From Eledone cirrhosa (lineage: Eukaryota), in the NCBI GenBank assembly GCA_964016885.1, contig OZ024740.1, positions 133,486,001-133,550,000 on the forward strand: DNA of 64,000 bases. The letters run 5' to 3'. The translations under genes were made by a program, and so were the position numbers. Shown here piece after piece: positions 1 through 64,000 of this stretch. Every line of letters begins with the position of its first letter. Position 1 is the stretch's first letter. The notes beneath the pieces were generated by a model that saw only the letters and a list, made by a program, of their open reading frames with translations, was not told the origin of the DNA and searched no databases.

Positions 1-2316
1 TGACGGGGGCCATCGTCAACAACAAGTGGGGGTTTGCTCTGAAAAGAGCGATTAGAATAGAATCCATTAGGTTTAGTAAGGCTTTAGCAATAGAGAAAAA
101 TAGAGCAGAGGGAGAACTAGTTAGAAGATTAGACGAGGCGCTTAGCAAAGGCATTGCGACCGACGTGCTTGCGGCGAAATTGGCCCTTGACCAATTTTTC
201 AATGCAAAGCACGAAGGCTGCGTTGTCAGAGCAAGGGTGCGTGCTCTCAGACACGAGGGGACGAAAGCCGTTCAATGGGCCCGAGTGGCGGAGGCGCGTC
301 GTGGCAACAAAGCCACGATCCGGTCTTTGGTGGACCACGACGGGCGCATGCTACTCGATCCCGGGCAAATGTGTGAAGCTTTTCAGCGACACTTCGCTCA
401 GCTGTTCGGGGGCAGTGGTGGGCCGGGTCGAGAGATGGACTTTAGTGTCTACCTCGACGGGCTGCTGCGGCTCTCGGCCACTGAGGCGAAGTGTTGCGAA
501 AAGCCGATAACAGCCGCTGAAGTAAGGGAGGCAATGACTGGCTGCACAAGGGGTAAATCGCCTGGTTTGGATGGTCTGCACTATGAACTTTACGTACAGA
601 TGCCAGACTTGTTCGGAGGCCTCTTGGCGGACGTCTACTGCAACTGGCAACAGAACGGGAGAATTCCCAGCTCTGTGAGCCGAGGAGCGGTAGCGCTGCT
701 GAGAAAGGATTCGAACAAGGGGTATAACATAGATAATTTCAGGCCCATAACTCTACTAAACACAGAGTTCAAGATTTTGGCCAAGGTGCTAGCAAAGAGG
801 TTGGCGCTTATCGTTGGTGGTCTGGTGGGAGAGGCGCAGACATGCGCCATTCCCGCCAGATCCATCCATGAAACCTCCACCTCATGCGATACATCATAGA
901 GAGGGTAGCTAGGGAACCTGGCACGGGTGGGTCCTTGATCAATTTAGATCAGTCGAAAGCCTTCGATAGGGTCGACCATCATTATCTGGCGGCTGTCCTG
1001 AGGGCGGCTGGCTTTATGTACGTCTCCAGAGGCTGGATCGCTGTTATGCACAGCGACATCTGCTCTGTGGTGAGAACTGTTCAACATCATGCGCTCGGTC
1101 CGCCAAGGATGTCCCCTCTCATCCCTCTTGTACGTATTGACTCTCGAGCCATTACTGCACAAACTGGAGACGTTGAGGGGCGTCCCGCGTGAACTAGAAT
1201 GCGGAAGATCCGTGTCAGCATATGCGGACGATGTCACCGTAGTGGTGTCGAACGCCAAACACATCGAGGCGATCGGCACTACACTAAGAGAAATCGAGGT
1301 AGTGACAGGAGCAATGATCAACCAGGAAAATTCAGTGGGCCTGCAGCTCGGCACCTGGAGAGGTAGGTCCATGCCGTCCAACAGCGTCGTCGGACGCTGG
1401 ACGGACGGACCGGTTAAATTGCTAGGGGTCTGGTTCGGTCCGGACCTCCAAACGGACAAAAACTGGGACGAGGTGACGAGCAGGGTGGCGTCTCTCACCC
1501 AGAAATGGGCGGAGAGGAGGCTATCACTGAAAGGTCGTGCGGAGGTGGCTAACGCGTACATCGCGTTCGTCATCTAATACCGCCTGACCGTCGTACCTTG
1601 TCCTAAGCCCCGCCTAACTGCGCTGGAGCGTTTGCTCTATCGCTTTTTGTGGAAGGGACGCGCTCCGATGGTCAGGCGGTCCATCTGCTGTCAACACCCG
1701 CTATGTGGAGGGCTGGGCATGCCGTGGTTGATGATGCGCAGGCACGCGCTCAGGCTACGACGTCTCCACTTCTTTCTCGACGCGTCTTTCCCCAGCTCGT
1801 CTCCTTGACGGAACTGCAGTCCTGGGTCAAGCGAAGACCGAAAGGGAGAGCTTGGAGACTGGAATGTCTTCAGAGGCTCACAGCGCTCGACCAGTCGGGC
1901 AATGTGATCGGTGGAAACTCCACCTCGGCGTTCTATAGAGGATTAGTGGAGGGGAAGACCGACGACGTACTTGGGTAAACTCTAGGCCTCGACGAAAATC
2001 AACTAGCCAATCTCTTCGGAAGAACTTTCGGGCGGCCTATGGACAACTTCCAGAAATTCCTGGCTAGGCCGTGCTACCGAGGAGCATTGAGGTGTCGTCA
2101 GCCCTGGTGGTCAGAGTCGCTGTGGCTTTTAATGGGCTTTCTCCACAAATGTCCCTCGGAAGTCTCCCTCGTATTGGGAATTTTTCATTGTTATTTTTTT
2201 ATTAGATCCTCTGTTTTTGTTTTTTACACGTAGAAATGCAAATTGTATAATACTGTACTGTCCTGTACTCTCCTTAATGTCTACTTTATGTAAAACCTTG
2301 TGGTTAATAAAGAAAG
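1..2316 (+). mobile_element. Tx1/L1-clade non-LTR retrotransposon, ORF2 + 3'UTR (copy A), frameshifted, runs off the window start
   Basis: ORFs 165-899, 884-1192 and 1089-1577 carry RT motifs KSPGLDG, FRPITLLN, DQSKAFDRVDH, RQGCPLS, YADD. An internal deletion near 2090 joins ORF2 to the 3'UTR. AATAAA at ~2306 is followed by (TAT)n. Confidence 0.92.
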
Positions 2317-2335
2317 TATTATTATTATTATTATT
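2317..2335. repeat. (TTA)n tract shared by the 3' ends of Tx1 copy A (+) and the R4/Dong-like element (-)
   Basis: tattattattattattatt directly between the two element termini. Confidence 0.9.
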
Positions 2336-5190
2336 GTTGTTCTTTGAGTATCTGTCATTGATGTTAGTTAACTGGAAAGTCTGTTGAAATGAATATCAAG
2401 CCACTACCTGAAGCCTCAGATATTCAGGACGTATCGGAGGGTTCTTGCTGTTCCCAGCAAGCATGCCTTTTGAAGTATTCCAAAAAGTGGGGCGGGGCCA
2501 ATTTTCTTTAACCATCCCTGGAAACTTTTTGAGATAGTACCTAGTGCACCTATAACAATCGGGATCACTTTAACTTCATGGCAGTTCCAAATCCTTTTCA
2601 CCTCCTGGTATCGGTTAATTTTCTTCCTCTCCTTCTCTTGCACTTTGGTGTCGAATGGGCAGGCCACATCCACAATCAGGCACGATCTTTTTTCCTTGCC
2701 GAAAACCACCAGGTCAGGTCTATTGTATTCCAGTTTCTTGTCCGTCTGTATCCTAAAATCCCATAGCATCTTCAGCTGATCGTTTTCTATCACCGACTCT
2801 GGCTTATGCTCATACCACTTCTCAGAATGTGGTAAATTGTTTACTTTGCATAGGTGCCAGTGGATCACCCTGCCTATCACATCATGTCTGCAGCCTTTAT
2901 AGTGAGTCTGGGCTAGGTGTTTACACTCGGATACAATGTGAGCCACAGTCTCCTCTCTCTCTCTTCACATATCCTGCACAGTGGGCTAGCCTCCTCCTTG
3001 TAAATATGGTGTTTCAGCCACTTCGTTTTGAGGGCCTGCTCTTGCGCAGCCATTAACATTCCTTCTGTAGCCTTTTAAGGTCTCCTTTTTCAACCAGTTC
3101 CATGTCTGTGGATCTCTGAATTCAGTTTTCTCAAAGAAGGTACTATGAAGGGATTTTTCATGAAGGCTGCTCTTTCTCCTTGTTGTTATTTCCTCCTTGG
3201 AGATCCCCTGGTCTATTGTCCTCTCCTTCAGTACAATTCTGAGCATTGGCTCCTTACTATCGGTCACGTATTTGTGTAGGTTGTTTTTCTCCATCTGAAC
3301 ACAGTCCTCTATGCTGATAAGACCTCTTCCACCTTCAGATCTCCTTAAGTAGAGTCTATCGACATTACTCCTCTTGTGGAACATGTTGTAGATAGTCAAT
3401 AGCTTCCTAGTCTTCCTATCCATTTCTTTTTGTTCAGCAGCATTCCATCTCAGAATTCCAGCACTACCTAATAATAGACACAGCTCGGGAATGTACTGCA
3501 GTTATGGCATTCCTACTGTTCAGATGTGACTTTAATACGCTCCTTACTCTCCGAATGTATTCAGATCTAATCAATTCCTTCATTTTTTTCTTCTTGATGT
3601 CATCAGCCTCGAGAATACCCAAATACTTGTATCCTTCGTCAGTGTCAATTTCCTTTATCATCTCACCTGTTGGTACCTGGATTCCGTTGCTTCTGCTCAA
3701 TTTACCCCTCTTCATCACAAGGACTCCACACTTACTAATACTAAATTGCATACATATATCATTGCTGAAAATACTGACAGTGTCAACAAGCACATCCAAC
3801 TCCTTCTCACTCTTCCCAAAGAGTTTAAGATCGTCCATGAAGAGGAGGTGATTGAGGGTAAGCTCTACTTTTCCCAACTTGTATCCTGCTATTATTTTTC
3901 GCAATATAATGGTCAGGTGTATCAGGGCAAGGACAAACAACAGATGGGACAGATTATCTCCCTGGAAGATACCTCTCTTGATCTTCACGCCTTCCAAGGA
4001 TTCTCCAGCTGAAGTTAACTCTGTTTTCCAGGACTTCATACTTTTTATCAACAACTGTCTGATGTTATCTGCCACCTTGACGATCTCTAGCCTTTTGGTG
4101 ATCCAAGAATGAGGTACCATGTCAAATGCCGTGTTGTAGTCTATCCATCCCATGGCAAGACCAGTGTGTCTCCTCTTGCAATTCCTCATTACCATCATAT
4201 CAATAAGTAACTGGTCCTTTGAACCACGGGACTTCTTTCGTCGGCATCCTTTCTGTTCGTCCGGTAACAAGTTGTTTGTGTGGAGGTGATGGTAGATTTT
4301 CTCAGACATAATGCTTGTCAACAGTTTCCACATTACGGACAGACATGTGATAGGTCTATAGTTGGTAACATCATTACCCTTGATTCGGTCTTTCATTACC
4401 AGAACTGTGGTACCTTTTGTCAACCACTCTGGTACCTCACCTGACATCAAGCAGTCATTGAACATTGTTGTCAGTTTCGGGTGGAGGAATATTATATGTT
4501 TAATCCTATACCCCAGCACACCATCTGGGCCTGGTGATTTCCAGTTGGTTAGTTTTTTGGACTGCCCCTTAAGAGTTTCAACTGTGATACTCAAATCAGT
4601 TTGTTGGTGTGCCTGTTCATAAATCGCCTTTTGTACTATTTCAATCTACCCTGCCTGGTCATTATGTTTAACATCCTGCTCAAGTATTCCTCTCCAGAAT
4701 GTCTTAGTTTGTTCCACCTCAGAGATCAATTCGTTGCCTCTTTCTTTCCCTTCAATTTGTCCAAACAACATCTTCTGGTTGCTGTCAAACATGCGGTTCT
4801 GACTTTACTGACTGACTCTGCTCTCGTATCGCCTAATTTTTGCACTCTTTGTTACAATGCGCTTCTTCAGTGCCTCTATGATAATATTTAGCTTTTTCAT
4901 CCTAGTTTTGTACTTTATTTCCAGTCTATTTTTAGTTTCTATGTTTTTTAGTGTCCCATTCAGTAGGGACTGAAGCTTTCCAAATGTCATTTCTCATTTC
5001 CCTGATTTGTAGTTTCCTCACCCTATTTGCTGTTGCTTTGAGGATATTGTTGCACTGGTGAAGGCTCCTCGCCTCAAGGTATGGGATGACTTTGTTTACC
5101 TTAGCTGTTGTTTCTTTTAACTTTTTCCTGTCTACAATACTTAGGTTCATAGGTTTCCCACTATCATTGTTCATTTTATCTACCACTAAG
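2336..5190 (-). mobile_element. R4/Dong-like RLE non-LTR retrotransposon, 5'-truncated, disrupted ORF
   Basis: ORF 3464-4594 is RT (WKSPGPDG, YRPITCL, GIFQGD, LFMDDLKL). ORF 2416-2946 has the restriction-like endonuclease (RHD, RPDLVV..IVDVACP). The 3' end runs into (TAA)n. Confidence 0.9.
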
Positions 5191-5219
5191 TTTAGGATAT
5201 CAAAAGTTTAGGATATCAA

Positions 5220-5866
5220 ATGGCAGTTCCAAATCTTTTTACCTCCCACTTTAAGTCCTGGTATCGGTTAATTTTCTCCCTCTCCATTTCTTGCATTCTC
5301 CTGTCAAATGGGCAGGTGACATCTAAAATCAGGCACGATCTTTTTTCCTTGACCAAAAACCACCAGGTCAGGCCTATCGTGTTCTAATTTCTTGTCTGTC
5401 TGTATCTTAAAATCCAATAGCACCTTCACTTGATCGTTTTCTATTACCGACTGGATTATGCTCATACCACTTCTCAAAATGTGGTAAATTGTTTTGTTTG
5501 CATAAAGGCCAGTGAATTAGCTTTCCTGTCTCATCATGTCTCCAGCCTTTATAGTGAGTCTGGGCTAGGTGTTTACACTCGGATACAATGTGAGCCACAG
5601 TCTCCTCTCTCTCTCCACAGATCCTACACAGAGAGCTAGCCTCCTCCTTGTCAATATGGTGTTTCACCCACTTCGTTCTGAAGGCCTGCTCTTGTGCAGC
5701 CATTAGCATACCTTCTGTAGATTTTTTAAGATCTCCTCTTTTTAACTAGTGCCATGTCTCTGGATCTCTGAATTCTGTTTTCTTAAAGAAGGGATTGTCT
5801 ATGAATGGATTGTTCATGGAAGTTGCTCTTCCTCCTTGTTGTTATTTCGTCCTGGGACATTCCCTA
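5220..5866 (-). mobile_element. R4/Dong-like fragment (CCHC + RLE region)
   Basis: ORF 5407-5709 LCRICGEREETVAHIVSECKHL; nucleotide similarity to 2580-3200. Confidence 0.85.
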
Positions 5867-5883
5867 TTATTATTATTATTATT

Positions 5884-6290
5884 GTTCTTTGATTCTCAGT
5901 CATTGATTTTATTTAACTGGAAAGTTTGTTGAAATGAATATCAAGCCACTACCTGCAACCTCAGACATTCAGGACGTATTGGAGGGTTCTTGCTGTTCCG
6001 AGCAAGCATCCCTTTTGAGGTGTTCCAAAAAGCGGGGCTGGACTAATCTTCTATAACCATCCTTGGAAAATCTTTGGGATAGTATCTAGTGCATGTATGA
6101 CAATCAGAATGACCTTGATCTCATGGCAGTTCCAAATCCTTTTTGCCTCCCACTTTAAATCCTGGTATCGGTTAATGTTCTCCCTCTCGTTTTCTTGAAT
6201 TCTCGTGTCAAATGGGCAGGTTACATCTACAACCAGGCACGATCTTTTTTCTTTGTCCAAAACCACCAGATCAGGCCTATTGTGTTCAAG
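5884..6290 (-). mobile_element. R4/Dong-like 3'-end fragment ending in (TAA)n
   Basis: Homologous to 2336-2735; HNRPDLVVLDKEKRSCLVVDVTCPFD; (TTA)n at ~5865-5883. Confidence 0.85.
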
Positions 6291-6330
6291 ATGACAATAA
6301 TTGTAAGATGACAATAATTGTAAGATGACA

Positions 6331-6426
6331 ATAATTGTTTCTACTTTTAGCACAAGGCCAGCAATTATCCAGTGCATTACTGGTACTTTATTTTATCGAC
6401 ACCGTAAGGATGAAAGGCAAAGTTAC
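6331..6426 (-). mobile_element. tRNA-derived SINE, 3' part
   Basis: Matches the 3' half of the SINE copies at 36537 and 60858 (ggtactttattttatcgac..gtaaggatgaaaggcaaagt). Confidence 0.8.
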
Positions 6427-6519
6427 ATTAGGAAGACATTAAAAACAGCACAAAAATAATGATCGAAACTTATTTTTATTTTCTTATCTTTTTATTTATT
6501 TAATTATTTATTTATTTTC

Positions 6520-7967
6520 GTCTAGAACGTGATGGTGTCACGCTAAAAACACCGGTGGTGATGTAACCATAAATTCACTAATCTTCGATATGAGTGTTTA
6601 AATTTCGAACCCAAACAGTTCGAAAAACGGTGAAAAGGAGACAGGAACGTCCTGTGAAAGACTCTAACCCAACAAGTGCTCCTGGCCCAGCATCAGGGAC
6701 CTGGCTGACATCCAAATACTGCTGGTGTTTGACGAAGAAGAAGGAATGGCACAAGAACCAACTGGACGAAAGAATTGAATAGAACTCTCATGAATTATTA
6801 CCTGAAGAGTAACCCCAAGGAAAAAGGCTATAGGAAACGGATGCATAACATCTGGAATGAGATTGGTCTATTTAAATTAGGTGAACAAAAATTAGCGGGT
6901 CAGACTCGTGTAATAAGAACTAATGGATGGATAAGCGAGTTGGAACTGGAGGAACTGAGCAAAGAGATTGAGTTGGAAATGGAGAGTGGAGTATATCAGG
7001 CAAATGACCCAGTGGGAAATGAAGGTGAAGAAATTGAGAGACCTGAGCAAGCACCCGAAGCAGATATGAACTGAATGCTGAAATAAATAACATCTGGAAC
7101 AAAGATACGGCCATTGAGGAAATGAATGCTGACGGGCTTGGGCAAGATTTGGTTCATAATCTGAACTTAGTGGTAGATGAAATGAACAATGATAGTAGAA
7201 AACCTATGAACCTAGGATTTGTAGACAGGAAAAAGTTAAAAGAAACAACAGCTAAGGTAAACAATGTCATCCCATACCTTGAGGCGAGGAACCTTCACCA
7301 ATGCAACAATATCCTCAAAGCAACCGCAAGTATGGTGAAAAAATTACTTGGTATAAAAACAAGAGGAAACAACAAACAAGAAATATCAGAATCTTGGTGG
7401 AAGAAACGACTGAACGGTCAAATCAAGGAAATGAGAAATGACATTGGAAAGCTTGAGTCTTTAATGAATGTGACTTTACAAAACATAGACACTAAATATA
7501 GATTGAAAATAAAGTACAAAACTAGGAGGAAAAAGCTAAATCTTATCATAGAGGAACTGAAGCAACGCATTGTAGCAAAAAGTACAAAGATTAGGCGGTA
7601 TGAGAACAAAGTTAGTCAATGTAGACAGAACCGCATGTTTGACAACAACCAGAAGATGTTGTTTGAACAGCTTGAAGGGAAAGAAAGAGGCAACGACGTG
7701 ATCCCTGAGGTTGAACTAATACATTCTGGAGAGGAATATGAGAGAAGGATGTTACATAATAGTCAGGCAGCGTTGATTGAGACAGTTCAAATGGAGATTA
7801 GTGAACAAGCACACCAACAACCTGATTTGAGTATCACAGTTGAAACTCTTAAAGGGCAGGACAAAAATCTAACCAACTGGAAATCACCAGGCCCAGATGG
7901 TGTGCAAGCGTATTGGATTAAAAATATAATATCCCTCCACCTGAAACTGACAACCAAGTTCAATGAC
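6520..7967 (+). mobile_element. R4/Dong-like element, 5' half
   Basis: N-terminal WTKELN..YYLKSNP..GYRKRMHNIW..EQKLAGQ motif typical of R4-clade ORFs. 7145-7965 is an inverted homolog of 4460-5190 and breaks off just after WKSPGPDG. Confidence 0.8.
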
Positions 7968-7969
7968 TA

Positions 7970-8278
7970 CGAAATTGATAAAACAGAGCTCCAGCAACAC
8001 ACTGAGATAATTGCCGGCCCTCTGACAAAAGCAGAATCAACCTCTATCATCATCAGCATGTACAATTTATGGTCTAAGCACAAACCCGGCCGAGGTCAAT
8101 CGCTCGGCCTGTGTCAGAAGCAGATACAATTATTATTATCATCAACATCTGCCATTTATGGTCCTAGTACAAATGCCGCTGAGGTCAACACCGCTCCTCA
8201 CTCTACGGGGTCAACATGACAGAGTACCAGCAATCCACCGGGCCAATCACCGGCCCTGTTCCAAAAGCAGAAATAATC
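7970..8278 (+). mobile_element. Three tandem diverged SINE 3' fragments
   Basis: ~7970-8040, ~8088-8130 and ~8150-8278 align by eye to the sense strand of the SINE at 60858-61047, with many T>C differences. Confidence 0.6.
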
Positions 8279-8352
8279 AGACATTTCTAATCCAGCCTTG
8301 TGTGGTTTTTAAATAAATATCTGACTCCAACCACGGATACCACTAAAAATAT

Positions 8353-8390
<38 letters not shown>

Positions 8391-8425
8391 TATGTGACGA
8401 AACATTAACTCATAATACTTTATTT

Positions 8426-8481
8426 ACTGCTATATATATTTCGATGATAGCCATTGACTGGCTATGACGTCATCGGGCAGT
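8426..8481 (-). ncRNA. Minimal type I hammerhead ribozyme motif (PLE-type)
   Basis: Minus strand: ACTGC CCGATGA cgtc-ATAGCCA gtcaa TGGCTAT-catc GAAA TATATA TA^ GCAGT. Stem I is 5 bp; stem III is palindromic. Confidence 0.7.
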
Positions 8482-8630
8482 TAGTCAGTTCGTAGATATG
8501 CCAGCTCTGTGTTTTTGGTGTTGTTATATATATATATACATATATATATATGTATATAATATATATATATATATATAAATATGTATATAATATATATATA
8601 TATAAATATATATATATATATTATATATAT

Positions 8631-8665
<35 letters not shown>

Positions 8666-8666
<1 letters not shown>

Positions 8667-8720
8667 GAAATAGCCGTCAATACGGCTTGAGCTCTGCCGT
8701 CGGGGTCATACTTTTTCCTA
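8666..8720 (+). mobile_element. Fragment of the GAAACGGC fold-back family (3' half of an HHR)
   Basis: tagccgtcaatacggcttgagctctgccgtcggggtcatactttttccta closely matches 51035-51087; lies within (TA)n. Confidence 0.7.
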
Positions 8721-8744
8721 TATATATATATATATATATTTATG

Positions 8745-8775
<31 letters not shown>

Positions 8776-8776
<1 letters not shown>

Positions 8777-9037
8777 AGTATTCAGATAGAGCTCAAGCGC
8801 AGAAATACAATAAAGATAGATATTTAAAGACGTTGAAGACGCTTAAAAGACGGAAAAATAAGTTGCGATTGGCCACCATGAGGTATTGATTCCCATATCT
8901 TCCAGACAGTATCTGGAAGATATGGGATTCACTACTTGATAGCAGCCAACTTCTTTTTCCCTCTTTTAAAGGTCTTCACTTTATTTTTAAAAGGTATTTT
9001 TATAGAATGTCTGCGCCCCACCACTTTCTTTATACTT
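8776..9037. repeat. Degenerate ~260-bp palindrome with a near-perfect centre
   Basis: tcccatatcttccaga cagta tctggaagatatggga at ~8891-8927. The outer arms (gcgcaga..gaagac..aaaaga.ggaaaaa..agttg) also match in inverted orientation. Confidence 0.7.
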
Positions 9038-9040
9038 TTG

Positions 9041-9208
<168 letters not shown>

Positions 9209-9653
9209 TTTTAACTTGCAATTTTTTTTTTATTTCTAATTTTCAATAGTAATTTCCACTGTGAAACCATAATACCTAGAAATAAGTATATATTCTCTTA
9301 GCGGGTGATGGTCAATTCTATTGTCCAAGCATAATTTAGGGGTAGTATTGAGACCTATTGAAACTCATACTCTCCCACCCCCACTAGGTTTCGGCCAACT
9401 GCCACTGGCAGGGCGACTAGCAGTAAACTATACCGTGTCATATTACAGACCTGGATAGGCTGATCGTTTGGTTGAGAGGGGGCCTGCCTAGGCGAGTTTC
9501 TTAGAAATTTAGGGTAGTTGATGGTCAACTACCTTCGGACTGGCGCCTGCGCAGACCGGTGGGGGTGAATTGAGATCATAAGCACACGCTTTGTCCATTC
9601 CCCTGTCGATTCAATTTGGATTGCCTCGGAAACATAACCTTATAATGTAAGAA

Positions 9654-9728
9654 GCTGTCTGATGATGTCACGGCCCTGGGTACACCGAAGCGGGTGGCCA
9701 CTGTCGTCATTGAAATATGTATCACAGC
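9654..9728 (+). ncRNA. Type I hammerhead ribozyme motif
   Basis: GCTGT CTGATGA [long imperfect stem II with GGCC/GGCC] GAAA TATGTA TC^ ACAGC. Stem I GCTGT/ACAGC is perfect. Confidence 0.7.
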
Positions 9729-9855
9729 ATTATCATTAAAGGACTTTAACATCTGAAACTACTTCGCTTTTTCTTATTCGATATTTACTCCGTCACTCCC
9801 ATGTGGAAAAAGTACGTTGAATGCTTGAATAGAATTGCATCAATATTTACCTTAA

Positions 9856-9892
<37 letters not shown>

Positions 9893-9896
<4 letters not shown>

Positions 9897-11086
9897 TAAA
9901 TTTAGTCATTCATCAGTGATCTTCCAACTTTCATTGGTATTTCATCGCTTTAAAGACCATACACCTCTGGTTGATGCGAGCAACGGCTAAAGAAAGTTCT
10001 TGTAACACGTAAATAGGGGGAACTAGCGAGACAGTAAACAATCAAAGATGATAATGCAACGAAAAGTGAGGAAAAAGGAGCCAAGTCCCTGAAATCGATC
10101 AACATAAGTTCTATGAAATCGTGGACGAGAGAGAATAAAGACCATCAAACCTGGTCGAAATGTGAGTAAGGAAAGAATTTCGCACAGGTCAAACGGGAGG
10201 AATTAGGAGAGGGAGTAGCAGAGAGTGAGTGAGTGAAAGTGTGAGGAAGAGGCTAACAGAGAGAGTGACTGGCAGAGGGGGTAAAAGGAAGTGAGAGATA
10301 CAGAGAAAAGGGGAAGCAGTAAGAAAGAAACAGACGGGTCACAGCGGAGGAAAATATATATGAATATGAAAACATGGTGTGCTGCGTGGTTACAAATGGG
10401 TTACATATGAATACATTTAGTCCTTCATCAGTGATATTCCAACCTTCATTGGTATTTCATCGCTTTAAAGACCATATACCTCTGGTGGGTGCGAGCAACG
10501 GCTAAAGAAAGTCGTTGGGACACGTAAATTGGGGGAACGAGCGAGACAGTAAACAATCAAAGATGGTAATGCAACGAAAAGTGAGGAAGAAGGAGTCAAG
10601 TTCCTGAAATCGATGAACATAGGTTCTGTGAAATCATGGACGAGAGAGAATAAAGACCATCAAACCTGGTCGAAATGTGAGTAAGGAAAGAATTTCGCAC
10701 AGGTCAAACGGGAGGAAAAAGGAGTCAAGTCCCTGAAATCGATGAACATAAGTTCTGTGAAATCGTAGACGAGAGAGTATAAAGACCATCCGACCTGGTC
10801 GAAATGTGAGTAAGGAAAGAATTTCGCACAGATCAAACGGGAGGAAGTGTGAGAGGGAGTAGCAGAGAGTGAGTGAGTGAAAGTGTGAGGAAGAGGCTAA
10901 CAGAGAGACTGTTAGAGGGGGTAAAAGGAAGTGAGAGATACAGAGAAAAGGGGAAGCAGTAAGAAAGAAACAGACGGGTCACAGCGGAGGAAAATATATA
11001 TGAATATGAAAACATGGCGTGCTGCGTGGTTGCATATGGGTTACATATGAATAAATTTAGTCCTTCATCAGTGATCTTCCAACCTT
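9893..11086. repeat. Non-coding tandem element: two units plus a ~40-bp terminal redundancy, in (TA)n
   Basis: atgaata.atttagtc.ttcatcagtgat.ttccaac recurs at ~9892, ~10407 and ~11047. The first period is ~515 bp; the second is ~640 bp because of an internal ~125-bp duplication. Confidence 0.85.
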
Positions 11087-11261
11087 ATATATATATAAGT
11101 ATTTGTATATACATATGTATATGTGTGTGTGTGTATGTAAGTATGTATATATATATGTATGTATTTGTATATACATACATATATATGTATTTATATACGT
11201 ATATAAAAAAAAAACCACTGATGTGATCTCGGCTAGAAATACATATGTAAATATATATGTA

Positions 11262-12690
<1,429 letters not shown>

Positions 12691-12881
12691 TGTATGTCCT
12701 CGGCTAGAAATGAATATGTATATATATATATATATATATGAAAAGTGTAATTTACTACACAAAACGGAGGTTATAGAGAAAATTGAGGTTGGTAATGGCA
12801 CATGGAATATATAAGAGACAGAATACTTTTTTGTGAAAAAACATATAATTTTATAAGGTAAGGAAATAATAAAGGGTATAA

Positions 12882-12929
12882 AAAATGACCGGTTTCGATG
12901 GGTCTGCAAAAGCCATCTTTTCAAATGTT
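12882..12929 (-). ncRNA. Minimal hammerhead motif with U3-A8 variant core
   Basis: Minus strand: aacat TTGAAAA GATGG cttttgcagac CCATC GAAA CCGG TC^ atttt. Confidence 0.6.
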
Positions 12930-14707
12930 GATTAATATTAAGAAAAATTAATAATAAGAAGAGTTAAAATTTGAGATTTGAAAATATATACACATATATT
13001 TATATACATATGCATTTCTAGCCGAGGACACATCAGTGGAGGTTTTTTTCATATAATGGAGGGAATTATATAGAAGACTGAATTAAAGGGATACGTTTTT
13101 AGAGAAAAAATACCTCCGTGAACGCTGATCGAATTTTCCCGTCATTTGAAAAGCCATATTCAATTTTGATCCGCAAGAAAATCAGTCTTGATAATATTGA
13201 TATTAAGCAATTATTATATTCCATACAGATCGAACATTTATTTTGGTTTCTGAATACTAGATGTTTCGTAGATTAACTTTTGATATGCATCCTACTATTA
13301 TGTGGATTTCTTTTCATTTAATACTTAAGTAGTGAGTAGCCAAACAGAAATATCTTCGGTTGATCTAATTCCTTCCCAAGCTTTCAATACATTTTACAAA
13401 CCAATCTAGTTGGTATTTTTGCCTTTCAGTTGCCAAATAGAAATCCTATTAATGTATTGCTCACCTACATAGTATTACCCAAGACCATTATGGAGCTATA
13501 ACACTTAGGTTTAATTTTCTCTTAATTTTTCTTCAGATATGGTTGAATGACTTTTGAAATCCTTGATTGCTATTGAAGTGACACTGCAATTTTGTATTAT
13601 TGACTCTTAAACCGAGAGTTTCACTCGTTATAAAGTTTGCAATCTCGGTTGCTCATACTATAATGTTCGAGCTAATTATTTAAAAGTTAATGAAATAGGC
13701 ATTTGCCCGATCCAGTTTACAGATCTTAGAAATGTTACTAAGGGCATAAGGAAATATATCTAATGTTTGCACGATACATAACTCGACATAAAGTGATTTC
13801 TCAAATGTTTTACTGAGATTTTTCCATATAAAATTTTGTTATCCGTACAAGATAAAACAAGTCAATGACATATGTTAAATGGAATGCGATTCGCGGATTC
13901 TAAGGTGAAAACTCTCTCCTAGCAATCTAATATATTATAAGATTTCTAGAGAGGATTAGCTAACCAAGAATTGGTCTGAATGAATGAAATGTTGAATAAT
14001 TGATATTTTGACTATAAGTATGATAAACTTATGAATAGTAGGTTTATACCGATAGAAATTCTGATGAAAAACCGCTTAGGGAGAACTATTTAATAGGATA
14101 GTTGGAATATTCCATTCGAATATTTTGAATGAGGAGGAGAAATGCAATTACAAAAAGCGTTAAACTTAATGAATGTAGATTAATGATAAAACTATAAAAC
14201 CTGATTCAGTGGTGAGGTATGCGTATGGCCTACACAACTAGAGATAATGTTCTAAAATAAATAGAAATGTTCCTGTTAAATTACTTGATTCCCAGCGGAG
14301 CAGGGATTCTTTTTGAACAAGTAATCGAGTCGCGGCCATTGTAATTTTTTACCTTTCTATTTATGTTTTTTTCTTTTTATATATAATTATTTTGTGTCCA
14401 GTTCTTTGTGGCAATTTGGACAATATCAATGGAGCGTTAGATTTCACAGCGTATCTATTCCGATGCTTACCAATAAATTGCGATATACACGTACAAACTG
14501 ATTTTCTCTCATGGTGTAATTCAGATTAGTACTTTGATATTTATCTATGTAAAGCTCTAACGTACTATATTTCATATATTAAAGTCACTACTTTCAATAA
14601 AATGAATCACCAAATTTGAGGTCGTAAAATATATATGTATATATATATAAATATATATATAGTGAAAGAGTGAAGAATAACATGGTCGGCTGTACAAAAA
14701 GGGTTTT

Positions 14708-14824
14708 ATTTACAATATTAACAATTGTTTCATTAATCAAATGAGACTAAAGGCCGCTAATCACTAGAAATTGTGCCACTCGACCTTAAATACAGGGTGT
14801 GTCTCTGATCAAATCATCGTAAAC
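14708..14824 (-). ncRNA. Decayed hammerhead motif with long stem II
   Basis: Minus strand: ttt ACGATGA t TTGATCA GAGAC...GTCTC att TGATTAA t GAAA CAAT tgttaat ATTG TA^ aat. Core position 3 is mutated and stem I is weak. Confidence 0.45.
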
Positions 14825-14943
14825 TCGACACCTAACTAAGGAAACTTGTTGTTCAGTCAAACAACACAGTACGTTAAAACTATCCACAGTACAGATTACT
14901 CACAACCTCTAACTGGATTACCATAAACGATAACTTGTTATCC

Positions 14944-15027
<84 letters not shown>

Positions 15028-15259
15028 TAATATATATAAGCCGTCATTGACTGGAAAATCATATTTTAAAGAAAATATATGACGTTGATTGCTTAAAGCT
15101 AATTGCATCAGTATTCACTTATTCGTTTGTGCATACGCAAACCCAATTAGGGAACATGCTTAGCGTAAGTATATATATATATAGACACTGCATACATATG
15201 TATGTATGTTTGTATGTGTGTGGGGAGAGAGACAGAGGGGGGAGAAAGAGAGATGTGTG

Positions 15260-15527
15260 TGTAAATAACCCTTCGGTCACGAATGAGCATGAGATTTGCA
15301 AGCAGAAATTTCTCCTCTGAGACACAAGTCTGATCAATGTGTTTTTATTGGAGACCTCCCCACGCTATCAGTATTATCCGATTGAAAGCCATTTTTACAG
15401 GTGACTGAACTTGAGTGACATGAAATAGAGTGTTTTCCTCAAGGAAACAACACTTCGCCAGATCCGGGAATCAAACTTACAACGTCCGAATTGCTAATCC
15501 ACGTCTATAAAACTTTGGCCACGTACC
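15260..15527 (-). mobile_element. Degenerate tRNA-derived SINE (second family)
   Basis: Minus strand: A-box-like gtggccaaag, B-box-like gtttgattccc, followed by tgtttccttgaggaaaacact, resembling the conserved central domain of many metazoan SINEs. Confidence 0.55.
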
Positions 15528-15576
15528 TTCACACGTATACATATATGATATAGACATGTCTTCGTTTATGTATGTA

Positions 15577-16097
<521 letters not shown>

Positions 16098-16108
16098 ATA
16101 TATATATA

Positions 16109-16577
16109 TATAAACGTTAGAATATGTGTAATAAGGCCAAGACAATGCAGATATGGACATAGAAAAAAAAGAATGCAATAGTGAAAGATATTGATGAGAA
16201 TTCGTCTTTCACCTTGAATTTATTTAAATGTCCTTAATTTTCGAGATAATATCTCTTCTTCGGAGGGAAGTAAAAGTCTCAGACCAGCGTCTAAATTTCC
16301 AATGAAGCCATACTATTTCCGGTCAGCATGGCTTCATTGGAAATTTAGACGCTGGTCTGAGACTTTTACTTCCCTCCGAAGAAGAGATATTATCTCGAAA
16401 ATTAAGGACATTTAAATAAATTCAAGGTGAAAGACGAATTCTCATCAATATCTTTCACTATTGCATTCTTTTTTTTTTCTATGTCCATATCTACATTGTC
16501 TTGGCCTTATTACACATATTCTAACGTTTATACCTCATTACACAATGCTTCAAGTGAACTATAACCTCCTCCTCCCA
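16109..16577 (+). mobile_element. Inverted pseudo-LTR pair (~200-bp arms) with a minimal HHR in each arm and a 3' tail
   Basis: 16109-16311 is inverted at 16328-16532. HHR cct CCGAAGA a GAGAT att ATCTC GAAA AT TA^ agg at 16371-16408 (+) and 16231-16268 (-). Confidence 0.85.
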
Positions 16578-16684
16578 TATATATATATATATATGTATGT
16601 ATGTGTACTTGTACTTCTGTATATCTCTTTATAATTGCAATGATATGATTTAGAGGGAGAGGTGTGTCTCTGGATTGTGCAGCC

Positions 16685-17250
16685 CTATGACACGCTATAA
16701 TTGACATTGATTACATTGAACTGCAACAGCTTCAATCTGATGTCTGCTAGAAAGAAAGAAGTGCGCAAAAAAGTATTTAAGGGGACCGTGGTTCTGGTGA
16801 AGTATATTAGTATGAAGTTGTTAGTTGGGGGACATAATTTGAGACCTTTTAATCGGTATTGTCTCATTTGGATTTTACCCAGGACCAGCAATAGTTCTAG
16901 AACATGGACCAATAGACCATTGTGAGTCTCGACTGTGCTTTCAAGAGATTTACCTTTTGGTGAGATGAAGTATTTTCTGGTGTAAAAGAAGATAGCCCCT
17001 CAGTGAGATGCTTTGTTACCTACGTAGTTACCGTGAGTTCGTCTAAATTGCTCCTCAGTTATGGTTGTTTCTAGTGTATATAGTGGTATTGAGGGTTTTA
17101 ATTCTTAGTTGTTAACGTTTTCTATTTTTGTATATGGGATCAGAATTCCTAAATTTTTCTCGTAAGTTGTAATAATTTTGTAATTCTACTAGAGGTAAGA
17201 TTGCTCCAAATGTAGTTTATAGTTTTTGTTGTAACTTAAATGCTTCGCAT
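16685..17250 (-). pseudogene. Possible highly decayed LINE (CR1-like) 3' remnant
   Basis: Only weak peptide resemblance (HNGL..YFTRTTVPLN) to CR1-type C-termini. Confidence 0.25.
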
Positions 17251-17790
17251 ATCTCTATGTGGTTTTGTAAGAGGAGTATGCATGCGTTTGTATATGTGCC
17301 TGCATGAGCTTCTTTACGTTAAACCATATAATTAAAAACACATTATAATAGAGTACATGCATAAATCAGCTTCGCCTCATAAATTTGTATCAAGCCACTG
17401 TATGAATACCATTACATACATTCATACATATATATATAACGAACACTGCCCATTCCTCGCCAAGCGAATGTTCAGTTCATGATTATTTACACCCAAAATA
17501 ACACGTTCATCCCTTATATTCAGAAAGACAGGTATGAATAAAGCAATAGACTGACAAACAAATAGATATGTTTCTTTTATTTGCCACCAGGGCATCAAAA
17601 GTGGGACAAGTACAATGGGGGGAGTTTACAAAACAAGGCATCCTCAATAAGGAGGAGGCAATAACAATATATAAAAATAAAATAAAATATAACAAAAAAA
17701 AATGTATAACACACCCCCGAAAAAAGTGTGCAACCCTTCTCCTCAGGAGCACAGAGAAGGTGTGCTCCCTTGGTCTTTCATCTTCCTCAC

Positions 17791-20700
17791 CTATAGTCTG
17801 ATGTAAAGTGAAGGCCCATTCACACGGGCTATTCTCGACACTTTCACCCATCTTTCATAGAAACGGCTGGGGTGCAGCACCTCTCTCTCCATCCTGATCC
17901 TTCTTCCGAAATGATATCGGAAGAAACGGACCAGTTGTTGGCCAGAGAGAAAGGTGTCTGACCTCAGTCCTTTCAGACGCGTCCACCATACAACCTCTTT
18001 CGCCATGGCTATTACGCACAGAAACACCGCCTCTCCTTCGTTTTTGAAGAGGGGAGGCGGCTTGATCGTTACAATAGACTCGGTGGTCAACCTGATCGGT
18101 CCCACCCTTGACAGCAGTTGTTCGACATAGCCCCACAGATCGGCAATGCCCGAGCAGTGTACCAATGCGTGTGCAACGGTTTCCTCGTCGCACACGCATC
18201 TGGGACAGATCTTTTTTGATGGGTCCCTACCCGGGCGCCCGTGTCTGTAGAGCCTTTCTCGAACGGGCAGAGCCCTTCTGTAGCATTGCCAGGCCAGGGA
18301 CCTCTGGAAGTTATCCATGGGTCCCGGGCTGAATGTCCTACCGAACAGGTTGGCCAGTTCGTCTTCCTCCATGCCTAGGGCTTCTCCGAGGGCGTCGTCG
18401 CACCTGCTAACCACCAGCCCTCTATAGAATGACGAGGTGGATTCTCCACTGACAGCCGGGTCCGCCTGCCAGAGAGGCATGAGCGCCTGGGCACACTCGG
18501 TGTGCCAGGCGCCCAGTTTTCTCGGTCTTTGCTTGACCCAGGATTGCAGCTCGGTGAGTGAGACGAGTCTGGGAAAGGCTCGCCTCACAAACGGGGCCCA
18601 CACCGGTTGACCGGAGAGGAATACCTGAAGGTGCCGTAGCCTTAATGCGTGTTTACGTATCATTAGCCACGGCATCCCCAGCCCTCCTTTCGAAGGGTGT
18701 TGACAGCAGATAGATCTCCTCACCATAGGAGCCCGCTTCTTCCAAAGGAATTGGAAGAGTGCGCGCTCCATTTTGGCGAGCGTTTCCCTTGGTCAAGGCA
18801 CAACGGTCAGGCGGTAGTAGATGACGGACGCTATATAAGTGTTCGCCACCTCCGCCCGACCTTTCAGGGACAGTTTGCACTCGGCCCACTTCTGGGTCAG
18901 TGCAAACACCCTGTTCGTCACCTCACCCCAGTCTTCTCCACCTGGAGGTCTGGTCCGAACCAGACCCCGAGCAACTTCACCGGGCCCTCCGTCCAGCGCC
19001 CGACGACGCCATCGGAGGGCATCGATCTGCCCCTCCACGTGCCGAGTTGCAGACCGATCGACTTGTCCCGGTTCAGCTTAGCCCCTGTAAACCTTTCGTA
19101 CTCCTCCAGTAAGGTGCCGATCGCCCCGATTTCCGAGGCCGTCGACACCATTACTGTTACGTCATAGGCGTAGGCTGACACCGCTTTCCGCAATCCCGGT
19201 TCCAACGGGATGCCCTGCAACAACTCCAACTTCCGCAGCAGTGGCTCTAGAGTCATTACATACAGAAGGGAGGAGAGAGGGCACCCCTGTCGGATGGACC
19301 GCGCGATTTCGAACGGCTCCGAGAGGTAGCCGTTCACCTTGACCCTAGAGCAGATGCGGCTGCTGTGCATGGCATTGATCCAGCCCCTGAAAACGGGTCC
19401 GAAGCCTGCCGCCGCTCGCACCGCATCCAGGTAACCATGGTCGACCCTATCGAATGCCTTAGATTGATCCAAGTTGATCAGGGCCCCACCAAAGCCGGGT
19501 TCGTTCCCAACCCTCTCTATGATGTATCACATAGGTGGAGGTTATCGTGGATGGACCTGGACGGGATAGCACATGTCTGCGCATCTCCCACCAGGTTGCC
19601 CACGACAAGTGCCAACCTCTTTGCTAGCACCTTGGCCAAAATCTGTAACTCTGTATTTAGCAGAGTTATGGGCCTGAAATTATTTATATCGTCCCCCTTG
19701 TTCTCGTCCTTCTTCACTAGCGTGACTACGCCCTTGGTCACAGCACAGGGAATTCTCCCGTTCTGTTGCCAGTTGCAGTAGACCGCCTCGAGGAGATCGG
19801 GGAACAAGTCCGGCATAGCTAGATATAGTTCGTATGGAAGACCATCGAGACCCGGGGATTTGCGTTTGCCGCATTGGCTCAGCACGTCTTCTATCTCAGC
19901 GGCTGAAATCGGCTCCTCGCAGGACTTCGTCTCCCTGTCCGAGAGACGCGGCAGGCCGTCGAGGTATGGACCGAAGTCCACGTCCCCAACCTGCCCCCCG
20001 CCCCTTCCGAACAATCCGGCAAAGTGCTTTTGAAAAGCCTCGCACATCTGCTTAGGTTCAAGGATCACCCGTCCATCCTGGTCTCGCAAAGACAGGATAG
20101 TGGATCTGCTCCCTCTTTTGGCTTCTGTCACGCGGGCCCAGCTAACTGCTTTGGTCCCCTCGTTTCCCAGAGCACGTATTTTGCTTCGGACGATGCAGCC
20201 TTCGTGTTTCGCGTCGAAGAACTGGCCCAGGGCCGTTCTCGACGCTAGCACTCTGGCCACGTCGCCGCTTCTAATTGCTTCTTCTACACTATCTACCAAC
20301 TCCCTTTCCTTCCCATTTCTATTGGAGGCTAACTCCTTACTAAATTCTATAGAGACTACTCTAATCTCTCTTTTGAGAGATCCCCACCACCTGCTGTTGA
20401 CGATGGCGCCCGTCAACCGCTCCTTAACTAAAGTGCTAATCCGGTCCCTGTAAGCCTTACTTGCCGGTAAGGACAAGTTGAGCATCCAGTAACCGGGTCC
20501 CTGTCTATGAGTTCTGTCAAGGTTGATCATGCAGGTCACTAACTTGTGGTCTGAATAGCCAAACATGCGCATTTTTGGACAACTTAAAAAGTCCTTATCC
20601 TTAATTCTAACTAAGAACCTATCTAGGTACGACCTAGATGATCCGCTACGATTTGCCCAATTCCAGGTTGGCGCAGTCGGAAAATCTAGTCGATATCTAT

Positions 20701-21226
20701 CGGCCAGGTCAAATCGACCAATTAACCCTTTGAGGCTATTACACCCCTCTCTATCGGGACAGGCCCCTACGTAGTCCCAGCGTGCATCTAGGATACCATT
20801 CCAGTCCCCCACTAATAGGAAGGAGCGGGACGTCCCTAGAAAAGTCTCCAGACGATGGAAGAAGTCCGGCCGCATTGACCCGAAAGGGCCGTAGGCGGCT
20901 ACCAACCTAAACGTTCCGCCTTTACCACTGCCAAGGTCCAGAACCACTAGTCGACCCTCCGGGTCCAAATGTACCATCTGTGTTGCGAGACCCAGATGTT
21001 TTTGCAGCAGAACGACAACTCCACCCCCCACCTCCGGGCTGACAGAGAGATACGTGCATCTCAAAGTCATCAAAGGTGGGGGCCAGCTGTCGCACGTTGC
21101 TGATCCGGGCCTCGCAAATAACCATCACATCTATACGTTGTGACCTGAGGTCATTTAGAAGCATTGCTTGCTTCCAAGTTGAGCCCAGGCCACGCGCTTT
21201 AAACAGCCTACTCTTAGCATAGCCAT
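17791..21226 (-). pseudogene. Tx1 ORF2: AP endonuclease + RT + CCHC finger
   Basis: LVGDWNGILD, SYLDRF, YSDHK (APE); RQGCPLS, YAYD (mutated YADD); CPRC..ETVAHALVHC. Confidence 0.92.
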
Positions 21227-21414
21227 GTTGGTGGTGAAGAGAAAAGGCACTTACCTCTCTGCGTCCCGGGTATCGGGCTGCACAATTTCCATTAGGGTGG
21301 GGGATGGGTTGTTGGGTGGGGTGGTGGTTTGTGGAAGTGTAGGGGCATCAGTGTGTTGTGTGGTTGGGGAGCTTGGAGTTGTGTGGGTGTTTTGGGAGGG
21401 GGTGGGGTAGTTTT

Positions 21415-22990
21415 TTAGGAGGACGCGGTTAATGGGCCCGACGCAGGGGGACCCACGTCCTCTTTAAAATTGTTTTTTAAAGTTTTATAGGTGTCCTGTG
21501 GGGCCTTAATCATTTTGAGGTGGGGGAAATCCCCTGCCTGGGTGAAGTTAGGCCCTTGTGTTTTTATTAGATTGTTGTTGTACACAATGTTTAACAGTTT
21601 TTTGTGTTTATGTATGTGTATGCATGTTTTTGTTTTTTGTGTGGTGTTTTTTGTTTGCTGTTGTTGTGAGCTCTTTTGTGTTGGTGTCAGTGTTATGTTT
21701 TGGGGAGGGGTTGTTTTCATTTGTGTGTCTGAGGTGTGTTTTCTTTTTTTTCTTTTGATTGTGTGGAAGTGCTCCTCCTCGTCTGACGACGAACTAGGGT
21801 TATCTTCCGCGTTGGAGGGGAGGGGTATATTTTCGGGTTGTGTTTGCGGTGCGGGTGTTTTGTAAATTGTTTTTGTTTTTTGAGTGGAGGGGATGGGTTG
21901 GACATTGTTTTGTTTTGGTTTGAGCTGTGGTGGTTGTTTTTGTAGTGGTGGTTGTGGTGATTGTGTTGGTTGCGCAGTTGTTGGTGGTGTAGGCAGGATT
22001 GGGGTTTTCTTATTAAGTTGGGGATAGACAGCCCTCAGGTGACCTCTGGTTCCGCAGAGGTAACACGAGGGCCGTCTACCCTCAACGGTAATGTTGATGA
22101 AGGTTAGATCATCCAGTATGACGCGTTCAGGGATCTGGGCGATCCTTTCGGGCCTCATTTGAACTACAAGTTCGAGGCTCGTTCCACTGAACGCGTCACC
22201 CGATGCCTTTCCCATGGACACCAGCATGTCATCCTCCAGGTCCAGGGAACCTGTCAAAACCCACCATATGTCCATAGTCGGCAGGATCGTGTGGATTTTT
22301 ATTTTTTGTGTTCTTCTACCCATGTACGTAGGGTAGAAGGTGTATGCGGTGGATGTGATTGGTTTGATGGACAGTTTCACTTCTGTGTCCCTGTCCTTCA
22401 TGAGAATGGATAGACTCCCGTAGAGTCTATCCTTCTGAATGAAGGTAATGTCCTTCATGACGTCTTTTAAAACCAGCTCTATCTCACTCTGTGATGGTTG
22501 AGCTGGTTTTTTACTTTTATTCGAGATTGTCCTAAACATGACCGTGTTTAGGAGTCTCTGGTTTTTTAGTTCCAGGGGGGGGGGGGGAATGGATTGTGAA
22601 TGAACAATTTTCTCCGTACACTATATATTTTTTCGCATCGGCCAGTAGCTCCTTCGCTTTGGTTATATCTACTGGCAGATAGTCGAGGGTTTTCCTTGTC
22701 GTCTTGGCGACTGAGAATTTTGTTTGTTTGTGTTGTTGTTGTCGTTGGTGGTGTTGTTGTTATCATTGTTGTTGTTGTCACAGTTATTGGTCTTGTTGTT
22801 GTTGTTATTGTTATTGGTGTTGTTTTCGTCCGTCGCATTGTTGTTGTTGTTGCTGTTGCTGGTGCCGCTGGTTCTTTGGGTTGTTGCCATGGCAACGTCA
22901 AGTTGTCGGTTAACAGGTGGAGAGAATTCTTCCTCTGGCTGACCTTTCTTCTTGACCTCTGCTACTGTGACAGTGGCAGGGGGAAGCTGT
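21415..22990 (-). pseudogene. Tx1 ORF1 (Asn-rich N-terminus, zinc knuckle, Pro/Thr-rich linker)
   Basis: CYLCGTRGHLRAVY knuckle; frameshift in the poly-C run at ~22575. Confidence 0.85.
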
Positions 22991-23002
22991 AAGTTTATCT
23001 TC

Positions 23003-24153
23003 CCCTTTCATAGAAACGGCTGGGGTGCAGCACCTCTCTCTCCATCCTGATCCTTCTTCCGAAATGATATCGGAAGAAACGGACCAGTTGTTGGCCAGAG
23101 AGAAAGGTGTCTGACCTCAGTCCTTTCAGACGCGTCCACCATACAACCTCTTTCGCCATGGCTATTACGCACAGAAACACCGCCTCTCCTTCGTTTTTGA
23201 AGAGGGGAGGCGGCTTGATCGTTACAATAGACTCGGTGGTCAACCGGATTGGTCCCACCCTTGACAGCAGTTGTTCGACATAGCCCCACAGATCGGCAAT
23301 GCCCGAACAGTGTACCAATGCGTGTGCAACGGTTTCCTCGTCGCACACGCATCTGGGACAGATCTTTTTCGATGGGTCCCTACCCGGGCACCCGTGTCTG
23401 TAGAGCCTTTCTCGAACGGGCAGAGCCCTTCTGTAGCATTGCCAGGCCAGGGACCTCTGGAAGTTATCCATGGGTCCCAGGCTGAATGTCCTACCGAACA
23501 GGTTGGCCAGTTCGTCTTCCTCCATGCCTAGGGCTTCTCCGAGGGCGTCGTCGCACCTGCTAACCACCAGCCCTCTATAGAATGACGAGGTGGATTCTCC
23601 ACTGACAGCCGGGTCCACCTGCCAGAGAGCCGTGAGCGCCTGGGCACACTCGGTGTGCCAGGCGCCCAGTTTTCTCGGTCTTTGCTTGACCCAGGATTGC
23701 AGCTCGGTGAGTGAGACGAGTCTGGGAAAGGCTCGCCTCACAAACGGGGCCCATACCGGTTGACCGGAGAGGAATACCTGAAGGTGCCGTAGCCTTAATG
23801 CGTGTTTACGTATCATTAGCCACGGCATCCCCAGCCCTCCTTTCGAAGGGTGTTGACAGCAGATGGATCTCCTCACCATAGGAGCCCGCTTCTTCCAAAG
23901 GAATTGGAAGAGTGCGCGCTCCATTTTGGCGAGCGTTTCCCTTGGGCAAGGCACAACGGTCAGGCGGTAGTAGATGACGGACGCTATATAAGTGTTCGCC
24001 ACCTCCGCCCGTCCTTTCAGGGACAGTTTGCACTCGGCCCACTTCTGGGTCAGTGCAAACACCCTGTTCGTCACCTCACCCCAGTTCTTCTCCACCTGGA
24101 GGTCTGGTCCGAACCAGACCCCGAGCAACTTCACCGGGCCCTCAGTCCAGCGC
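23003..24153 (-). mobile_element. Tx1 ORF2 3' fragment (B'), near-identical to 17852-19000
   Basis: ORF 22995-24155 repeats the peptide of 17791-19038; joined to copy B at a CTTTC microhomology. Confidence 0.92.
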
Positions 24154-26147
24154 AATCCCTACCAGGTCCATACACGACAACCTCCACCTCATGCGATACA
24201 TCATAGAGAGGGTAGGGTGTAAACCCGGCTTCGGTGGGGCCCTGTTCAACTTGGATCAGTCTAAGGCTTTCGATAGGGTTGACAATCGTTACCTGAATGC
24301 GGTGATCGAGGCGGCAGGCTTCGCACCCGTGTTCAGGGGCTGTATTGCTGCAATGCACAGCAGCAACATCAGCTCAAGGGTCAAGGTGAACGGCTACCTC
24401 TCGGAGCCGTTCCATATCATGCGATCCATCCGACAGGGATGCCCTCTCTCTTCCCTTCTGTACGTACTGACTCTCGAGCCACTACTGCGGAAGTTGGAGT
24501 TATTGCAGGGCATCCCTTTGGAACCGGGACTGCGAAAAGCGGCGTCGGCCTACGCCGACGACGTTGCAGTAATGGTGTCGAGCACCTCGCAAATCGGGCA
24601 CATCGGCACCTTACTGGAGGAATACGTAAAGTTCACAGGAGCGAAGCTGAACCAGGACAAATTCGTCGGTTTGCAACTCGGAACGTGGAGAGGCAAACCA
24701 ATGCCTTCCGATGGCGTCGTCGGACGCTCGACGGAGGGACCAGTAAAGCTGCTTGGGGTCTGGTTTGGTCGGGACCTCCAGGTGGAGAAGAACTGGAACG
24801 AGGTGACGGCCAAAGTGTTTGCCCTCAGGCAGAAGTGGGCCGAGTGCAAACTATCTTTGAAAGGTCGAGCGGAGGTGGCGAACACTTTTATAGCGTCTGT
24901 CATCTACTACCGCTTTACCGTCGTGCCTTGTCCAGCCAAAACGCGCAACAGAATGGAGCGCGCGCTCTTCCAATTCTTTTGGAAGAAACGGGCTCCTTTG
25001 GTGAGAAGATCCATCTGCTGCCAACACGCTTCAAACGGAGGGCTGGGGTTGCCGTGGCTGACGACGCACAAACACGCGCTCAGGCTGCGGCACCTCCTCG
25101 TATTCCTCACCAGCCAACCTGTGTGGGCCCCGTTCGTGAGGCGAGCCGTCCCACGACTCGTCTCGCTGACCGAGCTGCAGTCCTGGGTCAAGCAAAGACC
25201 GCTGAAAATGGGCGACTGGCATATCGAATATGCTCAGGCCCTCACAGTCCTCTGGTAAAATGACCCGGCGATCAGTGGAGACTCCACTTCGACATTCTAT
25301 TGAGGGTTTGTCCGCAGCAAGTGCGACGACACGCTCAGAGAAACTCTAGGCGTAGAGGAGGACGAACAGGCCAGTCTGCTCGGTAGGACCTTCCGCCCGG
25401 GACCAATGGACAACTTCCAAAAGTCCCTGGCCTGGCAGTGCTACCGAGGATCTCTACCAGTTCGAGACAAGCTCTACAGACACAGGCGCCCGGGTAGGGG
25501 TCCTTCGAAAAAGATCTGTCCGAGATGCGTGCGCGACGAGGAAACCGTCGCCCACGCATTTGTACACTGCCCGGGCGTTAGCGACGTGTGGGGCTATGTA
25601 GAACGACTTTTGTCGCGGGTGGGACCGATCCAATTGACCACCAAGTCCATTGTCATGATCAAACCGCCACTCTCCTTCAAAAACGCCGGAGAGGCGGTTT
25701 TTCCTATGGGTTATGGCTATGGTGAAAGAGGTTATATGGTGGACGTGTTAAAAGGGCTGAGGTCAGACACCTTTCTCTCCGGCGAGCAACTGATTCGTTT
25801 TTTCAAATATCATTTTGGAAGAAGAATCAATATGAAGAGAGAGGTGCTGTACCCCAGCAAATTTTATAAAAGGTGGGTGAATGTGGCAAAAATGGCCCGA
25901 GTGGTTGGGCCTTCTCTCTATATATGCCTGTAGGTTGAGGAAAAAGTGGAAGAGAAGAAGGGAGTACTCACTCTTGGTGCTCCCGGAGATGAGGGTTGTA
26001 CATTTTTTCGGGGTGTGTACAACCGCTGTGTAACGCCTCCCCTATTGGTGATATCAATTGTTATTTGTTATTTTATTATACCTGTATGTAAACTTTCCAT
26101 TTGTATTTGTCTCCTTCTTTTGTGCCCTTGTGGCTAATAAAAAATTT
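24151..26147 (+). mobile_element. Tx1 copy C: RT to 3' end
   Basis: ORFs 24053-25258 (YADD) and 25406-25933 (CCHC); AATAAA at ~26136 then (ATCT)n. Confidence 0.92.
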
Positions 26148-26225
26148 GATCTATCTATCTATCAATCCATTTATCTATCAGTTTTCACCCTCTCTATCTA
26201 TCTATCTATCTGTCTGTCTATCTAG
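26148..26225. repeat. Degenerate (ATCT)n tract between Tx1 copies
   Basis: gatctatctatctatc...tctatctatctatctatctgtctgtctatct. Confidence 0.85.
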
Positions 26226-26231
26226 GCAGAC

Positions 26232-27982
26232 ATGTCTGCCATTAGCTCTGCCACGCCCCCCAAGTCTGAAGACCAAAAAATAATTACAACAAAATTAGAC
26301 AACGAAACAAACAAGGAAAATGAAAAAACAAATGTTAAGGAAAATGAGCAAACGGAAAACAAACAAACAAAAAACAATACAAATAACAACAGGGCAACTT
26401 TCGCCCAGAAAACAAAACAATCCATAATATACACACCAATTGACTTAACTGCCGCCAGAGAAAAACTGGCCGAAGCGAAAAAACAAATAGTCTTGGGGGA
26501 GAACGGAATGTTTTCCATTAACTCCCCCCCAGAATTCAAGAAAGCCAGAACAGAGAGCACAGTTCTCTTCAGAACTATACTGAACCAGACAAGAAAGCCA
26601 GCACAGCCCAGCCAAATGGAAATAGAGTTGGTCCTAAAAGACTATATGAAGAATATTTTCTTCATACGAAAGGACCGACTCTATGTCATCATTTCGGTCC
26701 TAACAAAAGACAAGGAAACGGCGGAGAAGCTTTCCCTAAGCCCACTCTCATCGACAACATACAGCTTCTATCCCTCCTACATGGGTAGAAGAACACAGAG
26801 AATAAAAGTAAAAACAATGCTGCCCACAATGGACTTCTGGTGGGCTATTGCTGGCTTCATAGACATGGGCGAAGACACAATGCTGTCAATGAGGAAGGCA
26901 ACTGGAGATGCGTTCCTGGGAATGGGCCTCGACATACTAGTCCAAATGAGGCCCGAAAGAATAGCACAAATCCCGGATCGCATCTGGCTGGATGACCTTA
27001 CCCCAATAGACATAATTGTAGAGGGGAGAAGACCAGCATGCTATTTATGCATGGAAAGGGGACACGTTAAAGCTAACTTCCCGAAACGTATCCCCCAAAA
27101 AGGACTATTACCCACACCCACCACAAACAGTACACCAACACCACCCACCTCCAAAAATACACTAATACCACACACAGCAAACAAAATACAGACACCACCA
27201 ACCACAAACACAACACAAACATCACCACCACCATCACCAACCACAAGCACGACACAAACATTACCACCACCACCACAAAACCCATTCCAAACAAATAATT
27301 AAAAAAAACAGTAACAAATCTACCCCTCCCGCAAAAAAAAAACAACCACACAACACGTCCCTCCCACCTAGCGCTGAAGAGTTTCCCCCAACTTCTGAAA
27401 AAGAAGGAGGAGAAGCCTTCAGACAAGTTAAAAGAAAAAAAAGAAAACACACACCCAGCACACCACAAATAACCCACACACAAACACCAACTCCAATCAA
27501 AAACACCCCACCCTCAACAAACAAAAATAAATCTGCGCCTCCCCTCTCCGAAACATTGACAGCATCACAAAAAAAGACGTTGCAATACACATATATAAAT
27601 AAAGAAAACAAAAAACTGGTTAAATTAATATACAATAACCCTATGGTGCAGACCGAAGGGCCAAATTTTATCTCAACAGAGAACTTCACCCATTTAAAAA
27701 TGATAAAGGTCCCTCTGGACCTTTATCGTTCCTTAAAAGAACAATTTAGAGGGGACGTGAGCCCCCCCCCCCTGTTTAAAACCGTTAAATCGCGTCCTCT
27801 TGAATGATTTCCCCATAACCGCCCCTCTCCCTGACACAACTCCAAATACCCCAACCCCACCACACACAGGTACCCCCACACCACCACAAAACATCCCTCC
27901 ACCCAACACACCTGATGCCATGGAAATTACACAACCCGGAGAGGTAGGTGCTTTTCTTTCTTCACTTTCAACACCAAAATAG
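26232..27982 (+). pseudogene. Tx1 ORF1 (frameshifted in homopolymer runs)
   Basis: Homologous to B/E ORF1; CYLCMERGH knuckle. Confidence 0.85.
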
Positions 27983-27987
27983 ATCAA

Positions 27988-30900
27988 TTGAGAGTTGGCT
28001 GTTTGAACGCGCGTGGCCTGGGCTCAGCTTGGAAGCAAGCAAAGCTTCTAAGTGACCTCAGGTCACAAAGTATAGATGTGATGGTTGTTTGCGAGAGTCG
28101 GATCAGCAGCGTGAGACAGCTGGCGCCCGCCTTCGATGACTTTGAGATGCACGCATCTCTCTGTCAACCCGCAGACGGGGGGGGGGGGGAGTTGCCATAC
28201 TGCTGGATAAACGTCTGACTCTCGACGTACAGATTGTTCACTCGGACCCGGGGGGTCGATTACTGGTGCTGGACATCGGAGGCGGTGAAGGCGGGGCTTT
28301 CAGACTGGTCGGTCTTTATGCTCCCTTCGGGGCGGAAAGAGCCTACTTCTTCCAGCGTCTGGAGACTTTTCTAGGAACGTCGCGTTCCCTGCTTTTAGTG
28401 GGGGACTGGAATGGAATCCTAGATGTGCGTTGGGACTATGCAGGGGCATGTCCCGATAGAGGGGGGTGTAGCAGCCTCAAGGGGTTACTCGATCGATTCG
28501 ACCTGGTCGATAGATTTCGACTAGATTGTCCAACTGCGCCAACCTGGACCTGGGCAAACCGCAGTGGACAAGCTAGATCGTACCTAGATAGGTTTTGGGT
28601 TAGAAGTAAGGATAGGGACGTATTTAGTTGTCCAGAACTGATCATGGTTGGCTATTCAGATCACAAATTAGTGACCTGCGTGGTCAACCTTGATAGAACG
28701 CATAGACAGGGTCCCGGTTACTGGAAGATGAACTTGTCCTTGCCGACAAAGAAAGATTACAGGAACCGGATTAGTAGCTTAGTTAAGATGCGGTTGACGG
28801 GAGCGATCGTCAACAGTAGGTGGTGGGTATCTCTAAAGAGAGAGATTAGAGTAAGTTCGATAGGTTACAGTAAGGAACTAGCGGCGAATAGAAATAGGAA
28901 GGAAAGGGAGTTAACAGATAAACTAGAAGAGGCGATTAGGAGCGGAGACGTAGCCAGAGTGTTAGCGGCGAGAACGGCGTTGAGCCAGTTCTTTGACGCG
29001 AAGCACGAAGGCTGCGTTGTCCGAAGTAAAATACGTGCTTTAGGAAACGAGGTGACCAAAGCTGTTAGCTGGGCCCGCGTGACAGAAGCCAAGAGTGGGA
29101 TTAAATCCACCATTCGGTCTTTGCGAGACCAGGATGGACGGGTGATCCTTGAACCTGAGCGGATGTGCGAGGCCTTTCAAAGGCACTTTACTCGACTGTT
29201 CGGAGGGGGCGGGGGGCCGGACGGGGATGTGGACTTCGGTCCATACCACGACGGTCTACCGCGTCTTTCGAGCGGCGAAGCGGAGTGCTGCGAAAGGCCA
29301 ATCACAGCCACTGAAATCGGGGAAGCGCTCAGCCAATGCAGCAGACGCAAATCCCTGGGTCTCGATGGTCTACCATACGAACTTTATTTAGCTATGCCGG
29401 TCTTGTTCTCCGAACTCCTCGAGGCTGTCTATTGCAACTGGCAACAGAACGGGAGAATTCCCTGTTCTGTGACCAAGGGCGTGGTCACGCTAGTGAGGAA
29501 GGACGAGAGCAAGGGGGACGACTTAAGTAACTTTAGGCCCATAACTCTGCTGAATGCAGAGTTACAGATTTTGGCCAAGGTGTTGGTGAAGAGGTTGGCG
29601 CTTGTGGTGGGTGGTTTGGTGGGAGACGCGCAGACATGCGCTATCCCGTCCAGGTCCATTCACGACAACCTCCACCTCATGCGATACATCATAGAGAGGG
29701 TTGGCAACGAACCCGGCTTTGGTGGGGCCCTGATCAACTTGGATCAATCTAAGGCGTTCGATAGGGTCGACCATGGTTACCTGGATGCGGTGCTAGCGGC
29801 GGCGGGCTTCGGACCCGTTTTCAGGGGCTGGATTTCTGCCATGCACAGTGGCAACATCTACTCTAGGATTAAAGTAAACGGCTACCTCTCGGAGCCGTTT
29901 CAAATCACCCGGTCTATCAGGCAGGGGTGCCCCCTCTCCTCCCTTCTGTACGTATTGACTCTCGAGCCACTGCTGCGGAAGTTGGAGTTGCTGCGGGGCA
30001 TACCCCTGGAACCGGGATTGCACAAAGCGGTCTCGGCCTATGCCGACGACGTAACAGTAATGGTGGCGGACGCCTCGGAAATCGGAGCGATCGCCACCCT
30101 ACTGGAGGAATACGAAAGGCTGACGGGGGCTAGGCTGAACCGGGACAAGTCAGTCGGTTTGCAACTCGGAACGTGGAGGGGCAAACCGATGCCGTTAGAC
30201 GGTGTCGTCGGGCGGTGGACGGAGGGCCCGGTGAAGCTGCTCGGGGTCTGGTTCGGACCGGACCTCCAGGTGGAGAAGAATTGGGGCGAGGTGACGAGCA
30301 GGGTGTTTGCGCTGACCCAGAAGTGGGCCAAGTGCAAACTATCACTGAAAGGTCGGGCGGAGGTGACGAACGCTTACATAGCGTCCGTCATCTACTACCG
30401 CCTGACCGTCGTGCCTTGCCCTAAGGAAAAGCTCACCATCATGGAACGCATGCTCTTCCAGTTCCTCTGGAAGAAGCGGCCTCCCATGGTGAGGAGATCC
30501 ATCTGCTGCCAGCACCCTTCGAAAGGAGGGCTGGGTATGCCGTGGCTGTTGATGCGTAGGCACGCATTGAGGCTACGGCATCTACAGGTATTCCTCAACG
30601 GTCAGCCGGTGTGGGCCCCGTTTGTGAGGCGAGCCTTCCCACAGCTCGTCTCGCTCACCGAACTGCAATCCTGGGTGAAGCAAAGACCGAGAAAACTGGG
30701 CAACTGGCACACCGAGTGTGCCCAGGCGCTCACGGCTATCTGGCAAGCGGACCCGACTATCAGTGGAGAATCCACCTCGACATTCTATAGAGGGTTGGTG
30801 GCTAGCAAGGGCGACGACACCCTTGGAGAGTCGCTAGGCATGGAGGAGGACGAACTGGCCAGCCTGTTCGGTAGAACTTTCGGCCCGGGACCCATGGACA

Positions 30901-31420
30901 ACTTCCAGAGGTCCCTAGCCTGGCAGTGTTACCGAGGGGTTCTGCCCGTTCGAGAAAAGCTCTACAGACACGGGCGCCCGGGCAGGGATCCCGCGAAAAA
31001 GATCTGCCCCAGATACGTGCGCGACGAGGAAACCGTTGCGCATGCACTGGTACACTGGCCGGGCGTTGCCGTTTTTAGGGCTACGTCGAACGACTGCTGT
31101 CGCGTGTGGCGCCGATTCGATTAACCGCGGAGTCTGTGGTGAACATCAAACCGCCTCCTCCCTTCAGAAATAAAGCAGAGGCGGTCTTTCTGTGCGTAAT
31201 AGCCATGATGAAAGAGGTTGTGTGGTGGACGCGCCTGAAAGGTCTGAGGTCGGGTGACTTTCTCTCCGGCCATCACCTGGTTTACTTCTTCCGATACCAC
31301 TTCGGAAGAAGGATCAGGATGGAGAGAGAAGTGCTTGGCCCCAGACAGTTTTATGAAAGGTGGGTGAAAGAAGCGAGAATGGCCCGTGTAAATGGGCCTT
31401 CTCTCTACATTGTTCTGTAG
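27988..31420 (+). pseudogene. Tx1 ORF2 APE-RT-CCHC, frameshifts near 28185 and 31075
   Basis: GCLNARGL, VCESR, GDWN, SDHK, KAFDRVDH, QGCPLS, YADD. Confidence 0.95.
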
Positions 31421-31650
31421 GTGAAGAAGTGAAGAGGAAAGGGGGAGCACCTCCTCTCTGGGCTTCCCCCGCGAAAAGAGTTGCACACTTTTCGGGGGTA
31501 TGTGCAATCCCCAACACGCCCCCTCCCTTTTGAGGACTTTTTTTTGTTATATTATTATTGTTATTCCTTTTTTCTTTACTCGATTTATGTAAACTCCCCC
31601 ACTGTGTAAATGTCCCCTTCTTTTGTGCCCTCGTGGCAAATAAATAGAAA

Positions 31651-31662
31651 TTTATCTGTCTG

Positions 31663-31711
<49 letters not shown>
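31651..31711. repeat. (ATCT)n tract
   Basis: Direct reading; separates copies D and E. Confidence 0.95.
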
Positions 31712-31712
<1 letters not shown>

Positions 31713-33178
31713 CATACGATGGACACATGTGCTGAGATCGCTCGGTAAGTTTTGTTTAAATTCATCCGGAAATTGTAAACTGTGAACTTTCATTTTTGTA
31801 CCATTTTGTAGAGGGACTGCCAGGTCAAACTTTGATCTGGTCAGTCTCTCAAAATATTCTACGCCTTTAGGCGAAATAGTTAAACCAAAAAAAAAGTTTT
31901 TTCTAGTTGAAAAGTCAATATTTTTTTTAAATGGCCGAAGCTTCTTCACCAAAATTCGAAGGAGGAAAGGGGAAGATAAACTTACAGCTTCCCCCTGCCA
32001 CTGTCACAGTAGCAGAGGTCAAGAAGAAAGGTCAGCCAGAGGAAGAATTCTCTCCACCTGTTAACCGACAACTTGACGTTGCCATGGCAACAACCCAAAG
32101 AACCAGCGGTACCAGCAACAGCAACAACAACAACAATGCGACGGACGAAAACAACACCAATAACAATAACAACAACAACAAGACCAATAACTGTGACAAC
32201 AACAACAATGATAACAACAACACCACCAACGACAACAACAACACAAACAAACAAAATTTGACCTTCGCCGAGACGACAAGGAAAACCCTCGACTATCTGC
32301 CAGTAGATATAACCAAAGCGAAGGAGCTACTGGCAGATGCGAAAAAATATATAGTGTACGGAGAAAATGGTTCATTCACAATCTATCCCCCCCCCCCCCG
32401 GAACTAAAAAGCCAGAGACTCCTAAACACGGTCATGTTTAGGACAATCTCGAACAAAAGTAAAAAGCCAGCTCAACCATCACAGAGTGAGATAGAGCTGG
32501 TTTTAAAAGACGTCATGAAGGACATCACCTTCATTCAGAAGGATAGACTCTACGGGAGTCTATCCATTCTCATGAAGGACAGGGACACAGCAGTGAAACT
32601 GTCCATCAAACCAATCACATCCACCGCATACACCTTCTACCCTACGTACATGGGTAGAAGAACACAAAAAATAAAAATCCACACCATCCTGCCGATTATG
32701 GACATATGGTGGGTTTTGACAGGTTTCCTGGACCTGGAGGATGACATGCTGGTGTCCATGGGAAAGGCATCGGGTGACGCGTTCAGTGGAACGAGCCTCG
32801 AACTTGTAGTTCAAATGAGGCCCGAAAGGATCGCCCAGATCCCTGAACGCCTCATACTGGATGATCTAACCTTCATCAACATTACCGTTGAGGGTAGACG
32901 GCCCTCGTGTTACCTCTGCGGAACCAGAGGTCACCTGAGGGCTGTCTGTCCCCAACTTAATAAGAAAACCCCAATCCTGCCTACACCACCAACAACTGCA
33001 CAACCAACACAATCACCACAACTACCACTACAGAAACAACCACCACAGCTCAAACCAAAACAAAACAATGTCCAACCCATCCCCTCCACTCAAAAAACAA
33101 AAACAATTTCCAAAACACCCGCACCGCAAACACAACCCGAAAATATACCCCTCCCCTCCAACGCGGAAGATAACCCTA
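31712..33178 (+). mobile_element. Tx1 copy E: 5'UTR + 5' part of ORF1, near-identical to copy B
   Basis: 31965-33178 is the reverse complement of ~23007-21795; intact CYLCGTRGHLRAVC. Confidence 0.92.
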
Positions 33179-36100
33179 TTGTGGTCCAGTTTCCAATTTT
33201 TGCCTCTGTCACTCGGGCCCAGCTAACAGCTTAGGCTCCCTCGTTACCCAGAGCACGTGTTTTCTCCTGACAAAGTAGCCCTCGTGCTTCGCGTCAAAGA
33301 ACTGGTCTAGGGCCGTTCTTGACGCCAGCACGCCGGCCATGTTGCCACTCCTAATCGCCTCTTCTACTATATCTATCAATTCCCTTTCAGTTCTATTCCT
33401 ATCTGATGCTAATTCCTGACTAAAACCTATCGATTCTATTCTAATTTCTCTCTTGAGAGAGCCCCACCACATGCTGTTGACAATTTCCCCCGTCAACCGC
33501 TGCTTAACTACAGTGCTAATCCGCTTACTGTAAGCTTTGATTGTCGGTAAGGACAAGTTTAGCTTCCAGTAACCGGGTCCTTGTCTATGGGTTCTATCAA
33601 GGTTGACCACTCCGGTCACCAATTTGGGATCCGAATAGTCAACCATGAACATTCGTGGACAGCTTAATATGTCCCTATCCTTATTTCTAACTAGGAACCT
33701 ATCTAGGTACGACCTAGATGTCCCGTTTCGATTAGTCCACGTTCACATTGGCACAGTCGGAAAATCTAGTCGATATCTATCGGCCAGATCAAATCGGCTG
33801 ATTAACCGTTTGAGGCTAATACACGCCCCTCTATCGGGACCTGACCCTACATAATCCCAACGTGCATCCAGGATACCATTCGAGTCCCCTACTAAAATCA
33901 AGGAGCGAGACGTTCCCAGAAAAGACTCTAGGCGCTGGAAGAAGTCCGGTCGCAGTGTCCCAGATGGGGCATACACTGCCACCAGCCTGAAGGCTCCACC
34001 TTCAGTACTGCCGACGTCTAGAACCACCAGTTGGCCCCCTCCGAGTCCAGGTGTACCTTCCGTGTTGCGAGGCCCAGGTGTTTTTGCAGCAGAACGATGA
34101 CCCCGCCCCCACCCCCCGGCTGACAGACAGATGCATAGATCTCAAAGTCGTCGAAGAGGGGGGCCAGTTGGTGCTCGCTGCTGATCCTTGACTCGCAAAT
34201 AGCTATCACATCCATTCTGTGCGACCTGAGGTCATTTAAGAGTTTGCCCTGGTTCCAGGACCTTTATAGGCCGCGCACATTTAAACATCCAACTCTTATA
34301 AAAGCCATGTTGGTGGTGAAGTGTTTAGATTGGAGAAAAAGTACTGTACTTCTTCTGGGGACCAGGCTGCACAATTTCTATAGGGGTGTCGGCGGAGTTG
34401 TTTGGTGGGGTGGTGGTTTGGGGTGTGGTGGGATGTCAGTGTCTGGTGGGGTGGGGGTTTATTTGGGATGGGCGGGGTGTCTGGGGTGGTGGTGGGGAAA
34501 CATTTCAAGAGGACGTGGTTGCTAGGTCTAGCACAAAGGTTCCACATGTCCTCGGGAAAGTTCTGTTTGAGCATTGCGTAGGTGTACCTTGGGACCCTAA
34601 TCATTTTTAAATGCAGTTTAGTCGCCGCGTTGGTGGACATTTTCTCTTCGATTTCCACCGAAGGGTCTTTGTCTATTGTTTGCCCAAGGGTTTTGTTGTT
34701 TGTGTTGATGTATGAATACTGCTTTTGTTGTGTTGTGTTTGTTTTTGTTTGTTGTTCTTGTGTGTGTTTGCGTTTTGTAGTATGTGTTATGTTTTCGGGA
34801 GGGGTGGGTTTTTTGTTTGTGATGTTTGTTCTGTTTGTGCTGGTGGCTGTGTGTCTGTTGTATTTTTGTTGATGTGGTGCCTTCTTTTCTTTCTTTTTAC
34901 CGGTTGAAGGTGTTCTCCCTTGTCGTCACTGGGTGACGTTGATAAGGGGTCCTCGTCCGTGTTGCTGGGGAGGGGTATATTTTGGGGTTTTGTTGTGGTT
35001 GCTTTTGTATTTGTTTTAGGTGGGGGGGTTGGGTGGGACAGTGTCTTGTGCTGTTATTTTTTCGTGTTGTTGTTGTTGTGGTGGTGGTGGTGGTTGTGTT
35101 GTTGTGTGTGGGGTGGGCAGAAGCATCTTTTTTTTTGGGGGGGGGGGGCATTTAAAAGTGGGACAGGAAGCCCTCCGGTGACCACTTCTTGAACAGTGGT
35201 AGCATGAAGGCCGCCTGCCCTCAACAGAAATGTTTATGAAGGGGACTTCATCCAGGACACATGCTGCGGTATTCTTGCTATCCGTTCTGGTCTCATTTGG
35301 ACCAGAACTTCAAGGCTATTGCCACCGAATACGCCCCCGGTGGATTCGCCTATCGAAAGGATTGTGTCCTCATCTTCTAAGAATCCCGTTAGCACCCACC
35401 AAGTGCTCACAATTGGCCTGATGCCCGAGATTCTTATCTTTTGAGTTCTTTTTCCCAAATATGTGGGGAAAAAGGTGTATGCTTTGGTTACAATTGGCGA
35501 CACACAATATTTCCGTGCCGCCAATTCATCTTGCATTAAAACAGATATTCTTCCATACAGTTTCCCTTTCTGTATGAAAGCGATATCCTTCCAGGCACTA
35601 CTTAAGACCAGCTCAATTTCGCTTTGGGACAATTGAGCCGGTTTCCTAGTCGCGTTCGAAACTGCCCTAAAAATTACGGTTCTGAGGACTGTGTCCCTTC
35701 TAATTTCTTCAGGGGAGGTAATTGTGAACTCCCCACCTTCCCCGAAACTTACACAATTCCTTGCTTCTTTCAGCAATTTCTTGGCATTCAAGATGTCTAG
35801 TGCCTTGTATGTCTGCGTTTCTCGAACCGCCTGTTCGAAGGAGACTGCAGCTGTGGGTCCGTTTTCTTTCGTGTTGTTATCATTGTTGTTGTTGTTATTC
35901 GTGTTGGTTTGCTTTTTTCCTTTGTTGGTGTTGTCATTATTGCTGTTGTCGGTTGTGTGGTTATTGTCATTGTTACTGTTGTTGGTTGTGTTGTTATTGC
36001 TTTGTTATTCTTGTTTGTGTAATTGTTACTTTTGGGGTTTTCACCAATTTCCACATTTTTTCTTTTGATTCCGTGGTGTCTTTTGCGGGAGTGAGGAGGG

Positions 36101-36372
36101 AAGGATTACAACGTTGTGCTGCTACCTTCTCTCTATCACTTTCCTTGGGGGGCGTGGTATTCGTCGTGTTAATGCCGTCCATTGTCATTAAACGACTTTT
36201 TATCGATAACTTATAACTATCAAATTTCGCCCCAAAGAGGGGCGAAATTTATTTTACCCAACGTCTGCAGTCAAACACAACAAATAACAAGTAGCTTAAA
36301 CAAACCTACCGCTTCTCGTAATAACTTCCGTCAAAATGCAGGAGCGAAACAAAAACACGTCTATCTTCTTCG
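33179..36372 (-). mobile_element. Tx1 copy F: 5'UTR, ORF1 and APE part of ORF2, 3' half absent
   Basis: ORFs 35234-35791 (ORF1), 34018-34215, 33743-34027, 33209-33652 (APE); (GATA)n immediately upstream. Confidence 0.9.
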
Positions 36373-36374
36373 AT

Positions 36375-36397
36375 ATAGATAGATATGTTTCTTTAAT

Positions 36398-36438
<41 letters not shown>
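36375..36438. repeat. (GATA)n tract at the edge of the Tx1 array
   Basis: Direct reading. Confidence 0.92.
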
Positions 36439-36439
<1 letters not shown>

Positions 36440-36536
36440 TGGGGGGGGGGGGGCAATTAGACAGGCAAATGTGTAGCCTATATACAAAAAAGACTGTCAA
36501 ACATAATATAATGTTAACCATATGGTCACTACATTG

Positions 36537-36717
36537 TAATTGTTTCTACTTTAGGAACAAGGCCAGCAATAAACCAGTGTATTACTGGTACTTTATTTTA
36601 TCGACCCCGTAAGGATGAAAGGCAAAGTCAACCTCGGCGGGATTTGAACTCAGATCGTAAAGGGACGTAACTATGCTGGAAAGCATGGCGTCCGACCCTC
36701 TACCGATACTGCCAACA
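36537..36717 (-). mobile_element. tRNA-derived SINE
   Basis: Minus strand: A box TGGCAGTATCGG, B box GTTCAAATCC, then gcctttcatccttacggggtcgataaaataaagtacc; multi-copy in the window. Confidence 0.88.
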
Positions 36718-37721
36718 TTATAATATTCATTTATCATATTCTTCACCTATGCCAAAGTCGTTTGAGAAGCAATAACGGTTTCTGTCGTATTACTCGAGTT
36801 TCCTTTTTCTCGCTTCACACACTTTTTGCTTCAGAAATATATTTAAGCGATTGCTTATATATACGTTTGTTTGGATCTTTGTTTTTATTTGTCTCCTTGT
36901 TTTGTTTCCATAGAGAGCTCATGGCTGTTTTTATATCAATTGGGTGGCGTGGTGGCAATTTTTTATTTGTTTTATTTGTCCTAAATGTACTCTACAGAGA
37001 ATTGGCAGAATATACTATTACATCTTCTCGCTAATTTGAAAGGAGTCGTCTCCGCTGTCGCTGCAGCAGCTGATTCCATTATGAAAGTGCTGTTCCATTT
37101 ACGGAGTAAGTGAGTAGTATCCTACACGACACTAGCTGTCACATAGGTTAATTTTCCATTCACCAGTTGAATGCATTTGTGTGTTTACGCTGCATGTTAT
37201 TGTAGTCCTTGCCTGTGAAAAGCAATAATTTACTTTCCTTTAAATATCTTAAGAGTATGAACGAAATCTGTCACATTTATATAGTACTTTAATTGAATTT
37301 TATTCCCTCGAAGCTTTTTGCCGGACGTTTTGAATTGATATTCAATATCTGAATCGTTTAGACGCTCAACTTACTTGAATACTGCACTGACCTCTTACAT
37401 ATCCCAGCTTCCGTTACTGTAGATACATTAGGCGTTAATAAAAATCACTGGACTCCACACCCCTTAACCTTAATTGTCGTTCTACGATAGAAATTGCAGG
37501 GAAAGAATAAAGTGCCATGCCTATAATAATAAGATAAGCAACATTCCTGTCTGTCTCAATTCACTATACAAATTACTTTAAAAGCTAGAATAATACCTGC
37601 CACCACCACCCAGTATATTGATACACACACACATGAACGTATATATATATATATATTTATATGTAGATATACACATATAATAAGAATATTTATATTTATA
37701 TAGGTTTGATATAACTATAAA

Positions 37722-37887
37722 TATGTAGGGTAGTACTAAGTACTAGCCGGTTACCAGTATGACAAAAGGCTCAATACAAATTTTCAAGTGTTTTACAGAG
37801 CCGAGATACAAAGTGTTAAAACGATCAAATTTTAGTTTAGAACATTAATGTTCAAAACTAAAATTTGATCGTTTTAACACTTTGTAT
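37722..37887 (-). mobile_element. Fold-back mini-element (hairpin 37806-37887 + one-sided tail)
   Basis: 82-bp palindrome with one mismatch, centred on gaacattaatgttc; ends in TA repeats. Confidence 0.7.
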
Positions 37888-38296
37888 ATACACATATATA
37901 TATACAAATATATATGTATATATACACACACACACAAACATTACATACATATATACTTACATACACACATACGTACATACATGATGGCTGCCTCCTCGTT
38001 ATCGAATATGGCCATTGCACGATATACCATTATTAATAATTATTAATTAATTAAGTGAGGAAATACTGTGCACTGAGCAATTCCCACTCTCTGAGCGACA
38101 GTAGCTATAACCCGAAAAGAAGAAAAGATCAACATCATCGGTAACTACTGAGCGACAGGTTTTATATTGGAGTTATCCCAGTTTCCTGAGTTGCCTTCTC
38201 CTAGAAGAATGCCCTGACAAAGACTAGGGGTCCTTCACTCCCAGTGGTTTAACCGCGCGATCGGGTGTCCAGCCCGACTATTTCTATGTCTCCGCG

Positions 38297-38378
38297 CATA
38301 CATACATGCATACGTACATACATACATACATACATACATACATACATACATACATACATACATACATACATACATACA
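38297..38378. repeat. (ACAT)n microsatellite
   Basis: Direct reading. Confidence 0.95.
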
Positions 38379-38760
38379 TGAAAGAGTACTGGTGGAATTT
38401 TCCAGTAAAAACCCCAATAAAATGCAGGCATAACAGACCAGATATTATGATATGGGACAGGGAAAAGAAGGCATGCGCAGTAGTGGAAGTTAGCTGCCAA
38501 GCAGATGCCAATATAATATCAAAGATTAGCGAAAAGGAGAACATTTATGGTGAACTGATGAGAAATCTGCAGATACTCCACCCTGATTATACCTTCAGAT
38601 TTATGCCTGTGATTATTGGGGCACTTGGATATGTTAGTAACTGCCTCAATACAAATCTTGAGAAGCTGGGCTTCACAGGAACAGAAAGAACACAATTAGT
38701 TAGGAAATTACAAATACAATCCATTAATGGAACAGTAAAAATATGTAAAACAAAACTGTT
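38378..38760 (+). mobile_element. 5'-truncated RLE non-LTR retrotransposon (second R4-like family)
   Basis: EYWWN..HNRPDIMIWD..VVEVSC..EKENIY..PVIIGALG restriction-like endonuclease. Confidence 0.85.
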
Positions 38761-40763
38761 GCATCTAATAACTGCATATACACATGTACAGATACTAAAC
38801 ATATACATGCACACATTCAACTCAAAACATACACATCCACACATACAATAACATCCATATCTACGCATGCATGCATGCAGACATGCAAACATATCTACCT
38901 AGTTGATCTTGTGTAAATTCCAATGAGAGAGTCTTGTGTCTATGTTAGAAACCGACTCTCTCTCTATTGGAAAAATTTTGTGAAATTATAAAACCAGAAG
39001 AACGTACACACATACACTTATGGTGACATGGTTTGGAAGGAACATAGTTTGGAAGAGGCAATGCTTTACTGACGAATGCCCATCTTGTTACCAACATGGT
39101 TAGTTAACTCGTACTATTTGCCTGCGTACACTATAACTATTCTAAAACCAGGATTTGTGTGTACTTGCTCCTAAAATCATAGCCACTGTTTCATCACATG
39201 CTTTGCTTGCAAATGTTGTTGGCGGTAAAGCTTTGTCTTTACAGACCTTTCTTGCTTTTTTCTGCCACCTGGTCTCCCAGTGCTATGTAGTTATTTAGTG
39301 AACTTTATATTACGTGGTCTACCCATTTCTGCCTGTTCCTCCTTATTTCCACCTTATGTCGTCTGAGAAGCTTTACTTTCTGCACTGTTAGTACAACTGT
39401 ATTGTAATGACATCTTACATATATGCCGTAAACGCTGCATTTCAAAACCGTCTTTATTGTGTGAATGTTTATGTGTTAAGACACCGTTCCCGAAATGAGA
39501 CAGGGAGTTGAGAGAATGCTGTACAATTTAACCGCAAGTCGGTAGCGATTAGGCCGCTGTCTGTAGATCATGTTACTTGTTCGATCAAAATCTGCAGATG
39601 CTAGTTGAAATGTAAGATTACTTGCTGCTCTTTTTTTAATCAATTATTTCCCAGGCTATAAAACAGACATTAGATGTACTTCTATTAATTTTAAAACCGA
39701 ATCGACTCCCCATCTCTTGTTCGGTTTAACTTTTCTATTTTGTCAATGTAAACCACACTGATCACTTTTCCATGTGTTGATAAGAGAGAAATTGCTCTGA
39801 CGTTTTCGAGGGTTTATCTTCCACTTTTTTAATATATCACTGTTAACAACTTACAAGGCCTGTTTTTAGAGCATTTAATGTTCTTCACACTATCTAAAAT
39901 GTTAATCATATGTTCCGTTCCTTCATACTTCGGTATTTATGACTTCCATACCGAGGATTCTGTGATATGTCATTCCCTTTATTGCCTTTTCTATTTTCAA
40001 TTTTGTTATTTGTGCATGAACGTTTGCATGGACCCTCTGATATTTCTGATATTGTTTTTATCGTTATGAGTGAATATAGAGATAAGAAGTTGTAAGAGAT
40101 AGACTTGTGAATAAGTACTTCGGTAGGGTTTGTATGAATACCACCACTGTATCTCTTTTTACATTGCATACCTCCAACAACTGATTTTTAAAGCTTGTGA
40201 ATATTAATTGTCTTGAAGTCAGCCTCTACCAGCATTCTCCAAAATACATACAGAAGAAGGATACTTGAAATATACAGTGTTTGTAGCCTTTAGTCAAATA
40301 TGATGGTATTTGTTTGATATCTTATTGGCTTCAGACATTTAGATTGTGGCTCTCATGTAAAGGATGGTTTTTTTTTTCAGTATACAATTTCATGTTTAAT
40401 TAATTTTCACACTCCATACTCTCCTCAATGAAATAGGAGATTCAGAATTTCGGGAGTCACATATAATCATAGTTAAGATAATATCAAGTACATCTGGAGC
40501 AATAAAATACCACCATATGTGTAGTTTCCAATATTAGAAAATGTAGTACTAGAGAAGCAGTCCCGGTATGGTCGTACGGCTTCGTAGGGGATGAGTTCTT
40601 GCTCTTGACATGTTGTTGCATATATTCGTCACCGAGCTTGACTGGTCTCGCTTGTGGATCCAGTCGGATCAACTGGGGAGGGTTCCTTCTCACATGACAT
40701 CCTGGAAGGTGTGTTTAAGAACTCTGCTCGCACGAACCTCTCAGAAATAATAATAATAATAAT

Positions 40764-41098
40764 GCTTTCTTTATTAACCACAAGGGTTTACATAAAGTAG
40801 ACATTAAGGACAATACAGGACAATACAGGACGGTACAGGTGGGCTTTTCTGCGTGTAAAAAAAAAACAGAGGATGTAATAAAAAAAACAATGAAAAATTC
40901 CCCAATAGGGGGGAGACGTCAGAAGGACATTTGTGGAGAAAGCCCATTAAAAGGCCACAGTGACCCTGAGCACCAGAGCAAGTGCCCTCTCCCAGTTTTC
41001 CACCTTTAATTTACAGACACATACTCAGAGTAGGCCCATTCACTCGGGCCATTCTTGCCTCTCTCACCCATCTTTCAACAAAATGCTGGGAAGAGAGC
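40764..41098 (-). mobile_element. Short 5'-truncated copy of Tx1 family A inside (AAT)n
   Basis: Reverse complement of the 3'UTR at 2100-2316 plus the ORF2 end (FVERWVREARMARVNGPTLSMCL*); (AAT)n on both flanks. Confidence 0.88.
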
Positions 41099-41577
41099 AT
41101 AATAATAATAATAATGACAACAATGTGTGTGTATATATATATATATATATTAAAATATCAGTAGAACATTTAATTGTAGTAAAAACAATGATGGCAGAAC
41201 CTACACACAAAGTGTAATGCAGACATTCATTTTCTTCAATATATTGTTTAAGTAATTCAAAAATTTGTTCATTTGTATAATGATAATTACTATAAAAAAA
41301 TAGTAAATATTCGTAAATTTAAATAATAGACTTAAATTGAGTGATAAACATAAATTATAGAAACTGTAATTACATTATCATATAATACTGATCTAAATAC
41401 TTCCTTTATTTTTATTTTTTCGTTCGAATTGCCAATTTGTGCAAAGAAATATAATCGGACAATAACACGCATTGGGGAAAAGACAGACACTTCTTCCAGT
41501 GTAAATAGTTAATTGATTGAAAATATTTATGTCTATACACACATGCGCGCGCGAGTACACTCATACCCACACTCACA

Positions 41578-41689
<112 letters not shown>

Positions 41690-41790
41690 TATATGTGTGT
41701 TTGTGTGCGTGTATATATGCTTGTATGTGTTTAGGTATGTTGTATTTACCTTTTCTTTGTCTGTATATATATATATACATATATATATAT

Positions 41791-42041
41791 GAAGTATTCC
41801 TGTAGGAAAGGTAAAGGAAAAGAGAGTGCTCTATGTAGGCTTCAGAGCTTTTTAGTTACGTAATAAACAACATAAGATTATTATTTCATTTACCAGTGGT
41901 ATCTTCAAGAGAGATATGTCTGACTTCATTCATCAGAAAGAATAATATTCTTTCTGATGAATGAAGACAGACATAAATATCTGTCTTCAAGATACCACTG
42001 GTAAATGAAATAATGATCTTATGTTGTTTATTACATAACTA
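41791..42041 (-). mobile_element. Fold-back mini-element (hairpin 41853-42041) with a decayed HHR in each arm
   Basis: ttt CTGATGA a TGAAGACAGA..TCTGTCTTCA a GATA CCACTGG TA; GAAA reads GATA in both arms. Confidence 0.7.
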
Positions 42042-42055
42042 TATATATATATATC

Positions 42056-45000
42056 CGGAGGGTGTAACTAGGAGTTACTGCAGGTTCACCCGGGTGAGCA
42101 CTCGATGTTTAGGTTCACTTCTGTGATGATGTGTAGAGCTATACAGAGTGTAAAATATAGAAAGGATAAAAAGGACGATAGATTATTCCTTCATTGCATT
42201 TATTGATAGGTGACGCGCGTTTCGCCACTGATCAGCTCAAGGTTCGATCTATATCGATCCTACCCGACTCAATAATCGGCAGCTCGACGGACCCTCTTAA
42301 AATGCTATAAGAAAATGAAATACATGCTATGTGGTAAAGTCAGTGTTTCAAGAGTTTGACAAAATGAGATGTTTTGATTGGTGGGAAGGATCAAGGCGAT
42401 GTACAGGTCGGTGGATGTACGATCGGGGGATGAGGTGGGCTGTGGTGTGATAGTGGTGGGTTGGCTTTGGCGTGTAGAGTATGTGGGGGTGGATGTGATG
42501 ATATGGTGGTGGTTATGGTTATTTAGTGGGATGGGCTGTGGTATGAGGTTAGTGGATTGTCAGTAGACGGGTTGGCGTGTGGGTGGTGGTGTGGTAGTGG
42601 TGCCGTTGTCTATGGTAGCGGCGTTTGTGGTGGTGTGGTGGATGTATTGGTGGCGTCAGGTCCTTACATAGATACATAGCTAGACGCTCTTCGTCTGACA
42701 GATACTTTGTATATACGTATACGCACACACATATATGTATATATGTGCACATATATTGTTGTATAAACACACACAACACAAAACACATACGCACATCCTT
42801 GCCCACACATATCGACATACGCTCATACACAGCCATATGTATATGTACACAGATACACATATATGGAGAGTGGGTGAGTATCGGTGGGGGTCGCGAACGA
42901 CAGAGGTGGGGGGAAGGTGAAAGGCAATGTAGAAGGTGTTTTACATATATACATACACATACATACATATGGGTATGGGCACATGGACTCACACTCATGT
43001 ATGCAAAATATACACATACACACTCACACACGTATACTCACACATATATATACATATATATATATACACACACATGTACAGACAACACACACATACACGC
43101 ACATATACACATACATGCACATATATGCGCACACCTACACATACAGTCAGATTCACCCATATACATATATGTAGACGTACACATACACACACGTACATAC
43201 ACATACAAATATACACACACATACACATACGCATACACGTACATATATATATATACAGATATACATATACACACATATAGATATATGTATACACATGTGT
43301 TCACATACACACACACACACATACATATAAGTATGCGTACACGCACGCACACTTAAACGCCCGTATGTGTAAAAATACTTACACACAGACACACACACTA
43401 TTGTTGGTTGGGGAGTGGAGGTATGTGTTGTCCGTGTTGATGAAGTATGGAGTTGTGTTTTGTGGTGGTGGTGGTGGAGTTGTGAGGGACAAAAATATAT
43501 ATACCGGATCGAATACCGGTTAAAAGGTGACATAGGAAACGCGGGGGAGTAGCGTTTATGGACGTACGGCGATGTGTATTGTGGACATGGTGATGGTGGT
43601 GCTGGGGTGATATGTTCGACAAGATGATTACATGATCAGAGGTTACGGTGTGTTATAGGGTAGGCAGACGGGGGGTGGGGGATATATAATACAGTCGATC
43701 TAGGAGCGAGGGATGATATGTGTTGATGATGTTAATGATAATGATTGTTGAAGTATGTGGATGTATCTAGTGGTGGCGGTGGTTGTGTGTGCGTGCGACA
43801 GTACAATTACAGTGTCGAATTTAGCGTGGGGTTGTATGTTAGGGTAGATAGAGGGAACATGTGCGGATGAGGTTGTAGACGTGTATGGTAGGCATATGAT
43901 GATGTGTGGTGTGGTGGTGGTGGCGATGGTGTGATATGATCGAGATTGTATTTACAAGGTCCCTTGTCATTCTGGATTGCAAGGTAGAACGTATCATAGG
44001 ATACAGATCTAATACGATGTTGCAACGGTGAGGTGTATATGTTGATGTGAATTTTGGTGGTGGTGATGGTGATGTGTGCGGCATGATATACAAATGCGGG
44101 CTTAGAAAAGGTTACATGGAGTTCAATACAATAAGTTCATTGAGGTAGGCGGTTTTGAGACGGGGTATAGGTGGTGATTAATATGGTGTCATGGTTAGTG
44201 TGATTTTTGGTGTGGGTTATGTATGCGGCATGATATACAAAATACGGGCTTACATATGGTTAAATTCAATGCAATGAAATAAGATAAAGTGAAGTTAGAT
44301 TATAATTAAAGTTCGTTGAGATGGGCGATGGCGATACGGGGCAGCTGTGGTTATTATTATGGTGGGTCATGGTTAGTGCGTATTCCTCCCGCGAAAGTTT
44401 GTGCAGAAAAGGTGTGCATCCTAATGTGTCTGCAATTGACAATTATGTCCCACCTATAGTTTATGGCGGAATCAAGTTTAATTATTTCCGCCGCCTCAGC
44501 TAGGCATAATCCGCAGTGGTTTCTGTCACTGGGGATGTATGCCACGCGTCTTTTTACTGACCACGAAATCTGGGGTTCAATATTCCTGTCCTTGACGTCC
44601 CAGATCAGATCGGCCAGTTTTGTTTGGGGTCGTTTCGATCTATGTTTGAAGGAGCTTCTGTGGTTATACCAGCGCTCCTTAAACGTAGTGGATGTCGCAC
44701 CTATATATGAGTACTCCCTATTGCCGGCTGTGACATCGCACCGGTAAACAATATTCTTAACGAGGCACTCCCCGTTTAGTGGGCATTCGTCTCGTTTCTG
44801 GCAGTTGCATTTGGGTGTAACCGGTGCGGTGCAACAGTGGCGGTTGGTGTCGTTCGGTGTTGGTGTGGTGTGTGTGTTGTTGTGTTGTGTGTGTGGTTTC
44901 GTTCTGGGTTGTGGTGGTGGTTTGTTGAGGGGAAACCATGTGTTTTTGTATTTTTGCCCTATTATTGTGTGCTATTGTGTGGCCTAGGTTTGGTGCTGTG

Positions 45001-47128
45001 GAGAAAGAGAAATTTACGGTATGTTTATTGAAGAGCTTGTGGTATTTGTGTGTGTGTGGAAAAGATTGTTCGAGATCCCTGAAAAAGGTTCCCGGTATGT
45101 TAGTCGCGACGTGTATAGAATAGGGGGGGAGGTTATACCACGTGACAGGTCTACTTCGGTTTATGCGTTGTTTAGTGAGTTTGTGTGTGATTTGGTCAGG
45201 CTTATGTTTCAAATAGGTTCCAGGTAATCTATTGGCGTTATGTCCCTTGTCTCTATTGGTACGCAAACGTGCGCGATAGTCGGAGTTGTTATTGGGACTG
45301 GGGAGTATGGCTTTATCTCCTAGACAGTTATGTGTGGTGCTGTCTGCGCTGCCAACTAGGGGGCGTCTAAGGTTATTGTGTGTCCTATGTGTGGAGGTTT
45401 CTTCTAAGTTCGTTTCTAAGGGTTCTGCTATGTTTAGCTGTGTTACGGTTCTTTTTGTGTCGATGTAAGAAATCTTCTCAGTATAACCAGCGTTTATAAG
45501 TGCGAAGTCATAGTATTCCGCGTGCTGCTTGAAGATGTTTTCGTTAGCCGACAGTGTGGGCACTCTGTTGGAGACGCTTTTAACTATAGAGTTAATTATG
45601 CTCTTAGGGTGGTTGGAGTGTCTATTGACGTATCTAAGATTTTCATTTTGTGGTATGGACGGTAGAGGCCTGAGTCGAATTCTAGGGTGACGTCTAAGAA
45701 GTTAACTGTCCTATTGTTAGGTTCAATTTCTACTGCTAAACCTTGGGTCTTAATGATGTACCTAAGTCATTTTTGTATTCTATTCAGTTGGCTGTTATTG
45801 AGTCCACGGGTCATTAGTAGGGCATCATCCCGGTATAAGCCACCGCCCAAGGAGGGGATCTCGACCGTTAATATGTTTAGGAGGTATATGCCTACTACAT
45901 CTGTAACCTGTGCCGAGTCAGTCGATCCCATGGTGATGTCAAAGCTATCTGGTCTATTCTGTCGTTCCCAAAGTCTACCGTCAAATTCTAGTAAAGTTTT
46001 CCTAGTTGTTATTATTATTTCTACTTCTCTTCTAGTGAGGCTTGATCTGTTGATGGCTGAGATCAGTGCCTTGTTAAGGATGATTGGGGATATAGATGCG
46101 TAGTAGTTCGTAATGTCCAATTGGACTAATCGAACATTCGACTTAGTTTCAATGGCACAAAACAAGTATATTACCTCCTTTGTAGAAGACCATAGGCTGA
46201 GTTTAGTTCTAATCTTAAGTTCAGGTAAGATTCGGTCAATGATTGATTTGCTAAGTCTACCAATGTCCGATTTGGAGGGGGTATGAGCCTGACCGGTAGT
46301 TTTGACTGGAAGTCCCGGTCTATGGTCTTTAATGGATATTCTCGGTGTCCTAGGGTTGTAGGGAAAAGTCCTGTCGTCAATACTCAGTTCGGTCATTATT
46401 GATTTCGCCTGTTTATTTATGTGTGCTATGTTTTCTCGTGTTGATGTTTTGTATATTTTAGAGATTTCGTTTGTAATGCATTTGTTGTAGGTTTTGTACT
46501 CTAAATTATATAGGTTTCCAGTTTTATCCGCTGGTACAATAATTCCAGTGCTATTCTTGATCCTTTTTAAGGTAGAGGCGAGCCCGGACAGGAATGCACG
46601 TCTGTCAGGGTTTCGCGGTGGTTTACTGAATCTAATTGTCCGGATCATGGTAATGATCCTGCTCTCAAATTCCCCAAGGAGTGGGTTGTGCGGTGGGTTT
46701 TTCGTTGATTTGAAAAGTCTTTTTATGTGGTTGGTGGGATTGTCAATTGATCCAGGGGCCCTCCTGTTGTTGTAGTGGTGGGCCCTCCAACGGATCCTCC
46801 TGATGAAATTGTTTGTCTGCTTTAGTAATAGGTCCATGTAGACATCTTCCGAAGGTAAAGGAATGTCCTTTAGGGAGGAAGTGTTGTAGAACAATTCCAT
46901 GGTGTTCCGTGTAAGCGCTCGACAAATAAAAGAGCTAAATATCCAATGGGTGTAACTAGGAGTTACTGCAGGTTCACCCGGGTGAGCACTCGATGTTTAG
47001 GTTCACTTCTGTGATGATGTGTAGAGCTATACAGAGTGTAAAATATAGAAAGGATAAAAAGAACGATTGATTATTCCTTCATTGCATTTATTGATAGGTG
47101 ACGCGCGTTTCTCCACTGATCAGCTCAA
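42056..47128 (-). mobile_element. Near full-length Penelope-like element with direct pseudo-LTRs
   Basis: 42060-42240 is repeated directly at 46948-47128; RT + GIY-YIG ORF; ~2-kb microsatellite-rich 3' region. Confidence 0.92.
44357..46900 (-). pseudogene. PLE RT + GIY-YIG polyprotein (frameshifted); clade possibly Hydra-like
   Basis: VPADKTGNLY, DITNYYASI, ITMGSTDSAQVTDVVG, GLYRDDAL (RT); CNC..CPLNGECL..IVYRC..YIGAT..FKERWYNH..CGLCLAE (GIY-YIG). Confidence 0.9.
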
Positions 47129-50100
47129 GCAGCACGCGGAATACTATGACTCCGCACTTATAAACGCTGGTTATACTGAGAAGATTTCTTACATCGACCC
47201 AAATAGAACCGTAACACAGCTAAACATAGCAGGACCCTTAGAAACAAACTTAGAAGAAACCTCCACACATAGGACACACAATAACCTTAGACGCCCCCTA
47301 GCCGGCAGCGCAGACAGCACCACACATAACTGTCTAGGAGATAAAGCCATACTCTCCAGCCCCAATAACAACTCCGACTATCGCACACGTTTGCGTACCA
47401 ATAGAGACAAGGGACATAACGCCAATAGATTACCTGGAACCTATTTGAAACATACGCCTGACCAAATCACACACAAACTCACTAAACAACGCATAAACCG
47501 AAGTAGACCTGTCACGTGGTATAACCCCCCCCCCTCTATTTTATACACGTCGGGACTAACATACCGGGAACCTTTTTCAGGGCTCTCAAACAATCTTTTC
47601 CAAACACACACAAATACCACAAGCTCTTCAATAAACACAACGTAAAATTCTCTTTCTCCACAGCACCAAACCTAGGTCACACAATACCACACAATAATAG
47701 GGCAAAAATACAAAAACACATGGTTTCCCCTCAACAAACCACCACCACAACCCAGAACGAAACCACACACACAACACAACACAACAACACACACACCACA
47801 CCAACACCACACGACACCAACCGCCACCGTTGCACCGCACCGGTTACACCCAAATGCAACTGCAAAAAACGAGACGAATGCCCACTAAACGGGGAGTGCC
47901 TCGTTAAGAATATTGTTTACCGGTGCGATGTCACAGCCGGCAATAAGGAGTACTCATATATAGGTGCGACATCCACTACGTTTAAGGAGCGCTGGTATAA
48001 CCACAGAAGCTCCTTCAAACATAGATCGAAACGACCCCAAACAAAACTGGCCGAACTGATCTGGGACGTCAAGGACAGGAATATTGAACCCCGGATTTCG
48101 TGATCAGTAAAAAGACGCGTGGCATACATCCCCAGTGACAGAAACCACTGCGGATTATGTCTAGCTGAGGCGGCGGAAATAATTAAACTTGATTCCGCCA
48201 TAAACTATAGGTGGGACATAATTGTCAATTGCAGACACATTAGAATGCACACCTTTTCTGCACAAACTTTCGCGGGAGGACCACGCACTAACCATGACCC
48301 ACCATAATAATAACCACAGCTGCCCCGTATCACCATCGCCCATCTCAACGAAATTTAATTATAATCTAACTTCACTTTATCTTATTTCATTGCATTGCAT
48401 TTAACCATATGTAAGCCCGTATTTTGTATATCATGCCGCATACATAACCCACACCAACAATAACACTAACCATGACACCATATTAATAAACACCTATACC
48501 CCGTCTGCAAACCGCCCACCTCAATGAACTTATTGTCTTGTACTCCATGTAACCTTTTCTAAGCCCGCATTTGTATATCATGCCGCACACATCACCATCA
48601 CCACCACCAAAATTCACATCAACATATACACCTCATCGTTGCAACATCGTATTAAATCGGTATCCTATCAAGGGACCTTGTAAATACAATCACCATCGCC
48701 ACCACCACCACACCACACATCGTCATATGCCTACCATACACGCCTACAACCTCATCCGCCCATGTTCCCTCTATCGACCCTAACATACAACCCCACGCTA
48801 AATTCGACCCTGTAATTGTACTGTCGCACGCACACACAACCACCGCCACCACTAGATACATCCACATACTTCAACAATCATTATCATTAACATCATCAAC
48901 ACATATCATCCCTCGCTCCCAGATCGACTGTATTATATATCCCCCACCCACCCCCCGTCTGCCTACCCTATAACACACCGTAACTTCTGATCATGTAATC
49001 ATCTTGTCGAACATATCACCCCAGCACCACCATCACCATGTCCACAATACACATCGCCGTACGTCCATAAACGCTTTTCCCCCGCGTTCCCTATGTCACC
49101 TTTTAACCGGTATTCGATCCTGTATATATATTTTTGTCCCTCACAACTCCACCACCACCACCACAAAACACAACTCCATACTTCATCAACACCGACAACA
49201 CATACCTCCACTCCCCAACCAACAATAGTGCGTGTGTCTGTGTGTAAGTATTTTTACACATACGGGTGTTTAAGTGTGCGTGCGTGTACGCATACTTATA
49301 TGTATGTGTGCGTGTGTGTGTATGTGAACACATGTGTATACATATATCTATATGTGTGTATATGTATATCTGTATATATATATGTACGTGTATGCGTATG
49401 TGTATGTGTGTGTATATTTGTATGTGTACGTACGTGTGTGTATTTGTACGTCTACATATATGTATATGGGTGAATCTGACTGTATGTGTAGGTGAGCTCA
49501 TATACGTGCATGTATGTGTATATGTGCGTGTATGTGTGTGTTGTCTGTACATGTGTGTGTATATATATATATGTATATATATGTGTGAGTATACGTGTGT
49601 GTGAGTGTGTATGTGTATATTTTGCATACATGTGTGTGAGTCCATGTGCCCATACCCATATGTATGTGTATGTATATATGTAAAACACCTTCTACATTGC
49701 CTCTCACCTTCCCCCCATCTCTGTCGTTCGCCACCCCCACCGATACTCCCCCACACTCCATATTCGTGTCCGCATGCGCGCATGCACATACACGTGTGTA
49801 CATATACATATGGCTGTGTATGAGCGTGTGTCGATATGTGTGGGCAAGGATGTCCGTATGTGTTTTGTGTTGTGTGTGTTTATACAACAATATATGTGCA
49901 CATATATACATATATGTGTGTGCGTATACGTATATACAAAGTATCTGTAAGACGAAGAGCGTCTAGCTATGTATCTATGTAAGGATCTTGACGCCACCAA
50001 TACATCCACCACACCACCACAAACGCCGCTACCATAGACAACGGCACCACTACCACACCCCCACCCAACGCCAACCCGTCTACTGACAATCAACTAACCT

Positions 50101-50520
50101 CATACCACAGCCCATCCCATTAAATAACCATAATCACCACCATATCATCACATCCACCCCCACATACTCTACACGCCAAGGCCAACCCACCAACATCACA
50201 CCACAACCCACCTCATCTACCGACCGTCACCAACATCTCACCATCACACCCACCCCCATATACACTACAGGCCTGTACATCGCCTTGATCCCTCCCACAA
50301 ATCAAAACAACTCATTTTGTCAAACTCTTGAAACTCTGACTTTACCACATAGCATGTATTTCATTTTCTCATAGCATTTTAAGAGGGTCCGTCGAGTTGC
50401 CGATTATTGAGTCGGGTAGGATCGATATAGATCGAACCTTGAGCTGATCAGTGGCGAAACGCGCGTCACCTATCAATAAATGCAATGAAGGAATAATCTA
50501 TCGTCCTTTTTATCCTTTTT
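47124..50520 (+). mobile_element. Inverted 5'-truncated copy of the same PLE
   Basis: Reverse complement of ~45532-42155; junction at a TCAAG microhomology; ends in (TA)n. Confidence 0.92.
50385..50471 (+). ncRNA. Putative variant hammerhead (core CCGUCGA); second copy at 42208-42294 (-)
   Basis: gggt CCGTCGA GTTGCCGATTA...TGATCAGTGGC GAAA CGCGCG TC^ acct, then AATAAA. Confidence 0.55.
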
Positions 50521-50723
50521 ATATATATATATATATATAAAGAATGAATAATAACAGGTCGACATCATTATTATTCATTCTTTATCTACACTCCGGAATA
50601 CAGAAGGATCAGGAACTAAGTTTCTTCAATAATCTTCCATAGCTCGTTGAGTAACCTTTTACCGTACGTCAACTCTATCCAGTGTAGTAATTAACCATTA
50701 CTGCATCCAGGATAATCCTATAC

Positions 50724-51087
<364 letters not shown>

Positions 51088-51109
51088 TATATATCTATAT
51101 ATATATATA

Positions 51110-52256
51110 CCTTGTTTTGGTTATTGCTGCATTTTACTAAACTTTTTTTTCGGAAAGCAATGACAGCAAACACTCAGCTTGCTCAGGAAATGAAAAGACC
51201 TGCTGTAATTGTGGCTTTAATGACTGAACATACCGATTTAGAGATATATCAAACTTTAAATTTTGCCAGATCTTTCATCTACAAAGTTTGTAATGAGAGA
51301 TAGATGATGCTATCGTATCAGAACACCTGAAATTTTCAGCAGGTTCAGTAGACCATTGATGACAATCCCAGAAAATCCATGAGGTCACTTGCAAAATGCT
51401 TCCATGTGTCAGAAGGAACAATCAGAAATGTTATCCACTAAAACATCAGATATAAGTCGTATGTGAGGAAGAACGGTCAATTTATTTCAGAAAAAAAAAA
51501 CAAAAGAAAAACACTTAACTAGATTTTAAAGGCTCTTAAACAAACTTAAAATTCCGGCAGCAGTTGATGGAATTTGGTTTTTCTCAGACGAAAAATCTTT
51601 GATAAAGATAAGAAATTTAACAAAAGAAGTGACAGAGGGTTATGTGAAGACCCTTCTGAAGTTTCAATAGTTATGAACACAACATTTCCTGCAACTGTCA
51701 TGGTTTTGGCGTTTGTCAGTCATGAAACACATGTGATACCTCCACACTTCTTTCCACAGGGCCTTAGAGTTAACTCTGCTGCCTACATTGAGGTTTTCGA
51801 AACAGTTAAGCCCTGGATAGACAGTGTATTTAATGGAAGGCTTTATGTGTTCCAGCAAGACACCATCACGCAACGCATGAATGGATGGCTGAACATGTTC
51901 ATGATTACATAACCACTAACATCTGGCCTCCTAATCCCAAGATCCCAATCCTTTTGACTACTGCGTGTGGAGCGTTGTTTAGAGAGATGCCATTGAACAC
52001 TAACATAACACCAAAGATTATTTGAAAGTTGCCATAGTCATAGTAATGTCCAATATGAACCAAGACCATTTAATTCGTTCATGCAGACACTCGCGATCTC
52101 GCGTAGAAGCAGTTATTGAAGCTGAGGGTGGCTTTATTGAAAAAAATAAAAAAGCAATTTATTTTTGTTTATAACATTTATCAATAATTAAGTTATTATC
52201 TGTTGTTATATATGTTTTTCTATAAACATAAAACTGTCCTCAAATACCTTATTGCA

Positions 52257-52260
<4 letters not shown>
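51110..52260 (+). mobile_element. Decayed Tc1/mariner DNA transposon (maT/DD37D-like), left end missing
   Basis: WFFSDEK, FPATVMVL, GLRVNSAAYIEV, YVFQQD, IWPPN..NPFDYCVW motifs; right end ...attgcactg|TA. Confidence 0.85.
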
Positions 52261-52338
<78 letters not shown>

Positions 52339-52350
52339 AAAGGAAAATGC

Positions 52351-52428
52351 TTCTCTGATGATCTTTGTTTTTCCATTAATATCCATGTGATATCTAATGT
52401 TTTGCAAAGTGAAACTGTACAGTGAGGG
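52351..52428 (+). ncRNA. Hammerhead motif, probably inactivated (G at position 17)
   Basis: ttct CTGATGA t CTTTG...CAAAG t GAAA CTGTACAG TG aggg. Confidence 0.55.
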
Positions 52429-52568
52429 CCACTTGAATAGGTAAATATTTATATTATATTTTTTAATTTTGATTAATTTTAATTGTAAATTGATTTTGAT
52501 TTATTTTGAAAAATTGATTGAATTTTACTTGTTCTGCTTACCTTGATATATATATATATATATATATA

Positions 52569-53368
52569 CACGTCGTGTAGACGCGTTCTTGAGACTAGTA
52601 AAATGAGGTATCCTCTTGATAAGTCGGCAGACCTCGCAAGGACTCTATATCTTTATGATGTATTGTTTTTGTTTATGCCACGAAACTACGTAGTCGAGGA
52701 ATTTAGGAGCAGTTTAGGTATGATACATTTTATTACTAATTATCACTAAATGTTTCTTCTCTCTTCATAATGTATTTTTAACTCTGATACTGGTTCAGTC
52801 TAGTTCAACCGGATTGGTCTGTCCCAGTCATTCATTGAGCAACATCGGTGAAGTTGGCACCCTTAACTCACGGTTGGGTGCGGATGCATTCATGTATATG
52901 TGTGTGTCCGCATGTATCTGTGTGTTTCTAAATATATTGTTAATAACTCCCTCTGGTCGAGCAATCTTTGAAGTGTGGGGACTGCTGGGAAGCTTCCATT
53001 ACTCATACTTCTCCCCTCCTTCACCACCTCTTCTACGGCTTCGATATAAATACCCCCTCCGCCTCCGTGGTATTTTCTTCGGGGTTATAAGAGGCTTAGC
53101 TCTGTTTCTCGACCGTTATATCGCATGACTGTCTCCCCCTCCGCCTTTTGGGATTCTTTCTCACGTCGTGTAGACGCGTTCTTGAGACTAGTAAAATGAG
53201 GTATCATCTTGATAAGTCGGCAGACCTCGCAAGGACTCTATATCTTTATGATGTATTGTTTTTGTTTATGCCACGAAACTACGTAGTCGAGGAATTTAGA
53301 AGCAGTTTAGGTATGATACATTTTATTACTAATTATATCTAAATGTTTCTTCTCTCTTCATAATGTAT
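52569..53368 (+). mobile_element. Retrozyme-like non-coding element: two ~205-bp direct repeats (period 593), each with an HHR
   Basis: TCCTC TTGATAA gtcGGCA...TGCCac GAAA CTACGTAG TC^ GAGGA at 52611-52700 and 53204-53293; (TA)n flanks; no credible ORF. Confidence 0.82.
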
Positions 53369-54199
53369 ATATATATATATATATATATATAGTTTTAATA
53401 TAGATGAGATTCTACAGGACTAGAACTGTTTCATTCATTAGAAATCATCAGGAATCTGGGTATCAAAAAATAAATATGGTATTTATAGGTCTCTACAAGT
53501 TGTAGGAGAGGGTGGGGAGTGGGATGGGTGCAGGTCATTGGTTGATAGAAAAGGGAATTCATTAAAAGCTAATTCTACAAAGCTATAGTTTATTTTTATT
53601 TATTTATGTTTTTAGAGTAACAAGGGCAGACAGAATTCTATAAACAGGTTCCGGATGGCATACCATTCCTTGTCATTAAGTTTCTCTTAAGCTAACAGGT
53701 GTCTATAAAATCAGTGGGGGGTCAGTCATGGTCGATAGAATTAAAGAAAAGGGAGATTCTTTAAAAGCTAAAGTCATTAAGGTTCTACTAAGTGACAAAG
53801 GCCTAGAGAATTCTGCAGACAGATTCAAAATACTGAGTGCATATCTTACTATTATCTTCGAACTTCTCTTAAACTAATCAACTATATGCCAAAAATCAAC
53901 AGACACATTCACAAAAAAACAAAAAACCACATACTCACTCACACACTTACGCTACTGAACAAACTCTCTGAACACTGCCCGAACTGCATGCACAAGAACT
54001 TTGCAACTTTCAAACACTTTAAGCCAGTGTTAAAGCCCGATGGCTAAAAACGACCTCCCCCTATTGGCCCCTATACCTCCTCCCCACCCTACCCCCACCC
54101 CTCCTCAACCTGAAATACGGCCACTATGGTTATGTGAGTCCCTCTTTCGTATCTACATTTTCTGCCTGTAGAGGTGTCTTTATGTGCCTGCGTATATGC

Positions 54200-56060
<1,861 letters not shown>

Positions 56061-56554
56061 GCGTAAGTGTGTGAGTGAGTATGTGGTTTTTTGTTTTTTT
56101 GTGAATGTGTCTGTTGATTTTTGGCATATAGTTGATTAGTTTAAGAGAAGTTCGAAGATAATAGTAAGATATGCACTCAGTATTTTGAATCTGTCTGCAG
56201 AATTCTCTAGACCTTTGTCACTTAGTAGAACCTTAATGACTTTAGCTTTTAAAGAATCTCCCTTTTCTTTAATTCTATCGACCATGACTGACCCCCCACT
56301 GATTTTATAGACACCTGTTAGCTTAAGAGAAACTTAATGACAAGGAATGGTATGCCATCCGGAACCTGTTTATAGAATTCTGTCTGCCCTTGTTACTCTA
56401 AAACATAAATAAATAAAAATAAACTATAGCTTTGTAGAATTAGCTTTTAATGAATTCCCTTTTCTATCAACCAATGACCTGCACCCATCCCACTCCCCAC
56501 CCTCTCCTACCACTTGTAGAGACCTATAAATACCATATTTATTTTTTGATACCC

Positions 56555-56605
56555 AGATTCCTGATGATTTCTAATGAATGAAACAGTTCTAGTCCTGTAG
56601 AATCT
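56555..56605 (+). ncRNA. Type I hammerhead ribozyme; inverted copy at 53407-53457
   Basis: AGATTC CTGATGA t TTC taat GAA t GAAA CAG ttctagtc CTG TA^ GAATCT; TATAAATA at 56525-56532. Confidence 0.8.
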
Positions 56606-56687
56606 CATCTATATTAAAACTTTTATACTCTGCTATGTATTGAGTACCTTACTTACTGTGGTTACCTCCGATTCAACCCGGAATAAC

Positions 56688-56756
<69 letters not shown>

Positions 56757-56917
56757 TATATATATATATTGCTTGTCTGTTAAAGTATGTAGACGTCTTT
56801 TTAAGTGTCTACTAAAGTTAGCAGCAAGACACAAGACCACGTGTGGCTAATTGACCCTTCCACCTCTATTCCCCCTATACACCCACGATCTACATACCAA
56901 TTTTTTTTTTTTTTAAT

Positions 56918-57620
56918 TCACCACCACTTATGCTGATGATTCAACTCTTTGTGCTGGTTCTTTTGGCACTCCTCCTATCTTGATACGGTTTGCTGCTAAT
57001 CTTGATGTGGATCTGCATGTTGTTCAGAAATGTGGTGAGAAGTAGCTAGTAACTTCCAGCCTTGGCAAGACTAGAACATGTCATTCAGTAGGGAACGGAA
57101 TCCTTATGTTTCTCCCATTTATATAAGTTATAAGTCTGGGTTGTCAAATGGAGTGAAAATCAAACCACTTGGGGAAGAGTCTTTTTTTAATTACTTGGTC
57201 TTACTTTCTCACATGTTCTTTCTCGGTGTTCTTACATACAATGAATTGGTAGTCCAGCTTCTCGTAAGATTGGGTCATTGTAAAGATCAAAGGACTAACT
57301 CACATTCGAGGCCTTTATGAGCAGAGGAAGTCTCTTATAAACCTTTTCATTGCGCTATCTGACCTAATTCGAAACACAGCGTAATCATATGTATGTTGTT
57401 GTGGTTCCACGAATAAAGAAGTATTTCTACGGCCGTAGCTTTTTACTCGAACTCTCGAACTGCTAGACTTTCAATCGCTCTTCCGTCTCATTGTTTTACT
57501 TCTGTTTATGACCAGAATACTTTTAAGTCTGAATTCAATTCAGTTCTTTCGTCTTAATTTCTTCTTCTTCATATTCCCATATAATATGTGACTTCACGCC
57601 TTGTTTGGGACTTTCATAAG
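56918..57620 (+). pseudogene. Decayed CR1-group LINE remnant
   Basis: TYADDSTL..LDVDL..KT; downstream RTARL..ALPSHCF. Confidence 0.55.
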
Positions 57621-58839
57621 AAACAAACAAAACATGAAGATTTTTTTGTAACTACATATTTTTATTCACGAATTTGTAACTACTTATTTTAACTATGAAT
57701 TGATCAGTATTGATTAATAAAATATATGTACAACATAGAATTTACTGCAATAAGAAATATCCAGTAGTAAAAAATAACTGTAAAATATAAATGGCAATAA
57801 GGAAAAAAAAGATATGAAAATATGAAGAAAAAGGAATTATGCATCGAAAGAAGGGAAGCGGAAGAGGGGTGACTGACTCTACACCTCAGTCGTAGTTGTG
57901 TTTCAGCTGCACTCCACGAATAAAATGGCAAAGGTATTGCTGCGGAGAATGTCCAGAGACACCCAGTGCAACAGCTACTCCCCCTCAAGGGGGCTGCTGT
58001 CTTTCAGATTTTACGAAGGAAATCAGCAGTGTGGGAACTGAGGACACCTGACGTCTCGATCCCGCCCAGTACTGACAGGAAACGGTCGGTTAAACCTGAA
58101 TATCTAGGTATCTTCTGCACCCCCGCGTTGCGGTAGGCAGTGTCTGAGTTTGCGGCCGAAACGAGAAGGCCGGATGTGGCGCATGGGTCGCAATGCGTCG
58201 TTTTTCTTGAATATTCTCAAACAAGTTTGAAATTTACAAATGAGAGAGAGAAAACAAAACAAATGTACTGAAAAAGAGGATACATCAGAATGACTATTAC
58301 AGCACATCTACAACACGATCTTCTCATACATAAATGGTTTTGTCTTTCCTAAACGGAAAACATTAGGACTTCATTGCCAAAAGTACAGTTCAACTGTTCA
58401 ATAATCGGTCGGAGAAGGAACTAAAGAACAAACTAAATAATATCGAAGTCTCATTTAAATATTCAGGGACACTTTGAAGAACATCGCCATGTTTTTTTCA
58501 AATATTTTTCGTGCAACAGCAGTAAGCACAACCACCACAGAAACAACAACAACAACAGCAACAACAACAACCGCAACAACAACAACAACATGAGCAACCA
58601 GATAAACTACTCAATGCTAGTACGACAGAAGACGTATTAAATCGCATCATGCCCATCAGCTCTTCCTCACATTCCAGTTATTCACATTTACCACTTTTTA
58701 AAGCTATCTCAAGAGATCAAGCATCAATACTGTCATCGTCTCCTACTGCTTCTACTACTAACATATCTACTACCTAAGTTAGTGATGAATCTGTCCACTC
58801 TTCCTCTCTATCTCCTTCTCAATCCAAATGCATACCTCA

Positions 58840-59780
58840 GAGATCTATGAAATATGTGCCAAACATGCAAAAATTTGAATCTATAAAGTATCAACTTCCC
58901 CACACAGCACATACACGGGAAACCCAAAACTATGCCGTTATTCACTACAGGCAAGGCTGTGCCTACACAGTGACTGTAATTTCATATATCTACCTGGAAA
59001 ATGACGCACAATTCACCAACCCCGAAGCACCGTCACCACCAAGTACTAAACTAAACTTATGCCCACACGCATAACATGTAAACCTAAAATCTACTGCTTT
59101 TCTCAACGAGATAGATTATGCCAGAGATATTGGAGTAATTGTTGATCAGAAAGTAAACTGGATTACGCACATAAACAACAAAGTTGTCATGACACGCAAG
59201 ATGTGTTCCTGGGTTCTCAGAATTTTCCGGCCGTGAGATATTCACACCATTCTCTTCTCTATCTTTGTACGGTCCCACTTCGGATACTACTGCCCAATCT
59301 TGACTCCTCACATGAAACAAAGTATTATGAATATTGCTTTGTCTTACATTCTCACTTGATCTTTCTTGTGGTTCTTATATACAATCAATTGGTTGGTCTG
59401 CTTTTCATAAGGTCGAGTCATTGAATAGGTCAAAGACTACCTCACATCCGTGGCCATTTTGTATCTTTACAAGTTCAATTACAAAACCAATAGACGGCTT
59501 GGCAGACCTTGACTATTGGGGACTTGGGGACGACTATAAAAACTCAAACTGCAAGCGTTACATCATATGTATGATTTGGAAAATATTGCCCAAAAGTTAT
59601 TAAAACATAACGACACAAATATGTTATTTCAACTGCTCCCCCTCCTTTTAATATCATACCCAAATACATCAAAACAGGAAGAAATCCCTTGGACAATATC
59701 AGCGGTGTGAAGAAGGGAAATTGTTGTCCATTGAGAATTACTAGTCTGCCATAAAAACTCTTTGAATTGGCTTGTGCCTC
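58840..59780 (+). pseudogene. Decayed CR1-like LINE remnant
   Basis: VRSHFGYYCPILTPH and LDYW...RYIICMIWKIL resemble the CR1 motifs VRPHLEYCCPVWSPH and YWERL..RY..WKI. Confidence 0.55.
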
Positions 59781-59835
59781 AGAGGTGAACTTTCAAGGTG
59801 AAAATTACATGGTCTCTCGTGTCTGGAAGTGTCTT

Positions 59836-59912
<77 letters not shown>

Positions 59913-59934
59913 TATATATATATATATATATATA

Positions 59935-60490
59935 TAGGCAAAAGTATGACACCGAATTGATGCGCGACGCCGGGCGACCGCACGCAGTGAACTGCGAATG
60001 GCGCCACCGGCGTCTGACGCGTCGTCGGTCTCAGTCTAATATTTGCGCCGCGACCAATGCGAAGGCCGACCGTATCGACGCGGTCTGTTGGGACCGGGCG
60101 GGAAGACGGATCGACGACGGCGACGAACGCGGCCCGCGTTTTGTAACCCGACTCCCGGAATACATGCAACTGCGGCCGCGATCGCAGGTCGCACCCGGGA
60201 GTTACAAAACACGTGCGGCGTTCGTCGCCGTCGTCGTTCCGTCTTCCCGCGCGGTCCCAACAGACCGCGTCGACACGGTCGGCCTTCGCATTGGTCGCGG
60301 AGCAAATATTAGACTGAGATCGACGACGCTTCAGACGCCGGCGGCGCCGTTCGCAGTTCGCTGCTCCGGTCGCGCAGCGTCGCGCATCAATTCGGGGTCG
60401 TACTTTATCCTATTACCCACTCTACTACCCTAAGTATTGAGTACTCAGGCGCGTTATGGACCATCTGGTTCCTTACCACAATTCCTTTGT

Positions 60491-60491
<1 letters not shown>
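59935..60491 (+). mobile_element. GC-rich ~480-bp fold-back joined to the GAAACGGC-family tail
   Basis: 59935-~60155 is inverted at ~60195-60412 (roughly 90% by eye); family sequence starts at tcggggtc (60392). Confidence 0.85.
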
Positions 60492-60547
<56 letters not shown>

Positions 60548-60549
60548 AA

Positions 60550-60845
<296 letters not shown>

Positions 60846-60857
60846 TATATATATATA

Positions 60858-61047
60858 TAATTGTTTCTACTTTTGGCACAAGGCCATCAATTATCTCAGT
60901 GTATTACTGGTACTTTATTTTATCGACCCCGTAAGGATGAAAGGCAAAGTTAACCTCGGCGGGATTTGAACTCACCCCATAAAGGGACGTAACTGTGCTG
61001 CAAAGCATGGCGTCCGACCCTCTACCGATACTGCCAATCGACCGCCC
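60858..61047 (-). mobile_element. tRNA-derived SINE, full length
   Basis: A/B boxes and body as at 36537. Confidence 0.88.
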
Positions 61048-62869
61048 ACATATATATATATAATATCAGCAGATAGACGCACACAGAAAATACTTACAGA
61101 TCCCGAACAAAAATCCACATCTTTATTACTTCAGGCACACAATGGTGTGCAATTTTGTGCATTGCGGAGATTGCAATTGTAACCACAGCTTTTATTTCTT
61201 TTCTAAAGGAGGAATTTCTATTCATTACGGATTTTTGCGTACGTTATTCAGTACCTCCATACCTGCAGGATATCTGAAATAGTATTTTATTGAGTTTAAT
61301 TAAAAGGTAAAGATGTAGAGAAGATGATTGAAGTACTTTTCAAATTACTTGCAAGGTCCTAAATGTTGTTAAATGAATGCCAATCCCATTGCTGCAGGTA
61401 AGGCTGTTTATAAAAGTGGCGTTTAAAAACGATTAATAAAACAACATTATGAACTATTTTTGAAAACTACGACAATACCTTTCTCAAGTTGTTTTTAGAA
61501 TCCATGCTACTGATCCATGCCTATTGATGCAACCTTTTTCAGTATAATTCTGTGGCTTTATCCTTGTTAAAATTTCGTTTCTAAAAAGCTGCAAGCTGGC
61601 ACAGCAATAGCTGTCAAATATAAATTTGAACCCGATTGTGATGATAGTGGAAATTTTGCAAAGGATGGCTGATTATATTATCAAATGTTGATGCAAAATA
61701 CATGCTAAATAAATTGTTACTATTAATTTCTCGGAGTTTGGAGTTTGGATTAACAGTTTACAAAAAGTATTCTGATATCATGCGAACTTTTTTGATGTTC
61801 CCTTTGATTGAATGACCATTCATGCAATTGCGAATCATTGATTAGTCAATCACTTATAGCCGGATGAAAATTATATGATGACTGGAATATTCAAGGAGAA
61901 AACCGCCACGGATAAAATATATAAATGCTTAGTGAATGATAATATAAAAAGAATATTGAGAGATTATTGATCAGTTCAATAATGAAATGGGAGAAAAATA
62001 TATTTCCATGAACTGAATTCAAAATCTGGATTTATTTTTAGATGTTACCGGATTACTGTTTGACTAAACCAATAGAAACATCATTCTTAAACTATATATT
62101 TTAAGAAATGATATCTCAAACTTGGATAACTTTAGACCATCAATATAGATTGATTACGGCATTATGAAAAGGTCTTTGACTGTCTGAAACTTCAGAACAT
62201 TTCTCAAATAACCGAATTTCTAAGAATGAAGAACTTATGAATTTTATTTTTCCTCGTGGAGATGAAAATGTTTTGTTTTGTCTTTTTCAGGTTTGAGAGG
62301 AGTTATACAGATAATAGAATTTTAATGCAAATTTAATTGGCAGTTGTAAGAGATATTTCGCTAAGTAGATTCTATATTTGAGAGCTCGAATGAGCCATGA
62401 AAGCCTAAACGTGACGAAATTGAAAACAAATGTTTTCATGATATTCTCAATGTGTTTGGAACGTGAAAAGAAAACAAAAAGTACAATTTTGAAATTAAGT
62501 CAAGCATATTCATAATAATAACCCGAAATATGGGAAAATAAAGCATTACATTTAAGTTTCCACGTATTTAGATTAGTTATATTTTTTTTAATGTCTACAA
62601 TTATTAAATCGCCTTACATGTAAACGCTATATCATTTTGCATTTTACATTTTATATACGTGATATAACTATTAGCTTTTCCTTTGACATTCAATAAATAT
62701 TTTCGTGAATATATTTTAGCCTTATTTTTCAGAGGAAAAGTGTGAGTAGCATAATAGGAATAACCGAGAATTGTAAAGAAAACAGACTTTAAGGGGGCAA
62801 TTATTGATTTGTTCTGAGCGCGTTAGACATTATATATTATATATATATATATTCTTTTTTTTTTTGTAG

Positions 62870-63238
62870 AATTGTAGTATTCTCAACGCGAGGGGTAGCG
62901 GTAAACAGCTGAATACTATATGTATAGTAAAACGTCGGGTTAAGATATAACCTCATATTAAACGGAGAACGGGAGAGAAATGAAGAAACTCTAAAGCAAG
63001 AGATGAGAAATGAAAGAGGTAGAGAGAGAGAGAGAGGGAAAGAGAGAGAGATAGAGAGAGAGAAGGAAAGAGGAAAAGAGAAGACGAAAGCACGAATGAG
63101 ATCGATGACTCAAATTATGTATTTAAACATTAATTGAAAATGTTTGAAGCGTTGAGCGTACATGAATTTTCTTAAAATTGTAGTATTCTCAACGCAAAGG
63201 GTAGCTGTAAACAACTGAATACTATATGTATAGTAAAA
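62870..63238. repeat. Two ~63-bp direct repeats (period ~306) around a GA-rich spacer
   Basis: aattgtagtattctcaacgc..gggtagc.gtaaaca.ctgaatactatatgtatagtaaaa occurs twice. Confidence 0.8.
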
Positions 63239-64000
63239 GGTGTGTGTATGTGTGTGTCGGTTTGTATGTGTGTGCGTGTGCGTGTGCGCACGTGTGTGTG
63301 CGTCTGTGTGTCTATACATATATATTATATTAAATCATATTATATTTATATCCATAAATATGTATATATAAATGTGTCTGCCCTGGAATCTTCCATTGAA
63401 CATGTAAACAGCGATATCTATATAATTTCATATCGATCTAAATCCTTATTATCGTCAACACCCCCAATTGTTTGTTTTTTTTTCAATATTGGTCGAGTGC
63501 TTCCAGGGCAACATTGATGTTTCTATTTGTAGCACTACCACCATAACCAGTGGTCCTGCCGTCCGGTTGACTAATTAGCAGTAACGTTAATTCAAACATG
63601 TGGAATACAAGTATTGACCTGCAATTTTAATAGTAAGGTCGATATTTTGGAATTTCTTTCGTGGATTCGGTTACTTATGAGAGGTAATGCTCCAGAATGT
63701 GTTGATTAAAATAAAAGATAATTACCAGATTTCCTCGTTAGCTCAAAGCAGTTCCGTGCAAGCCATTCGGATAATATATATATATATAAGATTTGTTGCT
63801 CTACATGGCTGAATACAATAAATGTAATCTGAGTTTTTCGAATATTAATAACGATATTCGATTCGTTTGCATTATGCAAACCAGCCTCATTTTTAAAGCC
63901 ATGTCGGTAGAATGAGTCCCTCATTCTTGCTCTTATGTTGGCATGTAAACGAACTGTAAACACTAATGTTTCTGGGTATTACCTTTCATCAGTACAGTCC

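Follow-up and report, generated by a model that had tools for sequence, protein, structure and literature searches.

Within a 64,000-nucleotide stretch of the Eledone cirrhosa genome (the window), one copy of an abundant repeat carries GC-rich foreign sequence up to the position at which a hammerhead ribozyme is predicted to cut. In this study, we asked where this sequence came from and how it became joined to the repeat at that position. The reading we prefer, at a probability of roughly 0.6, is that a fragment of 18S rRNA (nt 176-417) was joined to the 3' end of a Penelope-like element (PLE) at the predicted hammerhead cut by an RtcB-type ligation that preceded retrotransposition.

Self-comparison of the window revealed an inverted repeat at 59935-60413 (86% identity over 487 columns including gaps, E 7e-162), which agrees with the duplicated hairpin of about 480 bp described in the first-pass annotation. 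That annotation took the entire segment to be duplicated. This is true of 59935-60413 but not of the last ~78 nt of the tail (60414-60491), which are single copy. The foreign segment has 235 nt, 64% GC and 43 CpG per 236 nt, and the unpaired centre of the hairpin lies at 60159-60194. As had been claimed, the foreign sequence substitutes for all family sequence upstream of 60392-60394 when compared with the copies at 8700, 15704 and 50995, while the part 3' of 60392 matches other family copies within the window at 86-91%. Only the 3' product of the hammerhead is retained in this copy. Because 18S and element share three nucleotides at the junction, spanning the predicted cut, the junction of this copy alone is placed only to within 3 nt. 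The features are listed in the table.

Table. Features of the 18S-tail join and its flanks (positions in the window).
Feature	Position	Strand	Basis or remark
(TA)n target microsatellite, left flank	59836..59936	.	repeat content
Inverted copy of the hammerhead 3' product, tail-less, mirroring 60394-60410	59937..59953	-	same end point in most family-A copies
18S rRNA nt ~212-417, inverted arm	59954..60158	-	left arm 89.9% to L012
18S rRNA fragment, nt 176-417	60159..60393	+	L012 = SSU_rRNA_eukarya, 792 bits
18S/element microhomology, 3 nt; predicted hammerhead cut between 60393/60394	60392..60394	+	family comparison
First part of the predicted hammerhead 3' product (3' strand of helix I), as far as the tail-less arm extends	60394..60413	+	self-comparison, family hammerhead
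Family-A tail, one arm only	60414..60491	+	86-88% to 15704-15803 and 50895-50995; 22,065 matches genome-wide
(TA)n, then (AG)n, right flank	60492..60545	.	repeat content

The architecture of the hairpin (tailed arm, tail-less inverted arm and (TA)n target) is ordinary for the repeat, here called family A, since an inverted truncated arm and a one-sided tail are standard in PLEs; its content is not ordinary. Family letters are labels coined in this analysis. A reading of the hairpin as a Helitron, MITE or DNA transposon was discarded given the hammerhead, the one-sided tail and the RT/EN ORF. Between the arms, 219 aligned columns contain 20 substitutions and 6 gap columns. Divergence is 9% between the two arms and about 10% between the arms and present rDNA; the segment is therefore old genomic DNA. 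Decay by CpG transition had been proposed for several mismatches. Such transitions exist, but they are a minority: a script flagged seven, of which five are clear once one indel-edge and one family-part column are dropped, against 11 transversions, and the share of C/G transitions at CpG (5/7) is not enriched (p 0.36). CpG decay is not the main source of the arm mismatches.

The first question is the identity of the donor. When 60190-60392 was searched against the genome, 40 scored candidates yielded 46 matches; examination of all of them showed that most are rDNA units. Compared with the genome's own SSU rRNA, the insert is 89-90% identical to nt 176-418 of L002 and L012, and extends over nt 176-417 in the right arm and about 212-417 in the left. 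L012 and L284 match RF01960, the former from its first base. The 18S gene is 2.9 kb long in a genome of 3.0 Gb. Judged by these alignments, the donor is host 18S gene sequence. The earlier candidates, rDNA spacer or microbial DNA, thus give way to the 18S gene itself, and the GC-rich part is multi-copy only as 18S rDNA, not as the normal upstream sequence of a subfamily. The assembly contains two full 18S types (L002 and L012) that are only 88% identical, and the window insert is nearer to the L002 type.

The carrier is abundant: the genome contains 39,377 exact matches to a 26-nt family-A pattern and 22,065 to its tailed end. Among 30 sampled loci, an inverted arm was flagged in 19, and the 5' half of a type I hammerhead survives in only six. 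Four of these (L074, L089, L100 and L102) have U3-A8 cores with helix I of 4-5 bp, a long helix II and helix III of 4-5 bp, U3-A8 being a described hammerhead variant of PLEs (PMC4209133). The full hammerhead of untruncated copies places the cut where the first-pass annotation had predicted it. The fold of L074 shows three helices, with an energy that is not unusual (z -1.39; 17 of 200 shuffles as good). Hammerhead helices and core were found in family A plus seven other repeat families. No Rfam family reached its gathering score within the window, where the family-A copies lack the full core, and scans at E-value level returned microsatellite and hairpin noise, with no ribozyme for families C or E.

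In L287, an RT ORF and a GIY-YIG-like ORF (YRDD, YIG) end 770 nt upstream of a family-A hammerhead. Pfam gave no match on the family ORFs; among Atlas look-alikes (0.95-0.96), RVT_1 is present in 12-17% of members and GIY-YIG in 23%. On this sequence evidence the carrier is an EN+ PLE with a type I hammerhead (U3-A8) in its pseudo-LTR. Motif comparison indicates that it has Hydra-clade PLE motifs, namely a CxCx5C linker, CxxC and CxH in the L287 EN, (TA)n targets, and DKT in a piece of the L176 ORF that overlaps the L287 protein at 17 of 18 positions. No Cys pair (CCHH) was read between the VIY and YIG motifs of L287. RWK is a further motif of the Hydra clade; L287 is 5'-truncated, and RWR is seen in the related element L288. 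The Hydra-clade PLEs, in the sections of PMC8557442 consulted, share the C-terminal GIY-YIG, DKT, CxCx5C, the lack of CCHH, the hammerhead and the (TA)n target, and likewise have an inverted truncated arm and a tail on one side. The tail is about 80 nt here and 30-40 nt in that clade. These sections call the function of the hammerhead in EN-bearing PLEs unclear and do not describe capture of host RNA at it.

The window contains other repeats of this type. Four more family-A copies lie at 8670-8721, 15645-15803, 50895-51092 and 60661-60845; three have short fold-backs and none has the hammerhead core. A family-B element (53391-56691) has canonical hammerheads at 56561 and 53451, arms with 100% complementarity (343 and 222 nt) that flank a 2-kb microsatellite, and a tail on the right arm only. 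A fold-back copy of the hammerhead-like family G, with a variant GAAA box, occupies 41850-42060, and at 17800-33200 a LINE with AP endonuclease and RT is present as copies that are nested and inverted.

The join in the window is not a single event. An 18S set was gathered from the genome search, 13 further regions and an exact-pattern search (35 matches, every place examined). Sixteen ETS-less 18S fragments covering the region of the window insert could be placed; L064 and L066, whose ends are too decayed to place, were set aside. Fourteen of the 16 end at nt 411-424, and L073 and L146 run on. The partners of the 14 are seven hammerhead-family tails, two family-C 5' ends, four tRNA-like SINE heads and one that was unplaced. 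'SINE' and 'V2/ES3' are labels that we take to apply in this analysis. Nucleotides 411-424 form a predicted unpaired linker following a long helix. Except for L067 (one unclear case) and the microhomology cases, the ends follow U or C, and several donors end in C (nt 412, 417 and 420). The clustering reveals an apparent recurrent break point in 18S rRNA at nt 411-424. In poly(A) RNA of a relative with a different 18S expansion, the site is crossed by 3,666 reads of one run and no 18S end peak occurs there among the rows listed, so a constitutive break is unlikely in that relative. For 28S rRNA, searched around its presumed break region, none of 19 dispersed fragments lay on hammerhead tails (40 of 308 candidates scored). 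A tandem array of ~48-bp units derived from 28S rRNA was seen at L346 (G000:C20:2436123-2438183).

All seven 18S fragments on hammerhead families, found by searching from the donor side, start at the predicted cut: L001 (window) and L072 in family A, L004, L005 and L021 in family B, L068 in family D and L006 in family X. An eighth, L307, found with a narrower pattern, is a separate copy with the window's junction; L308 was dropped because its upstream sequence is without 18S. The microhomology of the window copy, which recurs in L307, would suit chance recombination of a PLE copy with an old 18S pseudogene. However, five of the seven joins (L072, L004, L005, L068 and L006) and the U6 joins described below have the same kind of start without microhomology, and the age indicated by the arm divergence speaks against an assembly chimera. 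Either accident has a negligible chance of being correct.

It was also considered that an element had inserted in rDNA at this 18S site, with later mobilization of the 18S flank by a read-through transcript (5' transduction). PLEs that target 28S precisely are known (PMC8557442), and a full-length insert from a cut RNA would likewise start at the ribozyme site. Nevertheless, ETS upstream and 18S resuming downstream were absent in all eight chimeric loci checked, the carrier families sit in (TA)n, the 18S site is common to at least four hammerhead families and to unrelated repeats, and the U6 cases require RNA ends. In addition, L024 and L028 begin at mature 18S nt 1 without ETS, which points to processed RNA as the source. 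Such a DNA-level origin is very improbable. The two copies just named (1295-1705 in each) are young: their 18S nt 1-411, which adjoin tRNA-like SINE heads, are 100% identical to present rDNA.

A second donor is U6. The first such copy to be noted here, L180, which has U6 on both arms, came from a screen of family-A tails with non-native upstream bases. A census of U6 gave 112 matches; among the 100 listed, 75 lie outside the C19 gene array, and all of these were examined and represent 73 elements. Fourteen were placed on hammerhead-bearing families and, among the matches listed, 13 of the 14 start at the predicted cut: L180 and L207 (family A), L252 (B), L211 and L238 (B variants), L218 and L243 (D), L216, L231 and L232 (F), L257 (R), L217 (M) and L215 (K, within one base). 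L229 is the exception, with U6 joined ~226 nt upstream of the hammerhead. Eight of the 13 placements were made by BLAST offset and five by eye; L215, L217 and L243, like L006 of the 18S set, rest on diverged relatives (79-86% identity), and the hammerhead model for family K is weak. L252 and L231 contain full-length U6.

The U6 ends are uniform. Five U positions are present in 13 of 13 joins at the cut (two arms with one substitution), compared with 30 of 60 other U6 elements among the matches listed (Fisher p 4.7e-4), a class that acceptor-derived T may inflate. The five positions match the mature cyclic-phosphate end of U6. No filler bases occur at the seven 18S and 13 U6 joins. U6 acceptors gave no match to PLE ORFs, a comparison in which acceptors far upstream are visible only via the ORFs tested. 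Other arrangements of U6 were also observed. The gene array (G000:C19:31778863-31830972) has a period of ~1.8 kb and at least 25 units, some with internal deletions; 19 copies (within L194-L266) were flagged on the same short 3' segment of a SINE/LINE-like repeat with 0-8 variable bases between; and three (L201, L209 and L234) have another common fixed acceptor.

These joins must be compared with the background of 5' ends in the family. Among the 22,065 family-A tails, 408 lack the native base at each of the four positions preceding the cut; a control offset six bases downstream gave 101. The cut is thus only a ~2.5-fold peak for 5' ends generally. The four-base filter passes about 0.32 of foreign joins, and therefore at most ~6% of family-A tails start at the cut; natives carrying one extra base account for 37 of the first 100 listed, which brings the share nearer to 4%. 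All three unambiguous donor-first family-A joins are at the cut, for which our own arithmetic on the 6% bound gives p near 2e-4. With 7/7 for 18S and 13/14 for U6 against at most ~6% of A tails, heterologous joins are strongly enriched at the predicted cut, and this supports the earlier suggestion that the hammerhead 3' product was joined to another RNA and then retrotransposed.

The first 30 non-native family-A loci comprise 13 natives with an extra base, four stem switches, five placed directly on (TA)n, six with filler or short inverted bits and two with donors. Filler or short inverted bits occur in six of 15 donor-less starts; L134, L138 and L154 were dropped as an unrelated repeat. The corresponding screen of family B (167 matches; 30 loci and 13 places examined) gave mainly point mutants and fold-backs, with few donors. 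In the donor-less copies L272, L165, L175, L043 and L044, the two arms abut at the predicted cut or no more than a few bases from it, which suggests that cut RNA serves as a template.

Hammerhead cleavage leaves a product with a 5'-OH. The joins can be accounted for as follows. Element RNA would cleave itself to give a 5'-OH at 60394; the site is predicted from structure, and cleavage is suggested by the copies and chimeras that start there. The 18S rRNA would break within the single-stranded linker at nt 411-424, where the ends cluster, probably leaving a cyclic phosphate; mature U6 would need no break, as it carries such an end by nature. By analogy with known ligations, RtcB may then join the 18S or U6 end to the ribozyme-cut end. 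The PLE protein would nick (TA)n and copy the chimeric RNA from two start sites, at the end of the tail and ~80 nt upstream. With one start for each end of the target, two 5'-truncated cDNAs would join head to head and produce the observed hairpin, presumably by twin priming. The asymmetry in arm length is not decisive for twin priming, as deletion at the centre of the palindrome yields the same. Thereafter the arms decayed independently of each other, by ~4.5% each. The separate steps have precedents, in the portions of the papers available: the 3' end of mature U6, five U with a cyclic phosphate, is ligated by RtcB to 5'-OH RNA (PMC6789731), RTCB joins ribozyme-cut fragments in trans in cells (10.64898/2026.05.26.727988), and two RT start sites define the PLE tail in vitro (PMC11167929).

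It is also possible that no chimeric RNA was formed and that the PLE RT ran off the ribozyme-cut 5' end onto the free 3' end of an abundant RNA, such as broken 18S or U6. The same fixed acceptor site would be expected from such a jump, and an R2-type RT adds a non-templated A that may pair with a 3' U tract and leave no trace (PMC8857657). Some copies look like products of jumping. In L052 the family-B cut is joined to a 98-nt exact copy of DNA located 1.3 kb away, in L176 the cut is joined to the element's own ORF on one arm only, and L255 has U6 with different acceptors on its two arms. SINE heads, which are presumably triphosphate-ended, carry 18S and U6 donors as well. On the other hand, a U tract of five in 13 of 13 U6 joins, 18S donors that end in C, and a junction that is the same on both arms in L001, L005, L006, L021, L072, L180 (one substitution) and L231 do not fit well with a jump, and U6/L1 chimeras in human cells arise by ligation according to the available part of PMC6789731. 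We consider template jumping less likely than ligation as the source of these joins, but a strong rival. The flush joins, the constant U tract, the C-ended 18S donors and the identical two-arm junctions favour ligation before reverse transcription. The joins suggest that the hammerhead cuts in living cells, and other RNAs were probably ligated to its cut end and brought into the genome with it.

A hammerhead 5'-OH is not required for such chimeras, since 18S and U6 are also joined to SINE heads and to sites in families C and E where no hammerhead was found. Family C was rejected as a hammerhead family, as its copies simply begin at the junction. Its copies (L023, L062 and L104-L133; 2,956 matches) have a fixed start base after ATGT-type repeats, at which 18S was taken twice. 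A hammerhead site was predicted for family E, and no such site was found there. This family (L220, L256 and L291-L305) resembles PLEs in its inverted arms, and U6 was joined to it twice, independently, at one U-A step, which is possibly an unrecognised cleavage site.

Related chimeras have been described, and we compared them with ours on the available portions of the papers. The closest are U6/LINE-1 pseudogenes made by RtcB ligation (PMC6789731), in which U6 with five U is likewise flush to a retroelement RNA and retrotransposed, by the cyclic phosphate and 5'-OH chemistry proposed here. In those chimeras, truncation of L1 varies and shows no specific site, whereas here the acceptor is a predicted ribozyme cut, a PLE is the carrier and 18S also serves as donor. 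In the catalogue of 28S rRNA/LINE-1 and ncRNA/LINE-1 chimeras (PMC11838501), recurrent rRNA fragments of ~250 nt are fused in sense, as here, but no acceptor base is fixed, and the portion available does not mention 18S, ribozymes or Penelope. In the anole Poseidon PLE in vitro (PMC11167929), both strands are cut and extended, the target is AT-rich and two RT start sites explain tailed and tail-less ends, as in our case; however, uncleaved RNA was the dominant template and no RNA-seq reads ended at the hammerhead, whereas here copies and chimeras start at the cut. Engineered trans-ligation with split GFP (10.64898/2026.05.26.727988) joins ribozyme 5'-OH ends by RTCB in cells. That system is synthetic with both ends ribozyme-made, and the joins reported here may be its natural heritable counterpart. 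Tailless retropseudogenes (PMC5322556) are RNA copies truncated at single-stranded hot spots, as here, but are primed directly on target DNA without a retroelement tail. Animal retrozymes (10.64898/2026.07.22.740005) are hammerhead-bearing PLE derivatives but form tandem self-repeats, and the available part of that 2026 preprint does not mention ligation, snRNA or capture. In Terminons (PMC6431247), host sequence is likewise captured by PLEs, but between neighbouring elements at telomeres. In the part available, a review of RTCB names U6/LINE-1 as the only pro-transposon ligation (PMC13247085). Host RNA joined at a PLE hammerhead site is not described in the literature searched, which left outside most subscription papers, supplements, Repbase and Dfam.

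The joins are a ribozyme-defined variant of chimeric retrocopy formation in PLEs, which is real, recurrent and mechanistically informative. The chances are about even that PLE hammerheads cleave in the germ line, that the 5'-OH product is a trans-ligation acceptor for RtcB and that the element writes the chimera into the genome. With the same reserve, the tails could record, heritably and to the base, where ribozymes were active and RNA ends were broken, and could be a route to new non-autonomous elements. The 20 donor-first joins at the predicted cut, which are spread over several unrelated families and cover U3-A8 as well as minimal palindromic variants, provide genomic evidence for cutting in vivo and for retrotransposition of the product. 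With a fixed acceptor base, ligation can be tested directly against template switching. The same donor-first screen could map active ribozyme sites in any PLE-rich genome.
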